Below are positions 1 to 64,000 of a DNA stretch of 64,000 nt, piece after piece. The translations under genes were made by a program, and so were the position numbers. This DNA comes from Oikopleura dioica (lineage: Eukaryota; Animalia; Chordata): positions 11,408,001 to 11,472,000 of the forward strand of contig OU015566.1 in NCBI GenBank assembly GCA_907165135.1. The letters run 5' to 3'. The notes beneath the pieces were generated by a model. It was given only the letters and a program-made list of their open reading frames with translations. It did no database searches and was not told where the DNA came from. The stretch's first letter is position 1. The number at the start of each line of letters is the position of its first letter.

Positions 1-934
1 AATCAAAAAGAGATAGATCGGTAGGGGTGTAGGTGGAGGTGCACAGATCGGCGATATTCGACACCAGACTCAGCAGCATCAGGACTGCTCCCCACTAGCA
101 GCACCCCTGCCTCTCGCACCCTCCGCCCACCTAAAAACCTTCGACGCTACAACTCATCAATCCTAATCATCAAAAGCTTAATAAGTCAACCAAAGCGCTA
201 ATAATCAAACACATCACTAGAAAAAAATATTTACAGAGAAGAAATTAAAGAAACTGTATTTGGAAGTTCAACTTAACAATTTCAAGTAGGTATAATTTCA
301 TATGAATTATTCAATTTACACATAATAAAAGGGGTTCTTAAAAATTCAAAAGGAAAGTTAAAATGGTTTTCTATAGTTGACTTTATTTTATCAGAACAAT
401 AATGCTCTATTCATTGAATAAAAAAAACAAGAAAATCATCATTTCCTACTCCAATTTTTGATAAATTTTCTTCATAAAAACGCATTTGTTTTCGTTCTCC
501 CAATTAGAAGCTCTGCGCGTTCACTTTATCAGCAGTTTAAATCACCACGGGGAAAGTCCCTGCACAAGGGGCCCAATTGAAACGTGTTCATGCAAAAAGG
601 TTTACGTTGACCAGCCCACTTGACTTTTACGAACCCCAGTAATCAAAAAACACGTAACAAGATCAGAAAATTAATAAATGATTTAGGAAGAGCGAGTCTT
701 GCAAGCTGAAAGAATAAAAAAAAACGCGGCGGGAGATGACAACGTGATAATGCGTCAGTTGTAGTGGTCACACTTGTGATCAACTCAAGTCCCAAAGTCC
801 AAAATTACATTCCAAAGGACTCAGAGGACTCATTATGAGGAACGGGCCTTGAACAGAAAAAGGTTGAATCAGAGAGAATAAAAAATTGTTAAAAAAGAGA
901 GTTTGAGGACCCAAGAAATAGTCCAAAAGCCGAC

Positions 935-2205
935 ATGACGAAGAGAAAATTAGTTGTTGTAGGAAACAGTTTTAAAATCATTCAACTGAAGGTTACTCAT
1001 GGTCAGGAAAATAGGTGGTACACTTGTGAATGAGGTTATTCTTTTTTAAAACTGTTAAAAAGGCGATGGAGCTTGTGGCAAAACCTGTCTTCTTATCGTT
1101 TTCAGCAGGGATGAGTTTCCCCGAGCGTAAGTGTTCGCCTCAATTATTCCCAATTTCCACACAGCTTTAGATACATTCCAACTGTATTTGACACGTATAT
1201 TTCGCAGATGGAAGTCGGCGGCAGAGAAGTTCAACTTACACTTTGGGACACGGCCGGGCAAGAGGAATTTGACCGTCTTCGGCCGCTGAGCTATCCTGAC
1301 ACTGGTAAGGAAGTTTGATTCGCACGCCCCTAAATGCAAAAAAATGAGATAGACAGGAGAGTTTCAACAAGTTTTTACTGATTGATTGATTGACACGACG
1401 CTCAAACCTATTTTTAAAAATGATTCTGATGTGGTTATTTGTAATTATAAACAGTTCATCAAGAGTCTTTTCATCAAAGAGTAAAATTGGCAAAGCTCCT
1501 TCAAAATGTCAACACTTTTTTTCCTTCAATTAGATCAAAATTTTTTGCTTCGATCTGAAATAAATTTTCAGATGTTATTCTGATCTGTTTCTCCGTCGAT
1601 TCCCGCGACTCACTAGAAAACGTATCAAGAATATGGGTGCCTGAAATAATGCATTTCTGCCCCAACATCCCCTTCATTCTTGTGGCGAATAAATCCGACC
1701 TGCGCGACGAAGACAAGGACCATATAACGTAAGTTTTTAAGTGGATGTTATTCATGAAAATGATTTTCTACCTGATCCCCTGCGGCCGGTAAATATTTTT
1801 GGTTGGTGGTTTTTTGGAGCTCCGAAAACCTGAAAAGACAGTCAATTAGCGCTCGTCCTCGCAGTAGATTCCCTCTAATTACATAATTACGAAAAATGTC
1901 TAAAAGCACGCCAGGCAGGTGATATAGAGCCATTTAGGTACGAGGAAGGGCTAAGTGTTGCCAACCAAATCAAGGCGCAAGGATATCTTGAATGCTCAGC
2001 CAAAACAAAAACTGGAGTGAGGGAAGTCTTCGAAGTCGCTGCAAAAGCGGCTTTACAGAAAAAGGAAAGGTTAATAATTTTGGTAGAAAGCATTGCCGAT
2101 GTTTTATCGAAAAACCAAGTTGACTTCTGACTGCTGTTATTGAACAAGTATTTACCTTGTAAGCAATCGAAAAAGCCCAATTGGTGTGGCTGCAACCTAA
2201 TCTAA
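935..2205 (+). CDS. Rho-family small GTPase (RhoA/B/C-like), multi-exon
   Basis: Spliced translation [10 protein letters not shown]|[21 protein letters not shown]|YIPTVFDTY...[20 protein letters not shown]|[10 protein letters not shown]...NKSDLR...[16 protein letters not shown]. The probable last exon ends [11 protein letters not shown] (CAAX); its splice junction is uncertain. Confidence 0.93.
963..1062 (+). other. Non-canonical GA-AG intron (intron 1 of the Rho gene)
   Basis: Removing gaaacag...aaaag joins VVVG to DGACGKT and restores the P-loop. No GT donor gives this junction. Confidence 0.8.
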
Positions 2206-2623
2206 CACGAACGTGCGCCAAACAGAAAATACACAAGAACCAAACAAGCAACTCCCTTCACCACCGAAAACCCTTCGTCCTTCACCTAAACATTTATTGA
2301 TACAACCTAGGAAAATATCGTAAATTCACGCTTTCTTCACCGTTCGCCAGTGCTACTCCAAACATGAAAGCAGTAGTTTAAAAATAGATCCTCAGCATCA
2401 CACAACTTTGAACAATTCAAAATTTGCCAATCTGTATAAAAATGACTCAAATTTCGAACGATTACTTCTCTTCATCAATCAAGTGACTTCTTATTTTTTG
2501 AATGCTCAAGCTACTCCGCTGTGCGGCTTTATTAATAAATGCTTGCAATGTAAAACAATGTTGCTAGAAAAACGAAAATTATGTATTAAAAAGAAAGAAT
2601 GCAGGATGAATGTTTTTAAAGAA

Positions 2624-3476
2624 TTATAGGCAGTTGAATGATATTCCAAAATGGTCAGAAATGAACTTAGGTCCTACTTTTTCTGTACCGACAAGTTGAA
2701 AATCGTCAATTTGAATACTGGCAGTGGTGAAGACTCGATCGAATCTAAAGATTTCTCACTGTTAGTGAATCGCTATAGCGATTCACTAACATATGTTCCT
2801 TGGTGGAATAATCGGATGTACAAACCTGCATCTTGGCTTGAATCCACCGCCGAAACTTTTGTTGTCATTTTTCAAGAGATCCCAAGTAAACTTCTTATTC
2901 GGGTCTTTTCCGCATCTCTCCCAGGCGTCTTTGAACTTTTCCAACGTCTAACTCAAATTTTAAAACAGTCAACACAAGAGTTTTTACTGGAGCTGGAAGG
3001 CTTTTGATTTCAGCATCCCGTGCATTGAGATCGCCTCCGAAGATGACTTTATCGGCGTTTGTTTTGTTCATGAAATCGAAGCAATGATGCAGCTGCTCGA
3101 TTCTCGCTTGCCCGTATTCTTTCATGCTTTCCAAGTGAGTTGTCATGAATAAGATCTCCTGACCGCATTTAGTAGTGACCCCGGAGAAGAGGACTCCGCG
3201 ACCCATTTGTGAGTTACCGAATGGTTTGTAGTTAACAACTGGCTCGCTGGCGACAATGGTTTTCCGGAAGAGCATCATGACGAAGTATTCACGAATGGAT
3301 TTGCCCGAGTAGTGGTAGAAGTCGAACATGTTGCTTTTTATGATCTCTTCGACTTCATCTGTAACTTCCTGGAGAAAAATAACGTCAAAGTCTGCCAAAA
3401 TAGGAATTAACTCCAGCGTTCTTTCAAAAAGCCCTTCTTTGTCGAGTCCATCGACATTCCAAGTAATAAACCTCAT
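2624..3476 (-). CDS. TDP2: Tyrosyl-DNA phosphodiesterase 2 (EEP family), 3 or more exons
   Basis: ITWNVDGLD, VIFLQEV, SQMGRG, TTHLES, IFGGDLNARD, FTWD, R|FDRVF and SDHFG motifs. Stop at 2624-2626. No upstream UBA exon identified. Confidence 0.92.
2760..2791. repeat. Perfect 32-bp palindrome inside a TDP2 intron
   Basis: tgttagtgaatcgctatagcgattcactaaca equals its own reverse complement. Confidence 0.95.
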
Positions 3477-3945
3477 CCCTGCCCTTTCTCAATCTAAGAG
3501 TTTTTCCCTGCTTAGTAAATTCTGCGACACAAATAATTTTCCTTGCTTTCACATGGATAGAAAAACAAGGAGAAACGAGCGACGATTATCTATGAATGTC
3601 TTTCCTGAAGAGGAAGGCTAGGTTTATTGCAAATTGAACTAAAAATGGTCCGCGTGACCAAGGATTTTCACCGGCCTCAGATTTGAATAAGAAATAAAGG
3701 TAATGGACAGAGTAACTTCTAAAGAATTTGTACCTGTTTATAAGTGTGTAAAGTAATTGTACAGTAATTTGAAGTTTTTTTTTTTGAAGTCGAGGGAATG
3801 AACACTAGGGGTCTGGTCTCATCGATATTTTCAGTGTTTGAAACATAAACAAAATTTGATAGTCAGATAACGATTTCTGTCGGAGTCAAGGAGTCAGATT
3901 GCAGCTTGTTTTGGGAGTTTTTGGAAGTGAACGAAGTTGAGTAAA

Positions 3946-5963
3946 TTACAATTCATCCTTGGCAGGGGTAGATCGGTTCTCCTTGACCCACTTTTCGAAG
4001 TCGGCGACGGATCGGCCTCCCTGGTACTTCTTGGGGTTGGTCTTGTCGCCAGCTGGTGCCCAGTAGAGAGTTGGGTAACCAGAAGCGGAGTAAGCAGGAT
4101 GTCCTAGATGAGATGTGAGAACTGAAAGAGGGGAAATTTCATACCTGGGTCGTTAGCAGTGGCGTCGAAGTCAGCAACGATGATTCCATCATCACCCTCC
4201 ATTTTCTGGGCAAACTCTTCCCAGGCGGGAGCCATTGCCTTGCAGTGTCCGCACCACGGGGCGTACATCTTGATGAAAACATCAGCATCGGTCTTCATAA
4301 CAATATCGTCCCAGTTCTTGCCAACAACCTGAACAAACACGTGTTAGCAAGCTAGATAGAGCGGTGATTGAGCAACCTTCTTGAGAGCGCCCTGCTCAGC
4401 TGGAACGTCTTCGGACTTGACCCAAGCTTCGACCTCTCCGGCGTTGAACTTTTCAATGAAAGCTCGAAGGCTCTTTCCATCGGTAGAGAATTCTTCCTCC
4501 ATGATGTATTTCTTATCAGCATCGTCGAAGATCACGACCTTTGGCTTGTCAAAAGTCCAGGAAGCACCATTGAGTTCGGAGTTGATCATTCCCATGAATT
4601 TCTTGTTGTCAGCGACGGCAAAGAACATGTCGCTGAAGTCCTGTCCGACCTTCATCACTCGGTTTCGCCAGTACTGAGTTCCCTTGGGATCCTAAAAATG
4701 GTCAAATAGGGCGAAGGACAATGAAAAAAGAACATACAAGATTGTAGTCGACTTTGTAGAAGGCCATGACAAGAGGTCGTTTAAGATCTCGGAGGTTGTC
4801 CATGGTGGCGATTGGGCAAGCACCAAGGGAGTTTTCTTTGATCCAGGCTTTGATCAAACCAACTAAAAAAACTTTGAATTGAGATCGAAAGTATTTGATT
4901 TACCGGTGTATTTCTCGCCGGTGTAGACAACTTCTCCCGCTTCAAACTTGTTCTTCATCGCTCTTGGTCGGTAGAGGACGATTTTACCGCTCTCCTGATG
5001 TTAGAGTAAGGATAAGAAAACGACTGAGATTTATACCTGTCCAGCAGCCTTGAGAACAGCAGCATCGGTAGAATGAGCGAATCGGAAGTCATCTCGAAGA
5101 GCTCCAGCGACTTGTTGGAAGACCTTGCCATTTCCGGTCTCGTAGTCGTCAAAGAAACCAACAATGATGGTCTGCTTGTTGTCCGAGACCTTCTCCCATT
5201 TGGCAGTTGAGTCAATAGCGGTGGATGCAGGGCCAGATTGCTTGCGCATGTAGGCGGTGATGCCGTCTTTTTAATAAGGTTAGAAATGACTTGGTAAACC
5301 AAGATTGGTAAATAGTCCCGCAGCTAGACTAAATAATGAATAATTACCAGCGGATCGAGCTCCTTCGTACTTTCCGCTCTCCTCAGCGGCCTTGAACATT
5401 TTAATGGTGGGGTAACCGGAGACTCCGTATTTCTGGCAGAGTTCGCCGTTGGCAGTGCAGTCGACCTATATACACATCATGCAAAGTATCGTAAAGAACA
5501 ATAAAAAATCAAATACTCAAATATTGTCCCTGTACCAAAAATTAAAAATGTCTGTACAAACCTGCGGTTCTAGGGCCAAGATAGTCTTTCTCTGGCTTAC
5601 CAGCTTTGAAAAACTTCAAAGTTGGGTAGCCAGAGACAAACTGTTCTTTACAGGGAGAGGGAAATTCTTGGCAATCAATCTGATATCGATTTGAGTTGAT
5701 GAAATAAAGGGAAAGGGATGTTTACTTTGGCTTGTTATTATTACCTTGGCGATTCGGATAGGAGGATCTTCTTCGATGAGAGCGTCGGCGGCAGCTTCGT
5801 ACTCGGGAGCGAGCTTTTTGCAATGACCGCACCACGGGGCGAAGAACTCGACCATCAAAGTGTCGTGTTGTTCGATGGCACCTTGGAAGGTCGAGGAGGT
5901 CAAATCCAAGACATTCGAGGAGAGAACTCCACTTACTGCCGCGAGGGCAGTTCCAAAACGCAT
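3946..5963 (-). CDS. PDIA3: Protein disulfide isomerase A3 (ERp57-like)
   Basis: Signal peptide [16 protein letters not shown], two APWCGHCK sites, FYKVDY...YWRNRVMKV and C-terminal KDEL* (stop 3946-3948). Confidence 0.93.
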
Positions 5964-6307
5964 TCTAATGAAACAGTTGTTAGTGCGAAAGAATAACGAT
6001 AAAATACGCATCTGGGCTTCAGTAGGCTGAAGAAAAATATCATTAAATACAAGATGATGAATAAAGTTATCGATTATTCAAACTATAATTTTTAAGTCGA
6101 TCAATTTTATTGTTATTTGTGGCCACAACTGTTCGATCTTCGCTCTAAATGAATTGATGAACGCTTCTCTCGAATTTTTCTCTGCAAAAATGGGACAAAC
6201 ATGCGTGAAAATTTCTGGCCAAGATTTATCGGTGATAAAAAGCGCCCGCTAAAAACGCGCGTCGCCAATCCTACAGGGCCAGCGCCGTTGCTCAGCAAGA
6301 AGCAAGG

Positions 6308-6315
6308 CCACGTCA
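6308..6315 (-). promoter_or_regulatory. UPRE (TGACGTGG) upstream of PDIA3; ERSE-like CCAAT-N9-CCAGC at 6265-6283
   Basis: Exact UPRE core on the PDIA3 strand ~345 bp before the ATG. The ERSE-like site has two mismatches. Function is inferred. Confidence 0.55.
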
Positions 6316-7114
6316 TCCGGCTTTGGGCCAGGGAAGAAAGCAAAAAAAGAAGGAAAAGAGTTTCTGCTCTCTTGAGACAATGGCTCCCGAAAATGCCAAA
6401 TTCATAAAGTGGAATAATCGGAAATCATGGAGAGAAGAGCAAATTTTAAATAAAAAAAGAATAATAAGCCTCAAGCACTCTAAGATAGATTTTTTCCTGC
6501 GATAAACAACCTGCGATCCGGATAAAAGTAATTTTAATAATAATAAGAATAAACACCGTCAATTAACAATCAACGCTTTGAACTGTCAGGGGAATTAGTA
6601 CGGCTTCGATTTCATAATCATTTCTGTTTTCTTCAGTCAGGCAAATAAAGACAACACTTTCAGATATTTTACACAATTCAGGCTCGCTCGACGGATGGTC
6701 TCTTCTTATTCAAGTCTTGCTTTGGGCACACTACTTTTTCTTATTAGACAGATACCGATCTTACTAACTTCCATTCTGCTCCATAAAAAGCGCCATCAAG
6801 TGGATGAATTTTCTTTTTATTGGTTTTATTTGAGAATATATGTAAATATATAAATAGAAGCTTTTCATCATTCGTTATTGCTTTTTTTTCTTATTAATTG
6901 ATAATTGATAGGGTTAGAAGGGATTTCCCGGGCAGTATAGTTTATAAAGATTTGTTAGGTCATTTGGAGAGTCAGGGGTATCATCAGAAATTACAGAACA
7001 CAAAAAATGCGAAGATCTACCATCTACGATTGGAGAATACAGATATATAAATATGCAAATCATCAGAAATCAGATCAGATGAACCTTTTCGAGGTTAATC
7101 GGGGTTTTTAAGAA

Positions 7115-8307
7115 TTAGAGCATGACGCACCATGAGCTCGAAGTCGTCTCGGGCTGAGCGATTGTGCCTTGACCTGGGACCGACGATTCAACGGTTATGA
7201 CGGTCTTCTCGGTTTTCTCAGCTATCAATTGGTTGACAAATTTTTAAATTAGGAATCAAGGAGGACAAACGAGTCTCGAAGATCTTTGATTCAACGAAAA
7301 TTGTCAACCTAACCAACTGGAGCTGGAGCATCACCAGCGGGAGTAATCTGTGCCACAGCTGGAGCAACTTCGGTCAGTATCGGGTACATCTTCTTCAAGA
7401 TCGCCACGATCTCATCGTATGCTCGTGGCAAATCGTCATTCACTACATCATGGCCCGTTAGAATGGTTAAAATCATTTCACACCGAATCAATTTAAAAAT
7501 TCAATCACCGACTTTTAAAAATTAACGATTTCACGAAGTGTTGATAACCACCAGTAATGTGTTATAGAAATGAACTGTTAGTAGATTTTCAACGTGCTAG
7601 CTAAACACTACTGATTCACCAGATTCTAACGAAAAACTTTGAAGAGCTCAACGTAGTCGAAACGCGGTTTCGAAGCTACTCTCCAAAGTTTTGTCCAACG
7701 ATGAAAACCAACCTATCACGTGATCGTAAGCTCCAGAGTCGGCATAATCGATCGCGCTCTTTGCCGTGTTCATTCTAGCTTGGATCTTCTCTTCTGTTTC
7801 AGTTCCTCGGCCTCGGAGGCGTTTTTCAAGCTCCTCGATGCTCGGTGGTTTGACAAAGATGTAAATTGGCTCCAAGTCGGTGTTCTTGAGCGCTTTCACT
7901 CCTTGCTCGTCGACGTCGAGGATGCAGATCATATTCTTCGCCGCCACATCGTGGACAGCTTTTTTCGACGTTCCGTACATGTTTCCACTAATCAAATCTG
8001 ATTTAAACCGCGTAACGAATCTTATATGTACCCAAAAGTCGCAGATTCAATAAACTCGCCACGCTCGACAGCGGCGGTCATATCCTCTTTTGTTGAAAAA
8101 TGATAATCGACGCCGTTTACTTCTCCTTCTCTAGGTCCTCTGGAGGTGTGACTGACGGAAAAGCCAAACTTGCCAGGGAATTCGGCGAAAAGCTTTTTCA
8201 GAATCGTCGACTTTCCTACACCGGAGGGTCCTGATATAAAAATTATCATCGGGTCGTTCAAAAAGGGGTAAAATACCAGACATGACGATAGGACGGAGGG
8301 AAGACAT
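7115..8307 (-). CDS. GUK1: Guanylate kinase with a C-terminal extension ending in CAAX (CVML)
   Basis: [11 protein letters not shown]|PSGVGKST...[21 protein letters not shown]...G|GNMYGTS...ILDVDEQG...VNDDL. A phase-1 GT-AG intron (7222-7313) joins a final exon 7115-7221 ending SSSWCVML*. Confidence 0.92.
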
Positions 8308-8794
8308 CTTTCTTTGACGATTTGATTAGTCTAGCGTCTCTGGAACAAAATAACAATGGAACAAACGTCTAAAAAGGGTACGTTTTTTGTTATGAAGGAC
8401 TGCAGAGCCCGGTGAATTCGGCCCGGGATAAACATGTCCTGCGGCGATCTGCCGAACTTCAGAAGGGTTTAAGAACCCCTAAATATAAAATAGTCAAAAC
8501 ACCCGAGGATGAAAGCTCATGCTTTTCAGCCTCTGTTATTTTTATCATTGGATATTACAGTGTTTGTAAAATTATATATTTTTTCAAAAAAATAAGAACC
8601 GTATAAACTTGGGAACTAATCTATCATCAACTCCCAAAAGTATATAAAAAGTATATATAATCTTGGTTGTAGCGTGAAGCTGAAGCTAGAGGGTATCAGT
8701 AACTGGCAGTTAAATAGGAATAAATGAAAGAAAATCATTCTGTTTCAATTGTGATTATGCTAGTCTCTCTGAGAGTAAGGCATCTTGAGGGAAA

Positions 8795-10624
<1,830 letters not shown>

Positions 10625-10798
10625 TTTCTTTTACTTTTCTCTTTCTAAAGCAAATAAGCGATTTATTAATGGTCAAGTATGTCCCAAACGAGTATTTTTG
10701 AAGCAATGTAGGTAAAATCAAATAGCGAGGCAATCAATGGTTCTTTCAAATAGGTAAAAATAAGATGTACAAGTAAAAGGCACAAAAGGGAGGAGGAT

Positions 10799-12845
10799 TT
10801 ATTGTCCGATGCGGGAGATGGCCCAATCGGCTTGACAAAGCGGACAACGGGGATTGTTCTTCGTCCACTGCACCATGCAATTGTTGTGAAAGGAGTGCCC
10901 ACAATCGCCCCAGACGATGAGAGTTCGCTCAGAATCCTAGAAAATAGAACACAAATGATTTCAAAGCCACTTACGTCTAAATCCATCAAGCTATTCCTAC
11001 AGATCGCGCAAGTCTCATTCGCAACATCCCAAGTCCAGTAATACACAAGATCAAAATCTTTGAATCCAAATTCGAAGTCTTCGTCGAAGTCTGAGAACTC
11101 TTCTTCTTTTGGCAGGTCGAGTTCCTTCTTCTTCTTTTTCGACTTTCGCGGTGGTTCCAGGGCTTCTTCTGTTGACGGACTTGGAGAACGGGATTTCTCA
11201 GCAATTTTCGGAAGATCTTGAACGATAAGTTCTTCTGCTTGGGGCGGCGAATATAGTTTTTCTTCTATGATTTCAGATACTTTTTCGGCGGCTGATAAAA
11301 TATCAGAATCCTGTGTTGGTGGATACGTCTTATTGATGACGACAGCGGCATTTGTATCGTCGATTTTATTATCTTTATTTTCAGGGGTAGAAACTAGGAG
11401 ATTCGAATTTAAGAGAGTCTGTGGTTTCGATGGAAGGAGCTGAGAAGGGATATCATTTTCTTGAAAGGAGGGTTTTTCGTGTTTATTATCAGGTTCTTTC
11501 GGTAGTTCTTCTTTTTGTTCTTTTTCTTTGGCGATAACTTTTTCAGAGGTTAGATTTGAAGAAGGTTCAAACTCTTTCGAGTTGTTGTTCTTATCCGCTT
11601 GCTTTGCAATAACAATTTTTTCAGAAGAAATGGGCTTTGGTGACTGTTCAGGTGTTCGTCCAGCTGATGGCGAAGATTTTGGACTCGCAGGCTTTTCCTC
11701 CTTTCGAGTTGGTTCGAAGACTTTTGCAGCGACTTTTTCTGGCAAAGGTTTTGGTGTCGTATTCTTCTCTGTTGTTTTAGGAGCTAACGCTCTTGATGAA
11801 TTTTCTCTAATGGTTTCATCTGCAGATGACAAAGAAGGTCTTGAACTGGATTCAGACGGTTCTAGAACCGATTTTATGGTACCAGACTGAGGCGGAAAGA
11901 CAGCCGAAGAAACAACATTTTCGTCCAATAGAACTTGTTTAGCAGGTTCTTCTTTTATTACTGGTGTGGTTTCCGTAATTGGTTGCGTTTGGTCCGCCTT
12001 CAAGAGTACTTTTTTCTCTGGTATTTTTTCAATGTCGTTCTTCTTCTGAGTCTTCGGACTTGGGGTCTTTGGTTTTTCTTCTTTCAGTTCAAGCTTCGGC
12101 GATTTAATTTCTTTGTTTTTCTTTTCTAAATGCTGATCTTTGCTCCCAACTTTTATCGAGTGTTTTTCATCTTTTTGAGATATGTTCGCAGGCGTGGCAG
12201 GCTGAATATCAATCTTCTCCACTTTTGAGCTCGCCGCTTTCTCTTCTTCCTTTTCTACCGGTTTGGGCGGCTCAACTTCTTCTTCAGAACTCGTTTCGTA
12301 CACAGGCACTTTGGGTCGATAGCCAGTTTGCTTACACGGTCCTTTTTTAAGGTGATCGTACATCGTGTTCATGGAGACAGGCGCAGTTTGATGCCTCTCG
12401 TCGTAACTCATCGTTCGTCTTTCTCGACGACGATCCATTTCATCTTGATCTGGCTCCACATAAACGATGCCTTTTTCTCCAGCTCGGCGGGCGCGCATTC
12501 GGGCGATTTCGTCTCTCAATTGTGTTTATAAGCGAACTCTCGAAAAATGATTTGTAAGCAGTTTTTAAACACGTGCCTAGCATCTTGGCTTATTTCCTCT
12601 TCGCTTGACTCCTCAGACTCAACAACTGGCGGCTTGAAGCTTACATAATTGTAAGGCATTTTCTGAGCAGGTGGACCTCTTTGTCGACTCAATGCTGCTG
12701 GTATTCTCGGCGGGCGATGAGTGCCTGTCATTTTGACCGGGGTTTTCGGAGGCACTCTCTTGGCGCCCGCTTGTACTGAGGTAGAAACAGCTGCCCCAGA
12801 GGTCGACCCGGGAATGGACCAGAGACCCCAGTTTCTATCCCCCAT
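10799..12845 (-). CDS. RBX2/RNF7-like RING-H2 protein with a ~590-aa low-complexity N-terminal extension
   Basis: C-terminus FKDFDLVYYWTWDVANETCAICRNSLMDLD|DSERTLIVWGDCGHSFHNNCMVQWTKNNPRCPLCQADWAISRIGQ*. It is continuous with a long E/K/P/S-rich ORF. Introns are ~38 nt (GT-AG) and ~62 nt (GC-AG). Confidence 0.85.
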
Positions 12846-12977
12846 CTGAAGATAAAAGAATGATGATTGATTGAAAGGACTATGTTTTAATGAATGTGGA
12901 CATCTACAGAAAAGATACAGAGGTACAAGTTTACATTAAATTTAAATTATTAATGCTAAGTCAGAAAGAGTTTGTTT

Positions 12978-14783
12978 TTAGCTTGAATTCCCGTGCAAAT
13001 GCGCAGTTATAGATGGCTTCTCGGCTTTGTCTGACTGTTCTGGGTCTGATTTAAATTTGCTGATTTGCAGGCTGCGTGGTAAATAGTTGATGGCGTCGGC
13101 CGAATCGGCCAGGATGAAATTTACAGTCAGGAAGAGTCTGGGCGGCGATTTGTTTAGCGAGCCTTTGTACCAGTCGTAGTAGACCATTTGTTCTTGGTCG
13201 GTTTCGAGTTGATAGTATTTCCAACCCGAGTTGTAGGCGAGTTCCATGCTTTCGTCGTCTTTCTCGGCGAAAACGCGAATTTTGCTAGGCATTTCGTGAG
13301 AGTGAGGTAGAGAGTCAAGAGAACTTACCAAATAAGAGAGCGAAGTCTTTTCATGGAAACTGAAGTGCTAACTTCTTGTTTGCTACAGTTTCTATTGATG
13401 TGAAGGGATCTGCGTTTGTGATTGTACTGCATAACAAGATCAAATCCGAAGTTGTAGCCGGTCCATCGCCAGCAAAAGTCTTTAGAGCGGTCTAAGATCC
13501 TTCCACAGCGCATCGAACCTTGTATAAGCGAAGTAAGAGTACTATCTGGCGGAGAACTGCTACAAGAAGACGCGATCTTGTCATATTCTTGGAGACGGTC
13601 ACAAACAAGAGATGAAGGGCCTTCGTCGCTCGCACTTTCAACTCTGAGCATTCTCAGGTATTGGTTTCTGTACTCGTTAGAGATCCAAGACTTCGGAATG
13701 ACGTTATCGTTCTCAAGATTCGTGGCGCCTTTGAAATCGGTCAGGATATACGAAAAACGAAGCTTTTTGAACGGCGCTTGGTAATCGGACGAAAGCTGCG
13801 AAAGGAGACTTCCATCGTTTTTCCCGAGCTCTTTACGCAAACGCTTGAGTCGTTCATTGGTGTCTTTTACTGAGGTTGTTTCTGGGTCGAGTTGGAGAAT
13901 GAGCCACTTTTTCAGAAGCTGGTAGAGGTCAGTTTCGACTTGGATGACGATTAAGTTTGGAGACCCGATGATTCTTGACATGAGAGCAGGCTCGATTCCT
14001 CGGAGCATTTCTATATTCTACGAAGAGGATTTTAAGAATTGGTGATATAAGAGAGGACTTACAGGGTCTGGACTGTTCTCGAGCATGAGGTTGTATTCAA
14101 GCCATTTTATACACGCGGTTTCGAGCTCTGGGAGTCCGTACATCTGGGCAGCGTTGTGATAAGAAATTACAGTAGAAGACCCGAGATTTGCTAGATTGTT
14201 ATAATGAAAATATGGGCTAAAAGTATTCACCTTTCATCTCAGTATTCAATAAATCGCAGAGCCCTTGATGCTGCAAGAAAGTCGCAGCAGCTAAAACATT
14301 CACTGCTCGCGACGCGTCAATGTCGATCTCGTCACAGTAAAGAGATCCGAGGGCTTGATGCAACGCATCTGGGTCGACGTTTTCGTCGGGGATCTCTAGG
14401 TCAAGCTCGGTCAATTCTTTGCCGTTTCGGGTCCAACGTGAGAGCAAGGCATCTATGAATTAATTTGGAGAATCAAAGTGAGCTATTTACCGAAGTATTG
14501 CGATTGTTTTAAATAAAACTTGTGCAACTTCCAAGACTTGTTCATGAAATGAACAACAATGTCCGAATCCTCTCCGTTTTCAAAGAGATTATTGAAGATA
14601 TAGTTCGAAGTCGAGAGCATTTTGCTCTTTTTTAGCGGGAGTTCTTCTTCATTATTTTCCTCATCTCGGTTGTTGGAGTGTTTTCTTTTCCGAGACGCTT
14701 TCTTTGATGGGCTGTTTCCGGAGCCTGGCACGAGGCCCCAGACTCGCCCGAGCCCATTCGACAAGTAGCCCCAAATTTTGAAT
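12978..14783 (-). CDS. GMCL1: Germ cell-less BTB/BACK protein (5' end unresolved)
   Basis: RKRK...KKSKMLSTSNYIFNNLFENGEDSDI, WKLHKFYLKQSQYF, LEIPDENVD, MRCGR, FCWRWTGYNFGFDL, YQLETDQEQ. Confidence 0.92.
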
Positions 14784-15036
14784 CTAAAAAATATTGATTT
14801 GAAAAATGGGTTAAATTTTAACCTAAATCATCAAAAACCTTCTTCACGGTTTTGGCAGTAGGATAGGTCAGCACAAGGTTCAAACGAAAATAGCCCAGAG
14901 AAAAGAACAGATACTAATAAAAGGAGGATAATGTTCAAAATTCGTTCTAGAAGAAAGTTTTACTCAGGGGTAAATGTTGCTTTCGAGGGATGATTTCGAA
15001 TGATTGCACAGATGATTTTTATGAGAAGGTATTCAT

Positions 15037-16470
15037 TCACGAGTCTGATTTTGATTCAGAAGAGGCGGCGAAAGTGACGGGTACTTGACCATCTTCGTTT
15101 ATTTGCGATTCAGCCTAAAATCATTTTGCCAATACTGGGGGAGAGGAGGTCCTTTCGCTTCATTTTATTCTCTTACTAACTAAAATTGGAAAATGTCTAT
15201 CAGGAACTGGTAAGATACCGATTTTACTGTATTCTTTTTCATAGACAAGTCATAATTCAAAAATCCCTGTATCCCCATTTATCCGTTACATAACATAGAG
15301 TCAGCTGTTATTATGCAATCACCTGTTCGAGCGCCACTTTGGCCTGTTCATCTGTCATGTATCCCGTGTTGATCAGATTCTGATAGTACGCTTTCAATTG
15401 CTCCGGCGTGAAATAGTGCGTCTCTGTGCCTAAAAAAGGGTTGAATACGTATTCTTCCAATTTTAAATTTAAACTTTAATCATCGGCCCATTGTGATTGC
15501 AAGGGGTCCTCTCAAGGGATCGCTCGAGCCCTATGGGAGTTTATGAAGACACTTACCATCACCCTCTTTTTTAGGCTCGTCCTTGTCGCCTCTGATCTCT
15601 TTTTCCAACTTTTCGCAGCGCTTGTTTGCATGGTCAAGTTTGGATTTGAGCGTCATAATTTGTGCTTCACAAGAAAGAATTAACAAAAGAAAATTTAGCA
15701 AGAGGTACACCTTGTAGACCTTCGGTTTCGTCGTCGAGGCTGAGAACGAACTTTTCGGATTCGATTTGGTTCTTTTTGAGCTCGGCAATTTGCTTGTCCT
15801 GCTGTGCGATCCGCGTCTCGAGTTGCTTTGTCTCTCCCGTTGAAAGCTGGCTTCCGAGGTCTTGGTTCTCCTAAAACCCGCTTTAACGCCCTCTTATAAC
15901 GAAGAGAAATTACCTGGATCAATGTTCTGCATCTGGACATGAGCTTTTTGCCGGTCTGCGAGTCTGGCGTGAATTTACAAGCGGCTAGTTCAGACTGCGC
16001 GAGGTCGAGCTTTTCTTTTGTCTCTTTGAGTTCTGTTCGCATTTTTTGATACATGTAGTTTATTGCCGGGTCAAGCATCGTTTTTCTCAGAGTTGGTGTT
16101 TGTGCCTAAGAAAAAATGAAAGAGGACGTTCCAGCACTCACCAGTTTGCAATTGCCAGAATGATTTTGATTACCTGTAGTTTTTTATAATTGACAGCGAC
16201 CGCAGCTACGTCCTGAAGCTCCTGCTCTCTTGCCGATAATCTCAGGACGAGAACGTTCTCGCGTCTTTGCGCCTCTGTCAGCTGCTTTTTCATCGCTTCT
16301 TCTTTCTCATCCACGTCGTGTAAATAACTAGATCTTCCTTCAACTAGCTTCCAATGGTCACTTTACCTTTCTAATTGTTGATATGCCTGCCAAAGCTCAT
16401 TTCTGGACATAGAATCAAAATCCCTTTCGGTCAATCTTGGTCTGTCCTCGCCTCGATCCGCGACCGTCAT
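15037..16470 (-). CDS. WTAP: WTAP / FL(2)D, m6A methyltransferase complex subunit
   Basis: RRENVLVLRLSAREQE, MLDPAINYMYQKMRTEL, KFTPDSQTGKKLMSRCRTLIQ. The 3' end is either 15037 (extra exon) or 15311 (read-through EQVIA*). Confidence 0.92.
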
Positions 16471-16521
16471 TTTATTTCCGAACTACTGAAAGACTCTTGA
16501 TTACAACTTCGCTCCGTTGGT

Positions 16522-17065
16522 TCATTCGTGTTTTATTCGCCCTGCCCAAGATGCAATTTTAGGCCAAATACAAGTTCGAATATGCAGATCAAGTGAGTGA
16601 GTGCTCTTGTCAACGAGGGATTCAGATTTTATTGTACAAAAGTCAACCCTGACAAGGAGCTTGTAGCTCGTTTCAGAGCTGGTTATGGAAAAAGGAATAC
16701 CGATTCCTTTGAAAACTGTTCGGGCAGTGAGGGTTTTATTTAAACTGTCAGGTGTACAGTTGTCCCAGAGGACGTTTGGGAAGGAATCTTTTTCTTCTGA
16801 AGCGACTACTGATTCGTGGGAGATCATTTGCAAGAAAAAGTCAGCGAGGTCTTCGGATTCAAAATAAAAGTGATCGAGCAGCTTTTGGTTTTCAAGAATG
16901 TCTTCGTTTTTCAATGGGAATGGATACAGTTTCTAACAATTAGAATTCGAAACGATTTTCATTGATCGGAAGTACCTTGAATTCAGCTTCTTCTTTTTCT
17001 ATTTGAGCTGCTATAATCTTTTTGTACTTGTCTTTATCAGAAGAATTCAAAGAGTCCCAGTTCAT
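16522..17065 (-). CDS. Uncharacterised ~165-aa protein, 2 exons
   Basis: ttcag-ag-ATG start MNWDSLNSSDKDKYKKIIAAQIEKEEAEFK, a short GT-AG intron, then in frame into ORF 16522-16914. No family recognised. Confidence 0.65.
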
Positions 17066-17264
17066 CTCTGAATAGAAAAGTACATTATTATCTTTTGAAT
17101 TATCGCTAATCAGTATTTTCGAAAATTGATTGGACAGGGACTTGGTTCAAAGAAAGACTAGAGCTTACTGAATAAATAAGAACATTTTACATGTAATAAA
17201 GCGAAGACCATTTTTGATTTTCAATTGCCGGTGCTTTAGATTGACGCTGCAAGGATTGAGAAAA

Positions 17265-18004
17265 TTAGGCAGAAGCAGCGGAGAAACGAGAGCCAGCATC
17301 TTCCCAGTTGGCGACGTTCCAGAACTGATTGACGTAGTCTGGTCGAACGTTTTTGTACTGAAGGTAATACGCGTGCTCCCAGACGTCGATGCCAATAATA
17401 GGGATTAAACCAGTAGTAGCCTTAATCAACAGTTATTAATCAGCTAAAATGGCTCGCTGTACCTCAAGAGGATCCTGGTTAGCGCAAGTAGCGACCTGAA
17501 GTCGACCAGCTTCCTTGTTGTATCCGAGCCATCCCCAGCCAGAGCCTTGAACGGCAACAGTGGCTTGAGACATTTTAGCCTGGAAAGCGGCGAAGGAACC
17601 GAAGTCCCGCTGGATGGCCTCAGCAAGGGGCCCTTCTGGCTCGCCACCACCGTTGGGAGACATGTTCTGAAGAATGTACAGTAGTTACAATAGTCGGATA
17701 GGAAGTGGTTTGTTTGTTTGCTTACCTGCCAGAAGATAGTGTGGTTGACATGGCCGCCACCATTGAACTTGATCGCATTGGCGAGCTGAACGCACTTGGT
17801 GACATCGCCCTTGGAAGATGCTTCTTGGAGAGCTTCGTTGGCGACGTTCAAGTTGTTGACGTAGGTAGCGTGGTGCTTGGAGTGATGGAGCTCCATGATG
17901 TCAGCGGAGATGTAGGGCTCAAGAGCATGGTATTCGTATGGAAGCTCGGGGAGAGTGGCTTTGGTTCGGCGGCCGAGAACGCTAAGGACTCGAGTTCGCA
18001 TCAT
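17265..18004 (-). CDS. SOD2: Mitochondrial Mn superoxide dismutase
   Basis: Arg-rich presequence, [66 protein letters not shown]. Confidence 0.98.
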
Positions 18005-18108
18005 TTTTTTTCTGAAAAAGGAATGGGATATCGGTTCAGAATCGTAAGAAGAGGTTTGATTACAGTTTGAACAGTGTCGCGAATAAGTTAAAAGAGTTTT
18101 GTTGAATT

Positions 18109-19883
18109 TCAGGATCGGTAGAGGCAGATCGAAGTTGAAAGATTGCGGCCCATCAGCGAGCAGTATCGCTGTATTATTTTCAGATCTTCTTCTTCAAAGT
18201 CTTCTTTGCGCACAGGAAATTTTTTAGTTTCATCTAGATATTCCTGCCATGATAGCACTTCTCGCTGATATAGCACCTTTGGACCAACGCTAAAGGAAAT
18301 CTATCATTTTGAAAATGATAGAGGGCCTTACCCGTTGAGAATTAAGTTTATAGGTAAATCGAAGGAGCGGCGGTCTTTTATGTTTTCATCGGAGAGGCGA
18401 GAGTGAGAGTCTTTGTCGAGCAGATCACAGATGGATTTTGTTATGGGCATCCATTCGAATGATTTGGGACAGGCGAGATATGAGGGTCGGAAGTTTCTTT
18501 TGTAACGCATCTTTTTACAGCTAAAATTTGCTTTGAAGAAACGTTTGTTATTACACCTTTACCTTTGAATATAATATCCCATGTAATACCACTCAAAGCC
18601 ATAAAAGCGAGATAAATATATTTCAACGAGGGCTGAATATGTTCCAAGATTGAGAAACTCATATTCTGTGTCGTAGTAGAAATAGACCGAGGAGATACAG
18701 TTCGTTAAGAAGTCAAGCACGCCAACAGCAATTAATTTGCCTAAAAATTGGCTTACAGGGTGTGAAGAACAAGGCTATTTACAGTCAGGAAAAATTTACG
18801 CTGATAGGAATGACTCTAAATGTTTGATAGCATAAACATAATTTTATGATTTGAGAGTCATTTTAAAGCACACATAATTAGACAACATTCACAGGAGCAT
18901 TATAGCCTATAATTTATAGGTAATGCATTGAAATGAATCAGACAATAATTCACCGAAAATATTTAAAATATTCTTACCATTTAATCGATACTGACAGTGA
19001 TAAAGACCAAGCGGGAGTCCAGAATGATGTCCACTTGGTTCTCCTTTTTCTCTGAAGGGGTTATCTAATAAAAATCGTTTCCATTGCTTTTTTGTTACGT
19101 CATTTGGGTCATCTTTGTGGATTGACACCTGGTACTTTTTATAAACTCCGTGGCTCTCATGTTGCGTTTCAAAATCTCGATCGCTGCCTATGTACACCAA
19201 TTCAATTTCTAACGAGTTTTCAGCACCAGCAAGAGTAAAAGTCATTTCATTTTTTCGCTTCAGCACGAGCCCTTCTTCCAACCTCTGTTCTATAAGCTTC
19301 GGTGGATCTCGCAATACACCTTTATGCACGGGCAGGCCTTTCAGCATTCGCCTCAACTGGCGTTTATGTCTCGATTTTTCACTTCCTTCGAGCTCTTCTT
19401 GTTTCCGCAGCTCGTATATTTGAGAATTATTCGACTCCTCCGATTTTCCGTCTTTAGCAGCTGTCCTCGTTGATTCCATTTCTTTTTGTTTTGTTTGTTT
19501 GGACTGGCAAGTTTTGTTGAGGTGTTTTTGCATGTTAAAAAGGGCTGATTTGTGCGACTTGGAGAAATGGTAGTTTTCGACGTCGCAACGAATGGTCAAT
19601 TGTGGACAGCAGGTTTTGACACTGTCCGGTTTGTAAATGTACTTGCCGGAACGGCGCCAACCGCGATCAATTAATTCCTGGTAGTCTTTAAAAGGGTTAA
19701 CCACAGCCTCCTACAGTAGTTATAGGCTCGGTTTAAAGTTGAGGTTATCCCTTACTCTGACGGAGATACCAAATGACCCCAAATGCCATCGCTCAGACTT
19801 CCTTTGTTTTTACAATACCCGCATCGGTGAGGATCACCGTCCAATTTCGATACCCATTCCACTATACTCAAATATCTGGACAT
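18109..19883 (-). CDS. ATE1: Arginyl-tRNA--protein transferase 1
   Basis: [23 protein letters not shown]...[38 protein letters not shown]. Confidence 0.95.
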
Positions 19884-20984
19884 TCTAAAATCTCTGTTGA
19901 AATCAACAAGGACTAACTTTTTTAGCGCTCTGAATTACTGCTTGATTTTGAGCTCAAAGAAATTAAGTTGGATGGGTAATTATTACGATGTCGATGATGA
20001 TGTTGGTTACTCAATTTGTTACGACAGAATTAGTACGATTTTCACTGCGAATTAAATAAAAAAAATAGTATGTAGATATGCACTTGGACAGGAGATTATG
20101 ATTTTAATGATTATAAATTATAATTAACAAGTTATATTTCCTCTTTGAGAATTTTATGCGGAAACATGTATTTATATATCAGAGAAGAAATCAATTGATA
20201 TGAAGAATATTTGATGCAGATTCATATGTAGGATTTGACAGGAACAAAATTAAATTAATCAAGGTGGGGACTATCAAAAGCTGATTCTTTTTGCACCCAA
20301 GGAATTCTACAAAGAATAGTCTAGTATTATTATTGCTAAGAGTGATAGATCTAAAGTGTCTTGAGGTCGCTGCTCCAACTTCTCTAACCTAGTCGTTAGC
20401 GTTATGTTGCCTCTGAAACTTCTCAAATTTCTCTTGAAACACAGACTGAACGCAGCGAAAATGGGGCAGCGCCTCCCGATCTCTATCAGATCTAACGGCG
20501 ACTCACTGACAAAAGGCTACTGTAAGTGGATGATTAGAACGGCATGGATCTTCTTGGCCGTAAAAAATGCGCTTGTTGATATTTTCCTGCATAAAATGAG
20601 AGTGCTGAACTTCGGGATACTTTTTAATTTTCTTATTATTATTATTCATTTTGTATATTGAAGAGAAAGTATTCTAATAAAAATATGTTACAGAGAGAAA
20701 GAATAAGTCAGTCAGAGTCAGATATTTGCACTGGAAGAGATTATCTGGTCTGAAATCATGACTGTAACAATAGCAAAGTTGAACAATAGTAAATACTGTA
20801 TGTTTGAATAAAAGGATAAGAAGGAAAATATGAAAGTAGTTCGCAGCTAGAAATAGGTTTGAATCATCTCATGATATACTGTTTTGAAAATGGCAAAATG
20901 TAATACAGTAAAACTGTATGTTCTTCTTTAGTTGTTAAATATATATTATGTGATCAATCAATGTGAAGGAGGGACGAAGCGTTT

Positions 20985-22137
20985 TTAGTCCTCGAGTGCG
21001 CCGTGGCCTCGCTTGTCTCCCTTGTTTCGCTCAGCATCGAGTGCCTTCTTGGTTTCGTCTTCGATTCGGCGAATGTCTTCCATTGTCATACCGTACCAGC
21101 CGGTAGTTCCTTCACCGTGTGGTCCTTGCCAGCAAAACACCTGAAGAATGATTAGTCAGACATAAAGCCGCCTTCGATTTACCTGTCGGTGGAAAAGAGT
21201 AAATATTCTACGCTGCGCCTTGTGAATATAGTTTTCAACGCGTCCTTGCAGACCGAGCCACTTGAATCTGCATGAAACCAATTTATAACAAGTCTAAAAC
21301 GCAAAATTTAAAATTAATCGACGAATAAAGTGCTTTACCATATGAACTGGAACTTCAGTCTTTTCTTTTCTTCCAGCTTTAATTTCCTCGCACATTTTTC
21401 GAAGATCAGTTAGCCAAGTTTTTGTTAGTGGACCACGTCCGGATTCAGCATGGGCATATGTTCTAAAGTAGCCAGTTAAAGGCTTTTCGCTTGAGATAGA
21501 CTTACAAGGGATCAAGCTTGGGATCATTGTCAGCAGAGCTGAGTGCCGGGTCCGGATTGCAAATGTCAATCTTGACGACTTCGACTTTTTTCCAGTCTGA
21601 GGCGCTGAGCTCGTGAATATTTTCCGTTGTTCCGTCGTCGTTAGCATGAATTGTTAGCAGCTCGATGAAAAAAGCGTCTTTCATGTATCCGGGATTTGTA
21701 ACTAGAAAATGGGATTTAGAAAACGAAGAAGATTGGAGTAGTCTACGTACTGACAGTTTTGCAATAAGGGTATCCATTCCAAGCCTGCTCGTCAATTGTA
21801 AGGGATCCTTTCGGGGCAATCATTTTGATAAAAGCAGGAACTCGGGATTCAAGATGGAAAAGCTTGTGAGTGAATTGACCGGCACGGCCTTTTGAGTTTT
21901 TGGATTGAGGATCTTCAGCGGTGTACGGCTCATTTTTGAGGACTTCTACTCCTTCTCCTCCTCCGGTTTCGTTCTAAATGTCCATAAAGTCTTGTTAACG
22001 ATAAGGGCCAATATGTAGGGGTAGGGAATATGTGGGGCCCTTACCTTTGAACTTTCAGCAACTGAGTAAAGCTGGGCGACTCTATATTCATCCAAAGTAA
22101 TGGGCAGCGTAATTCTATATTCTTTTGTGATCGTCAT
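20985..22137 (-). CDS. PITPNA: Class I phosphatidylinositol transfer protein (PITP alpha/beta-like)
   Basis: [60 protein letters not shown]|[18 protein letters not shown]. Alpha versus beta not resolvable. Confidence 0.92.
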
Positions 22138-23389
22138 CTCACGATTTTCTTTGCCTAGTAAGGTCGCTCAAAGACCTTTTCTCTTTTTCTGAAGTTGAGT
22201 TTTTGAATAATTTTTCAATCTTTTAGGAAATTGTAACTGACGCAAGTTAAGAAAACGGCAAGGAGATCTTACGTCTGGAAAATAGCGCCGACATGACTTG
22301 GCATGGGTGAGTCATGAGATCCGTGTGTCTTGAGACAATAAAAGCAGAATGTGCGCAGAATCATGGGGACATACCATGATTTACGGCTGAAGGGTGCGTA
22401 AGTTTACGCTCTTGCGACGAAAACGTTTCTTGTTTTATAATTATCCCGTGTCTCGAAATCTTAGGGAATTTCTTTATTGAACTGAATGTCTGTATTTAGT
22501 TTTTTTAGACATTGGTTTTGAAGACACCCAAACTTAGAGAGCTACTTGCCGTTTTAAACCTATTTTGTGAAAAAATAAAACTCATATTATTTGAATTGTT
22601 AAAAATGCAGGTTCTATGTGAATGGCAGGTTGATTGAATAACTTGTGTGAAAGAAAAAAATCCTAAATGATACAGCTTCGTGAAATATTTGTGGAAAAAG
22701 GCTCGGCCTGATGATTTTTCAGCTCTTTGAAGATTTCGTGCTGGCAAAGTAAGCGGAGATAGGCGCTGATTCTCTTGGTGATGTTTTGTTCGATCCGGAG
22801 GAAGGGGTGAAATACTTTTTGGGATTTTGAATTTGAAATTTTGAAGTGAAAAAAGTGCAGCTTCCGCTCTTTCAAGTTGCTATTGATACTAAATGTAGGT
22901 ATATTTGCATAAGTAGACACACGCAGATCACGTAATTTGGAAATCGGTAGGAATATTTATTTCAATTATTGACGGATTGGGGCGTCAAAATGAGGGCGTA
23001 ATGATTTCATATTTTAGAGTTTCCGATTAATAATCGGCGATTATAGAAAATAATTTTTATAAAAAAAAACCATTAAAAACTATGAAAACATTGCAATAAC
23101 ATATGAAACAGCTTAAACCCTTTCAATCGAATACTGATGCTCATAGCTAGAGCATAAAATACAGGTTCTGATTTTTTTAATTTTTTGAATGAAGAAATAG
23201 GCTCTCTAATTTACTTCTGTAAATGCGCTTCCTCGAGAGCTCTGAAGCTCGTTATTTACCTTTCACATTGTTATTAAATAGCGACTTGAGAAAATTTGGA
23301 AGTCAATTTGGGTGTAATTTGCGCGGCGCTGAAAAAATCGCGAAACAACGCTTCGCTCAAAATATTCGAAAATCCATTCCTTTGGGTCG

Positions 23390-25198
23390 ATGGAAGAAGC
23401 AGTCGTCGTCCTGAAAGATCACAATGAAGAAGACGAAAATAACAACAACGATAAAGAGAAATCCAGCTCTAATGGCCCGGCGAAGGAGGTGAGAAAGAAC
23501 TGTCAAAATTCAAGCGCACGGCCAACAAAATTGATTTAAATTATCATAAAAGGTGTTCAACGTGGAAATCTCTACGATGCGGATCTCAGACGGAAAGAGG
23601 CAGAAAAGAGAGAAGCAAAGACTGTGGCTAAAAAGACCAATGACTGCGCGGTTGGTTTTTCATGGAAAAAATTCGGAAAGGAAAATGGTTATTTTGGAGG
23701 GAAGAGCCCCTGCACAAGGAATCGAGGAACTCCTTATAATTATTTGCACTAGAATTAGGAACAACTTGTTCTCAATAATGACCCTTGACCTTGAGCGACG
23801 AAAGACGGGACTCGCTTGGTAAAAGTCCGTCAGTCGACAATCAGTACTCATGACATCGATTTCGTGGATGAAAAGAGGCGAGTTCAGACAATTAGTTGAG
23901 CCACCATCCGTCTGATTGCCACTGACTTTATTTACAGGGAGGTCACGTGCCCGTGTCTACTCGGTCAGGAAGCACTTTTCGAAATGGTCAACGATCAAAA
24001 CGAAGATGAAGATGGGACTATCGCGCCGGGGACAAGGGTTGTCGCCAATACTTTCTCTCCAGTAGGTAAATTTTAAAGAACACAAACTGTCCCTATTTAA
24101 ATGTAATCAATTAAACCAAAAAATTAAGCCTTTGGAGAGACAGCACTCGAAAGAAGTGGCGGCAGATGGGCAGGAACGTGGGGCACGCATGCGCTGCTTA
24201 CTTCTGAAAGCTTTCTAGTACAAATTCCAGAAGGCCTGTCCGAATTCGCCGCTACTACGGCACATACGATGGCCTTGGCCTGGGCAGCATGCAGGTAAAA
24301 ATTGACCATTAAAAGGGTAGCTTTAATTATTTAACAAAGACGCGTTCAGTTGGCTTGAAATCAATCAATAAAATGACCAAGTGAATTGAGAATTAACCTT
24401 TATCTTCTGAACAATTTTCTTTTCAGGGACATTTTGGAACGGGACGAGCCAGCTACAATCGTCGTTCAAGGTTCCCTTCTATCTCTCTGTTCAAAAGTAT
24501 CACTTTGACTTATTTACTGTTAGGCGCCGGATTACTTGGCCTTTACTGTTGCGCAATACTCAGTCGCCATGCGTTCAGTGTTTTCTGCACAGGTTTGAAA
24601 AACCGTTAACATCAATCAAAAACATAATGGGGCCATTTTTAAAAGAAAAATCGTCCAAGCGGTTGCGACTTGTTACTGAATTTGGTGGGGTTCCACTACA
24701 TCCTAGTTTGGCTGGACCAATTGATTCAAAAGCGAGTACTGTGATTGAATGCTGTGGGGATAGCCTAGCTCCGTCTCAGGTAAATAAGAAAGGTAGTCTT
24801 CCTTGATTTCATTTCGTATTTGAAATAACTGACCTCTTTTAACCTGCAGGCTTACAACTGGATGGGCACTGGTTCACGCTACATCATAATGGGTCTCTCT
24901 GGTTCAGCGGAGAAGATTTCACTCAGTGGCGCGCAGATAATCAAAAAAGGGATCACGCTTATGGGAGTAGACCGCTACACGTAAGTTAAATATTCCTCCA
25001 ATCGATAATATCTTCATAATACTGTTTCTCTTTAGTAACGAAGATCTTGCCTCGGCGGTTGAATTTTTATCGCTGAATCAAAGTCGATACCCGTGGCATA
25101 AATTGGCAGGACCGAATTTCGACCTGCATGAGTGGGAAAGTGCATTCAGGAAATGGCAAATGACTAACTTTGACTCGAGTGAAAAGAAAAGGAAATGA
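23390..25198 (+). CDS. Medium-chain dehydrogenase/reductase (zinc-ADH fold) with degenerate zinc ligands
   Basis: Spliced: LVKVRQSTISTHD, PCLLGQEA, PGTRVVAN, GTWGTHALL, VVQG|AGLLGL (GxGxxG), VIECCG, GVDRY|TNEDLASAVEFL...YPW. Confidence 0.75.
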
Positions 25199-25390
25199 CA
25201 GTTAGTCAATTGTTAAAAGTACCGTACGGACGGGAGACTACTACCGATCAGTTTTTAGACCTTTAGGAAAAGTTCAAAAATAAGCCGGAGTTTGTTACTC
25301 TCAGCAATATCATTGAAACTTCAAATAAGCTGAAATCACAGAAAGAACCGCCAGTGCCACTGCCCTGGCTCTAGAAAAAGAAAACGCTCT

Positions 25391-27916
25391 TCAAACCTCA
25401 TCTGAACATGTCACTTCCGAGTCAAAAACTCCTCTTTGACTCTTTTTGCAAATAAAACTCTTCAAAAAGTTACTTACCTTGTCTTATTCTCGCCTGGTTT
25501 TGGCAGACACAGTTGAGAAGAAACAGGACTTGGACGGAAAGGCGGTAATCCGTTGACTTCTGATAAGATAGGCGTCGATTGCAATTTAGAAAGAAGATTT
25601 CCGACGGAGAAATCGCCGGCGAGACTTGGTGCTACGGAATGTGTTGATTGAGTTGTGTGCGCGCGCTGGGCCGCAATTTGTTGAGCGTAAGGGTTCGAAG
25701 AAGGATCAGACGGTCTTTGAGCGTTGAGTTGTTTGTTCTGATCAAAAGGGTTTACTTATATGTCGATTGGAAAAGTTTTTCTTGAGGAAATATTTAATCT
25801 TACTTTTCTCGGATAATGGTCACTAGGTGGGGAAATTTGACTGCACATAAAAGCCTCTACACGAAACTCATGAAATCCGAAGTTTTATGGAATCATTAAT
25901 TTTTGCTTCACTAACACCTGATGCTTCAAAGCGTATAAACCCTTGACAAGTACTGTATAACTTTATCATCCTGCGAGTTTTTATTCACCGCCGCTTCGAG
26001 CTTCTCTCTCATTGATTCTAGCTCGCCAGAGATTTCAGTCTGTTTTGCTTCCAATCTCTGTTTTACTTCACTGTCTTGTCTGAGTTTTGTCGCCAATTTC
26101 TGTTGAAAAACGATAAGAATAAATTCATGAAGAGGCGAGTACCTTGATATCTGAGTCTTTATCAGTGAGAAGCTTCTCTTGTTTTTTGATGATTTCGCTG
26201 TTTCGGCGGTATTTTTCTTTTAATGTTTTCGACTCTAGAATGAGAGAAAATGAGACACTGCTAACAACCAGTAGCGTCAGAGGACACTTGGCTTTCAAGG
26301 GCAAATAAATTGACCGTAACTCACCATCCATTTTTCTGCTGATTATTTCATTGGCCTTGGCAAGATCAGCGACCAAAACTTCGTTATCTCTCTCTAATTT
26401 GTGACATTGACCCTGTATTTGCTGCAATTTCTCATCCTTAGACGCTTGTTGGTCCTCTGCCGTACGGGTTTGGTAACTCATTCGGCTGATGTTGGTCTTT
26501 AATTCATTGATTTCTAACGTTTTGGCGGCCAGCTCGCTTTTCAGGGCAAAAAGCTGCTCTTCGCGGCTATAAATAACTTAGTATAGGTAGAAGTAACCAC
26601 TTTTTTTGAAAGGGGTGAATCGAGGAAAATCGATATTTTATGATTTTAAATATGTATTATTCAGATAGGGATACTCTTCCTTGATTTCAGTCTTTGTCGG
26701 ATTGACCTTGTTTAACCCTTTTTGAAAGAACCACTTCAATAATTCATTTTTCAATCGATATATTACGATGGTTCTGCATAAGAATACATAAGTGGGTTAA
26801 TCACCTTTGAGCCTTTTTGTCGAGCTCGTTTTTGTACTGTTCGGATTTCTGATTCTCGTGGCTAATTCTCGACTGTTCATGCGTGAGCTGATCGATTCTA
26901 ATCTTCTGCTCCCTCACCGTGTTTTCAGCGCGGATCTAAATCAGTCTCAGCATGCAATAAATCGAGATTGATGCTCTTCTGCTTTTACTGTAAGTACACT
27001 AGTTGAATACCTTTTTTTGGGAAAGCTCTTCCTTGATATTTTCCAAGTCAGAAATTTTCACTTCGAATCTTCGTCTTTCAGCTTCAAATGCGCTTTCCAG
27101 TGATCCTGTTTTCGCATCGAAATCGACCCTTTTTTATTAAATTTATCAGTCTTTATAAGAAAAGTAAATATTACCTGGCGTCCTGCTCTGCCTTGAGCGC
27201 TTTTCTCTTTTCCTCGTTGATTTTAGCTTCATACTCTAGCCGGATCTCTTCAGCTTTTCCTTCGCCCCTAATCTTGAGCGATTCCAATTCATTATTTATG
27301 TCCTCCAGTCGCTGCGTTGTCTCGCTTAGTTGCTTCTGAAGCTGGTCAATTTTCGTCTCATTTCTGTGCTTCTGAAAACGGGTTCATTCTCCTTCGAATT
27401 ATTAAGAATTTTACCATTTCAGCCGACTCTGTCTGTAATTGCTTTAACGACGAGGCCAAGTAAACTTTTTGTTCGGAGTCATTAGCCGGCGTTAATTCCA
27501 AATTGAGCTCTGTTATGTTTCGTATTTTGCGAGGTTCGACGATCGCCAAGTTCGCGCGGAGAGTTTGACATGTGACTTCGATGCGTTTTGAAGGGTTTGA
27601 GTCGGTTGTTTCGTTGATCAGCTCGATTAAAATTGATGGGAATGTGTGGAAGTCTATTGACAGCTGCTGTTCTGCTTTCAGCCTGCGACAATAGAGTTAA
27701 AATGCGTCCATTTGAAAGTACATACAGGTTGTAGTCATTTTCGGCAATGGACTTTGTGTACAAAAAGAAAAAGTCCGTCGGATCTGTCAGACGTATTCTG
27801 TAGGACTTCTCGTGTACTGTGAAATTTTTCTCAATTTCAAGCTTGAGCCAATGTCGAACAACTTGCTCCCTGCTCAAGAGGACATTGACTGTCTTTGAAT
27901 AAAGTATCTCTATCAT
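25391..27916 (-). CDS. SASS6: Centriole cartwheel protein SAS-6
   Basis: IRLTDPTDFFFLYT, LKAEQQLSIDFHTFP, LELTPANDSEQKVYLA, a long coiled coil, VIQYL...NKQLN. The 3' end is approximate. Confidence 0.88.
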
Positions 27917-28525
27917 CCCTTTCCGTTTATTCTGAAAAGAAGCAATTCACTATTTTTGTCATTATCAATCTGCTTGTCAGTGTAATAAGAAGAAGCAAAA
28001 TAGGGTCTTGAATAAGAGGATCGTCCTCTTTTCTTGGATCATCGCCCGATCCCTGGGTTCATGCAAATCCAGCTAAAAGGGGTTGTTCTTGATTCTCATG
28101 AGAATCAAACACCTCCAAAAGGCATCATTCTAGAGCTGAATTAATGAAATTACATGCCTTTTTCATGCAAAGAAACTTTGATCATCAATAGAAAATATAG
28201 AATGGAACTCATCTCATCTCAGTTGGAAATTAAAACTGGAAGATTGATTGATTATGAAACGATTTTCAATCATGACAGAAGTTTGGACAAAGAGGACCTT
28301 CGGGCACCTTTACAGCAACTGGGAATGACAAAGACTTTTGTAGTCGAGCGTATTTTATGATAGAATCAGAAGTAAAACCGAGCAGAGAAAATTAATAGCA
28401 GCAGGGAATCAGAGAGGAAATTAAACAAACAGAAAGTTGATTTTATTTTTGTTGAATATGAATTAAGAATTAGTTTTGTATTGCTGAAGAGAAAAGAAAT
28501 ATGCGGATGGTAAGGACTGTTAGAT

Positions 28526-29705
28526 TTAGTTGTCGAGTCGTAGAAGACGTTCTGCTTCATCAAGTCGGAGTTTTGCGTATTGCACGTAGTCGAAATCCAG
28601 AACGCTGGCTTCGATTTGAACCATGCTCCAAGTTCCCCAAAAGTAGTGGGAAAGCGGCATCATTTGTTTGACGGAATGAAGCCAAGAGCAGAGCTCTTCT
28701 TTAGTTGCTTCACGATTCAAGAACTCGAGAAGGTATTCCTGGAGCCACCATTTCATGAAGCTCTCGTCTGGGAGGTATTTGAGGTAATCTTCTGGGCCGA
28801 ACTAAAAGAAACGTTATTCAGGACTTTCTTTGAGTCCAGCGCTTACATCATCAGTTCCAACGAATTCATTGAAATGATTGGCGATATCAAATGCCGCTGG
28901 ATTCGGCGCCAGGTATTCGTAGTCGATGATTTTCATCGAAGAAGTTTCTTTATCGTACAAAAAGTTGTTGAGCAAAAGATCGTTGTGGCAAACAACAAGT
29001 GGCGTGGTTTGTTTTTCAAGGGCTTCTTTCGTTCTTTGGATGTAATTTTCGAGCTCTGGCGGGCCTGGAAGTTGGATTTTTCTGCGAGCGGCTTCTTTCT
29101 GCACCTAAAAAGTGGAAATATAAATGGGAATTTGATTGAAGGGGTTGAACAGTTTCGAGGGAAAAACTTACGTCTGAGTATTGTTCAGGAATGAGCGAAA
29201 TGAACTGCCGCATTTGCCTTATCAGTTCTGGCTCAGTTTCAGTGGCCAAAAGCTTTGTTTTCTTGTGCATTTGTGCCATTGCTCTGGCGACATGGCTTGC
29301 CACTTCGTTGGTTTTGATGGTATCCCTATGCAGAGTAGATCCTTTGATGGGCCTCATAACCAAACCGTTTTTAAAAGTCGCAATCAGTTGATCAGCAATG
29401 CCAGCTGCGGATAAACGCTCAAAAGCGACGAGTTCTTTTTCGCGATCTAAAAAGCCGGCTACTCCGTTGACTCGGACAACGACGGAGTCTTCGTCTTCCC
29501 GGGACTTGATGAAGAAGTGAGAGACCGTGTTCGTCATGCTGTGGGAGTAACACTTGCTCTTTAGCTGACTGAGATCCCAATCCGGCCGCACTATGAAATG
29601 GAAATTGAGATAAAGTTAGCTGTTTGGAAAAATCTTACCTTTTTCAATGACTTTTGATGCCTCTTCATTTTCGATTCCGTTTAGCTCAATATCTAGTATC
29701 AGCAT
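28526..29705 (-). CDS. ETNK1: Ethanolamine kinase
   Basis: VVVRVNG...FLDREKE, CHNDLLLNN (Brenner motif), IDYEY, AFDIANHFNEF, SHYFWGTWSMVQ...DFDYVQYA. ETNK1 versus ETNK2 not resolvable. Confidence 0.93.
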
Positions 29706-29802
29706 TTTAAGTCGTCGCCGCTTATCTCCGCTTTAAAATTATCGGAATCTAAAAAGGTGGTTTGAATTTCCTTTGTATAGAAAAACCTCTTTGCTGAGAC
29801 TA

Positions 29803-29880
29803 CAGTAAGACTGGTTTGGAATCTAGCTTGAGCCAGCTCAGGCTAAGCTGTATGAGACTCATACTATGAGTTTCTTACTG
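29803..29880. mobile_element. 78-bp Tc1/mariner-type mini-MITE
   Basis: TA|CAGTAAGA...TCTTACTG|TA termini, with two internal hairpins. Confidence 0.55.
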
Positions 29881-30674
29881 TAGTAAGACAAACACTGACT
29901 TTTAAATGAAGAAATACGATTTGTCGTAATATATATTTTCAGTGTATTGATTCAACTTTGATATGAAATTGTTGTGGTCGCAAAAAGAGATCACTATCCG
30001 CGCCAATGTTCGGAATTCATTGATTGACTAGAGTTAAATGTAATTGGCTCGGACCCGAGGAGAAATACGAGAAAAGGGGATGAAATAGAATTTAGGCTTG
30101 ACAAGTTTCGGGGCTCAGTTGAAAATATTAAGTGTGGGTGAAATGGTACAAGAAGTGCTAAGGTGAAATTCAATTCATGTACAAGTCAAACTTGCCTTAC
30201 ATAAGTCAGAAGTTTATAGAAGACGTTTTTTAGCCGGATGTCAACAGATGTCACGACAGGTCAAAGGAGTCTCGAGACATTTAGAATGCATTATGAGGCT
30301 GATAAAGACATCTACTCGTAAAATTTTGCTGTTTTCTTGTATTTTAATGAACTTGAGGAATATTTCTTGTATGAACGTGGCGGGAAAATTGAACTGGGAA
30401 AGCTTAACGTTCTGTGGAGTTGGTTTTTGGTCTTTACGGAGATGAGGGAAAAAGCTGACTTGAACAGTAGTTGTGCAGTAGAATAAAAGTAGAAATATGA
30501 ATTGCGCACGATTTATTTTGCACGATTGATGGCAGTGCCACAGGATACATGTCGACTGTTTGTTGAAAGAATCGATCAGAATAGAAATTAGAATAATAAA
30601 AAATATTATTTTTAACAAGCAAGCTGCTTCAAAATTCGGTCCAAATTCAGGTTGAGTTGTCATCGTTGCTTCTT

Positions 30675-32652
30675 TTAGTTTTTAGCGTCGAAAATGTACA
30701 AATTATTTGTCGCGGCCACAGCTAAAAACAGGTAAGGGTTTGAGTTAAGCTCAAGATTTTGGAGAGCTGGGAAACGAAAACTTGTTCTTACGGTAAGAAT
30801 CTTACCAATAATATTTTCCTGCGGGTGCCACGCTGAATGAAGGACTTTTTTGTTGTAATTCAGGGAGTCGACCAAGACTTCGTCTTTCTTCTTTTTCGTT
30901 CCCTGGAAAACCTGAAAAATAATTACAATTAGACAAGTACAACAACTTGTCTTGCTCACTTTTTTGGGCTTGAGGAGTCCTCGGGGTTTGATGTTGTCCT
31001 TGGAAGCTTCCAGCGTGATGTCCTTCTTTGAGTTGCAGTCAAAGATGCGGAAAAAGTTATTGTATGAGCCGGTCATAATTTGCCTGAATCGTAAAATCAG
31101 AATTTGTTTATAAACATGATCGCTTACTGGTCATTTCCGCTCCAACAGCATTCAAACTTGTCGAAGATGCAATCGTTTTCGTACAAATTGCACAGCTTGG
31201 ACGTCAGATATTGATGAACCTGAAGGATGTTTCAAAATAAACTGGGGGTTTTCGAAAAGAACGTACCGGAAAAGACATGACAGGCTTGTTCTCCATGGCA
31301 AGATCCCAAACTTTGACGGTCAAATAGTCACGTGAGAGAAGATATCTTCCGTCGTGCGAAAATTTCACATCGGATATCGTTCCAATGATTTCAGAGAAGA
31401 AACTTCGTTGATTAGGCTCTTCTGGCTCGTCGAATTCTGAATGAAAATGAATTACCGAAGATAAAAGGTGAGAGTGTTGCTTACGTTTAGCATGCTTGTC
31501 ACAGAGTGCCCGATCTCGCATGTCACAGAGGCGGATAGTTCCTTTCGAAGAACTGTAAACAAGGGTACTACAGTCGGTAGGGTGGAATTCAGAGGCAGTG
31601 ATCACCTCGGCCAGATCTTCCATATTAGCAGGTTTGATATCAATAATATCTAAATTGTTTTTACAGACGAGGAAAGCTGAAAGAGGCTTACTAAAGGATC
31701 GATCGGTTATTTCGAGGTTCCAGAGGTTCACGCGCAAATCGTCGGCGGATAGATACGTATCGTTATCGGAATTTACACTGAAAACGTAGGTGAAGATGGA
31801 TAAAGAAGGTGTGAGCAGGAGTACCTAATAGAATTGACATGATAAGCATGGGCATTGGCATAAATCTTCTTTGGAGCTGCCTCTACGATCAGCTCACTTT
31901 GTTGATACCTATACAAATGCTTAAAAAGGGGGAACTCGGCGAGGTAGAACTTGTTAGATGCCGAACTTACTTTGGGACGGTTAACCTGGTTAAATAACTG
32001 TTGGTCCTCAGCATTGATCCATCTTCTTCTTTTAGGTTGTAGCCATTCACTGATTTTTCACGCTCGGAAACCTACAATAACCAAAATATTAGTAGGGAGA
32101 ATATTTAGTGATATTTACCTTCCACAACTTTATCGTCTTGTCATTTGTCGACAGTAAAAAGTGGGCAGCATTTCGACGAGGAAGCCATCGAATTTTATTA
32201 ATCTAAATTGAATAGAAATGAAGGATGTAAATTAAAGGTGGCTCTTTTACTTTTTCTTCAATTTCTAAAGACTTGAGGTAATCGAATTCGGCTTCGTGCG
32301 ATTGGAATGTACTGTAGACGTTATATTCGCTCGAGCGCTTGCCCGTCGTTTGATTCTAAAGAAACTTGCTTGAAAATGTTGCGAAAAAGTGGCTTACAGT
32401 TAGATCATTTCTTTGAAAGATGACAACTCTTCCACCCTTATCTCCAGTCGCGAGGAGCTCTCCGTCGTGATTGAATTCCACAGCGGATATGATGTCGGCT
32501 ACAGGAACAAACATTAAGTATTACAGTTCATCCAATTGATCAGGGGAGATTAGGGCCAATGTTTCAAAATCTATACCTTCCTGAGCCTCATCGTACAGTG
32601 CTCCTTTTACTTGACTGAAATACCATGACATGTCGCCACCTGAGGTGGCCAT
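30675..32652 (-). CDS. PPP2R2A: PP2A regulatory subunit B55
   Basis: [91 protein letters not shown]. Confidence 0.96.
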
Positions 32653-32954
32653 CCCTTATTGCCGCTTGATTCTGAAAATATATTGTTCATAAAGCCGAAA
32701 GTAACCGTATAAGGGAGTGTTTGTAATTTCAGTACATAAGCACAGTACAAGCACAAATAAAAATTGTAACTATCAGAATAGAACTTTGAGTTTGACAGTT
32801 GTTTGCAGCAAGATTCAGCGAATAACTAGTTTGAATTGCTGATAAAGGTGCAGAAGTGGTAGATAATTTTCCTAGATATGTTTTGACATTTTAAGATACC
32901 GGAACTTTGATTTGCTGAAGTTCAACAGTAACTGAAGAACAGAAGAGATTCAAT

Positions 32955-34097
32955 CTATTTAACATGCTTCCAGTGCCATAAACCATCATTTAGGCAGTGA
33001 TTCACAGCGATTCCGACACCTAAAGAATGATAAATAAACCCGAGTTTGCTTCAGCTTAAAATTCACCTTTGTTAACATCTTTAATCTCTTTGGGAGTCAT
33101 TGCCATCGTGCCGACGGCGATCGCCAGCTCTTTTCCTTCACAATGGACCTACAAAATCGCCTCAATTATATGTCAAATTACAGTCGTTCTGCAAATGCTT
33201 AGCCTCGTTATTGTTTTCTACCTGAACTCCAGCTCCTTTTTCTGTTTCCATATCGAGAAAAGCTCCCTTTGAAGTGAGACCGGGACACATAATGTCGGCT
33301 CCGCTCAGAATAAATTTAATCGCACCCTGGGGAGAGGATTTTCAATTTTAAACTCAGACTGTATGATCAATTGCCAATTGGCAATCGCCTATTGAGAATC
33401 GGAGGCTAAAAGACAAACTTGAACTTGAAGCAAGCCTTTTACTCTAGAAAACTATTTTAAACCAGGATTTTCTACCCATTTTAAGATGAAATTTATAATC
33501 CTCGTTCCTCATCAACTTGCTGAATCGGCAGCAGGAATGGATACTTGTGCAGCAATCGAATATTCGGCAGCCATTGGGAATCCCGACATTTGAAGAAAAT
33601 CGGCTCGTGATCGACAACTAGAACTTCCACTTTTTCGTGCGTTTTCGCCAAACGTGCTGGTTCTTTCTTCGGCCAAATTTCGGTGAAATAAGGTTCGAAT
33701 GTCGGGTAGGTATCAATTATCTGAAACAAAAAATGTAAAGAATAGAAAATGATGGAATAAAAATCGATTCTGACTTAATTTGTTTTCCACGAGAAGTCGA
33801 TAAAATGACAGAATTGATTGTTTTTCCTACAGATGTCTGCGAAAAACGTCGGTGAATACCAATTTGGACTGATAATTCAAGGAAAAAACGGTCAATTCTC
33901 AGTGAATGTCGGTCATTTATGAAATTATGTTTAAAAGTAAGCGTCGTTCCCGTTTTACAAACAGGAAACTTTTGGCATAATAATTCTTTTTGTTCGTTGA
34001 AAAGATTAAGTACCTGATTCCTGATATTCTTCTGCACAGAACTCTTCAACTGGGTCACCGTGGAAACCGATTCCTTCTCATCAAACTTCCGAAACAT
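32955..34097 (-). CDS. MCTS1: MCTS1 translation re-initiation factor
   Basis: MFRKFDEKESVS...QLKSSVQK, RLLHKYPFLLPIQQVDE|GAIKFILSGADIMCPGLTS, HCLNDGLWH. Confidence 0.96.
33327..33507 (-). other. Non-canonical GA-AG intron in MCTS1
   Basis: gaacg...ccccag must be removed to join QQVDE to GAIKF, a conserved MCTS1 segment. Confidence 0.8.
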
Positions 34098-35538
34098 TCT
34101 GTCAAACAAATAAATCAATATAAGCAAATTAAAAAAAACAAAATACACGATGAAAGACGTCGTATCAAGCGGTCTTCTAGAGCTGAATCTCTTTGTCAGT
34201 AAAAATACTGGAATTTCCAACTTCCCACCCTGCAAACTAAAAATCTCTCCCCCTCTTGAACCAATCAGCGCTCGTTTCGCTGGAAAGAAAATCGAAGAAA
34301 ATCAGTTTTTTGATGTTTATTTTATTTCGCTTTCAAATTTGGCGAGATTTGAGAAGCAGATTGGACTGTTTTTGCTTGTAGAAATTTCAGTTGGAGGATT
34401 TTGTCTTCCAAGGCGGGCGGAGGAGCTCAGGCGAAGGAAGACAGGGACGTTGAAGGAAGAATCGGGAAGTTTTACGGCGACGATTTTAAAATGTCAAAGT
34501 CTAAACTGGCGCGACGGGAGGCGGTCGTAGAATCTGAAAAGTGTCTGATAGCCAAGAAAAAATCAAAAATTGGAACGATCTTTAGAATCGCTGTGCTCTT
34601 CAGGGTTCAGTCTCATTTTACTATTTAATACTGTATCAGTGATATAGTATCAGTAATACTTTATCATTTAAGGGAATAGTAGAATACCTCGACAAAAAGT
34701 TTCAACCCATTTATATCTGAAAAATGCCATCTAGTGACTGCAACCTGAAATTCTTTGGACCATAAAATCCACAAACAGGAAATTTCTTCGCATGAAAAAA
34801 CATCGTTTCAGATGAACAAACCTTTGTTGCAGTAAATAAGCGCGATGCAAATGCCAGCAAGGAACATGATTCCCATCTGAAATGTTAAATTTAGTCAAGA
34901 GCTTTACTGAAATTCGGTATTTTGCCGGAGATATGTCGCTCTTCTATGTCTTCATGATTGAGATTTGCGTTGACTTACCACTGAGAAAATGACAGTAAGA
35001 CTAACGTAGCGGTGGAATTCGTCGTCGTTGAAGTTGCTGTCCTGCATCTTGCAATGAATCGCCTTTTCAGTTGAGTCCTGTTGTTTCTTCTTCGGGAAAA
35101 TCTCTACAGAAAATCTTATCCTTTGACGTAGAAAGAGGTAAAACGCTTCAGTTGGGCATTATACATGCATGCAGTGCAGTCCGGCCTCATTGTTCAACTC
35201 CATCGTTTTGATTAATTCGTCGTTAACTGATCGACGAGCCGAATGAAATATATCCGCGATCGATTCCAAATACATCTTTTTGACATTCTTTTAATTAACT
35301 TCTAAGCTTGCCATGTTAACTCGTCATTTTGAAACGTTCATGTTATTGATATAATGATGCTTTTTATGATCTCGTATCCAAATTCGGTTGATCAAACTAA
35401 ACTCTAAAAGCACAAGGGAGTTCTGAAGCATAAGCTCCTTCGCCTTGTTTTTTCTTGAATTCAATAAAAGGGAAAAGTCGTGTTTTTCTTGATTTATCCG
35501 GCTTCAAAATAATTAAAGCTTAATTAAGACTATTTTTG

Positions 35539-36970
35539 ATGAAAAACTTTGAAAAAATGGCAGATTCTTGCGGAAATTGTCAACTCAAGAAAGAGAGTTA
35601 CCAAAAAGAGCTGGATGAAGAAATGCGAAAGCTTGTTACATTCAGAGGACATGGATGTGGAGTGAAACCAGGAGTTAAGGCTAACATTCAGGAAAATATT
35701 GCCTGCGAAGACCCATTCACCGAAGAAGAACTTGTGACTGTCATCAAACTCATGCTGGTTGGAGCGAGAAAAGTTCATTTTACTGTTCGATCCGACATTT
35801 CTGTTACCTTCAATGGCGTCACGATTGAAACCAAAATTGAACGGAAATACTTTGCTCGAACTACAGCATCGATACTGATCTCTACTCCAGATAGAAGTGG
35901 GTAGTATGACCTCAAAATTCGGCCAAGTATAATTTGATTTTTTTATTTTTCCTAACCCTACTCCTAACCCGGGGGCTTCCCCCCCGGGACCCCGCTAGGT
36001 AAAAGTACGCAGTTCCTAGCACTAAGGCCTAACCTAGGGGGCTTCGCCCCCTTGGAACCCCCCCTAACACTAACCTAAAATGGGGGTGGCCGAATTTTGA
36101 GATCAAACTACGTAGTAGTGAGCAAGTAGTGTACATCGCGACAAGTGAGCAAGACGATCTCAAGAAAATTTCCGAGTTGGGAAACGAAGAAATGACTTTC
36201 GTTTTGCGAAAAAAGATGGAAACAATAACATGGGCTATTCACCTTCCTGATGGTTTGAGTACTTCGAACTTCTTGGAGAAAATTTGTGATCCTTGTGCGA
36301 CTTGTAACACAAACAAAAACGAGATTCGAGACTGGTTCTATCTTGAAATGAAGAAAATGATCACTTTCCGTGGTCATGGCAGTCTTTACAACAGCGGAAA
36401 CAACCGTTATCACAACAGTCACAATTTCAACCGCATCGGCCGTTTCAACAGTAAAATTGGTCTTGAAGATGATTCTATTGAGTGGGAAGCATTCGAAGAT
36501 GATGAAATACTGACCTTGCTGAAATTGATCGGTTTTGGAATAACAAAATTCAATTTCACCATAAAAAGTGATTCGGAAATAGATGTTGAATATGAAGGAT
36601 ACCAATTGAAAACACAATTCATGAAACTCATGAGAGACAGGTAAGTCAAATATAAACACGATATAAGTTGCGTAAAATAATCAACACTTTCATCAAGTGG
36701 TTATGAGTTGAAGCTTACGCTCAAGTTTCCTGAAGATTCACAAAAACGAGAATTCACTGCACGTCTACTCGATTATAAGACTCACTGGCTGCTCTCTTCG
36801 ATGATGGAGGAATCAACTGCAACTGTCTGGAGGATGAATGACCCACGAAAAATAACCTGGAGCTGCACCATCCATTCAGACGATTCAGACGAGGTAGGAT
36901 GGTTGACACTTATTAATTTCATCTAGTTTTAAAATATTTTCAGAACGCGGAAAACATGATTATGCATTGA
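35539..36970 (+). CDS. Uncharacterised ~375-aa protein made of two ~180-aa repeats (CxxC...EMxK..TFRGHG)
   Basis: ORFs 35536-35904, 36129-36644 and 36708-36926 join in phase through GT-AG introns. The repeats align: CGNC/CATC, EMRKLVTFRGHG/EMKKMITFRGHG, FTVRSD/FTIKSD, ETITW/KITW. Confidence 0.75.
35904..36108. mobile_element. 205-bp MITE, TA TSD, occupying an intron
   Basis: TIR gtatgacctcaaaattcggcca / tggccgaattttgagatcaaac (20/22 match). Flanking TA at 35902-35903 and 36109-36110. Internal ctaacc repeats and GC hairpins. Confidence 0.85.
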
Positions 36971-37122
36971 TGACAAATTTTGTCAAGAAAAGGTACGACT
37001 TTTTACTTTAAATAACTTTAAATAACTTATTTTCAAACAAAATTTTAAGCTGTGGCTCATACGAAAATTCTGACACACTGGAATTACAATCATGTCATTT
37101 TTCATTGAAATAAAAACAAAAA

Positions 37123-37916
37123 TTAATACAAACAACAATTTGTCGAATCATTTTTCCTCAAATCTTCTTTTGGCACGACAGTATCTTTAGTATCTGATGG
37201 CTTTTCTTTTTGCGTTGCGATTTGATTTGCTGAAATAGATTTTTCCTACTAAATCTATCTGTTTCATTTCTTACCAAAGCTCATGAAAACTTCCACAACA
37301 TTTATTTTCTCCTTCGCCGACGTTTCAATAAATTCCAACTCGTGCACTTCTGCTAATTCCTTTCCTTCTTCGGCCGAGACTTGTCTCTCTTCCTCCAAAT
37401 CAATTTTGTTTCCAACAAGATAAACAATGATGTCCTTGGGCGCTTTTTCTTTCAGCTCTTGAATCCATCTTTCAGCTCGGACATACGACTCTCGTTTAGT
37501 TACATCGTAGACGACAAGCGCCCCGGATGCTTGCCTAAAAATCAGTTTTGAATTTGTTCTCTCTTTCTGCGTTCAGCTGAAAGGAATTTGAAAGGTGCGA
37601 ATAAGTAATTTACCTGTAATACATTGGCGCGAGGGAAGCGTATCTCTCCGCGCCCGCTGTATCCCAAATGTCCAGCCTGATTCTAGCCTCGTCTAAGTCA
37701 AGTGTTTTTGTTAAAAAAGCTGCTCCAATTGTCGCTTCATAATTTTGAAAGTCTCTTCCGCGAAATCGCTCGACAAGGGACGTTTTCCCCGTGCTCGATT
37801 CTCCTTTTTAATTAATTTTTATTTATCGATCATTTCTCTTTACCTATGAGTACCAATTTTGCCAATTTTGAAGGCTTATTAGCTGTAAAACGAATACTTG
37901 CTCTATTGTCGCTCAT
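37123..37916 (-). CDS. Divergent Rab5-family GTPase
   Basis: KLVLIG|[50 protein letters not shown]; ends NCCLY*. Confidence 0.9.
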
Positions 37917-38159
37917 GTCGTGGTGAAGCGTAACTGAGCTTCATTTTTTGTTGTCCTAAGAGTGAATTACTCAGAGTAAACAAAATGCATTCATCAAAAA
38001 AGGAAAGTTGTTATTCATTGAGTTAATATTTGGAAACGCGTTAATTTTACGATGTTTAAATCGCTCGTCTTTATGTTTTTTATGCACCGTCTGAACGTTA
38101 TAACTTATGCAAGTTCAAGAAAAACTTAATTGAACTTTTCTTCGAGGAAAAAGATGGAA

Positions 38160-38747
38160 TCAAATGAGGGGATAATTTATTTTCTGATCAAGAAACGAGG
38201 AACATTCTGGTTGACTAGCAAGAAAGTCCATGTAATTACACAAGAACGCTCTGTATCGATCGTTTTCCAGCGCTAGAATGATTGATCTGATAAATAAGAA
38301 TTGAAATTTTTCATTTATTTTATCTCACCTGGTACATCTTCGAATTCCCATGTTGTTGGTTGATCGACTGATCTTTTGGCATTGAATTTTCGTAGATCGG
38401 GAAAGTTATTGCTCAAAAACTAAATGACAATTTGCAGCGCTCTGAATTAATTTTCTCATACTTTTCCTAGTCTTGAATGATGAGAGGCGTCGTAATATCC
38501 ATCATTTGGATATCCATCCATTTGGTACTAAAAGTTAATAGTAAGGGTGTTTATTAGTTATGTGACATATGGTCATGGTAAGAGTTCGTTCGGGTAAGGG
38601 TTAAGGAGCTAGAGTTGGCTCGAAAAATGCTTTTTTATAAAAAAGAGTACGTCCGCTATTTTTTATTCTTACCCGACCAGTCAGTCCAACTAGCGGCAAT
38701 ACATTACCGGTTACAATTTCCAAAATTAAAATATAAAAGAACCTCAT
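38160..38747 (-). CDS. 114-aa secreted peptide precursor-like protein, 4 exons
   Basis: Exons 38747-38673, 38527-38462, 38419-38329 and 38272-38160 join in phase through GT-AG introns of about 145, 42 and 56 nt. Hydrophobic N-terminus and GR, GK, RK, KR sites. Confidence 0.72.
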
Positions 38748-39756
38748 TCTTTCACTCTAAATGAGAAAAACGCAACTTATAAGCGAGAAATGTGATGAAA
38801 TGCATAAATATCTAATTGCCACTTTGACAGATTCATCAGACATGCACGTCAGGGAAATAGGAGGAATTGTCGGTTTTTCAGAATTTTTATGCTCGTAATA
38901 AATAGTTAAATTAACTGGGAATATTTGATGATTTGTTCCTTTTTTCTTCTTTATCATTTTTTATTGGAGGGGGCCCGTCAAATCAATTATTAGGAACTCT
39001 TCTTTGCTTTTTTGCAAATTAATAAACTTGAATAATCGAGACTTGAGTAATTTATTTGCATACGTCTACCACATCATGTTATCACTTTGATGGCTTGGCG
39101 TGTTCTGGTGGAGAATTCTGTAACAAATTGGATGGCCCGTTCGGAAACACCACCGCAGCACAGGAAGCGAGATATATCTCCCTAGACGCAAATTTATTCT
39201 ATTTTAGAAATAACAGCTTATCTTCGAAGAAGAACGAAATTATCAAAATTTGAGAAATAAAAAATCTCATTAAACTTTTAAGGCAGATACCGTTTATATT
39301 CTTTCCTCTGTTATCCTTGGCAAGCGTCCCGAACTCTTCCTTGACGGATTTCATATCATCCGCTGCACCTTAATAAAATCGTTTAAGCCAGTACAGTTGT
39401 AGTTTGATAAGAGTTTCATCCCCGCAAAATGGATTTACACGGTTGGATTGAACGTGTAGTTTTACTCAAAAAATGCGCCACGTTCTGCAAAGTAAAACTC
39501 GGGCCCCGAAGGACCACAGTGTAATCTTGCTTGTTCATTTTAGCTTTTGCGTCGACCGCCAGTGCATAAATTTGCAAGGGCTCAGTTCCTCCGTCTCAAA
39601 TACAACATTTGCATAATCGAACATACAAGTAAAAAAATCACAAGAAAACAATGCTCAGTTTTCAGCTTATCTTTACAATTTTGTTCGATCTTTAAATATT
39701 TGTTCTGAAGAAGAGATAATTCTTTTGCTGCAGTCAAAATTTGTTTTAAAATAAAA

Positions 39757-40404
39757 ATGAGTGACGAAGTCGAGAAAATTTTGGAAAACTTAAAAATTTC
39801 TGCATATAAAAGGTAGACTAAGAATTGAAAAGAATAAAGAACCTGTCTTAGAGTTGATAAAGATTTGGCCGAGAAAAGGAAAATGCTTAATTCGATTGTC
39901 CTTGAGAAACAAAACATAACTGATGAAATAAATCAGCATAAACGGAATGTCAGTGATATCGACGGGATGATAGAATTTCACAAGGAACTGCAACTGATGT
40001 ACCAACGAAAGAATGAGCTCTTTCGTAGAAACGAAAAGCTATTTCGCGGACTGTCAGATAGTCCTGCATCCGAAACTTATAATCCGGCAAGGATAGCAGT
40101 CTTAATTAATCAGAAAGTAGTGGAAAACAAATTTATCAAGGAGCTTCAGGAAAAACTCAAAACACTAGAAAATTCTTTGGTTGAACGATCAGCAAGTTTG
40201 ACCGACACAATCGACGATGATCTCATTCCGAAGTGTGAAATTTGTTTAGAGCTTTATGATCAAAAACTTCATTGGCAATCCTGCATTACTGTCTGTGGAC
40301 ACCAGTTTGGAAAATCATGTCTCGAAAGAATTCTTCAAATAAGAAGTCGCTGCCCAAAATGCAACAAAATATTTAATGCTGAGCAAATTCTAACTCTATT
40401 CTGA
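39757..40404 (+). CDS. Coiled-coil plus C-terminal RING finger protein (RFWD3-like RING)
   Basis: CEIC...CGHQFGKSC...CPKC at the C-terminus. A short first exon MSDEVEKIL joins by a phase-2 intron. Confidence 0.85.
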
Positions 40405-41431
40405 GCGTACATACTGTATCTAACGAAACATGTACCTACTATCTTCCGCGTATCATATTGTATTGTATGCTGCATAATATACAGTTATCATATGTTGAAG
40501 AACGTGAATAAAAAAGGTGCAGTTTTAACATATTAACGTCTATTCGTCGTATTTGTCTCCGAGTCAAATTAAATTGAGGAGACCGCTGTGTTAATAAAAT
40601 AGTAAAAAGGGAAACACAAACATGGCTGCATGGTCTTATGAGAGACCTTCTTTACCTGTCTGTATTCAAATGAAAACATCTTGAAACGTAGTAAAACTTG
40701 ACTTTTAGAGCTCTTTTCTCAAAGATGAGCTGAAAGAAGAGTTTGTGAAAATATACAGTGTGGCCTAAATTCGGATTCGAAAGCACCCTCAAAAATGCTC
40801 ATTTGGGAAGAAAAGCTAAACAAGGACATTCTCCTCGTGCCATGAGAAAGCACGTTGCAACCTCTTAGATACCGTTTCTGTTTTCGAACAAACAGAAGTT
40901 CAAAACAAAAGTGCTCCCGCCGGCTAGGCGACAGTGATTACCCCGACCATAAAGAAACGGTTACGGTAACGATTATGGTGATTTGGGGCCACGAAAAGTA
41001 CTAATGCGCGAGTCAGCCCATAATTCTCTGTTCATAACCGATGCACCAAATCGTTGCCCAAAAACGTCGTCCTCGCATCGTTTTTTCTTGAATTATTAGC
41101 GAAGTTAAAACTTACCGAGACTGCAGATGACCGAAAAAATGTAAAAGATCTTCCAGGAAATCCTCATTTTGGTGAAACAAGTGGAACTTATTTCGCACTT
41201 TCCTCGTTTTACACTGTGCTCGATCATATGGAAAGATGCCCATTATATCGCCCGTTGACGGTTAAATCGTCTCATCCAGGATCGTTGGGGCTTGAATTCC
41301 ATAATTTGCATCATGATGCAATAGGCTTGCCTAAAAACTTCCAGACAATTTAACTAAAAGCTGCTTTGTCTCAACAGTCGAGGCTTTAAGACGATTTTAT
41401 TATTGAAATAATACTTTTCAAATATTATTAA

Positions 41432-41582
41432 AGAAAGAAGATTCGAGGATCCCAACGCGCAAAATTTAATGCGGCGCGCGATCGATGGCGCTCCTGAGCA
41501 AGAGCTCGAAAATCATGATGAGTTCTGCGCCGATTATCGACGGGATTTTAACAGGGCGATCCAAAACCCAAGATACGAATAA
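41432..41582 (+). CDS. Possible last exon of an uncharacterised gene
   Basis: After an AG, an open frame ERRFEDPNAQNLMRRAIDGAPEQELENHDEFCADYRRDFNRAIQNPRYE* with coding-like composition. Upstream exons not resolved. Confidence 0.3.
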
Positions 41583-42508
41583 AATTTGAAATACAATTTT
41601 TAACGTTTTGGAAGCTTTTTCTTTGTAAATCGAGAGATATATTTGCAGATTTTGTAGCTGACTGGAAATATAATCGTGAGACTTTTGCGCGAAGAAGATT
41701 CTTGAGAAGATTTTTGGAAACACAATGAATTGGAAAAGGTAATTATGGTTTATATTTACTTTTTTATTATGCATTTGGTATTAAACTTTGTTATTAAAGA
41801 AAATGACTGTATAATTAGCAGAGTATTTTAGTTAGTATAAAGAATACACTATATTAAAAAGTTATAAATAAATTATAATTAAAATAATAACGAATTAGGC
41901 AGAATTGATGCTATTCGGCTACATTTCCTGACTTTTCATGATTGAAACTAATCATACAATTTAAATTTTTGAAAATATATAACTGTATTTAAATAAATAT
42001 TCTTATGGTCGTTTCAAATTTGTTTTATTGTGCAAGTAATACTAAGTATACTTGCCAAGTATGGTTAGAAAAAAAGATTGAATTTACGAGCAAAAGTTTT
42101 AGAACACCATATTTATGTTACGGTTTTTTTGATAATCAAAAGATACACAAGAGACACAGAATCTGGTGCAAAAAATCTACTTCGGAGAATTTCGTCGAGC
42201 TAGATAAATTTCGTGTTGAGCTCTGGCTCGCGCAGCTGAAGTATTTTTTATAAATAATTTATTAAATCAATAATCCAATCTGTCTTACCGGAATACATTC
42301 CGTCAGTCCCAAGCGGTAGTGAATCTTTTGAGCAATTCATTGCACCGCTTCGTTCACCCAGGGCTTCAAAGATTTTAGGAATCATTTTCTTGTGAATTTA
42401 TTTGCGACTTACAGTGACTTTTGAATTTGGTGATGGAGGCTTTTATCGGATTGTGGCTCGCTGGTCTGTCAAATTTGCTCATTGGAATCTGAATTCATTG
42501 TTTACTTA

Positions 42509-43187
42509 GTGATGATTTCAAAAAAAATTTCGCGGGCCTGGAAATCGTCAAAAAACTTCTTGTCTCGTTTTGAAGAGCTCGTCGAGACGAGTCGAATGAT
42601 TTATAAAACTCCAGATAGTTTTAAGATTTTCCGCCAAAAAAAGTGATAAGAAGGTGTCTTATCAAAAATTTTCTGACCGGCGCCGTTTTTGTTCTAGAAA
42701 AGCTGAGGTGATGCTTGACCCCGGAAAATGATCCTCATGGTCTGGTCTATTCCGGCAAAAAATTTCAGCTCGTCCTTACATATCCTGCTGTGCTTATCAG
42801 CGAAAAATCAAAAAAATAGTGCATTTTGTTGTCGCTGCACGTTCCTAGTTTCCGGCCGATTCATAGTCCCATTTTCCTCGGAAAATGAAATTTAACGATA
42901 AACTCGGCTGGGTAAATGATGACGAGCTGAAATTTTTTGCCGGAATAGACCAGACCATGAGGATCATTTTCCGGGGTCAAGCATCACCTCAGCTTTTCTA
43001 GAACAAAAACGGCGCCGGTCAGAAAATTTTTGATAAGACACCTTCTTATCACTTTTTTTGGCGGAAAATCTTAAAACTATCTGGAGTTTTATATATCATT
43101 CGACTCGTCTCGACGAGCTCTTCAAAACTAGTCAAGAAGTTTTTTGACGATTTCCGGGCCCGCGAAAATTTTTTTTTAAATCATCAG
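42509..43187. mobile_element. 679-bp foldback MITE, ~266-bp arms, TA TSD (Tc1/mariner-type)
   Basis: 42509-42774 is a near-perfect reverse complement of 42921-43187. TA at 42507-42508 and 43188-43189. Confidence 0.93.
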
Positions 43188-44418
43188 TACTTTGCAACGG
43201 TTAAATCGCGTCTCACAAGATTTCACATTAACCGCTCGGTATATGTTTACGGAATGTTTATAGAAATTATATAGTTCCCCGTGAACGTCTCTTAGACGCT
43301 GTAATTTCTTGTTTTCGGGGGCAAACTCGTGTATCAACAGAGCAAAACCTTCATACCAGACCACAGCGTTGTGGCCACCACGTTTATACAAGGGATTTAT
43401 AATTAGCGTTTTCCGTATTCAAGTTCGCTTTAAATTTTTGTGAACTTACCGCACCGTAAGAGCCATTTGACGTTCTGTAGAGAGGGTTCTGAGGTTTTTT
43501 CTGATCTTTTGGGATTGATGCGATTCCTTCGACTTTGGGAAGAACATCGTGTTTTCTGAACAAAATTAAAACTATTAGTTTTTACTAGTTAAGGGACCTG
43601 GGCGAGCAGCGCTGAGCCAAACTTCACGCGCTCGCCGTTCTTCTTAGAAATAAGATTTTTTGAAATTTCTTTTTGTAAATTATATCTCCAAATCTTCAGC
43701 TTTCTTTTCCGATTCTTAGTTTTTCTCTATCATTCTTGGTTGATGAGCTAGCGAGAAAATGAGAAGCTTAACTTCAAAAGGCATCAAGACTTGCAGACTA
43801 AATTTTTTCTTCATGAAACTAGCACCATTGAAAAGAGCGTTAAATTCTGAACAGATCCCACTCCATCAGCTAAACTAAGTCCGTACTTATTGGCGTGTAA
43901 GGCCAGATTAAGAAAATTACTTAGCGCGCGCAGCTGGTCGCGGCGCGGCTGGACGCTCCGATTTAGCTATTTTGGGCTTCCTGGACATGATTCCCGCTGC
44001 GCGGGCGCTAAGTTATCTTGTTTATCTGGCCTCTATCTCCAGTATGTACAGATTTAGTTTAGCTGATGGAGTGGGATCTGTTCAGAATTTAACGCTCTTT
44101 TCAATGGTGCTAGTTTCATGAAGAAAAAATTTAGTCTGCAAGTCTTGATGCCTTTTGAAGTTAAGCTTCTCATTTTCTCGCTAGCTCATCAACCAAGAAT
44201 GATAGAGAAAAACTAAGAATCGGAAAAGAAAGCTGAAGATTTGGAGATATAATTTACAAAAAGAAATTTAATAAAATCTTATTTCTAAGAAGAACGGCGA
44301 GCGCGTGAAGTTTGGCTCAGCGCTGCTCGCCCAGGTCCCTTAAACTCAACCTATTTTTCTTGTATTTTTGAAAACTCGTTATAATCCTGGATATTGGAAT
44401 ACACATATTGAAAGGCAT
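43176..44418 (-). CDS. Uncharacterised small multi-exon gene with a PIERCE1/2-like YRTSNxxYG motif; probably continues past 42465
   Basis: Exon 44418-44351 joins exon 43555-43451 (KHDVLPKVEGIASIPKDQKKPQNPLYRTSNGSYGA) in phase 2. Downstream exon structure is ambiguous. Confidence 0.35.
43593..44339. mobile_element. 747-bp foldback element, TTAA TSD, GG...CC termini (Kolobok-like)
   Basis: TTAA|GGGACCTGGGCG...CGCCCAGGTCCC|TTAA. About 285 bp of near-perfect arms plus ~60 bp of imperfect pairing. Confidence 0.93.
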
Positions 44419-45192
44419 GGGTTTATTCTATCGAACAAACTAATCGATTTAAAAAATTCTGACGATAATGATAAAGCAAAACTAATGGTTTTTAGCTTCT
44501 AATATTTTTCATTGCACATTCTTTAGTTGACGTGAATCTCGAAAATTCCCGTGAACCCAAGTCGAGAAAAAATGCATGTTTTGGAGGTTAATTTTTGGGC
44601 TGGCGAATTTGAAGAATGTAGACATTTTTCACTAGAGCTCGATAAACAATTTAGTCGGAGAAAATTTTCCATCTTTATCTGACTGTACTGTACCTGTAAG
44701 GGTAGTCTGTTGATTCAAATTTATCCACGACCATTTTTATTATTATCTTCTCTCAGAAAGTTATATAGAATTTTTTTCTGAAATCGTGGCTATCGTTGAG
44801 CTACAGTCACCATAGCAACGGGATAACCATAGCTTCAAATATTTGAATTTACAAAGAAAGTGATACTACTAAATTACTTTCCATCGATTGTTTATCTGCT
44901 GATTATAGTTGGGAGGAAACGTGATTGTTGAAATGACCGGAAACTTGTTGAAATTGGCTGATAAACAAATGAGCTCCCGAGTTTATAAACATAAACTGGC
45001 CTTAGAAACACATAAGCGCAATTTTTCGCGAGTTGGACATAATTTGATTTTAATCCTGCATTTTACGCATTCCAATGGAAACTTTTCTCGTTCAAGATTC
45101 AAATTTTCCAAAACTGAAAAAATATTTATCAAATCAGTAAATTTATTGCACGAACCACCGGGTCTGAGGCTTCATTTCATCAAATTTCACAA

Positions 45193-48100
45193 ATGGAGTA
45201 ATTTCATACATGGAGGTGGCCACTAGAACAACCGTGTAATCACTAAAAAAGTGCTGTTTTTAAAGGAAAATGCTTCATCTTAAAATTCATAAAAATTGAA
45301 ATTTGGGGGTGCTGCTCCCGATTGGATCTTCTATTATCGAGCCTCTTATCTACTGCAGCAGATGTCCTAAAATCATTTTTTCAGAAAACTGCTTCTTTTA
45401 ACACTGAGTACAGGAATATGCACTCAGGGTGAAGCAGCCAAGGGCAAGTTCCGCTACAACATCCGGAAAGAAGCGTACCTGGATAAAAACTCCAAAAAGC
45501 AAAAAACCCTTGAAGCTCGTCTTCCAACCCTCCCACCGCCAACAGAAGCGACAAACGAAGACGATTACGACGAAGGAGAAAATCTTATTGGTCTTCGAGC
45601 TGGGCCAGCACTCAACTTTGATTTTTCAAACTTTGCCAAAAAGAGCCGCGGCGGAAACTCGTGTAAGCCCCTGACCGAGTTTTTGAACGACAACGAAGCC
45701 TACTCGTCTCTGTCGAAATACGGCATCGTCACCAGTTGCAGCAGACAACAGTACAAAAACTCCAACTGCTTTTTGAAGTGCCAAAAGGGTTTCGAGCTCG
45801 AACTTGGCTTGGCGAAAAAACCGGTGACGACCTGTCGATGCAGAAAACGACGCGCGTCTGGTGACCCGTGCAACTGGGATGGATTGAAAGAGCTTTCTTG
45901 CAAACGTGAGTTTTTCAGCTTTTCAAAGCTTCTTGAATATTTTCCTTATCGAAAGAGGAACAGTACGTACTGTATCCTTATGAACTTGAGATTCTGAAGG
46001 ACCCGTTTTTGCCCGAAAACGTTGTTGACACTCTTTATCAAATCTAAAAATAGTATTTTTCGGAACTCAAGGAAATACTTATTCTTACTTATCTTAAGCG
46101 GTCATCGAAACACGGTCCTCATGCAGACCTCCCGCTGTCACTGGAACCATGAATATTCTAGGTAAGCTGCCCCTTTTAATAAATGCAGAAATTATACAAA
46201 AGATGAACTCGGACCACCCATCTTCTCGGACGATTATTTGCGGTAATTCTAGGATCAACTTAAAATTTGGCCCATCAATTTGGAGCTTTAATTTGAGTGT
46301 ACTCATTTCCCTAAATACGTCGTTCTCCGAGTTCAAGTTGATGAATTTGAAGCTCCTTATTTTCTGAATGATTTTTTCCGGTTTTCAAAGTCGAAAATTC
46401 ACTGCTCAATAAAAATTCTAGACCGCTGGCAAGACGGGATTATGACTTTCATCGATATCGCCACAAAAGAAAAGCAAAACCTTACCGACTGGACACTCTT
46501 GATCGAATGGAACAAGCCCGTAAAGTCGAAACGAACGTTTCTCTGGAATGCAAACGTTGAAAAAATCTCCAAGGACTTGACCCTTTGGACCGTCGCCAAT
46601 AAAAAAGGAGCGCCGCCCTCGATTAACGGAGTGAAATTTGGAATGGTCGTTGATAATTTGGAGAAACGGGACTACGGAACTGACGAATTGAAGGCAAACA
46701 TCTTCCTTTGGAACTTTTACAACGAAGAGGCTGCCTGTTGGTCGCTCTCAGAAGACAGTATTTTAGCACGATCAGCAGTGAAAGAGCAATCGACTGTGTC
46801 TGAATTGGAACCGGTTTCTGGGGAAAGAACTTGCTTCATGGGAAAATATGTCAACACAAATATCTGGAAACATCATCATAGGTAACTTTCAAATCATTAT
46901 TCTCCAATATCAAATCATTCGTGATTCAATTTATTAAGTCAATATCGAGTGCACGCTTCATTAGAATTCGATCTTACAGACCCTCTTGGAGAATGGGAAG
47001 TGGAACTGGTCTTTGCGGAGGGAAAGAAGATGCTTGTATTAGAAACACCCCAGCTGACCAAAAAAGACAAGTCGACTGACGGGCGTTACTGGAGTTTTAA
47101 AGCAAGAGCTTTCAACGATGTCCTAGTTTCCAGGAATTTAAAGTTTTTCATGTCTGGCGCGATGTGGCGGTCTGCTCCTGCTCCCAATGCAGGTTTGAAT
47201 AAAAACAGTTGATAACCGCGGAAATCTTCGCCTGAAACGCAGCTTATACTTAACTTTGTCCGAAATCCGGAAAACGTTTGATTTTTTTACTCTGAAAATT
47301 GAACGGAAACGCACCGTGTCCGGAAATAAATCTACAGACAGGGGCATTTACTGTATAAGCCACATCATTTTTGAAATAATCTTATATGGTATTTTAATGC
47401 CATCTTGTCTGTAGAACAAACCGACGCAGTTTTGCGAAAACCGATATCTGACTTAAATAAATAGGTGTGGACGAATATGAACCAGATTTGGTATCGGATC
47501 CTTCAGGAGAAGTGCGCATTTGTGGAGTTAAAGCTCCATGGGCGCATATTCAGCAGCGAAGCCAAATCTTCAGGAATTTGTTGAAACTATGTTTACATTT
47601 CTAGCTTACAAATAAGCACCCTATTTCCTTAGATAGGCATCAAGATTGGGGCTCAACTCGTTAGATTCCAGAATCAGCGTAAGGCTAATTGATTTTTAGA
47701 GCATTTCTTACCGCAATTTTGAAAATATTAATAGAGTTGTTAAATAAAATCGACCGCGGCAAATAACTAAACGTGTTTGGCTACGTCTAAACAACAAGTC
47801 AACTTTTTTGGAAGCCAGAATTTGACCATCAAAACTCGAAATTTCTATTTGAAAAAAATCAACCCCAACTGTAAATTTGCCTAATTTCGGCTAAATGAAT
47901 AGAAACTTTTAAGAGATCTTCAAAAAATAGAAGCTTTCAAAGCTCTTTTTGTCTAGCTCAACCTTTTAATTCTTCGCTTGCGTTATCACTTATCTACACT
48001 ATCTTTTGATCCAGAAATTGCCCGTTGCTCTGTTAGAAAAACTCACCCATCGAAGTCACTTGTAATTACAGAATGAACTGCATCTACAGTGTATATTTAA

Positions 48101-51100
48101 ACATGTATCTAGATATAGTAATACCTGCCGCGATAAGGTCTTGGTCGTATTTTCCTAAGATGGCTTTTCTATTTGGGTTATAAAATCCTTATCAGTGGAG
48201 TTACACGTTGCCCGATCTCATCTATCCTCACTTTTAATTATTGCCTCTCGCGAACTTTGGCCGAGGAAATTTTTCTTACCGAAGAAACACTTTAAATACA
48301 CCTGCCAAAGATGTCATTGGGGGCTGCCGCACCCTCACAAGTGCTTCTAGTCGAGTTCTGAACGTGTTACAAGGTAGTAAGAAAAGCTTCACCGACTGTG
48401 GTGAGCATCCTTGATCAATTAAAGTATTCGCTCACGCCCTGAACACGTTTGGCTTGATGAATTTTATACTTGAAGGCTTCAAGTTGTAATTGCCTTAGTC
48501 AAGTTTTTTTTGCTCACATAAGATTTTATCGCTTGATTTTCCCTTGAATTCTAGTTGATAATTACAGGGATTTTCTATTGTAAAGCTCAAGATTTAGTAA
48601 ATTATAGACTAGAGTTTATTGTAAGCCGGATAAATAGGCTATGAACCCCTTTTTATACGAAGTAAGAAAGTGAAAGGTAGCACGAAAAAATGAGCGGTTG
48701 TGGTTTTGTTCGGACGACGGGATTACCTCAAAAAGGCTTCTGAGGTTCTATCTTGGAATTTTTGTTTATATATAAAATGGTTTATGCATGTCAGGGGCAA
48801 CTATTTTCAACCAATGATAAAGTGCTCCGATTTACGAAGGAAAATGCGAAAAGAACAGTAGTGAGATGGTGGAGAGCTACGATTATTTGGAAGAAGAAAG
48901 GTGCCAGAACTGGTCGCCAGATTCAATTTTCAAGCAAGATAAAGGTCAGTAGAAGCCCTTGCGTTCTGTCTTTAAGGGTGTCCCCAACGATCGAGGCCGA
49001 GACTGTCTAACTCGGTGACTTAAATTTTTCTTCTTATTTAGGAAATTCTGATTCCGATCCTTTTTTCAGATCTTCAATATCTTATCTACTTCTCGAGATA
49101 TGGCTTTTTCTATGAGCGCGCTAATGCATTAGCCTTCGATAGAAATGCACTGTGAAAATGGCAATTTTGAAATTCTCAATTAAGTGTAGCAAATTATATA
49201 TCTCCTGAAAGCTTGAAAAATAATAATATTCAAATAGATTTTTCATGTAGAAACTATCCGATTAGTAGAATTATTAACTCAAAGTTGATCCTGTTTCAAA
49301 AAAATCGTTGGGGACACCCTTAAAGATGTCTTTAAAGATGTCTTTTTAGATCTGCTACGGCTCTGGAATAAGGGCAAAATGTGCGATCACCAAACTGACA
49401 CCACCAGTAGATATATTTGCTACTCAATTCTTTACATGGAATCTCAAAAAGGTACTTGATCTAAAACTGCTCCCCTTTGCTCAACTAAGAATTTCTAGCT
49501 GGAAAAGAGCTCAACATGGTTCCGTGGAGAGGCCAATCCACGTTGAAAGATGGCTGTGATTTGGTCGATTCGAAGTTTAAAGCGCCGATTCCGGTTGATC
49601 TCAGTGGAGGATTCTTTGCAGATGATGGTCACGTGAAAGTGACACAGGTAAATATTCATGTTGTGAACTCTTTAGCTACGATGGTGTCTAACAACTGGAG
49701 AAGATTGGAAGAACTTGGAGTGCTAAGGGAAGTCGTAGGATACATCAAACACGCGGCGGAATTCCTCGATCAGGCGCGGTTCGCCGGTGCCAATATGGTC
49801 GTACAGGTCAGTTCAAATGCATAAGGGAAACGTGCAGTTGTCAAAATTCAGGTCCTCAGTCGGATGCGGATAAAACCCCAAAACTAGATATTTTTTCGTT
49901 TTTTTTCGGTTAACCTGCACAGATTGAGAACGCGTGGGAATATTTTTTGTTACATTTATTGATTCAAAGAACTGAATACTTTATAAGAGACTGTTTTGCA
50001 CAAATATTTGGCCAGTTTCGATCCAAGAACTGGCTTTTTAGGTGAAATAACGACACTTATTTTGAAAGTAACAATGAATAGCTGTAAGTAGAATGAAAGC
50101 TGGCAGAATTTTGACAAAATCGCTAATAAAACATAAAAACACAGTTTACGAGAAAGAAGAGATATTCTGAGCCCCAGCCAGACGCTTAATTGAAAATGAT
50201 AATAGGTGCGCAAAAAAACTCGATTAACTTACCTACGAGCTCATATTCTTTGGGACCAGATGATATTCTTCAGAAAAACTCCAATTACCATCATTAAGCC
50301 AAACAAGAGGACTCTCTTATCGCAGTCGTTCATGCTGAAAAATTTTGAATAGAAATAGATAATCTACTGAATAATTCAGTTACCGAAGATAGATCCTATA
50401 CAAAATTTTCACTGTCGAACGGAAATTCATCTGAGGAATGCGGTCGAAAAATTGATCTACTTCGTCTTCTAGATTTTCGTTTCGTTCCCTCATGGTTAAA
50501 AAGAGTTACCCACATTCACTATCTGAAATATGAAATTTGTTATTTTTTTTCCACACTTGAAAATATAATCTATCTCTTTTTAATAATTCTGCATTTTTAT
50601 TGCTCTTTATTCTCTTTGCCTTCTAGCAGTGAAATAAGTCTGCGAAATTTAGGCACAGTCGCCCTGCTCTTTTCGCCAAAGCAAAAAACTTCTAATTGGC
50701 TAATAATGCCCTCTGGCGCCACTCTTATGTGTTTGTATGGACCATACAGTGTGAGTCATACATTATGTCCCCATGCAGCATTTGAACTAGCTATTTATAT
50801 TAGATATAATATGGGTCTTCAATGGTGCCTTATTTTATGTGAGGTTGTCAGACTAAAATGCTTAAAGATAAATATCGAAACTTCACTCATAAAAATTCGT
50901 TGTTTGGAATAAAAATTCTTTCAGGTTGGAGACGCACGTGTAGACGATCGCTGCTCGGAAGGATCAATCGAAGCTTCCGCGGAGAGGCGAGTGACTTTGG
51001 CTTCAGACCGAAAGTATCCAGCCACAGACGCACTCGCCGGAACCGCGGGTGCCCTTTTAGCAGCCGCCAACGCCCTGGATACTGTCGACGAGAGCGATTT

Positions 51101-52043
51101 TGCTGACCGTTTAAGGAGCGGATTCGAAATTTGAACAGCATATTTATATTCAACATCGCGTTAATTTCTATAATATCTAGCGATGTTCATGATATAATCC
51201 GTTAACAGACGCAAGTCCGAAAACATCATTTCATCAATGCTCAAAAGTCCTCAAGGTTTGTCAGGAGAAAATGCCAATTTCGGAGAAGGACAACTTTCGC
51301 ATCTGTGGAGATCAACTTGCTTTTATGATGAACTTGCGTTTTCTGCTGCGTGGAGCTGTACTCGAGAAAATCAAAATGCGAAAGCGGTATAAAAACGAGC
51401 AAAATGGCAAATTAAATAACTACTTTTAGATTTGCTTCGAGCAAGTAGAAAAACTCCTGGAAGAAGCAGATGAAAAATGCCAAGGCAACCAAGAAGAAAC
51501 GAGCATTTCAAGCTGGGATGACCTTAGACTGACGGCAAAATACGTTCTCGCACGTTATTCAGGAAGCCTAACACACGTCAAGGTAACTGTCAAGCCACGG
51601 GTTTCTACTGACTAAAAGCGGAAACAATCGGATTTACAAAGAAATCCGGCCTGCGATCAATTATTATGAAATTTCCTAATTTTTAGACCTTTGTTGAAAA
51701 CCTGAATCAAATTGCAAACAATGCTCGACCATGTACAGGAGATTCTGTCGAAAGAACCTCTGCTCAAGCTGCTACTCTTGCTCTTGGACTGTCTCTGGAT
51801 GAGTTCCCGCGTGCGAATGAGTTAACTTACTCGCCCGTTGGTTTCTGGAGACGAAGCCTGATCAAGATGCTCAGCTGCGTGTCGAAGAATATGATCGGGT
51901 TCGGAGCAGATGATGGTGCAGCAATTTTCCACAAAAACTCATTGGCCAATGGAGCTACTTTATGGGGAGCAATCGTAAATGAATCTGGACGAACTAAGAC
52001 GACGATGAACATCGACTTCCTCCTTGCTGCCGCCAGTCTTTAA
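45193..52043 (+). CDS. Secreted modular protein: signal peptide, Sushi/CCP-like module, two CBM2-like modules, catalytically degenerate GH9 domain
   Basis: KLLLLTLSTGICTQG leader; 8-Cys CFLKCQKGF...CRC...CNW module; CSIKILDRWQDG...WTLLIEW...LWNANV. GH9-collinear exons: SILYMESQK|AGK, VPWRGQSTLKDG, DLSGGFFADDGHVK, VQ|VGD, PATDALAGTAGALLAA, FYDELAFSAAW, SWDD, MIGFG, LWGAIV. The start and the linker exons at 47.4-48.8 kb are uncertain. Confidence 0.72.
48976..49319. mobile_element. 344-bp MITE, TTAA TSD, 16-bp TIR (Kolobok-like)
   Basis: TTAA|GGGTGTCCCCAACGAT...ATCGTTGGGGACACCC|TTAA. Confidence 0.9.
50241..50493 (-). CDS. Candidate nested antisense gene encoding a 67-aa single-pass membrane microprotein
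   Basis: MRERNENLEDEVDQFFDRIPQMNFRSTVKILYRIYLR|MNDCDKRVLLFGLMMVIGVFLKNIIWSQRI*, with an in-phase 49-nt GT-AG intron. Lies inside the 49807-50924 intron of the GH9-like gene. Confidence 0.45.
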
Positions 52044-52597
52044 CTAGCTAGAGACTCAACCTTGTAAAGACCTTTTTCTGTACATATTATTTTATAGCAA
52101 TAACACATCATTTCCCGATTGCCAGGGTAATGAAAATTTTTTATGCGCTGAAAAAAAACATTGTAAAATATCTCAACAAAAAAAACTAAAGTGTCAACTT
52201 TACTCAATTTTTTGTGCATTCCAACAATAAAATAAACTTTTTTCTGTGACTTTGAGTCAACCATATTATGGATATGCAGGAGAGAAAAACGAGTTTATTA
52301 GAATAACCCGCAAAACCAGTGAGGAGAAGGCGATTCTTGGTAATACGGGGTCACTGAAAAGACGCTTTTAAAAGATACGAGGATTATTTTTAATATGATA
52401 CCTAGGTAGTTTTACATAATCAATTACGCTCTTACAAGGCTTAAAATTATGACCAGTACTAATATCTTATCGAATTAACTGATGTTGCGTTGCTGTTCTG
52501 TAATGAAAATCGAACCTATGTGACCCTTGTAAGCTTAGGTAAATACGGTGAGGATTTGAGCTAACATGAGCTCGTTCTTCACTTCATATCAACAAAA

Positions 52598-53731
52598 ATG
52601 TCGCTGAAAGGAAGAGTTGCTCTTGTTACAGGAGCAAGTAGAGGAATCGGCCGCGGCTGTGCTAAGGCTCTTGCAGATGAAGGAGCTACTGTCTATATAA
52701 CAGGTCGGAAAATAGAAACTTTGTCTCAAACAGCGAGAGAGATCGGCGGAGAAGTTGTTCCAGTTGCTTGTGATCACTCTGACGATAATCAAGGTAAAGT
52801 GATGGAGTTTTCTTATCTAACAGAAATAAGTCGAGAAATTATTCAAAAGGATCGACGCAGAGAATTCTGGCCGTCTCGATTTATTGGTGAACAACTGTTA
52901 TTCTGGTGTTCCGACTCTATTTGGAATGGAAGGAGAGTCATCCACACCGGTGAATAAGTTCTGGGAGCAGACGCCAAAGATTTGGGATGCAATCAATAAT
53001 GTAGGGCTGAGAGCGAATTATATTGCTTCTGTTTATGCTGCTCGATTGATGGTACCGAGGTACCTTACTTTCTAAAGACATAAAATTTCATCTAAGAATG
53101 AAGAGGAGAGGGCTTAATCGTCAACATGAGCTCTCCAGGTGGACTTAGTTATACATTCAATGTTGCCTACAGTGTCGGAAAAGCAGCTCAAGATCGAATG
53201 GCTCAAGATTTCAACGTCGAACTCAAAGGAACTGGAGTCAAAGCTCTTTCTCTTTGGCCAAGAGCGACTGAAACCGAATTTATGAGAACCAACGTCGTGG
53301 AAACAGGGTTAGTTTATGAAACTAGCTGTTATTCTTGATAAAACAACTTAGCATGACCGAAAAGGCCGTCGACGTTTGGCTTCGAAATCCGTGCTCGAAG
53401 ACTGATTGGCAAAGCATTCAGTGGGTGGGGAAAACTGTAGCTGCTCTTCTGAGCGATCCGAATCTCGATCAGAAAGCTGGTCGGACAATTTGGTGTGATG
53501 ATGTAAGTCGTTTGTCTATCGCTGTTTTGCTAAGAACCCTAGATTGCGAACGAATTCGACATCCGGGAACTCGATGGAAGCAAGGTGACCCACATTCGCT
53601 CTATGAGACACAACATTGTCGCATACAATGAGGGGCGATTTCCTTGGTACTTGGCCCTGATTCCTGAAGGGCTTTTCATTCCTCAATGGCTTTTTAACTT
53701 TGGTCTTTGGGTCAAAGGAAATAAATTCTAA
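52598..53731 (+). CDS. DHRS1: Dehydrogenase/reductase SDR family member 1
   Basis: VALVTGASRGIG, ATVYITGR, CDHSDD, LVNN, NNVGLRANY, GLIVNMSSPGGLSYTFNVAYSVGKAAQDRMA, SLWP; ends GNKF*. Confidence 0.92.
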
Positions 53732-54299
53732 TTCATGCAAAAAAGAATAAATGCGCTTTCAGAATATTGAAAAGTCAAGCATCAAGCTGATTTCGAAATC
53801 ATTGAGAAAGAAGCTTGATTGAAGCGGATTACATGTCAATTTTTATGTATTTTTTAAATTACAAATCTTTTTAGTTCAGTAAGAAATTGTGTCTCGTCGA
53901 AGAAACAGGAATAATTTTTTTTTTTCAAGAAACAGTGAAAGAAATTTTGATGCTTTTTTAGATAGCTGAAGAGGAAATAGAAGGATTCTGTTGTTTTTAG
54001 GTTGTGTCTCACTGATGCAGTTAATTTTGAAAATTGTTTTGGAGGGGGTCTATTTTTGGCTAATAGTCTTTTGATTTTTTGGTAGTTTAGCTTTCGAAAT
54101 CGATGGAACAGGGGTTGATGGACGCTGCTGCTGGTCGTGAATGAGTTTTGGAGGAATTTGCCGACTTCGTTTTCGGCGAAAAGCAACAATTGCACAAAGC
54201 TACAAAAGTAACGCTCGCTGGAAAAGGAGGGTTGAGCTAACCTGGACGAATGAAGATAGAGACTGAATGAAAGTTTTTTTTTATATTTTTCGTTGTATT

Positions 54300-55430
54300 T
54301 TAGTTTGATCCACAGCATGGTTTCTTTTGATTCGATGACTCGCCGAGATTAACATTGTTAGCTGCTCCGGACTGTGTTTCTTTCTTTGGGAGTTTTTTAG
54401 CTGAAAATATTCGTCAGTTACAGTCTTACAGTCATAAAGCTGGGCTTACCTATTTGTAAAAAGAGGTCATTGACATTAAGCGCAGTCTTGGCCGACGTTT
54501 CCATGAATAAAAGATTATTTTCTTTGGCATAAACTTCTGCATCCTAAATTAACGGTCAGGAAAGAAAGGGGGTAAGAAAAGAGGGTTCAAATAAATGAGG
54601 TTATGTAAAAAAAACGATGCGTGGAAGGATCACTTTACGGAAAATACTCTGTGTAATCGTGTAAAGCGATTTAATGGAATTATTGACTTGATAAGATCTA
54701 AATCCATTTTCAAAATCCGAAAAAATGAAACCCAAAACGCGTAAGAACGCTAAATCAACTACTTGAGGGTCGAGCCCGCTTGCTGGAGATTTACCTCTGT
54801 TTCGACCTCTCTCTTTGCGGCGAGATCAGCTTTGTTGCCAGCGAGTGCGATCACAATATCTTGATTTGCTTGTTGACGAAGTTCCTTTACCCAGGCCTGT
54901 GCGCGGCTGAATGTGTCTGGACATTGAATATCGTAAACTACCACCGCTGCTTGTGCTCCTCTAGAATTTTGATAGTTAGCAAGAGATAGAAAAAGGTGGA
55001 GACGGCCTAACACTTCGGCAAATGAGGGTGAAAATGAGCTTATCTACGTTTTTGTAAAGAAAATCAAAAGATATTGATTGAACAAACCTGTAATACATTG
55101 GCGCAAGACTGTGATATCGCTCCTGTCCGGCGGTGTCCCAGATTTCGAATTTGACAGTGACATCGTCAAGACAGACCGTCTGTGTTAAAAAGGCAGCTCC
55201 GATTGTTGATTCTTGATGATCCTGTAAAATGAGAATTGAATTAATTCAACCGTCTCTCACTTATTATTCAGCTCGAGCGTTTGTTCTGCTCTTTTGAGCT
55301 GAGATGACATTACCTTGAACTCTCCCTTGACGAATCTGAGGACAAGGGAGGATTTGCCGACGGCGGCTTCGCCCAGAAGCACGAGCTTGAACTGAATGAT
55401 CTTGTTTGTAGCTGGTCGCGGGGCCGCCAT
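54300..55430 (-). CDS. RAB5: Rab5 GTPase (canonical)
   Basis: [72 protein letters not shown]; ends PCCGSN*. Confidence 0.97.
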
Positions 55431-56955
55431 TTTTGTTACTCTTTTGGAGTTTTGGTGAGCGCGTTCGAGCTACTCAACCTCAAACAATCTGAAAGAGCTT
55501 TTGTTAAAAAATGAGACGACAACAGGAGAAATCGAAAGAGTTCATTTTGGACCAAAAAAAAGTCTGATTGAGGCCACTAGATGTCGATCCATGAATAGAA
55601 ATCCTCTATTAAAATCTCTGACTATTCAATCTGGGAAAATTTCGCGTTTTACGTATAAAAAATCATTTTCTTCGAGAAAGAAGTCGTAAAAATAGTGAGA
55701 AAAACAAAGGACAGAAGATCAATCTCATGACTATTTGTCATTACGTCTAAAAAACGGCCATTTTTTTGTACATTACGTCATCACTTCTATTGTTGATGAT
55801 AGTTATTTCCGTGTTTTCTCTTTATTTCAGGTGAATATTCTCATGATTCAAAAAATGCTTTTGGAAGCTTAGAAAAAAGTGATTTTTGGCCGGGCAAGAT
55901 TGTTTTTCACGAGTCGATGTTTGCATTTCACAGCGAAACTGAGGAAACTTCAGATTCTATTTGAAAGCAGCTTTTTACGTCGAAAAAAGCAAGAGGGTTG
56001 AAATACCCGAAATAATGATATTATATCGGAATAAAATGTTATTCTTAAATAAACAGTAAAATTTATCAATTTTGAGACGGTCGTAATCCACAAGAGTAAA
56101 TTATGAGTGACCACCGTGGGTTTTACGAGAAGCTGAATCATAATTATGATTCTTTTTATTCACAAATAAGCATGTTTGATTAATGGAGTCACCAAGAGAA
56201 TCTGAAACATCATCAAAACAAGATCTCTGCTAAGAGAACTAAGATTTCCTTCATAAAATATCCAGATAAAATACAGAACTTCTGAAGGCTGTTCAACTTT
56301 ACTTTTTAGATAACCTTTACGAAATAATTCATATAATAAGATTCTTTTAACTATCCTAGCTCCAACAGATCTCACTGTAAATACAGTTAATCATTAATTA
56401 ATGATTCTTTTCTTTCTTCAAAAGAGTCTCTAGAAATCCTCATTTTTGCCCAAAGAAAGATGCTTTTTTGCCCGCGAGCGTGTTATTTATGAACTGGCGT
56501 GTTTTCGACTCGAAAACGCGGCCAATTTCGACCCGAAAGAGCTCCCTTTTCTTCTGCCTCTTTCTTTTCTCTCGATCTGATTGGGCAGAAGGGGGCTACA
56601 AGCAGAGATACAGACAGGCCCGTCTCTTGGCTGAGACGAAGAGTTGATTGTCAGTTTTTTAGCGCTTGGGCTTTCTTGTGTGATTGGAGCGAGTCGTTAT
56701 TCAGACAAATGAGTCATCAATCGCCTACGGCCAATTGGAGATCAGCAGCGCAAATCTCCGACTCTTCCCAATTCCCGGAGGTCCGAGACTGGTCGATAAC
56801 GCAAACATATTTTTACTGTAGATTTTGTATTCATTACGTCATCATCACAGTGCATTTCCAGAGATCATTATTTAAAAATTCACTCGTTGATTGATTGATT
56901 GAATCGTAAATTTATTATCAATAATCATCTCAAGTAATCGGAAAACATGCTTTCT

Positions 56956-57473
56956 TTACTCTTTGTTGTCTTCTTTGTCTTTCTTCTTCTTTTCGTCCTA
57001 AATTTATTGTCTCGATTCGACAAGGTAAAAGAAGATGTTAATGGTACCTTCTTCGAAGATTTCTGTTCCAATAGAGAAAGTTTGATAGCCCGTTCTACGG
57101 CCTCTTCATCATAGGGATCCATTTTCATGCTTGCTGGGTCTTCCGGCCCGGAAGATTCCGGGTCGCCGTCTTCGGAGGAGGACTCGTTGTCGTCGTCTTT
57201 CTTCTTGTTGTTGTCCTAAATTAACGATCAATAAATTTGTTTTCGGATTTTTTTTCTTCGACTAAGTAACGATACCTGTTGAGAAGGCTGCTGTTCCAAC
57301 AAAGAAAGTCGTATGCCACACTCGATAGCATCTTGGTCGAATTCGTCGGCATCTGTTTTCATACTAGCTGGTTCTTCCTGGAGGATAGCGAGCCTCGCGG
57401 CCCTGCTCACTCTTCGATTCAGCGATTTTCGGGCTGTTCGCTTCTTTTTCTTGAGGTTTTTCTTGGGTGCCAT
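56956..57473 (-). CDS. Small protein with a basic N-terminus and two UIM-like motifs on duplicated exons
   Basis: MAPKKNLKKKKR...DQDAIECGIRLSLLEQ|...DEEAVERAIKLSLLEQ|DEKKKKDKEDNKE*. Two phase-0 GT-AG introns. Confidence 0.7.
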
Positions 57474-58332
57474 GGCCGACTATGCTCTTGTCACTTACCA
57501 AATATCCCGAATGAAACAAATTCCAAATTCAATCAATACAGATATAAAAATAATCTGCTCTAGAAACCTGCAAATACAAAAAAACGCGATGTGAAAGTAA
57601 TAGTTTATTAAAATAAGACCTTATCAGCATCATTCTGAGGAAATTATTTTAGTCACTGCAGTTTTCTTTTTGAAAAAGATACACATTCCATCGGATTTGT
57701 ATAATAATAAAACACACCATAATTTGTTAAATACGTTTTTTAACATTTTTTCTTTCCAAAAAGAATATTTTTGATTCTTCACTTGGAAACGTTCTTGTTT
57801 TGTTATCTCAATCTTAGAGCACATTTTTAAGGCATTTGTTTACCAACGAGCTTGAAACGGTCATAATTAGCTGAAAAGGGGTAAAATCGGTATTTGTTGT
57901 TTTTGAACATAAGCTTCATTAAAATGGGGGGTTGTAAGCGAAAGAAAAACATGTATGGAAGAAAGCAGGGGGTTATTGCGCTGAGAAAAAAGGGAGGAAT
58001 TTTATAGGAGACATATGAACAAGAGAACATGGAATAGCGGCTCATATGCTTTGCTATTACTCGGAACGCTCATTTTAAAACCACCCTGAAATAAGGGAAA
58101 ATGAGACAGTATAATGTTGAATTATTACCAAAAGACATTACAGCCTGTAATATCTTCTTGAAAATTCTCACTGATAAAAAACTATCTGTCACTTCGCTGT
58201 GCCGGCAGGGGAAACAAGTGGTTATTTGAAAACATGTTGAAATTTTTTAAAGGTTGACCACTACTTGATATACAGATAAGATGAAAATTGTTCTACAGAC
58301 GTTTTCCCCCAGCGGCTTTTTGCGGATTTGAC

Positions 58333-58787
58333 CAGGGCTGGCAAATTAGGGTCCTAACAGCTGCACTACCGAAAAATTGTTAGGGTTCTAACTGAAAATT
58401 AGTGCTAATTAGTGCGGCATCCCCGTCCTACCCGTCCTATTTTTTTTCCTTGATATTTTTTCGTCTATTAGGACTGAATCGCCGCCCTAACCGTACTAAT
58501 TATGAGGCTCTTTTTCATCATCCAATCGGCGCGCGCTTCCCACCAGGCGCGGAGGACAAATTGGTGGAAGATTGAAAAAAGAATGGAGCTGATTGGATGA
58601 GAAAAACGAATGACCCGCCATGATTGGCGGACCAATAAGCGCGCGCCTCGTTTAGGACGATTTTAGTGCGGCTTTTTCCAACTCGTACTACTCGCACTAA
58701 AAATTTATAAAATGAGAGTTAGGGTTCTAAAAATAGGGTTCTAACTCAAATTAGTGCGGCTGGCGGGACCCTAATTTGCCAGCCCTG
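58333..58787. mobile_element. 455-bp hAT-type MITE
   Basis: 22-bp perfect TIR cagggctggcaaattagggtcc; 8-bp TSD gatttgac on both sides; subterminal tagggttctaa and tagtgcggc repeats. Confidence 0.95.
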
Positions 58788-58976
58788 GATTTGACAGTTT
58801 TTTTTGACAAAAAGACGGGTCGGCTTTAGGATTAGAACAGGGACGATTCAGATAGGGGGGATGAAAGGATTATTCTGAATATACTTCTGTACAAAGTAGT
58901 ATATAAATATATAATATTCGTCTATCAATATTGTGCAACTATCGAAATCAGATGCTGATGGTTCTGAGCCGTCGGC

Positions 58977-61900
58977 TTAGCAGCTTCTGTCCGGTATTTC
59001 GCGCGAGGTGGAAGATTTTGCCTGAGAAAAAATGTAAAGAAATTTTATGAATTGGCGATTCTTACTTGAACTTGAAGAGCATCGGCGTTTGCCAGTTGGC
59101 GTCAAAGAGTAGTCAATGATATCTTTGAAAAGCTTTAGGAGCTTTTCGTCTTTCTTTTCGTCGGGTTGATTTGTTTCCAGTCGGTCAATCACTGGATTCA
59201 AATTCGATTCGTAGCAGTGAACCTTTTTCCACAAAACTTCTTCGTCTTGTAGGTCGAACTAAATCAGATTTGAACAAACATTATGAACTCATGACATAAG
59301 AAAGAAAGGGACTAGATGACTTTGACATGTCTTTGTTGATGTCAAAGAAGACTCTTTTCTGTGGACATGTCAAATGTTAATGAACTTACATCGGGGGAAA
59401 AGACATCTCCATGGAACCCATAAGAGCTTGGGTGATAGAAGAAAATGTTGTCGTTTACGGCAGCACTTTCAGCTTCATCGAGGAGGTCGAATTTGGTCAT
59501 GACAAGCATGATCGGGCACTCTAATAAGAATGTGAATAGAGAAAGCTTGTAAATAAAATCGTACTCATTGCTTTTTCATCCTTGGATTCTTCCTTGGCGC
59601 GGATGATCGCCTTGAAGAGATTTACATTTGGGCGCTCGTCCGCCGCCGCAACGTACAAGATCATGTCAATCTGACTGTCTTTCATCGGCGTTCGATATCT
59701 GTGAGGAGTTAGCTTGTGCGCTGGTGGAATTCGCTCTTACCGCTTCTTGCAAATCTCGTCGGGCAAAAGCAGCGCCTGGCTGAGGTTGCTCGGGTGAAGG
59801 CGTCCCTCGAGAATGTAGCGAAGCAACAGAGCTTGGTGAGCTTCGTCGTGGATCGTGTCGAATCCACGAGTATCCCACATGACTACTCGACCGCAGTGAT
59901 CCTCAGCAGATCGTTTCCACTAAAAAACAACGATGTTATTACTGTGTACAGGTTACACGCTTCAGACAAATTTTAACAAGCCCCTTCCGAAAATTCTTAG
60001 GGCAAATATTTGGTCGTTTATGATTTCACCGCTCATTTATGTAAACATCTCTTGCAGTTTCTACTCTAGTTTTCTGCTGCCTTTTCAGAATACAAATACA
60101 GCTTTGCTTACCGTGGGGTCAAAGTGTCGATGGCGTGGCCGATAGCCGCCGTTATTGGCGTCCGAGACGGTTCGATGACGTCGGTGATGTTCTGGATTCT
60201 CGTAGAGTACAACGGGATTCAAGTTGTGAGCGCGCCCAGTGCCGTAAGGAGCTCGATCCACCCACTCGCCAGTTACAGACATCAACAACGAGTTGATGAG
60301 GGTCGTTTTTCCGGAGTCGTGTGGACCGATCACAAGTACATTCAAGGGGTCTAAAGTTTTTATAAAAAAATTGTCTCGTCGAAAATACAGGATAAAGAAG
60401 ACACGGCGAGGATTAAAGAACATAATAAAGATGTCTGGAGTCTCCTTTTGTGGCAAGTGATAAGAGCTCAGATGGATTATTGGAGGATTAGCTTTTTAAA
60501 TTACGTCGTATGGGCTCGAGAAAATGCTCGGAAAAGCGAAATAAACTACAGGAGATGATCTCGATAAGACAATCTCAAAACAAAAATTTTCTTTGAACAA
60601 AAAATTGAACAAGATTTTACGATTATTACCTGTAATGTACTGAAGAGCTTTTCGAATACAAGTGTTGTCTTTCGATCGACCTTCAGGGAGAACTCTAAGG
60701 CTCTCCCGTCGTTCGATGAGCTCCGAAACATATCCTGGAACAACAGGAGTTCGTCTGATAGATGATGAGTTGTATCTCTGTCTCGGGTGCCTCTCTAGAA
60801 TTTTTATCAGCTTACAATAAATTCGCCATATAATTGCGCTGCGCTCTGATTTTCGTAATCGGGTCATTCAGTTTCAGATTTTAATAAAATATTCTCAATT
60901 GTTTGTAATAGATTTTTTCGATAGTGGAAAGTCGAAGCGGAATCGCAAGAAAAGCCCACGTGATTAGGTGGTTATATATTTACTGAGCGCAGCATGTGAA
61001 AATTGCAAAACGCCGGTTTGCTTATTGCGTGATACTACTAGTAGCCTTTGCCCCTGTTACAGACGGGATTTACAGTCGATTAAGCGAGGACGTCTACTGA
61101 AGGCGACTTACGGTGAGGGATCATCAGGGGCTTGGGAGACGTAGACGGCGAAGAGGATGAAGAATCGAAGGCTTCTTCTTCGAACACCGGCTGTTCCAGG
61201 ATGTCGATCTCGGACATTTTCATGTGCCGGAAGTCGCTGAATGGACATTTTTGCTAAGCTTGATGAATAAACAAAGGCAACTTTTGAAGATTATTAGCGT
61301 GGAAAGTAAATTTATCCTTCAGACAACGCCCTAGCGAAATGTTAGTCAAACATTTCTTCGAAGTTATAAGAAGGGCAAATCCTTAAGAGTCATGTGAGCA
61401 CCTCCATGGTAACCTCCTCATTTGTACAGGGGTGGCTCGGGAAAAGGTCAAGATTACGTTTATCCATCTTTAACCCATCCTTCTCAAATTGACGAAACGG
61501 GACTAGAAAATGAACTCGGAACTGTAGGTGTGATTTTGATAGCCGAATCAACATTGATTTTTTTATCATCGTCTGAGAAAAAGGGTGTGACTTAGACGGA
61601 AAGAAAGACTCCTGTGATGATATCTGGAAAGTCAGAGGAGGGGTTGAGACTCACGGGTTCGAAAATGATTGATGAGAAGTTAATCGAATTATTTGATGAA
61701 GGGCAATTTATTCAAAGAACTAGGGACTTGTGGTTTTTGTCCTGTTTTGAATAGCCTATTCACGTGACTCGCACATTATGTAAGATTTACAAGTTCTTTT
61801 TCGAAGATTTAATACCTTAGATCGTCGAAAAGGTCATCTTCTTCCCTCGACTCCTGGCTGAAGTGGTTGGGAGTTGACTGAACTCGTCGAAGCTGCTTGA

Positions 61901-62030
61901 TATCTTTCGCCTTCGAAGAGTCGTTGTTGTTGACTTCTTTGTCGAAGCTCTCCTGCGAGTTCTCCGAGCTAGACATCTCGTCGGTCTGGTAGCCAGAACT
62001 CGGAAAACTGCTGCAGTAGCGGATCGAGGA
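58977..62030 (-). CDS. IFI44-like P-loop GTPase with a long Ser/acidic N-terminal region (5' exons may reach ~62720)
   Basis: VLVIGPHDSGKTTLINSL (G1), VVMWDTRGF (G3), YILEGRL, IDMILYV, LVMTKFD (G4). N-terminal exon connections are not fully resolved. Confidence 0.7.
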
Positions 62031-63292
62031 GCCGCGTCTTAAAATTTCGTTTATTTTTTATCTCTATTTTATCAATTATCGACTTACATAAGTAGAATGT
62101 ATATTGCAAAATATTTTAATTAATTTTCTCGTTTAGCTTGTTTCTCGACAAAAAAAAGAGATATTCAGATTTGACCAATGGAGATCAATCACATTTTTGA
62201 TTGAAACCAGAAGGAGCTGGAGCTACTACTGAGTGTACACAAAGAAAGGAAAGAAGAAAAAAACGACGCTATTCGATTTTAGTGAGGGCGAAATTAAGTA
62301 TTTATTGAGAACACATCAATTAAAGAAAACTTTTTTTTATGTGAAAGGCATGGAAAATTTTAACGGTTTGCTAAATATTCCGTTTAGGTCCTTAACTTCT
62401 CTGTTTAAAACTCCAGCTAAATTTGAATAAGGAATTATTTCTCCTAGATCCAGTGCTCACTTCCCACTGGCCGGATCAACTCTGCCCCCAGGGAAGATTC
62501 AAGATAGTAAAACGAGTGAATTAAAGAGCCCAAGAGACTTTTCCAAACATGCTTACCTTTCACTCTTCTGTTGTTTCATCGGAATGTCGACGCATTCAGA
62601 GACTTCTTCTTTCTCTTCGTAAATCACGTTCATGTTCATTGCTGGTTGATTTGTTACTGTTTGGTTATTACAGGAGTGCGGCGGTAGCTGCTTAATTGTT
62701 TGTTGGCTCTTTTGAAAATTGAAAAATTCTAGGAGGTGGTTGTCTGTTTGGAAAGTATAAAAAGGGAATGTTATGCTTTCGAACTTTTGAATGGAGGATA
62801 TATATTTCGAATTAACTTTGTCCCCGATGGCGCTAATGCGGTTAGCGAAGCTCTGAACGGCTCGAGGTCGCTAAAGTGGTGCCTTGGACTTACTACTCCG
62901 GTAGTCAAGCCACTCCAGCCTGGCGTGGTCGAGCCGAAATTACAATTTTATGGCGCGTGGTTAATTTTGGTAATTTTGACTTTTTCGGCGATTATCATAA
63001 TTTCTTCAATTGAAAGTAGAGTTGATTAAAATTTGAGCATCACAAACTCAAATCAAACCCTCCCCTATCCCAAGAACCCTAAACCTATCTAAAAGCATCA
63101 GCGAGAAAAGAGTAAACTTGAAGTCATAAAAAAACATATTTTCTCTGAGAAAACTTACTGATTCTTCTATTTTGATCATTTTGTGGACTGATCTTCATAA
63201 AAGAATGAAAAAGAATCGATACATAAAAAAAGCTTTTCCTTGAAAAAACACGTAGTGAGCACTAATAATCGACTCTTTTGGACCGTCAGAAT

Positions 63293-63752
63293 CAGGGTGG
63301 CTATTTTGGATTTGGGGGTTAGTTGGAATTGGATTGGATCCAATCCAATAAGGTTTGGATGGAATTTGGATGGCCAGGGTACCGGATTTTGTTGGGAAAA
63401 ATTGGGCAATTGGGGGAAATTGGGGAATTGGATCCAATAAAAAATATGTCGCTAAACTATGCAAAGAAGGGTCATTTTCATGATTAAAATGAACAATTTC
63501 GGATAAAAATCATTGTTTTGGCTATGTTGATCCTCCTTTCGGATAAAAACTAACTGTTTCGCTTCTTTTCAAAGTACTAAAAGCCTTGGAAAAATTGGAA
63601 ATCCAATTGGATCTAATTGGAATTGGGGATTTTTGGGGAATTGGGTAATAATTGGATTGGGTTGGATTTTGGATGGATAGCTTGGACTCAAAATTTATTG
63701 GATGGAAATTGGATGGCCAGACCCCAAAATTTTGTCCAAAATAGCCACCCTG
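63293..63752. mobile_element. 460-bp hAT-type MITE with AATTGG subterminal repeats
   Basis: 18-bp TIR cagggtggctattttgga; 8-bp TSD gtcagaat on both sides. Confidence 0.95.
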
Positions 63753-64000
63753 GTCAGAATGTGAGACATGTGATCAGGGACAATACTTTATTCATAAAAA
63801 TTTACGAGGCGGGGGATTTCTCGCCATTATCACTTCTGAGCCCAAAACGTCACTTTGACGCGCTTTTTTTGCGGTTGGATTTTATAACTTTTGATAGAGT
63901 TAACCAAACCTGGAGTTTATGGGCTCAAAATGATCCTCTCGAAAAATAAAAATTTTCCAATGCATTAGTTTTTGAAAATTAGGTACCAATTTTCCGGAAG

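Follow-up and report, generated by a model that had tools for sequence, protein, structure and literature searches.

The plus strand of the window, by which we mean the whole analysed stretch of 64,000 nucleotides of Oikopleura dioica DNA, contains between positions 45193 and 52043 a 13-exon gene for a protein of roughly 940 residues. The gene is real, and we think it rather probable that its product is a secreted, multi-module protein in which a disabled GH9 domain no longer hydrolyses but binds polysaccharide.

The 13 exons (Table 1) splice into a single open frame of 2823 nt and 940 aa with zero internal stops, in which ten introns are of the GT..AG type and two of the GA..AG type, namely 47574–48822 (after exon 6) and 51116–51208 (after exon 10). 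The model was built from the window coordinates and was used for the frame check, for local tblastn against the loci of relatives and for the dN/dS estimates.

Table 1 Exons of the 13-exon gene model, in window positions.
Feature	Position	Strand	Content
Putative exon 1	45193..45197	+	ATGGA, start codon, then GTAATT donor; read from sequence only
Exon 2	45385..45905	+	Signal-peptide core KLLLLTLSTGICTQG to 45430, acidic Pro-rich spacer, 8-Cys Sushi-like module 45662-45901
Exon 3	46099..46161	+	First strand of CBM2-like module, with N-terminal Cys184 (46122)
Exon 4	46422..46881	+	Remainder of CBM2-like module 1 to Cys302 (46738), linker, start of module 2 (Cys334, 46832)
Exon 5	46939..47192	+	Body of module 2: Cys-bounded, Trp-rich, beta-type; in-phase GT..AG sites
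Exon 6	47465..47573	+	End of module 2 (Cys454, 47523) and conserved WAHIQQRSQIF
Exon 7	48823..48944	+	Two-Cys linker SAPIYEGKCE...ERCQNW; joints on both sides
Exon 8	49350..49451	+	GH9 first helix YICYSILYMESQK; aligns with P0002/P0004
Exon 9	49499..49806	+	GH9 core: WRGQSTLKDG and degenerate base motif GGFFADDGHVK (49606-49638)
Exon 10	50925..51115	+	GH9 (VGDARVDDRCSE...)
Exon 11	51209..51386	+	GH9 (...WRSTCFYDELAFSAAW); 44% identity to P0002; read coverage
Exon 12	51430..51582	+	GH9 (...SWDDLRLTAKYVLA); aligns with P0002 and P0008
Exon 13	51687..52043	+	Divergent, shortened GH9 C-terminal part, ends ...GFGADDGAAIFHKNS...LWGAIVNESGRTKTTMNIDFLLAAASL and stop

Transcription and splicing were followed in RNA reads of a sister lineage, 88–95% alike to the window, and coverage is patchy because the reads stem from that lineage. 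The exon 2 donor (45905/45906) is marked by 17 loose ends and 3 joints, and the loose ends continue as 46099 onwards. Three reads join 46161 to 46422, each of them also covering exon 2. Three reads cross 47573>48823 (47571/3>48821/3 in the reads), where the CBM half passes into the GH9 part. At 48944>49350 the 14 remaining divergent letters of the reads equal 49350–49363; joints 49806>50925 and 51115>51209 are seen in more than 20 and in 11 reads, respectively, and 83 loose ends at 51582 run on into exon 13 at 51687. The links 46881>46939 and 47192>47465, for which no read joints are listed, are supported by their splice sites, by phase and by collinearity in the orthologues, with RNA reads present at 46972–47013 within exon 5. 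An exon at 46188–46243 was considered and dropped, because the reads and the metatranscriptome protein P0011 go straight from 46161 to 46422. Apparent joints at 51369>51510/11 proved to be merely divergent exon sequence.

Related sequences reproduce this exon order. P0011 spans both junctions of exon 3 (...LSCK/PVIETRSSCRPPAASGTMNIL/DRWEDG...), and in a further relative (L014) a single ORF covers both exon 3 and exon 4. A 45%-identical relative (locus L009, protein P0008) is collinear through the end of module 1, module 2, the linker and the whole GH9 part to the stop, and in it exon 6 adjoins the GH9 part without a break. Sister-lineage contigs L010–L012 and L006 have the same exon order, with exon 2 kept in L010 and exon 5 collinear in L009, L011 and L012. 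Exon 7 has a counterpart, 58% identical, in the N-terminal extension that P0004 and L001–L005 carry fused to the GH9 exon. The preliminary description had proposed a single gene and had linked its two halves across 47.2–48.8 kb by phase compatibility; the open 940-codon frame, P0011 and the collinearity of L009/P0008 bear out the single gene, and the link itself is now carried by the three spliced reads together with orthologue collinearity. The gap holds an extra exon (exon 6) and a GA-AG intron.

The protein is probably secreted, as the earlier reading had it. In the window lineage its predicted signal peptide depends on the putative 5-nt exon 1, which sits inside a 17-nt tandem duplication; the hydrophobic core itself lies in exon 2 (KD score of 2.1 for aa 4–14) and is also kept in L010, and Kyte-Doolittle hydropathy gave no transmembrane segment in the rest of the 940-aa model. 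The following module contains eight Cys at aa 95–174, plus W166. We call it Sushi-like on language-model features only: Sushi clusters made up 25 of the 30 feature matches in the ESM Atlas, the best with a score of 0.95 and 190 shared features, at a recognition value of 2231, under the 2300 mark. No match to Sushi/CCP (PF00084) was obtained in Pfam at E<=10. The eight Cys described before are borne out, and the likeness to Sushi is one of language-model features.

Module 1 (aa 184–302), bounded by Cys184 and Cys302, gives weak but concordant signals of a CBM2-like fold from Pfam, PDB profiles and predicted structure. Pfam CBM_2 (PF00553) matches exon 4 with E 3e-4 and 21.5 bits, under the gathering cut-off of 24, and the orthologues score 18.1 and 15.8 bits. 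Residues W199, W220, W226 and W238 align to the W, GW, KW and MW of 3ndy_E, and these Trp positions are conserved. For the orthologous module, an AF2 model (pLDDT 68.5, pTM 0.69) retrieved 2rtt, 3ndy_E and 1e5b as top Foldseek matches (probability 0.84–0.99, E 4e-3 to 2e-2), and its VIA Z against CBM2-type modules was a middling 5.3–7.3. When the module 1 profile was run against PDB sequences, 3ndy_E ranked first, the viral replicase polyprotein 7nh7 second and 2rtt third, none of them significant. The first of the two CBM2-like repeats originally proposed is therefore retained.

The second is not. Module 2 (aa 334–454) had no Pfam match at E<=10; hhalign against module 1 gave a probability of only 0.07; a PDB profile search returned no CBM among its matches; and the best ESM Atlas match (0.83) was unrelated. 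We describe it as a Cys-bounded, Trp-rich and apparently beta-type module with no CBM2 signal detectable by these searches.

On sequence similarity, the assignment of the C-terminal half to GH9 (PF00759) is solid, in agreement with what had been proposed. Exon 9 matches the Pfam family with E 3e-8 (33.8 bits, cut-off 27.7) and exon 10 with E 2.8e-4; the orthologue P0008 reaches 102 bits and E 6.2e-29, covering HMM positions 4–304 of 444 only. Against the PDB the orthologues match GH9 structures at E 2e-16 to 1e-13, these longer sequences being needed, since phmmer with exon 9 alone found no GH9 match there. An AF2 model of P0008:85-504, for which the alignment left out exon 13 rows that MAFFT had misplaced, is all-helical and of low confidence (pLDDT 53.4); it superposes on (alpha/alpha)6 proteins, whole GH9 chains among them (1ks8 7..433 with Z 14.0 and rmsd 5.0), a fit that epimerases or GH76 match equally well.

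Within this domain the catalytic centre appears to be lost. The DAGD position reads ADDG in the window and IDDG in three relatives, whose base motif is GG[FY]FIDDGHVK, and it aligns under the GGWYDAGDHVK of 3WC3, 8IHW and 2XFG, which corroborates the loss of the catalytic-base motif noted previously. The DHAWWG (DH.WWG) position, whose residues of interest we take to be the His and Trp, is occupied by DERCEN. The FY pair before a conserved Trp, presumably the site of the critical Tyr, is IA in P0008 and, from a reading of two alignments together, SH in the window. The C-terminal 100–120 aa are shorter than in GH9 and unalignable to it. Neither the window protein nor P0006, P0007 or P0008 has a ..Y..NE.. 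acid motif in its last 120 aa, the NE motif being present in the canonical O. dioica GH9-17, and none of the acidic residues after LWG is invariant among the four. No PDB entry matched a profile of the C-terminal third at E<=10, and word-indexed searches returned only close kin and no canonical GH9. The exon 13 orthologues (P0006 92%, P0007 84%, P0008 about 38%) all have the same short ending, which in the window includes GAIVNESGRTKTTMNIDF at 51966–52019. The loop that should carry the catalytic acid, earlier described as deleted, is accordingly absent or unrecognisable, with the short ending conserved. One acidic position near the C-terminus (E921, Asp in P0008) is conservatively kept, as are the GH9 scaffold and some cleft Trp.

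Sequence comparison indicates that these changes belong to a maintained pseudoenzyme under strong purifying selection and not to a decaying gene. Relative to the sister lineage dN/dS is 0.083 overall and at most 0.2 in every domain (GH9 N-terminal two thirds 0.089, C-terminal exon 0.07, module 1 0.016). Differences between the reads and the window fall at third codon positions in 31 of 40 cases and are synonymous in 29 of 40. All four taxa compared strictly keep the motif [AI]DDGHVKVTQV. The conservation of so odd a motif in relatives, together with a dN/dS of about 0.08, therefore points to a maintained protein, one that is non-hydrolytic as the preliminary description had suggested.

In the explanation we favour, the protein would be composed, in order, of a signal peptide, an acidic spacer, the 8-Cys Sushi-like module, a CBM2-like beta-sandwich, the Cys-bounded module 2, a two-Cys linker and a GH9-derived (alpha/alpha)6 domain. 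The last has lost the residues with which canonical GH9 endoglucanases cut beta-1,4-glucan, both Asp of DAGD being gone; hydrolysis would have disappeared and polysaccharide binding been kept. As the cutting residues are lost and the protein is yet tightly conserved, it most likely grips a polysaccharide and does not cut it. Cellulose, which among animals only tunicates make, would in such a host be the most likely ligand, bound via the CBM2-like face and perhaps also the disabled cleft. Protein contacts would come from the Sushi-like module and module 2. The product would thus act as an extracellular cellulose-binding or cross-linking component, not as an enzyme, and might tether or pattern microfibrils; candidate sites of action are the house rudiment, the cuticle of tail or trunk and the gut.

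A non-hydrolytic protein could also serve another ligand in another place, as a chitin- or glycan-binding lectin of gut, defence or cuticle that has no role in house cellulose. Among the CBM2-type structures that module 1 matches best, several bind chitin (2rtt, 6bt9, 8ose, 5xsv), and the ligand could therefore be chitin; chitin synthase is expressed in some oikoplastic cells (preprint 10.64898/2026.03.31.715263). House proteomics names no GH9 or CBM2 protein, its 80 oikosins including no 'hydrolase' or 'cellulase', although an unannotated gene would escape that analysis (PMC3390340). Against this, the animal makes cellulose, and its large GH9 family is tied to the house epithelium (preprint 10.64898/2026.03.31.715263). 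Moreover, GH9 clefts and CBM2a modules are classically directed at cellulose, and the conserved Trp positions of module 1 are those that align to a cellulase CBM2 (3ndy_E). We regard such a lectin as unlikely, if worth keeping in mind.

A second non-favoured reading, to which we give still less credence, is that the protein remains an enzyme, with an active site re-wired for cellulose or another beta-glycan through the DD pair one position downstream and E921. The strict conservation of the base-motif region in four taxa, the retained acidic position and the strong selection on the gene would all fit. Such an enzyme would have to function with four separate elements of the catalytic centre altered together and with the Glu-bearing segment missing, not substituted, and no GH9 is known to work without the DAGD Asp pair. 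Finally, the whole might be an artefact, either a decaying pseudogene or a CBM gene and a neighbouring GH9 relic that only happen to be compatible in phase. There is some ground for this, as in the window an ancestral in-frame ATG at 45362 runs into a TAA at 45368, and P0011, the sole transcript-derived protein of the N-terminal half, differs at its 5' end and is missing 33 aa from the 8-Cys module. The artefact reading is nevertheless largely refuted, and we hold it highly improbable, by the open 940-codon frame, the low dN/dS in every domain, the observed transcription and splicing across the CBM–GH9 junction and the collinear single ORF of the 45%-identical relative.

Neither public protein sets nor the published list of GH9 genes seems to include this gene. 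A search with exon 9 against 1.84 billion representatives returned three fragments only; neither a canonical GH9 nor any annotated full-length protein was among the matches. The expanded O. dioica family comprises GH9-1 to GH9-17, and motifs of the N-terminal half of our gene are absent from the sequences given there, which are cut at about 500 aa (preprint 10.64898/2026.03.31.715263, SI2). In the literature we found nothing relevant on GH9 pseudoenzymes or cellulase-like oikosins. Proteomic and single-cell studies may therefore have overlooked the gene.

As a polysaccharide-binding protein, it would be a candidate for how larvaceans shape cellulose into a precise filter house, by capping or cross-linking microfibrils or possibly by protecting them against the genome's numerous active GH9 enzymes, and a clear case of an enzyme turned binding protein with a new function. 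More tentatively, and with some doubt on our part, larvaceans may keep a dedicated, ancient subfamily of GH9 pseudo-cellulases, marked by [AI]DDGHVKVTQV, a truncated C-terminus and fusions to CBM2-like and Sushi-like modules; such a protein would be the first case in animals of a disabled cellulase turned into a structural protein.

Compared with animal GH9 endoglucanases of earthworm (3WC3/8IHW) and termite (1KS8), the protein shares PF00759 and the landmarks WRG.S.L.DG, QVGD, DEL.W..W and SWDD, whereas DAGD has become ADDG or IDDG, DH.WWG and the Tyr-bearing FY pair are lost, and the C-terminal third is shorter, lacks the NE motif and cannot be aligned. Module 1 resembles the CBM2 of bacterial cellulases and chitinases (1EXG, 3NDY_E, 2RTT) in being about 120 aa long and Cys-bounded, in the Trp positions of W, GWTL, KW and MWSA and in a predicted beta-sandwich for which CBM2 structures are the top matches; it differs in its score below the Pfam gathering cut-off, its longer loops and its animal host, and by reading the third surface Trp of the planar face appears to be replaced. 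A conceptual analogue is found in the chi-lectins such as YKL-40, members of the GH18 family that have lost their catalytic residues and whose ligand binding is proven. Like the protein proposed here, they are secreted and conserve a hydrolase scaffold without catalytic residues, thought to bind the former substrate; the scaffold there is a TIM barrel in place of the (alpha/alpha)6 barrel of GH9, and the binding that is proven for them is inferred for the window protein. In O. dioica itself, several GH9 paralogues likewise bear CBM2-like modules at the N-terminus, and GH9-7 shares with the window protein an N-terminus made up of a signal peptide and 8-Cys (..TCRC..).

The gene at 45193-52043 (+) is maintained, transcribed and multi-domain, with a GH9 centre which lacks the canonical catalytic set. 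On the + strand, the ORF listing and frame scans break 45.2-52.0 kb into short open segments. Reading the DNA together with the joints in RNA reads, we obtained a spliced model of 13 exons and 2823 nt, encoding 940 codons with 0 internal stops. Ten introns are GT..AG and two (47574-48822 and 51116-51208) are GA..AG; both of the latter are backed by split RNA reads, and in each the 2-nt ambiguity of the joint resolves to GA..AG. The RNA evidence covers positions 45850-51849 of the window and comes from three bulk oligo-dT runs and a single-cell run; these runs, labelled O. dioica, align to the gene at 88-95% identity. Database searches and fold predictions used single exons and the proteins and loci which they retrieved, and the joined model served for comparisons in window coordinates. 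The apparent start at 46415 reflects a true joint 46161>46422, because ATTCTAG both ends exon 3 and precedes exon 4. The links 46881>46939 and 47192>47465, outside the listed joints, are based on canonical splice sites, phase and collinearity with orthologues.

Splice joints in RNA reads, and dN/dS by part of the gene (window vs sister-lineage contigs)
Feature	Strand	RNA evidence	dN/dS
Joint 45905>46099	+	17 loose ends at 45905, continuation matching 46099 onwards	
Joint 46161>46422	+	three reads with exon 2, then 46415 onwards	
Joint 47571/3>48821/3	+	three reads	
Joint 48944>49364	+	14 letters between, same length as 49350-49363	
Joint 49806>50925	+	>20 reads, GT..AG	
Joint 51115>51209	+	11 reads	
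Joint 51582>51687	+	83 loose ends at 51582 reading NFVENLN, matching 51687 onwards	
8-Cys module			0.066
CBM module 1			0.016
Module 2 region			0.075
Two-Cys linker			0.205
GH9 N-terminal two thirds			0.089
C-terminal exon			0.070

The preliminary description had bridged the CBM half and the GH9 half across 47.2-48.8 kb. This bridge is real, with one exon more than assumed, since the exon order is kept by the RNA joints and by relatives. Sister-lineage genomic contigs preserve it over exons 2-6 (L010-L012) and exons 7-13 (L006-L008), and P0011, a protein from a sister-lineage metatranscriptome, is continuous across the exon 2/3 and 3/4 junctions. A more distant Logan contig, L009, carries in window order the end of CBM module 1, a linker, the whole of module 2, the two-Cys linker, a complete GH9-like domain and a stop; its protein P0008 (504 aa) is 45% identical to the model. 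The one frame change in L009 lies in an A7 run at ~410-430, where module 2 gives way to its last strand; a homopolymer error of the contig is a more probable cause than a real frameshift. In P0011, 33 aa of the 8-Cys module are missing, five of the eight Cys among them, and the sequence upstream of ASLIGLRSGP is different; the protein may represent another isoform or have been assembled as a chimera.

Among 1.84 billion representatives, exon 9 retrieved three proteins, P0001 (98% identity, 93 aa), P0002 (54%) and P0003 (49%), and no full-length protein with the GH9 exon of this gene. P0002 and P0004 are encoded on L001-L005, contigs of Tara metagenome and Logan origin, in which window exons 7-12 form one exon. 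The six exons at 48823-51582 thus correspond to one 376-codon exon in a 54%-identical relative (L004:720-1847), the window lineage having five extra introns of 43 to 1118 nt relative to L001-L005; in addition, the relative represented by L014 has window exons 3 and 4 fused into one. These fused exons suggest that the O. dioica lineage gained introns or that the relatives lost them. Copies of one element (translation ...KRPKTLKNDIFGSQNDHFWSF...) lie at L004:19-207 and L004:1935-2054 and at the ends of L001 and L003, and are probably a dispersed repeat at which the metagenome assemblies break off on either side of the large GH9 exon.

We considered whether the locus is a decaying pseudogene. Among the 40 differences from the window that have the best read support, third codon positions account for 31 and synonymous changes for 29, and the window compared with sister-lineage contigs gives a dN/dS of 0.083 (Nei-Gojobori, 911 codons; dS saturated). 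This purifying pattern therefore excludes a decaying pseudogene.

The proposed GH9 identity stands. Single stop-free pieces match Pfam Glyco_hydro_9 at 49489-49821 (E 3e-8, 33.8 bits, cut-off 27.7) and 50913-51131 (E 2.8e-4), and the relatives P0004 and P0008 match GH9 endoglucanases of known structure (E 2e-16 to 1e-13). The AF2 model obtained for P0008:85-504 is of low quality (pLDDT 53.4) and all-helical; over the full length of GH9 chains it aligns with Z 14, no better than with other (alpha/alpha)6 enzymes. For the GH9 residue roles we assume those of the Thermobifida fusca Cel9A literature: a base Asp pair, an acid Glu, and supporting His and Tyr. Under GGWYDAGDHVK of the GH9 structures, the alignments of P0004 and P0008 place GG[FY]FIDDGHVK. 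In the window neither Asp of DAGD is kept: A586 and G589 stand in their places, and D587 and D588 are displaced by one position, bearing out the degenerate base motif GGFFADDGHVK described before. This odd motif is not noise, since it is kept as ADDGHVKVTQV in the window and sister lineage and as IDDGHVKVTQV in P0002, P0003 and P0008. DHAWWG is replaced by DERCEN in relatives and DDRCSE in the window, and the FY preceding a conserved Trp by IA in P0008 and SH in the window (read by eye across two alignments). The aligned part retains the Trp of ..W.., DE..W..W and SW[DN]D.

The C-terminal third is abbreviated. The Pfam match of P0008 ends at model position 304/444, leaving 96 residues for 140 positions, and a four-sequence profile of the last ~120 residues found no PDB match at E<=10. 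The canonical O. dioica GH9-17 reads GYG...HHR...DYTRNEPS... (10.64898/2026.03.31.715263), and the window has GFGADDGAAIFHKNS...LWGAIVNESGRTKTTMNIDFLLAAASL-stop in this region: only 48 residues from GFG to the protein end, against a stretch in GH9-17 that already takes ~50 between GYG and the Glu. The short ending is common to P0006, P0007 and, diverged, P0008. In the four-sequence comparison no acidic residue after LWG is invariant, and one position is conservatively acidic (E921 in the window, Asp in P0008). Deletion of the catalytic-acid loop, as previously claimed, is the best reading of this short, unalignable ending without an invariant acidic residue, at the scale of the segment rather than of individual residues.

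Of the two CBM2-like repeats proposed, the matches favour the first. Module 1 (aa 184-302, Cys-bounded) gives a Pfam CBM_2 match at 46292-46882 (E 3e-4, 21.5 bits, below the cut-off of 24), such sub-threshold matches being seen in three orthologues in all. When the orthologous module of L014, which has no intron, was modelled with AF2 (pLDDT 68.5), the best Foldseek matches were the CBM2 structures 2rtt, 3ndy_E, 1e5b, 6qfs, 1exg and 6f7e, none at E<=1e-3, and VIA-align was led by CBM2-type modules of chitinases and cellulases at Z 7.3-5.3, the middling zone of the tool. Searched against PDB sequences, the module 1 profile put 3ndy_E in first place and 2rtt in third, with its Trp residues aligned at the W, GWTL, KW and MWSA positions. 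These concordant but weak signals suggest that module 1 is CBM2-like. Module 2 (aa 334-454), also Cys-bounded and Trp-rich, has no Pfam match and no PDB or Atlas lead, and does not resemble module 1 (probability 0.07 by hhalign); the CBM2 label finds no support for this repeat. For the 8-Cys module (aa 95-174), Pfam returned nothing at E<=10, but ESM Atlas features point to Sushi (25/30 matches in Sushi clusters, best score 0.95, 190 shared features), so that the Sushi-like label survives as a lead rather than as membership. The O. dioica paralogue GH9-7 has the same kind of N-terminus (10.64898/2026.03.31.715263).

Upstream lies a hydrophobic core, KLLLLTLSTGIC, conserved as KLLLLTVSTGIC in L010, and no transmembrane segment was found in the model. 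An in-frame ATG directly upstream of the core in L010:207-240 gives MHLTFLFLRKLLLL. Its window homologue, the ATG at 45362, meets a TAA two codons on at 45368, so the window gene must start from a putative 5-nt exon, ATGGA at 45193, or from another start; this TAA may instead be an assembly error or polymorphism. The putative start ATGGAG occurs twice within a 17-nt tandem duplication at 45183-45215 (AATTTCACAAATGGAGT, 1.9 copies), with an in-frame GT donor from the first copy only.

The protein would be secreted, non-hydrolytic and polysaccharide-binding. Its ligand would most likely be cellulose, since the host makes cellulose and the protein combines a GH9 cleft with a CBM2-like face; the protein could cross-link, cap or shield microfibrils. 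Downstream are a short-chain dehydrogenase-like gene (52598-53631, +; MSLKGRVALVTGASRGIGRG...) and a Rab-type GTPase exon (54759-55013, -); no other cellulose-related gene was seen among the neighbours.

GH9 expansion and CBM2-GH9 layouts are already known in O. dioica (10.64898/2026.03.31.715263). The motifs of the N-terminal half are not in the GH9 list of that preprint, where sequences are cut at ~500 aa, and the house proteome paper of 80 oikosins contains no hydrolase or cellulase (PMC3390340). Given these results and the lack of a full-length representative, the gene may simply have gone unannotated. A literature search for GH9 pseudoenzymes found no describing paper. The gene is homologous to animal GH9 endoglucanases but lacks both catalytic features of that group. 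In its working, its protein would be closer to a chi-lectin-type pseudoenzyme.
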